Source: an archaeon (GTDB lineage Archaea > EX4484-52 > B79-G9). From it: a DNA stretch of 3,308 nucleotides. The stretch is taken from the NCBI GenBank assembly GCA_043813875.1, contig JBDRKP010000045.1, forward strand, positions 1 to 3,308, given 5' to 3'. Position numbers and translations under genes: made by a program. This document shows positions 1-3,308 of the stretch, piece after piece. The notes below the pieces were generated by a model that was not told where the DNA came from, made no database searches, and saw nothing but the letters and a program-made list of their open reading frames with translations. Within the stretch, counting starts at the first letter, position 1, and the number at the start of each line of letters is the position of its first letter.

Positions 1-157
1 TAAGAAATACAGTATTCAGAAATTCATACAGGATGAAGCGATAATCAAGAATGAGCGAGGTAGTATGCAATTTAATTTACTGCTTCTCGCTATGAATATG
101 TCAGAAGAACAGCTTAAGAAATTCAAAGAACGGAAAGCAAAGCAGGAGACTAAGTAA
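1..157 (+). CDS. 3' end of probable type IV Csf1/Cas8-like large subunit (5'-truncated by window)
   Basis: Open frame from position 2: KKYSIQKFIQDEAIIKNERGSMQFNLLLLAMNMSEEQLKKFKERKAKQETK*, stop TAA at 155-157 overlapping the next ATG (TAATG). The identity is inferred mainly from its position directly upstream of cas11-csf2; only 51 aa are visible. Confidence 0.5.
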   Translation, partial: KKYSIQKFIQDEAIIKNERGSMQFNLLLLAMNMSEEQLKKFKERKAKQETK

Positions 158-540
158 TGCAATCAGAATGTGAAAAGCTCTCAGAGCAACTCAGACAAGA
201 TGTTGTAACAGTCATCGAAGCAGTGTGGAAATCGATTGATTGGGATAAGGTCAGTAGCAGAAGAAGAATGAAAATATATGAGGAGTATCAAAATAAAATA
301 AAAAGCGCATCTCAGGTCGGAAAGGTGAGTCATTTCTTGGAGAAACTCACTTCTAAAATGGATTGCACTCTTTCGGATACGAACTCAGCAAACGTGCTTG
401 AAATAATCAGAAATATCGAAAAAGAGGAGTTAGACCTTGAATTTCTCAATACATGCAGAAACGAGACCCAACTTTTAGTTTTGTTGATGCGAGAGAGACG
501 TGCAGAACTTAACGAAAATAGTAAACAAACAGGAGGTTGA
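157..540 (+). CDS. cas11: Cas11-like small subunit of type IV-B effector complex (127 aa, predicted all-helical)
   Basis: SD GGAG (in GCAGGAGAC) precedes ATG 157. The protein is small, charged and helical-looking (WKSIDW...IYEEYQNKIKSAS...FLEKL...LLVLLMRERR). It sits between the upstream gene and csf2, the usual small-subunit slot in IV-B loci. Confidence 0.65.
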   Translation: MQSECEKLSEQLRQDVVTVIEAVWKSIDWDKVSSRRRMKIYEEYQNKIKSASQVGKVSHFLEKLTSKMDCTLSDTNSANVLEIIRNIEKEELDLEFLNTCRNETQLLVLLMRERRAELNENSKQTGG

Positions 541-542
541 CA

Positions 543-1376
543 ATGTTCGAACGTATCGAAGGAAAAATCACGGCTGTAGAGCCTCTGTCACATATTGGGG
601 AATCCCTATCAATTTATTCCCACTTTGCGAAAGAAAAGATGCTTGTGAGCACAAAAACAGGGCAGAGAGTTATAGAAGTTCCGGTTATATCAGGCAATTC
701 GTTCAGAGGTGTATTACGGCGCAGAGCAGGGTATAAACTTCTTAGCTTGCTTGATATCAAAAAAGAAACCCTGTCTGAAAGTCTCCAACATGCTTTTTTT
801 AGCGGCGGGATATTGAAAAAAGGAGCAGGGAATGGAGTAATAGACACCCAATTCGTCAGTAAATTAAGATCAAATCTCCCCACCATATCTCTATTTGGAA
901 CTGCGATCGGGCAGCAACTTATTCAGGGAAAACTTGATGTAGGTCAACTGATACCGATTTCTTGTCAAACTAAGAGTAGAACGAACATTGACTCAGAGAT
1001 TTCAATATACAGCCTGCTTGATGAGCGCTCAGCGACTCGTCGTGACGACATGGAGGATAAGACAAAAGGTACGCAGGACCCAGATGAGCAAAAGCAGCAG
1101 ATGCGCTATACTCATGAAGTCCTTGTAGCAGGTACGGAGTTCTATCATTACTTTACCCTGAAAAGTTGCAATGAATTGGAAACGGGCGCGTTCTGGAGTA
1201 CCCTGGCAGAGTTCTCAAAGTATCCCAAAATCGGAGGGTTAGGATGCCGGGGTTTCGGGATGGTTAAACTAGGTTATACAATCGAGACGGAATTGGCGCA
1301 GAAATACGAGGCTTGGGTAGTTGAGAGTAAGGAAACTATTACGAAATATTTTAAGGAATTAGAGGCAATCGTTTAA
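543..1376 (+). CDS. csf2: Type IV CRISPR-associated Cas7-family backbone protein Csf2 (277 aa)
   Basis: RAMP/Cas7 hallmarks: N-terminal ITAVEPLSHIG, VPVISGNSFRGVLRR, FFSGG, ISLFGTA, GKLDVG, QQMRYTHEVLVAGTEF and the C-terminal Gly-rich loop IGGLGCRGFGMV. ATG 543 is preferred over TTG 537 because SD GGAGGT lies at 532-537. Confidence 0.9.
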   Translation: MFERIEGKITAVEPLSHIGESLSIYSHFAKEKMLVSTKTGQRVIEVPVISGNSFRGVLRRRAGYKLLSLLDIKKETLSESLQHAFFSGGILKKGAGNGVIDTQFVSKLRSNLPTISLFGTAIGQQLIQGKLDVGQLIPISCQTKSRTNIDSEISIYSLLDERSATRRDDMEDKTKGTQDPDEQKQQMRYTHEVLVAGTEFYHYFTLKSCNELETGAFWSTLAEFSKYPKIGGLGCRGFGMVKLGYTIETELAQKYEAWVVESKETITKYFKELEAIV

Positions 1377-1390
1377 ATAATATTATAGTT

Positions 1391-1439
1391 TTAATACTAA
1401 ACGATACCTTTAAATACTTTTAGATACTTATAGAGTATT
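1391..1439. repeat. Four 10-bp-phased ATAC motifs plus one inverted copy; putative operator
   Basis: TTAATACTAA / ACGATACCTT / TAAATACTTT / TAGATACTTA, with ATAC at 1394, 1404, 1414 and 1424. AGTATT at 1434-1439 is the reverse complement of AATACT (1413-1418). Confidence 0.55.
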
Positions 1440-1441
1440 GG
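1399..1441 (+). promoter_or_regulatory. Archaeal-type promoter (BRE + TATA box) driving the small-ORF cassette
   Basis: TTTAAATA at 1409-1416 is preceded by purine-rich AAACGATA (BRE-like) in an AT-rich intergenic region. The expected start site, about 25 nt downstream (~1440), lies just before the first SD at 1457. Confidence 0.65.
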
Positions 1442-1469
1442 CAATAAGCCAAATATGGAGGAAAATAAC

Positions 1470-1598
1470 ATGAGTAAGAAAATCACAAAAGAAAAAAATA
1501 AACATGATCTTTTCGAGGGTCATGAAGCCAGGAAAATTGATTTTTCACGGGAATTAGAGAACAAATTGCTTGAGCAAAAGCTCAGGCAAAGAAAATGA
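1470..1598 (+). CDS. Small basic hypothetical protein (42 aa)
   Basis: MSKKITKEKNKHDLFEGHEARKIDFSRELENKLLEQKLRQRK*. Strong SD GGAGG at 1457-1461. Its stop abuts the next leader at 1599. Not in the ORF track. Confidence 0.7.
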   Translation: MSKKITKEKNKHDLFEGHEARKIDFSRELENKLLEQKLRQRK

Positions 1599-1614
1599 AT
1601 GGAGGAAAAATAAA

Positions 1615-1806
1615 ATGAAATGTATTTATTGCGACAAAAGCGCAACACATGTACGGGGGAGCGAAACCGCGACAGGCTCCCGCCCCGTCTGCAAAACACA
1701 TGCGCGGATGTACAATATAAAAACACCCATTATTTTTGAACAAATAATGGGAGATGTGGTAGTAACGAGGGAAATGAAAGAATGGATTAGAATAAGGGGG
1801 AAATAA
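1615..1806 (+). CDS. Small zinc-finger protein, CxxC...CxxH (63 aa)
   Basis: MKCIYCDKSATHVRGSETATGSRPVCKTHARMYNIKTPIIFEQIMGDVVVTREMKEWIRIRGK*. SD GGAGG at 1601-1605 supports ATG 1615 rather than the track's start at 1570. Confidence 0.75.
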   Translation: MKCIYCDKSATHVRGSETATGSRPVCKTHARMYNIKTPIIFEQIMGDVVVTREMKEWIRIRGK

Positions 1807-1807
1807 C

Positions 1808-1936
1808 ATGAATGATATAGATGGAATATGTCCCGAATGTCATGATGAAAAGCCTTCATTGATATATGACGAATATCGGGATGAATACATTTGTAATACA
1901 TGCGGGTTGATTATCAGAGGAAATTACTTTGAATAA
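1808..1936 (+). CDS. Stand-alone TFIIB/TFB-type zinc-ribbon protein (42 aa)
   Basis: MNDIDGICPECHDEKPSLIYDEYRDEYICNTCGLIIRGNYFE*. The pattern CPEC-x-LIYD-xx-R-x-E-x-IC-xx-CGLII matches the N-terminal zinc ribbon of archaeal TFB. SD GGGGG at 1796-1800. Not in the ORF track. Confidence 0.8.
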   Translation: MNDIDGICPECHDEKPSLIYDEYRDEYICNTCGLIIRGNYFE

Positions 1937-1979
1937 TCATAGCTGTTTTGCTTATAAAGGATAAGTAATAAAAAACAGC

Positions 1980-2130
1980 ATGAGTAAGAACTTTTGCGAA
2001 CAAAGAGGATATCGTAAAGTTGTGTACTGTACAAAACTGTATGGTATGCAGTAACGTGGAACAATGCCGACAGGATGGTATGTTCAGCAAAGAACAAATA
2101 GAGTTTCTTATTAAAGAAGGGAGACTCTAA
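1980..2130 (+). CDS. Small Cys-rich ORF with uncertain start, possibly frameshifted
   Basis: ATG 1980 gives only 24 aa (MSKNFCEQRGYRKVVYCTKLYGMQ*, stop 2052-2054). The overlapping +1 frame is open from 1984 to 2130 (VRTFANKEDIVKLCTVQNCMVCSNVEQCRQDGMFSKEQIEFLIKEGRL*), with possible starts at TTG 2020 (GAGGA at 2005-2009) or ATG 2041. Confidence 0.4.
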
Positions 2131-2159
2131 TAAAAAATAAATAATGGAGGAACAATAAA

Positions 2160-2252
2160 ATGACACCGAGCAACAATCGCACGCTCGATATTTATTTCGA
2201 TATGATGCACATTTCTGTGCACGCATTATTTTTTGCATATGACTTAGCCTAA
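2160..2252 (+). CDS. Very small hypothetical peptide (30 aa)
   Basis: MTPSNNRTLDIYFDMMHISVHALFFAYDLA*. Preceded by a consensus leader with SD GGAGG at 2146-2150. The stop falls just before the next leader. Confidence 0.5.
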   Translation: MTPSNNRTLDIYFDMMHISVHALFFAYDLA

Positions 2253-2275
2253 ACTGAACATGGAGGAAAACAAAT

Positions 2276-2560
2276 ATGAATAATAAAAAAATGATAATCG
2301 ACGGTCAAGAAATGCAGACCATAGAAAAGCCAATTCGTTGCACAAGAGCGGCTGATGGATGGTGTCAGAAGCTCTCGAAGAAAACACATTTCACAAAGGG
2401 AATATGTGAAGATGGATCCATGGTCGTGGGATCATCATGTCATGACGGCCGCCGTATGTGCGGCTATATCTACAGATATGACCAATGGAAGCAAGACATT
2501 CTTCCCTTGCTAATTGAATCGAACCGTGTCGTGTATGGGGGGGGGGTTAATGCCCTATGA
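2276..2560 (+). CDS. Hypothetical Cys-containing protein (94 aa)
   Basis: ORF in the track, with consensus leader and SD GGAGG at 2262-2266. It has five Cys residues and no family that I recognise. Confidence 0.75.
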   Translation: MNNKKMIIDGQEMQTIEKPIRCTRAADGWCQKLSKKTHFTKGICEDGSMVVGSSCHDGRRMCGYIYRYDQWKQDILPLLIESNRVVYGGGVNAL

Positions 2561-2687
2561 TATAGTTAACTGCGGAGAGCGTAAAATACAAACACTCTTC
2601 CGCATTGCTCTAAAAGATATCTGTGAAAGACATGGTATCCAAGAGGGCGATGCGGTTGAAGTTTTTATCCGCAAAAGGGAGCACTAA
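2550..2687 (+). CDS. AbrB/MazE/SpoVT-like swapped-hairpin DNA-binding protein (45 aa)
   Basis: MPYDIVNCGERKIQTLFRIALKDICERHGIQEGDAVEVFIRKREH*. RKIQ..FRI.L.....E..GI.EGD.VEV.I matches the AbrB-fold pattern. The G-tract at 2537-2546 can serve as SD. Not in the ORF track. Confidence 0.7.
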   Translation: MPYDIVNCGERKIQTLFRIALKDICERHGIQEGDAVEVFIRKREH

Positions 2688-2711
2688 CACGAGCGCGGAC
2701 ACGGAGCCAAA

Positions 2712-3308
2712 ATGACCATTCATTTTTCCGAACTTGACAAATACGGGCAGCACATCACATCTTTACAGCATGAACCTATGAAAATCACTGCATCCCTGAC
2801 AAGTCCTTATGTCAGTACAGATTACATCTTTCTCGATGCTCTAATCAGCAGCGCGGTCTGGCAGGATGTGATGGGGGAACAGGCGTTTAACATCCCTGAG
2901 AATAAATCAGATGTTTTCTATATTCCGCTGCCCATTAAACAAATCGGTACAAAAGAACCGTTCTATGCCGCATCAATTTGCTTCCCGAAGCAGGCTGTAG
3001 AGGGAACGGCGCGGTGGCGCAAGCAGACAGATATTGAAAGTAAAAAGAAAATCCGCATTGGCTCAGGAGAGTACAAACGGTACGATATGCCGATGCCGTA
3101 CACAAGCGCGGAAGAAATCATATTTTATGCGAATGGGAATAAAGAAGAAATCGAAAGGCTCTTACAATATATTCCAGGGATTGGTAAGAAAAGAACGCAG
3201 GGATATGGCAATGTTCGAAAATGGCAGGTTGAGTCATCGGAACATGATTATAGCGTAGTCAAGGATGGCATACCAATGCGTCCGATTCCTGTATCTGAGG
3301 CTGCGCAA
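2712..3308 (+). CDS. csf3: Type IV CRISPR-associated Cas5-family protein Csf3 (3'-truncated by window)
   Basis: Open to the window end (199 codons): MTIHFSELDKYGQHITSLQHEPMKITASLTSP...IFLDALI...PLPI...FYAAS...WRKQ...GSGEYKRYDMP...IIFYANGNKEEIERLLQYIPGIGKKRTQGYGNVRKWQVE...MRPIP. The Gly-rich loop IGKKRxxGYGxV and the MRPIP motif fit Csf3. SD GGAG at 2703-2706. Missed by the ORF track because it has no stop in the window. Confidence 0.85.
   Translation, partial: MTIHFSELDKYGQHITSLQHEPMKITASLTSPYVSTDYIFLDALISSAVWQDVMGEQAFNIPENKSDVFYIPLPIKQIGTKEPFYAASICFPKQAVEGTARWRKQTDIESKKKIRIGSGEYKRYDMPMPYTSAEEIIFYANGNKEEIERLLQYIPGIGKKRTQGYGNVRKWQVESSEHDYSVVKDGIPMRPIPVSEAAQ

Follow-up and report, generated by a model that had tools for sequence, protein, structure and literature searches.

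What occupies the 1,335 nt that separate csf2 from csf3 in this CRISPR–Cas locus of type IV-B, and does it belong to the Csf system? Two publications describe the function of type IV-B as still unknown (PMC8175902; PMC7038947), so a gene found travelling with the Csf core, or expressed together with it, is a possible clue. The window, that is, the whole 3,308-nt stretch of DNA that we analyzed, carries the type IV-B core genes in the order csf1 (its end), cas11, csf2, and csf3:

2..157, + strand: csf1 (type IV large subunit), 3' end only; continues past the window's 5' edge
157..540, + strand: cas11 (type IV small subunit), 127 aa; PADLOC typeIV_Cas11, 3e-25
543..1376, + strand: csf2 (type IV Cas7), 277 aa, intact; PADLOC Csf2_0_IV, 8.7e-69
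2712..3308, + strand: csf3 (type IV Cas5), first 199 aa, open at the 3' end of the window; PADLOC Csf3_0_IV, 3e-50

The locus was assigned to type IV-B by the presence of type IV Csf2 (Cas7) and Csf3 (Cas5) together with a cas11-like small subunit, and by the absence of a dinG, recD, or cas10-like gene within the 3.3-kb window. Csf2 also matched TIGR03115 (3e-18) and Pfam RAMPs (1.5e-5), and Csf3 matched TIGR03116 (4.3e-18); both NCBIfam matches were specific and scored 66 bits, under the curated equivalog cut-offs of 130 and 140 bits. The close members among 165 Csf2 homologs were covered over their full length. We compared the window with locus L003, the closest relative whose DNA was examined. 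Of Csf1, the window covers the last 51 residues; over 38 aa (E 3e-6) they were 47% identical to the C-terminal end of the 231-aa L003 protein, which has a PADLOC Csf1_0_IV match of 9.8e-60. The cas11 product was 43% identical to that of the gene at the same position in L003, Csf2 was 61% identical, and Csf3 was 57% identical from residue 1. Both csf2 and csf3 have ribosome-binding sites (AGGAGG 6 nt and GGAG 7 nt 5' of the ATG, respectively). No CRISPR repeat array and no CRISPR RNA family was found in the 3,308-nt window; the flanks lie outside this view.

Several lines of comparison place the csf genes on a mobile element, for which an archaeal tailed virus or provirus is the most likely identity. 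Directly 3' of csf3, L003 has a PAPS-reductase (cysH-like) gene (PF01507, 2.7e-31), with terminase genes also downstream. Its large terminase is closest to those of the Methanothermobacter/Methanobacterium viruses psiM100 and psiM2 (48–49% identity, E ~1e-117, the best of 1,781 matching records), and L003 is probably an archaeal tailed virus. The L003 contig is labelled as part of a Bacteroidetes MAG. Published archaeal tailed viruses carry csf1-cas11-csf2-csf3-cysH, as stated in two reports (PMC10541130; 10.1101/2023.08.02.551345); the carriers are 'Fuxiviridae' of Bathyarchaeia, in which the type IV-B loci have a mini-array (PMC10541130), and a Methanoperedens virus (10.1101/2023.08.02.551345). 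The window shares their core set and order from csf1 through csf3, and L003 adds the cysH-like and terminase genes, including the archaeal-virus-like large terminase; the likeness to the published viruses is one of gene set and order rather than of directly compared sequence. By contrast, csf2 and csf3 are set apart in the window by 1,335 nt with six or seven small genes, an interruption that goes unmentioned for those viruses in the available text of the same two reports (PMC10541130; 10.1101/2023.08.02.551345). Our literature search found no paper joining type IV-B with cysH and AbrB, or csf2/csf3 with small ORFs. At the nucleotide level, blastn with the entire window found no match in plasmid and phage collections. 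At the protein level, the plasmid collection gave 84 records for Csf2, the best of them haloarchaeal (33–35% identity; 2e-41 and 2e-38), whereas the phage collection gave a single match, to a protein of a Skermania phage (28% identity).

The initial annotation had described csf2 and csf3 as normally adjacent genes split by about 1.3 kb, and this description was borne out, with adjacency seen in most of the loci checked. With the last base of the csf2 stop codon at 1376 and the csf3 ATG at 2712, the interval measures exactly 1,335 nt (1377–2711). In L003, csf2 and csf3 overlap by 4 nt (ATGA), and that locus is colinear with the window apart from the insert; in the haloarchaeal plasmid loci, the two genes likewise abut. 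Scanning genome contigs with a Csf2 alignment yielded 41 type IV loci (a scan with a single Csf2 gave no confirmed relative). Adjacency was counted over the 37 loci in which both genes were found, and csf2 and csf3 abutted in 29 of them. The eight exceptions (L012, L013, L015, L017, L022, L033, L034, and L037) have Csf2 proteins only 27–32% identical to that of the window. As in the window, their csf2|csf3 junction is interrupted, in some cases by regulators, but what lies there are large genes (cas6, PAS-HTH, a histidine kinase with a response regulator, PAPS reductase, ATP-grasp, and AAA) that are unrelated to the small ORFs of the window. About one in five of the type IV loci examined thus tolerates other genes between csf2 and csf3.

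The same comparison gave no support to a further proposal of the initial annotation, in which microproteins would be the variable payload that an undescribed, recurring system links to type IV complexes. When eight ORF queries from the insert were compared with 43 type IV loci, none found a match, and no small-ORF cassette recurred between csf2 and csf3. The idea is weakened further by the insert genes themselves: database searches gave no relative of the 94-aa ORF and just one of the 63-aa ORF, and no insert ORF matched a defence family (PADLOC). The interval comes close to a one-off insertion among the loci compared, a set without the contigs of the 62 closer, metagenomic Csf2 clusters (56–97% identity). 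On these comparisons the cassette looks like a rare add-on rather than a conserved partner of type IV-B, and the locus accordingly teaches little about type IV-B function; it instead offers a clear case of genes accreting within the Cas effector operon of what is probably an archaeal virus. We consider it rather probable that the interval is a lineage-specific, moron-like accessory cassette that landed exactly between the csf2 stop and the csf3 start. Its features are as follows:

1377..1469, + strand: AT-rich leader, 93 nt, putative regulatory region
1394..1438, + strand: 10-bp phased repeat, putative operator, overlapping the second TATA-like box
1470..1598, + strand: 42-aa ORF, Lys/Glu-rich; ATGGAGGAAAATAAC 5' of the ATG
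1615..1806, + strand: 63-aa ORF with CxxC...CxxH; ATGGAGGAAAAATAAA 5' of the ATG
1808..1936, + strand: 42-aa ORF, C4 zinc ribbon of TFIIB type, starting 1 nt after the previous stop
1937..1983, + strand: stable RNA hairpin separating the insert's two halves; MFE -14.5 kcal/mol, z = -4.14
1980..2130, + strand: doubtful coding stretch; overlapping ORFs in different frames, 1980–2054 (24 aa) and 2020–2130 (36 aa, TTG start)
2160..2252, + strand: 30-aa ORF with hydrophobic C-terminus; ATGGAGGAACAATAAA 5' of the ATG; no family
2276..2560, + strand: 94-aa ORF, 5 Cys and 2 His, orphan; ATGGAGGAAAACAAAT 5' of the ATG
2537..2546, + strand: G10 homopolymer where the 94-aa ORF meets the 45-aa ORF
2550..2687, + strand: 45-aa ORF, possible truncated AbrB/MazE/SpoVT-type domain; sub-threshold matches

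The insert opens with a leader that looks regulatory. The 'strong promoter' first annotated here did not appear as a bacterial one: no good sigma-70 match was found in 1377–1469 (the best fits 9 of 12 positions and overlaps a ribosome-binding site), and promoter-like sigma-70 sites across the window numbered 10, against 8.0 +/- 2.6 in shuffles. What the leader does contain are the only two TATA-like TTTAAATA boxes of the window, at 1372–1379 and 1409–1416, in a stretch where GC falls to about 27% (1301–1500); the box count alone is not significant because 33 of 200 shuffles had two or more. Around the second box, ATAC recurs at 1394, 1404, 1414, and 1424, with an inverted GTAT at 1435–1438, and TRF reported a repeat of period 10 over 1403–1434 (3.2 copies, 81% matches, score 43). 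The pattern ATAC-N6-ATAC-N6-ATAC had two overlapping matches in the leader and none elsewhere in the window, and not one of 200 shuffles had any match. To judge from this spacing, the phased repeat looks like a candidate protein-binding operator, and 1394–1438 offers a testable one.

Downstream of the leader lie six well-supported small ORFs and one doubtful one, all on the + strand; the count of about seven co-oriented ORFs thus stood for six of them, the exception being 1980–2130. Four of the ORFs share a stereotyped ATGGAGGAA Shine-Dalgarno context. All four GGAGG motifs of the insert lie 5–10 nt 5' of an ATG that opens an ORF of 30–94 codons, and there were four such GGAGG-N5-10-ATG-ORF units on the + strand and none on the - strand. 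Among 1,000 dinucleotide shuffles, the mean was 0.037 and the maximum 2, and none reached 4.

The small ORFs were compared with protein families one by one. ORF 1470–1598 had no match in Pfam, NCBIfam, PHROGs, PADLOC, or phages. The 63-aa ORF had one homolog, P0123, on a 601-bp contig (75% identity over 61 aa), in which C3, C6, C26, and H29 are all invariant; it gave no PDB match and no significant phage match. ORF 1808–1936 matched the TFIIB zinc ribbon PF08271 (7.3e-7) at 29.1 bits, barely above the gathering cut-off of 29.0, and generic zinc ribbons match it too; further matches were to NF001658 TFIIB (3.1e-5, far under its cut-off) and phrog_17221 (3.7e-6). Its knuckles are CPEC at residues 8–11 and CNTC at residues 29–32. 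For the 94-aa ORF, a word-index search returned only the ORF itself, phmmer found no relative among 1.84 billion cluster representatives, and Atlas scores reached at most 0.80. Three other phmmer matches were long Cys/His repeat proteins and not relatives. The search of the large protein database took in the 63-aa and 94-aa ORFs and left out those starting at 1470, 1808, 2020, 2160, and 2550. Across the insert, no ORF had a significant match in the phage and plasmid collections. The claim that several of the ORFs bind zinc stands at the level of motifs, with the C4 ribbon at threshold and the conserved Cys/His residues of the 63-aa homolog in its favor.

The last ORF had been annotated as an AbrB-like regulator. 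Matches in that direction were found, both of them sub-threshold: PF04014 (E 0.027, 14.9 bits against a cut-off of 24.7, model positions 14–33 of 48) and TIGR01439 (E 0.0052, 16.5 bits against 28.3, model positions 3–33 of 44). The 45-aa product ends 4–5 residues past the matched part, before the last part of both models, and it does not reach the curated PF04014 score over a whole domain. Atlas leads (0.79 and 0.78) pointed to clusters with PF04014 in 48% and 30% of their members. There was no match in the phage and plasmid collections and no significant PDB match (best E 0.11, a histone H2B chain). A relationship to the annotated AbrB gene beside the Halomontanus IV-B locus was considered and rejected (6 of 19 identities, E 0.018 in a single comparison).

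Morons are independent transcription units added between phage genes (PMC3594210). Like them, the insert is extra DNA between genes that abut in the nearest relative examined (L003) as well as in 29 of the 37 loci; it is patchily distributed, has its own regulatory-looking upstream region, and has a lower GC content than its flanks (38.0% versus 41.9%, with the 27% minimum at the left edge). The difference in composition is modest overall, and the right part of the insert is flank-like at about 46%. Unlike typical morons, the cassette is a multi-gene block with a putative promoter, no end terminator, and probably an archaeal host. No terminator-like structure was found in the 24 nt between the last small ORF and csf3, and with csf3 so close the cassette falls short of a moron that is fully self-contained; what held of the original description is a discrete, co-oriented small-gene block with its own regulatory-looking leader. 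Inside the block, the hairpin at 1937–1983 was matched in stability by none of 200 shuffles, has no Rfam family, and has no U-tract directly 3'; a terminator-like hairpin with a T-run at 2206–2221, within the 30-aa ORF, is unexceptional in stability (z -1.08). Rfam gave no family at E up to 1. Against the moron-like reading, the archaeal host is deduced from relatives only, and no sigma-70 promoter was found.

On the moron-like reading, the cassette would have brought with it an AT-rich leader, in which TATA-like boxes accompany an operator-like 10-bp repeat in helical phase, followed by six real small genes and a doubtful one that would be translated from stereotyped, strong Shine-Dalgarno sites. 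The predicted products are small zinc-ribbon or Cys-rich proteins and a short, possibly truncated AbrB/SpoVT-like protein. Small nucleic-acid-binding regulators of this kind are the usual stock of variable regions in archaeal and bacterial viruses. The most likely role of the cassette products would be to regulate virus genes or help take over the host, and the phased repeats may serve one of them in controlling the cassette's own expression. Since neither a terminator after csf2 nor a terminator-like structure before csf3 was found in the window, read-through from the csf promoter is likely and co-transcription of csf3 with the cassette, as first proposed, is plausible. The csf3 gene retains a ribosome-binding site of its own and would probably be transcribed by read-through from both the cassette and the upstream csf promoter, and the Csf complex could thus still be made.

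An alternative, which we regard as unlikely, is an operon for anti-defence (Acr-Aca-like) or host takeover that is functionally linked to the Csf complex; the last gene of the cassette would be an autorepressor, and csf3 would be co-regulated. The layout resembles that of Acr/Aca operons in having co-oriented small genes on a mobile element, with a putative small DNA-binding protein last. Also in favor of this reading are a phased repeat beside TATA-like boxes that could be an operator and the position of csf3 24 nt downstream with no terminator between. Moreover, type IV-B has been proposed to counter host CRISPR in two reports (PMC7038947; 10.1101/2023.08.02.551345). A free-standing TFIIB-type ribbon (PF08271) could also disturb host transcription initiation, although this mechanism is speculative. 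However, the putative regulator is not of the HTH type, is sub-threshold for AbrB, and looks truncated, and neither an HTH regulator nor a known Acr was found with Pfam, NCBIfam, PHROGs, and PADLOC, which are not dedicated Acr/Aca libraries. Aca operators are generally inverted repeats, whereas those of the leader are direct. In addition, the cassette genes showed no homology to known families of this kind and no PADLOC defence match, occur in none of the 43 type IV loci, and do not recur beside variable partners; L003 lacks the cassette, and the largest cassette gene is an orphan.

It is also quite unlikely that the csf2|csf3 junction serves recurrently as a slot for cargo and acts as a regulatory switch, in which a separately controlled module would make the supply of Cas5/Csf3, and with it complex formation, conditional. 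The eight distant loci with genes at this junction hint that it tolerates cargo; they include L017, with a PAS-HTH regulator, and L013 and L015, which share a histidine kinase and response regulator in the same layout, and the insert itself opens with a regulatory-looking leader. Several of those loci, however, have cas6 or PAPS reductase at the junction, that is, ordinary type IV components reordered, and the likely read-through from the csf promoter speaks against separate control of csf3. A bolder version, to which we give little credence, holds that the slot carries a virus-placed, separately regulated module tying Csf3 supply to a takeover or anti-defence programme. Such a module may comprise the phased-repeat operator, the small DNA-binding protein, and the free-standing TFIIB-type zinc ribbon, and at least one microprotein may have the Csf complex or the transcription machinery of the host as its binding target. 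If so, type IV-B ribonucleoprotein assembly would be coupled to an early programme of host takeover or anti-defence.

That metagenome mis-assembly joined the insert to the csf genes is very improbable. The contig is short (3,308 nt), composition falls at the left junction, and the cassette genes are otherwise almost unseen; against this, the joins fall exactly at gene boundaries, with the csf2 and csf3 ends intact and aligning to L003 from first to last residue, all genes lie on the same strand, and the proper ribosome-binding site of csf3 lies within the junction. There are no repeats at either join, and no transposon-like terminal repeats or target duplications at the insert ends. Moreover, one or more other contigs, of at most 2,073 nt, are recorded as encoding identical copies of the 94-aa and 63-aa proteins.

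Equally remote is decaying or non-coding filler, in which most of the small ORFs would not be expressed as proteins: the codon-frame signal is weak, the 1980–2130 stretch has two overlapping frames, the AbrB-like domain is apparently truncated, a G10 run lies at an ORF junction, and AF2 models are of low confidence (pLDDT 64 for the 63-aa and 54 for the 94-aa ORF), but the translation-start units absent from all 1,000 shuffles in such number, an ORF share of about 80% of the interval (1,066 of 1,335 nt, the doubtful ORF counted), the conservation of the 63-aa ORF as a protein, and the zinc-ribbon family match argue for real genes. In the codon-frame test, the annotated frame was the best of the three sense frames in 8 of 8 ORFs, by only 0–0.16 bits/codon; antisense frames scored about the same as the annotated frames, so that the test is not decisive. 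Within the doubtful stretch, neither ORF has a GGAGG 5' of it or a family match (Pfam, NCBIfam, PHROGs), and 1972–1990 is 89% identical to 1462–1480, the sequence around the start of the first small ORF. At the other end of the cassette, the frame of the 45-aa ORF is open back to 2514, and one G fewer in the G10 run would place the 94-aa and 45-aa ORFs in a single frame.

Every recognisable gene of the window is carried on the + strand. Four of them are csf and cas11 genes, identified as follows, with L003 denoting the closest of the type IV loci compared:

2-157, + strand, 3' end of csf1; product matches the C-terminus of L003 Csf1 (47% over 38 aa)
157-540, + strand, type IV cas11 (PADLOC, 3e-25)
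543-1376, + strand, csf2/cas7 (PADLOC, 8.7e-69; TIGR03115, 3e-18, below the curated cut-off; Pfam RAMPs, 1.5e-5)
2712-3308, + strand, first 199 codons of csf3/cas5 (PADLOC, 3e-50; TIGR03116, 4.3e-18, below the cut-off)

The L003 protein matched by the 2-157 product is itself Csf1_0_IV (PADLOC, 9.8e-60). These four genes form the type IV-B core, which PMC8175902 and PMC7038947 describe as csf1, cas11, csf2 and csf3, as a rule accompanied by a cysH-like gene and lacking an array; the window stops too early to show either. The csf2 stop and the csf3 ATG are separated by 1335 nt (1377-2711), exactly the interval in which the initial annotation had placed a self-contained microprotein operon, and its spacing of 24 nt from the last small ORF to csf3 is also correct. 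GC content is slightly lower in the insert (38.0%) than in the flanks (41.9%).

We compared 43 type IV loci, comprising 41 from an alignment-based scan of species-representative genomes and two haloarchaeal plasmids, a set outside which 62 close metagenomic clusters lie. L003 was the only close locus among the 43 (61% identity in Csf2, 57% in Csf3 and 43% in Cas11). It is colinear with the window, its csf1, cas11, csf2 and csf3 being followed by a PAPS-reductase (cysH-like) gene and by terminase genes, and its csf2 and csf3 overlap by ATGA. Because the alignment runs to the end of the Csf2 C-terminus and of the Csf3 N-terminus, the extra DNA in the window lies exactly between both genes. It is best explained as a moron-like accessory cassette of small zinc-ribbon and putative DNA-binding proteins, a moron being, as defined in PMC3594210, an independent transcription unit added between phage genes. 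Such a cassette would have been inserted at the gene boundary, leaving the operon undamaged, and would bring a regulatory leader of its own. That a misassembly joined the insert to the csf genes is unlikely, as the cassette boundaries are clean and proteins identical to the 63-aa (1615-1806) and 94-aa (2276-2560) products are listed on other contig(s), the longest of 2073 nt rather than 3308 nt; the same cassette was thus apparently assembled at least once more.

Six co-oriented small ORFs are well supported in the moron-like cassette:

1470-1598, + strand, 42 aa
1615-1806, + strand, 63 aa
1808-1936, + strand, 42 aa, 1 nt past the preceding stop, with GGGGG in front
2160-2252, + strand, 30 aa
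2276-2560, + strand, 94 aa
2550-2687, + strand, 45 aa, with a G10 run in front of its start

A common motif, ATGGAGGAA, followed by 6-7 nt and ATG, precedes four of the six. All four GGAGG sequences in the insert are placed 5-10 nt before an ATG opening an ORF of 30-94 codons, and none occurs on the opposite strand; such GGAGG-ATG-ORF units averaged 0.037 over 1000 dinucleotide shuffles with a maximum of 2, and four were never reached. When the csf genes were used to train a codon-frame test, the annotated frame came out best of the three sense frames for all eight ORFs; this test adds little, because the margin was small and antisense frames scored alike. ORFs occupy about 80% of the interval (1066 of 1335 nt, doubtful ORF included).

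The stretch 1937-2159 is doubtful as coding sequence and contains two short ORFs that overlap in different frames, neither preceded by a good ribosome-binding site; a decayed gene, now divided between two frames, may account for 1980-2130. The start context of ORF 1470 at 1462-1480 (AAAATAACATGAGTAAGAA) is repeated with 89% identity at 1972-1990, at a doubtful 24-aa ORF. Both products would start with Met-Ser-Lys, and the repeat may be a remnant of a duplication. Directly 3' of the third small ORF, a hairpin at 1937-1983 divides the insert into halves of different GC content; its stability (-14.5 kcal/mol, z -4.14) was matched in none of 200 shuffles, and no Rfam family, following U-tract or second copy was found for it. 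A terminator-like hairpin with a T-run also lies inside the 30-aa ORF (2206-2234; z -1.08, not unusually stable), which could be a leader peptide rather than a protein gene.

The ORF 1808 product is a C4 zinc ribbon, matching the TFIIB ribbon family PF08271 at 29.1 bits against a gathering score of 29.0 (E 7.3e-7) and phrog_17221 at 3.7e-6. ORF 1615 has a CxxC...CxxH pattern, and its single homolog among 5.8 billion clusters, P0123, encoded on a 601-nt contig, is 75% identical with all four candidate ligands invariant. ORF 2276, with five Cys and two His, is an orphan as judged by searches: a word-index search returned only the protein itself, an exhaustive phmmer search of 1.84 billion representatives returned it together with three long Cys/His repeat proteins, and no Atlas score was above 0.80. 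AF2 modelled the 63-aa and 94-aa products at a confidence too low for a meaningful fold search (pLDDT 64 and 54, respectively). None of the small ORFs matched a defence family.

ORF 2550 had been called an AbrB-like regulator. Sub-threshold matches to AbrB/MazE/SpoVT models do point that way, but they are partial (positions 14-33 of 48 in PF04014 and 3-33 of 44 in TIGR01439), and the firmness of the call is not upheld: "AbrB-like" is probable at best. Atlas leads agree with this family weakly, and searches of PDB, phage and plasmid collections gave nothing significant. The protein ends 4-5 residues past the part matched by both models, so the domain is possibly truncated, in which case the final strand of the swapped hairpin would presumably be missing. 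The G10 homopolymer (2537-2546) lies where the 94-aa and 45-aa ORFs overlap. Removal of one G would place both ORFs in one frame of about 137 codons, with a Cys-rich N-terminal part and an AbrB-like C-terminal part; the frame of the 45-aa ORF is open back to 2514. Possible explanations of the run are an error in its sequenced length, a slippery site or just a ribosome-binding site. Since an identical 94-aa protein is recorded on two contigs, G10 is favoured as real.

AT content in the window peaks in the 93 nt after csf2 (1377-1469). A sigma-70 scan of this leader found nothing convincing, the best site matching 9 of 12 positions and overlapping a ribosome-binding site, and the window as a whole has 10 sigma-70-like sites against 8.0 +/- 2.6 in shuffles. 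For a bacterial host, the strong promoter proposed earlier thus lacks confirmation; with the exception of this promoter and of how firmly AbrB was called, the initial observations hold. Octamers of the form TTTAAATA, which we take to fit the archaeal TATA-box consensus, occur only twice in the window, both times at the leader on the + strand (1372-1379 and 1409-1416), a count not significant by itself (at least two in 33 of 200 shuffles). ATAC recurs at 1394, 1404, 1414 and 1424, spaced exactly one helical turn, followed by an inverted GTAT at 1435-1438 (TRF: period 10, 3.2 copies, score 43); the three-unit pattern appeared in none of 200 shuffles. These repeats look like a putative binding array for a DNA-binding protein, overlapping a candidate promoter element. 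Because no terminator-like structure was found at either junction of the cassette, with csf2 or with csf3, transcriptional read-through is likely at both edges.

The protein collection holds 165 Csf2 homologs, including 62 clusters at 56-97% identity, all metagenomic. L003 (1-5455 of QMOR01000255.1) is a 5.5-kb contig from a MAG labelled Bacteroidetes, with a complete type IV-B operon and cysH-like gene adjoining terminase genes. Strong Shine-Dalgarno use is atypical of Bacteroidetes, so we take this label as a binning error, and L003 is probably a mis-binned archaeal virus fragment. Of 1781 records matched by its large terminase, the top ones are from psiM100 and psiM2, tailed viruses of methanogenic archaea (48-49% identity, E about 1e-117). 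Given this likeness and the type IV-B operons reported in tailed viruses of Bathyarchaeia and Methanoperedens (PMC10541130 and 10.1101/2023.08.02.551345), we think, from relatives only, that the source of the window is a tailed virus or provirus of archaea. In L002, a type IV-B locus on a Halomontanus plasmid (NZ_CP135527.1), an annotated AbrB/MazE/SpoVT gene (8577-8867) lies between csf3 and a DUF3440/PAPS-reductase-like gene, and a dozen small ORFs lie upstream of csf1; this gene product has no meaningful similarity to the 45-aa ORF of the window.

Of the 43 loci, 37 yielded both csf2 and csf3. The estimated gap between them is -61 to +23 nt in 29 of these, leaving no room for a gene, and 652-5464 nt in the other eight, so the junction is not inviolable. 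Its occupants, some of them regulators, are listed by locus:

L022, L017, L013: cas6
L017: PAS-HTH regulator
L013, and L015 with the same layout: histidine kinase and response regulator
L034: PAPS reductase
L033: GNAT and AAA proteins
L037: ATP-grasp protein
L012: unknown proteins of 240 and 314 aa

These eight loci are distant from the window (27-32% Csf2 identity), and none carries a small-ORF cassette at the junction; with an E threshold of 0.01, the eight insert ORF queries matched none of these 43 loci. The suggestion of an undescribed system coupling type IV complexes to variable microproteins is thus unsupported among the loci compared: the nearest relative compared, L003, is without the insert, the two cassette genes searched against the large protein collections (63 aa and 94 aa) are essentially unique, and no link between the small proteins and Csf function was found. 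In three Paenibacillus loci (L013, 10723-14682; L015, 10873-14812; L017, 10880-12662), signal-transduction genes lie between csf2 and a cas6-csf3 pair, the L013 response regulator being LuxR-type. In L034, from a Lewinella MAG, the cysH-like gene (10936-11631; PF01507, 5.6e-13) occupies the csf2-csf3 junction and does not follow csf3.

Follow-up and report, generated by a model that had tools for sequence, protein, structure and literature searches.

How should one read a series of near-identical short sequences, separated by units that share no sequence with one another, within an operon of type IV-B cas genes? In the stretch of archaeal DNA that we analysed (the window, a contig of 3,308 nucleotides), such copies lie within a block of about 1.1 kb (about 1448 to 2549), part of an islet by which csf2 and csf3 are separated. 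The original prediction described an array-like architecture and offered three readings: an optimised ribosome-binding site as the simplest, and micro-homology junctions or RNA handles as alternatives. Taken as a whole, the best explanation, and in our judgement a very likely one, is that the repeat is the Shine-Dalgarno translation-initiation leader of small genes in a lineage-specific block of the islet. All features are given on the forward strand (+), except where the reverse strand is indicated.

The host operon

The contig begins inside csf1, the large-subunit-like gene of type IV-B systems, whose 3' end (2 to 157) encodes a fragment 98% identical over 51 amino acids to the end of a 237-aa Csf1-like ORF of the related locus L010; a full-length csf1 relative in L001 has CxxC...CxxC motifs. 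The next gene (157 to 540, 127 aa) encodes a putative small subunit and stands 3' of csf1 and 5' of csf2, its place in the relatives too, and it is because of this operon position that we name it cas11; its product belongs to no Pfam or NCBIfam family and is 98% identical to that of L005 and 45 to 62% identical to those of the other relatives. It is followed by csf2 (Cas7-like, 277 aa; 543 to 1376), recognised by TIGR03115 (cas7_csf2, E = 3e-18, with 66 bits under the 130-bit cut-off) and by PF03787 (RAMPs, with 26 bits over its cut-off); the identity of its relatives ranges from 96% (Csf2 of L005) to 33%. Finally, csf3 (Cas5-like; 2712 to 3308), inside which the contig stops, is 92% identical to Csf3 of L010 and matches TIGR03116 (cas5_csf3, E = 4.3e-18, with 65.7 bits under the 140-bit cut-off). 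Gene order and relatives agree, despite the sub-cut-off scores, in assigning csf1, cas11, csf2 and csf3 to a single operon of type IV-B.

A gene of family PF01507 (cysH-like, PAPS reductase family) lies directly 3' of csf3 in L010 and one ORF further in L011, and matches to the cysH-like protein of L010 occur directly 3' of csf3 in L001, L004, L005 and L006; this position is known from the relatives, as the present contig ends within csf3. A crude exact-word finder returned no CRISPR array in the window, in loci L001 to L024 or in the assembly, and no cas6 was seen in the window. Csf2 relatives did not appear in genome-collection scans, the only one of 42 genomes retrieved phylum-wide being G000 itself. 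Distant relatives sit on IMG/VR viral contigs; a terminase was found in one of two viral records, and an HK97 capsid family in neither. The contig is probably a fragment of an archaeal virus.

The same flanking genes in the same order are found in type IV-B loci including those of the archaeal-virus 'Fuxiviridae', as described in the available part of the preprint (bioRxiv 10.1101/2023.08.24.554615). In the type IV-B relatives csf2 and csf3 overlap or abut, whereas here an islet of 1.3 kb, which has a promoter-like region of its own, stands between them. A non-systematic look at the literature, part of it available as excerpts, found no description of inserts of this kind in type IV-B operons.

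Sequence and frequency of the leader copies

The 11-mer ATGGAGGAAAA occurs exactly at positions 1455, 1599 and 2260 of the window and with one mismatch (ATGGAGGAACA) at 2144, while the fifth copy, originally placed at 1794, is degenerate, with the core GGGGG at 1796 to 1800; five copies had been claimed, and the claim stands with this gradation. Copy 1 (1455 to 1472) consists of ATGGAGGAAAATAAC followed by ATG, with the core GGAGG at 1457 to 1461 and the start at 1470. Copy 2 (1599 to 1617; core 1601 to 1605, start 1615) abuts the stop codon of the first small gene, s1 (TGA, 1596 to 1598). Copy 3 (1792 to 1810; start 1808) lies within the end of s2 (stop 1804 to 1806), and its spacer and start GGGAAATAACATGA (1798 to 1811) agree with copy 1 at 13 of 14 positions. 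Copy 4 (2144 to 2162; core 2146 to 2150, start 2160) has 26 of 31 nucleotides in common with copy 2, and copy 5 spans 2260 to 2278 (core 2262 to 2266, start 2276). A sixth, partial copy without the core, at 1972 to 1990, agrees with 1462 to 1480 at 17 of 19 positions.

When up to two mismatches are allowed, ATGGAGGAAAA matches the window seven times against 2.48 expected, a number reached in 2 of 200 shuffles; three of these seven loose matches (832, 1050 and 2871), none of them a leader, fall within csf2 or csf3. The 11-mer occurs five times in the 1.64-Mb assembly, three of them in this 3.3-kb contig, and the extended pattern ATGGAGGA[AC][AC]A N3-6 ATG occurs four times assembly-wide, in each case in this contig. 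The extended motif is rare in the relatives too, where GGAGGA was found in 4 of 150 crude ORFs. In agreement with the original prediction, it is absent from the flanking cas genes, which have only shorter Shine-Dalgarno-like cores (CAGGAGAC for cas11, CAGGAGGTT for csf2 and ACGGAGCC for csf3), and the units between the copies are unrelated: the leaders alone recur as DNA repeats among the units, and no pair of the small proteins was matched by BLASTP at E < 1.

The similarity had also been said to extend beyond the Shine-Dalgarno core. It does so. Of 20,000 quartets drawn at random from the 52 GGAGG-led leaders of the assembly (mean 30%), none is as alike as the four GGAGG leaders here (64% identity), but the 13 non-core positions are 71% A, and composition alone gives 55% identity. 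The observed value was reached in 538 of 20,000 within-leader shuffles, which leaves a small positional excess after composition. Outside the core, most of the likeness comes from composition; the leaders may nevertheless share a history, given the likeness of the quartet, the residual positional excess and the rarity of the extended motif elsewhere.

Translation initiation at the leaders

In the five copies the core begins 12 to 14 nucleotides before the A of ATG, the spacer is 7 to 9 nucleotides long and all starts read ATGA. In ORFs of at least 150 aa from the assembly, which may not be that of the host, GGAGG before the first ATG peaks at -13 and -12 (11 + 11 of 50 occurrences). The 16S gene on contig C12 ends in ...GGATCACCTCCT, and the leaders are complementary to the 16S 3' end, with predicted duplexes of -9.1 to -9.3 kcal/mol for the five leaders; a duplex reaching -9 is found at only 8.9% of 2390 candidate starts in the assembly. 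The five frames led by the leaders are open for 42, 63, 42, 30 and 94 codons, for which, at a stop probability of 0.077 per codon, the joint chance is 4e-10; the homologues of s2 and the zinc-ribbon match of s3, described below, likewise point to coding sequence. The leaders are unstructured, their folds having minimum free energies of -0.6 to -5.8 kcal/mol and z-scores of -1.75 to +0.62. Furthermore, the exact 19-mer ATGGAGGAAMAATAAAATG is present in 57 unrelated IMG/VR contigs, and its ATG opens an ORF of at least 30 aa in 57 of 57 (median 118 aa). Beyond the contig, then, the extended pattern is rare in the assembly, and the exact 19-mer is an ordinary gene start in these viral contigs.

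It is the register, the 16S pairing, the open frames, the lack of structure, the recurrence at gene starts in all 57 contigs, the composition and the lack of a tie to Csf (see the relatives below), considered together, that lead us to read the repeat as a Shine-Dalgarno leader, as the simplest of the original readings had it. The available part of PMC7531240 describes archaeal mRNAs as often polycistronic, with Shine-Dalgarno sequences showing complementarity to the 16S 3' end, and the sites that precede internal cistrons in the polycistronic mRNAs of archaea and bacteria, as described there, have the same core, spacer, ATG and unstructured A-rich surroundings, with one copy per cistron. Compared with such ordinary sites, nothing essential differs, except that here four near-identical copies lie within 0.8 kb. 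As a side observation, the pairing of the leaders is confined to GGAGG and stops short of the GGAGGTGA register, which is also used by the other genes of the assembly.

Each leader is composed of the GGAGG core (GGGGG in copy 3), the A-rich unstructured spacer and the ATGA start, and each of the small protein genes s1, s2, s3, s5 and s6 has one. According to the mechanism that we propose, initiation at the five leaders, predicted from their sequence, would proceed by pairing with the CCUCC of the 16S 3' end, the head-to-tail packing of the genes may allow coupled re-initiation, and the five genes would together make up a polycistronic accessory operon. As a motif the repeat is ordinary, and the array-like look named in the original prediction stems from the polycistronic operon.

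In metatranscriptome X4, pieces identical to the window cover 1-141, 496-663, 2542-2734 and 2901-3059; the block is covered only by a partial match (1803-1847). We did not use these pieces to infer transcription or RNA ends, because X4 consists of contigs only, in which starts, ends and strand are invisible, and DNA may be in the library.

A different role in translation could be imagined for the ATG inside the motif, which might open mini-ORFs that tune the downstream gene by termination and re-initiation. The sequences ATG GAG GAA AAA TAA in copy 2 and ATG GAG GAA CAA TAA in copy 4, and an eight-codon frame (stop counted) in copy 5, could be so read; the stop lies one base before the gene ATG in copies 2 and 4, the mini-ORF of copy 5 overlaps the start, and in copy 1 the motif ATG is in frame with s1. 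However, no Shine-Dalgarno-like sequence precedes the motif ATGs (pairing upstream of 1455 amounts to -2.2 kcal/mol), copy 3 has no motif ATG, and AT precedes GGAGG in 7 of the 52 GGAGG-led leaders of the assembly. We give this possibility hardly any credence.

Small genes of the block

The first of the genes that the Shine-Dalgarno leaders would serve, s1 (1470 to 1598), is an open frame of 42 aa rich in Lys and Glu, or of 47 aa if read from the ATG at 1455. The second, s2 (1615 to 1806), encodes a 63-aa Cys/His protein with two homologues, also of 63 aa, among 1.84 billion representatives (P0003, 69% identity, and P0004, 61%); an alignment of s2 found nothing in IMG/VR, and the phylum-wide search retrieved it in 1 of 42 genomes, again G000 itself. 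The third, s3 (1808 to 1936), encodes a 42-aa TFIIB-type zinc ribbon (PF08271, E = 7.3e-7, 29.1 bits against a cut-off of 29; phrog_17221, E = 3.7e-6). Directly 3' of s3 a stable hairpin (1937 to 1983; -14.5 kcal/mol, z = -3.46, equalled in 0 of 200 shuffles) covers the ATG at 1980, before which there is no leader copy; the ORFs 3' of the hairpin (1980-2054 and 2020-2130) are without support. Downstream, s5 is a leader-led open frame of 30 aa (2160 to 2252), and s6 is a Cys-rich ORF of 94 aa (2276 to 2560) ending in a run of ten G (2536-2545).

Only s6 itself was retrieved among 5.8 billion clustered proteins, and the ESM Atlas gave no usable lead for it; for s1 and s5, searched against family libraries only, no family was found in those libraries. 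Matches in PHROGs, obtained for s3 and for a 106-aa gene of the relative L007, were to families of unknown function only. The small proteins may be accessory factors, possibly with regulatory or anti-defence roles.

Variation of the islet among relatives

The block is lineage-specific, in an islet whose promoter-like left end and last gene, s7, are conserved. The left end (1393 to 1439) resembles a promoter/operator region, with RATACY repeats over the TATA-like TTTAAATA (1409-1416). RATACY occurs on the forward strand at 1393, 1403, 1413 and 1423, exactly 10 nt apart, and on the reverse strand (-) at 1434, so that 5 of the window's 10 matches fall within these 47 nt. The stretch is kept in L007, L008 and L012, and this conserved intergenic region 3' of csf2 may well be a promoter.

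At the other end, s7 (2550 to 2687, 45 aa) is 82-84% identical to a gene of L007 and has five further close relatives. Its family matches are weak (Pfam E = 0.027, NCBIfam E = 0.0052 and, in the PDB, SpoVT E = 0.27) and of AbrB/SpoVT type, a type of regulator with a swapped-hairpin beta-barrel DNA-binding domain; AF2 gives a single helix (pLDDT 69.7) rather than a model that would confirm that fold, so that s7 can be called AbrB/SpoVT-like only weakly. A scan with s7 found one real relative, in L083, adjoining a ParB-like gene and without cas context, and one further doubtful match.

Eight close relatives have the end of csf2 visible: five, including L005, are without the islet, csf3 lying directly 3' of csf2, and three carry other islet genes, which are motif-free. 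Homology with L007, L008 and L012 comprises csf2 and the intergenic region and stops at about 1447-1455, that is, at copy 1; with L007 it returns from the s7 ATG onward, which marks the block's right edge and has no motif copy. The islet of L007 contains a gene for a 390-aa protein, 61% identical to that of a 410-aa gene of L011 that is preceded by a GGAGGAAAT leader and lies downstream of the operon; a search of IMG/VR with the 390/410-aa protein found nothing. In L011, moreover, three consecutive genes about 3 kb downstream of csf3 have leaders of the AGGAGGAAA(A/T) type. In other relatives the csf1-cas11 or the cas11-csf2 junction is occupied by HNH/NUMOD3 endonuclease genes. A second repeated 'leader' considered in L010 and L011, CTGGAGGCGCAGC-ATG, was rejected: wherever its similarity is long, it represents the 3' end that the upstream genes have in common, and for this reason it is not comparable to the leaders of the window.

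These comparisons bear on the proposal that the repeats serve as handles for the processing or loading of RNA, by which the array-less Csf complex would obtain a guide-like RNA from its own operon. Type IV-B complexes assemble on heterogeneous non-CRISPR RNA, the RNA recognised by Csf3 being unknown according to the available part of PMC7937560, and the placement of the repeats between csf2 and csf3, with no CRISPR array found, would suit such a role. Yet the copies are spaced irregularly (144, 195, 350 and 116 nt) and every unit is an ORF in fixed register with the motif; the leaders neither form a hairpin nor match Rfam at E up to 1, and no cas6 is seen in the window. Furthermore, the islet is missing or motif-free in the relatives as described, the look-alike leaders of L011 lie away from cas genes, and the 19-mer stands at ordinary gene starts in the unrelated viral contigs. 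We regard this proposal, which these points disfavour, as extremely improbable. A CRISPR array was likewise rejected: its repeats are near-identical, about 23-50 nt long and regularly spaced, with non-coding spacers all of one length, whereas the shared core here measures 11-19 nt, the distances are irregular and the units are ORFs.

Leaders and gene exchange

The other alternative holds that the leaders are ribosome-binding sites that double as short homology junctions for the gain, loss or swapping of gene cassettes, in the manner of the PeSLs of T4-type phages. In the hyperplastic regions of these phages, PeSL cassettes are promoter and stem-loop terminator units for which recombination was shown, according to the available part of Arbiol et al. 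2010 (PMC2839356); as there, a short repeated expression signal stands between small, mostly ORFan genes in a variable virus-like region with indels and replacements. Unlike these units, the repeat analysed here is a signal for translation that has neither promoter nor hairpin, and recombinants between copies were not seen. Integron cassette arrays offer a second comparison, with small unrelated co-oriented ORFs behind one promoter and a recurring element between them; here, by contrast, the intervals are unfolded and without inverted repeats, no integrase is encoded in the 3.3-kb contig, and attC hairpins of tens of nucleotides would not fit because the gaps range from overlap to 23 nt.

That the block is a replaced module, with its left edge at copy 1, favours the exchange of cassettes, as does the movement of islet genes seen in the 390-aa and 410-aa homologues, the latter outside the islet. 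In addition, three loose contig ends fall at copies 3 and 4. In run X2, loose ends at 2130 (before) and 2162 (behind) flank copy 4, where bin depth is 5.21 against 3.1 in the next bins, a pattern compatible with one contig sharing leader copy 4 only, deduced from these ends rather than seen; a contig of the RNA run matches 1803-1847 only and has other sequence upstream. The first leaders of the window and L011 blocks are also alike through the spacer and ATGAGT, as judged by eye without a score.

On the other hand, none of the six listed joints lies at a leader copy, and the main ones (1349/1351 to 2775) excise the entire islet. On the right the block ends at the motif-free start of s7, and in L012 a 197-bp deletion has its end at a site of GGTGA type rather than at this motif. 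The 390/410-aa homologues have different leaders in L007 and L011, and hence the leader does not travel with the gene; a 33-nt A-rich match, for its part, can be convergent, because the unrelated viral contigs share the 19-mer. Joints at gene starts would also be expected from selection after random recombination. Relatives do differ in the islet, a comparison suggested in the original prediction; the listed joints do not coincide with the copies, and as weak and indirect hints of micro-homology junctions there remain the left block edge and the loose ends. We consider a second function of this kind rather unlikely.

Implications for type IV-B operons

Anti-CRISPR (acr-aca) operons of phages and plasmids have a promoter with repeated sites, one to several variable small genes and a conserved 3' gene whose product may bind DNA. 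The islet has the same architecture, but no Acr or Aca homology was found and the DNA-binding fold of s7 is only putative. It is possible to hypothesize, though with little confidence and at rather long odds, that the islet is a self-regulated site for accessory or counter-defence cassettes of a virus-borne type IV-B system, in which the phased RATACY repeats would be operators, the genes would be exchangeable, s7 would be a regulator reading into csf3, and the leaders would double as short homologies for swaps between co-infecting relatives, a translation-signal counterpart of the PeSLs.

With the repeat read as the Shine-Dalgarno leader of small genes, what deserves to be kept is the genomic context, not the motif: because the motif is ordinary, the array-like look is not to be read as a hidden RNA source for the array-less Csf complex. 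Junctions between cas genes take up foreign DNA in this groundwater family of type IV-B operons, and insert-bearing and insert-less variants in the same samples form a natural comparison set. Since the function of type IV-B is unknown and the islet proteins are encoded inside the effector operon, these proteins are reasonable candidate modulators of the Csf complex.

Gene content of the contig

The window, which is the whole 3,308-bp contig C45, belongs to the 90 contigs of an archaeal assembly of 1.64 Mb (GC 43.8%, completeness 91.5%, TFB gene at 383.5 bits). On the plus strand, it carries in order the 3' end of csf1 (2 to 157), a cas11-like gene (157 to 540), csf2 (543 to 1376), a 1,335-bp stretch of small ORFs (1377 to 2711), and the start of csf3 (2712 to 3308). 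The matches of csf2 and csf3 to their type IV models (E = 3e-18 and 4.3e-18) score under the curated cut-offs, and the assignment was confirmed by the agreement of gene order and relatives. In the assembly, C2 (13545 to 13800) and C42 (33461 to 33700) carry tandem repeats, of 75 and 88 nt, respectively, that are not CRISPR arrays.

The repeated leader

Between csf2 and csf3, ATGGAGGAAAA occurs exactly at 1455, 1599, and 2260, and the copy at 2144 differs from it by a single base; near 1794 the core is GGGGG instead, with spacer and start as in the other copies. Three of the five assembly-wide occurrences of this 11-mer lie in the contig, as do all four of the extended pattern ATGGAGGA[AC][AC]A N3-6 ATG. 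Furthermore, the leaders are the only recurring DNA within the block of genes s1 to s6, whose products are mutually unrelated (no pair with E < 1 in pairwise comparison). Thus, the repeated leader between unrelated units noticed in the original prediction is real and not a matter of chance.

The cores begin 12 to 14 nt upstream of the ATG, with spacers of 7 to 9 nt and every start reading ATGA; upstream of the assembly's long ORFs, GGAGG peaks at -13/-12. The 16S gene of the assembly ends in GGATCACCTCCT, with which the five leaders are predicted to pair at -9.1 to -9.3 kcal/mol; of 2,390 candidate starts in the assembly, just 8.9% reach -9 kcal/mol. The same prediction gives -11.6 kcal/mol for csf2, -10.4 for s7 (the last islet gene), -7.1 for cas11, and -5.8 for csf3. 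The frames behind the leaders stay open for 42, 63, 42, 30, and 94 codons (joint chance 4e-10, given a per-codon stop probability of 0.077 on this purine-rich strand), and a search of 1.84 billion representatives gave two 63-aa homologues of s2, the gene behind copy 2, at 69% and 61% identity. The leaders are unfolded (-0.6 to -5.8 kcal/mol, z from -1.75 to +0.62), and an Rfam search of the window matched no family. The genes are closely packed: copy 2 abuts the s1 stop, the s2 stop lies inside the spacer of copy 3, and the distance from the preceding stop to the core is 15 nt for copy 4 and 9 nt for copy 5. Since register, 16S pairing, open frames, s2 homologues, the family match of s3 (below), lack of folding, and packing agree, the sequence identifies the leader as a Shine-Dalgarno element, presumably a strong but unremarkable ribosome-binding site serving an operon of small genes, and the simplest reading first offered for it was right.

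Over 13 noncore positions, the four GGAGG copies are 64% identical, against a mean of 30% for the 52 GGAGG-led leaders of the assembly, and none of 20,000 random quartets of those leaders reached 64%; relative to them, the similarity beyond the core is special. These positions are 71% A, composition alone yields 55% identity, and 538 of 20,000 within-leader shuffles reached the observed value. A collection-wide control is clearer than either comparison. An exact search for the 19-mer present in copies 2 and 4 (ATGGAGGAAMAATAAAATG) hit 57 IMG/VR contigs, a set with much redundancy and a mostly low GC content. In every one of the 57, the ATG of the 19-mer starts an ORF of at least 30 aa (median, 118 aa), which is why we regard this sequence as a strong start site of a general type that recurs by convergence. 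An SD-type 5-mer precedes 11.8% of assembly ORFs; crude ORF calling across 15 related loci gave 150 ORFs, of which 46 have such a 5-mer in front, 17 have GGAGG, and 4 have GGAGGA.

Genes and signals of the islet

The s3 gene encodes a TFIIB-type zinc ribbon (PF08271, E = 7.3e-7), which also matches a phage/virus family of unassigned function. Directly 3' of s3, a stable hairpin (1937 to 1983; -14.5 kcal/mol, z = -3.46) masks an ATG whose surroundings (1972 to 1990) match the s1 spacer and start at 17 of 19 nt but have no GGAGG core; the element may act as a terminator or attenuator, or it may be what is left of a cassette start. At the s6 end, a G10 homopolymer (2536 to 2545), possibly slippage prone, doubles as an SD-like stretch for s7, and an RNA-run contig begins within it, at 2542.

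Upstream of the first leader, RATACY occurs at 1393, 1403, 1413, and 1423 (+) in exact 10-nt phase, with an inverted site at 1434 (-). The array overlies the TATA-like TTTAAATA (1409 to 1416). The stretch from 1393 to 1439, conserved in all islet-bearing relatives (L007, L008, and L012), is a putative archaeal-type promoter with operator sites, possibly serving s7.

The islet in related loci

A variable accessory islet splits the effector genes of this type IV-B system. Relatives of Csf2 were found on 2 IMG/VR and 20 metagenome contigs; in distant ones (56 to 61% identity), csf1-cas11-csf2-csf3 is followed by a cysH-like gene, and csf2 and csf3 overlap or abut. Among the nine loci with Csf2 at least 75% identical, the csf2 end is visible in eight: csf3 follows directly in five (L005, L006, L009, L010, and L011) and an islet, as in the window, in three (L007, L008, and L012). 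These three align with the window across csf2 and the 80-nt intergenic region to about 1447 to 1455. In L007, the one islet-spanning contig, the alignment restarts at the s7 ATG (2550), the s7 products being 82 to 84% identical; in place of s1 to s6 there are genes of 106/111, 390, and 56 aa, with the motif absent in front of all. Islet-less forms share groundwater runs with the window form, with joints from 1349/1351 to 2775 in three DNA runs, and in run X1 contigs identical to the window span 1223 to 2588.

Csf2 ends in LEAIV/LETIV in islet-bearing forms versus LEGI/LEGV in islet-less ones. In the window, csf3 opens with ~22 codons (2712 to 2775, MTIHFSELDKYGQHITSLQHEPM) unlike those of all close relatives, which, including islet-bearing L007, share the start MIHFKELDDYG.

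Among 42 genomes of the phylum, Csf2 was found in this one and in no other, consistent with a mobile element having been binned along with the genome. Two viral records carry Csf2 relatives, one with a terminase and the other, of 66 kb, with terminal repeats. The system is probably virus borne; the first report of type IV-B systems in archaeal viruses dates from 2023 (bioRxiv 10.1101/2023.08.24.554615).

Other insertions and neighborhoods

Further junctions of the same operon family are also invaded. Genes for HNH/NUMOD3 endonucleases (PF07460) lie between csf1 and cas11 in L005 (819 to 1961, E = 2.5e-26) and between cas11 and csf2 in L013 (942 to 1775, E = 8.9e-18); the 3' end of another, upstream of csf2 in L006 (2 to 127), probably belongs to a gene also placed between cas11 and csf2. 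These inserts look like free-standing homing endonucleases inside the cas operon.

In L011, whose Csf2 is 75% identical to that of the window and which has MCM, Mom-like, and PAPS-reductase genes nearby, three consecutive genes (126, 55, and 410 aa) lie ~3 kb downstream of csf3, led by ATAGGAGGAAAAGAAAATGA, CAAGGAGGAAAAGAATGA, and ATAGGAGGAAATGAAATGA. The region (12350 to 14249) comprises in order a terminator-like hairpin, a TATATATA box, the palindrome GTTACTATTGTTACAATAGTAAC, and the three genes with their AGGAGGAAA leaders, and is a second accessory operon. The N terminus of the 55-aa protein (KCxxCxKxATH) resembles s2 (E = 0.004, pairwise comparison), and the 410-aa gene shares 61% identity with the 390-aa gene in the L007 islet, where the leader differs (GGTGA type). 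Because these last homologues differ in place and leader, it follows that accessory-module genes change places and that leader style follows the module, not the gene or Csf; there is no fixed link between the leader and the csf genes.

The L010 and L011 flanks hold Mom-like, MCM helicase, ParB-N, phosphoribosyltransferase, and ARPP-1 genes and a second PAPS-reductase/DUF3440 gene, which hints at a set of DNA-modification genes next to the type IV-B operon. In L010, a ~35-nt repeat (ACAGCGAAGGAGATWCTGGAGGCGCAGCA-ATGA; 1000 to 1036 and 2778 to 2816) overlaps the next start and is the 3' end common to two different upstream genes.

ALTERNATIVES

The repeats had also been proposed as RNA processing or loading handles for the Csf complex. 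The only points in its favor are that a type IV-B complex is described as carrying a heterogeneous RNA load (PMC7937560) and that a crude exact-word finder detected no CRISPR array in the window, the related loci, or the assembly; however, the copies are irregularly spaced, the units are coding, the leaders have no structure, the block is absent from close relatives, and the L011 leaders are located away from the cas genes, so that this proposal was not borne out.

The leaders would alternatively be micro-homology junctions for recombining cassettes, as the coincidence of copy 1 with the left edge of the block may suggest. In run X2, depth rises locally and loose ends lie at 2130 and 2162, a pattern that a contig sharing only copy 4 could produce, and one RNA-run contig matches only 1803 to 1847, at copy 3. 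Nevertheless, none of the six listed joints falls at a leader copy, the right edge of the block is the s7 start, without the motif, and a 197-bp deletion in L012 ends at a start site of another kind; moreover, the 57-contig control shows that leaders come to match over short A-rich stretches without being related by descent. The nearest known expression signals mediating shuffling are the PeSLs of T4-type phages, described as promoter-terminator units (PMC2839356), which the window leaders are not. Both exotic readings are unsupported; the leader itself is ordinary, and it is the position of the islet within the type IV-B operon that is the modestly interesting part.
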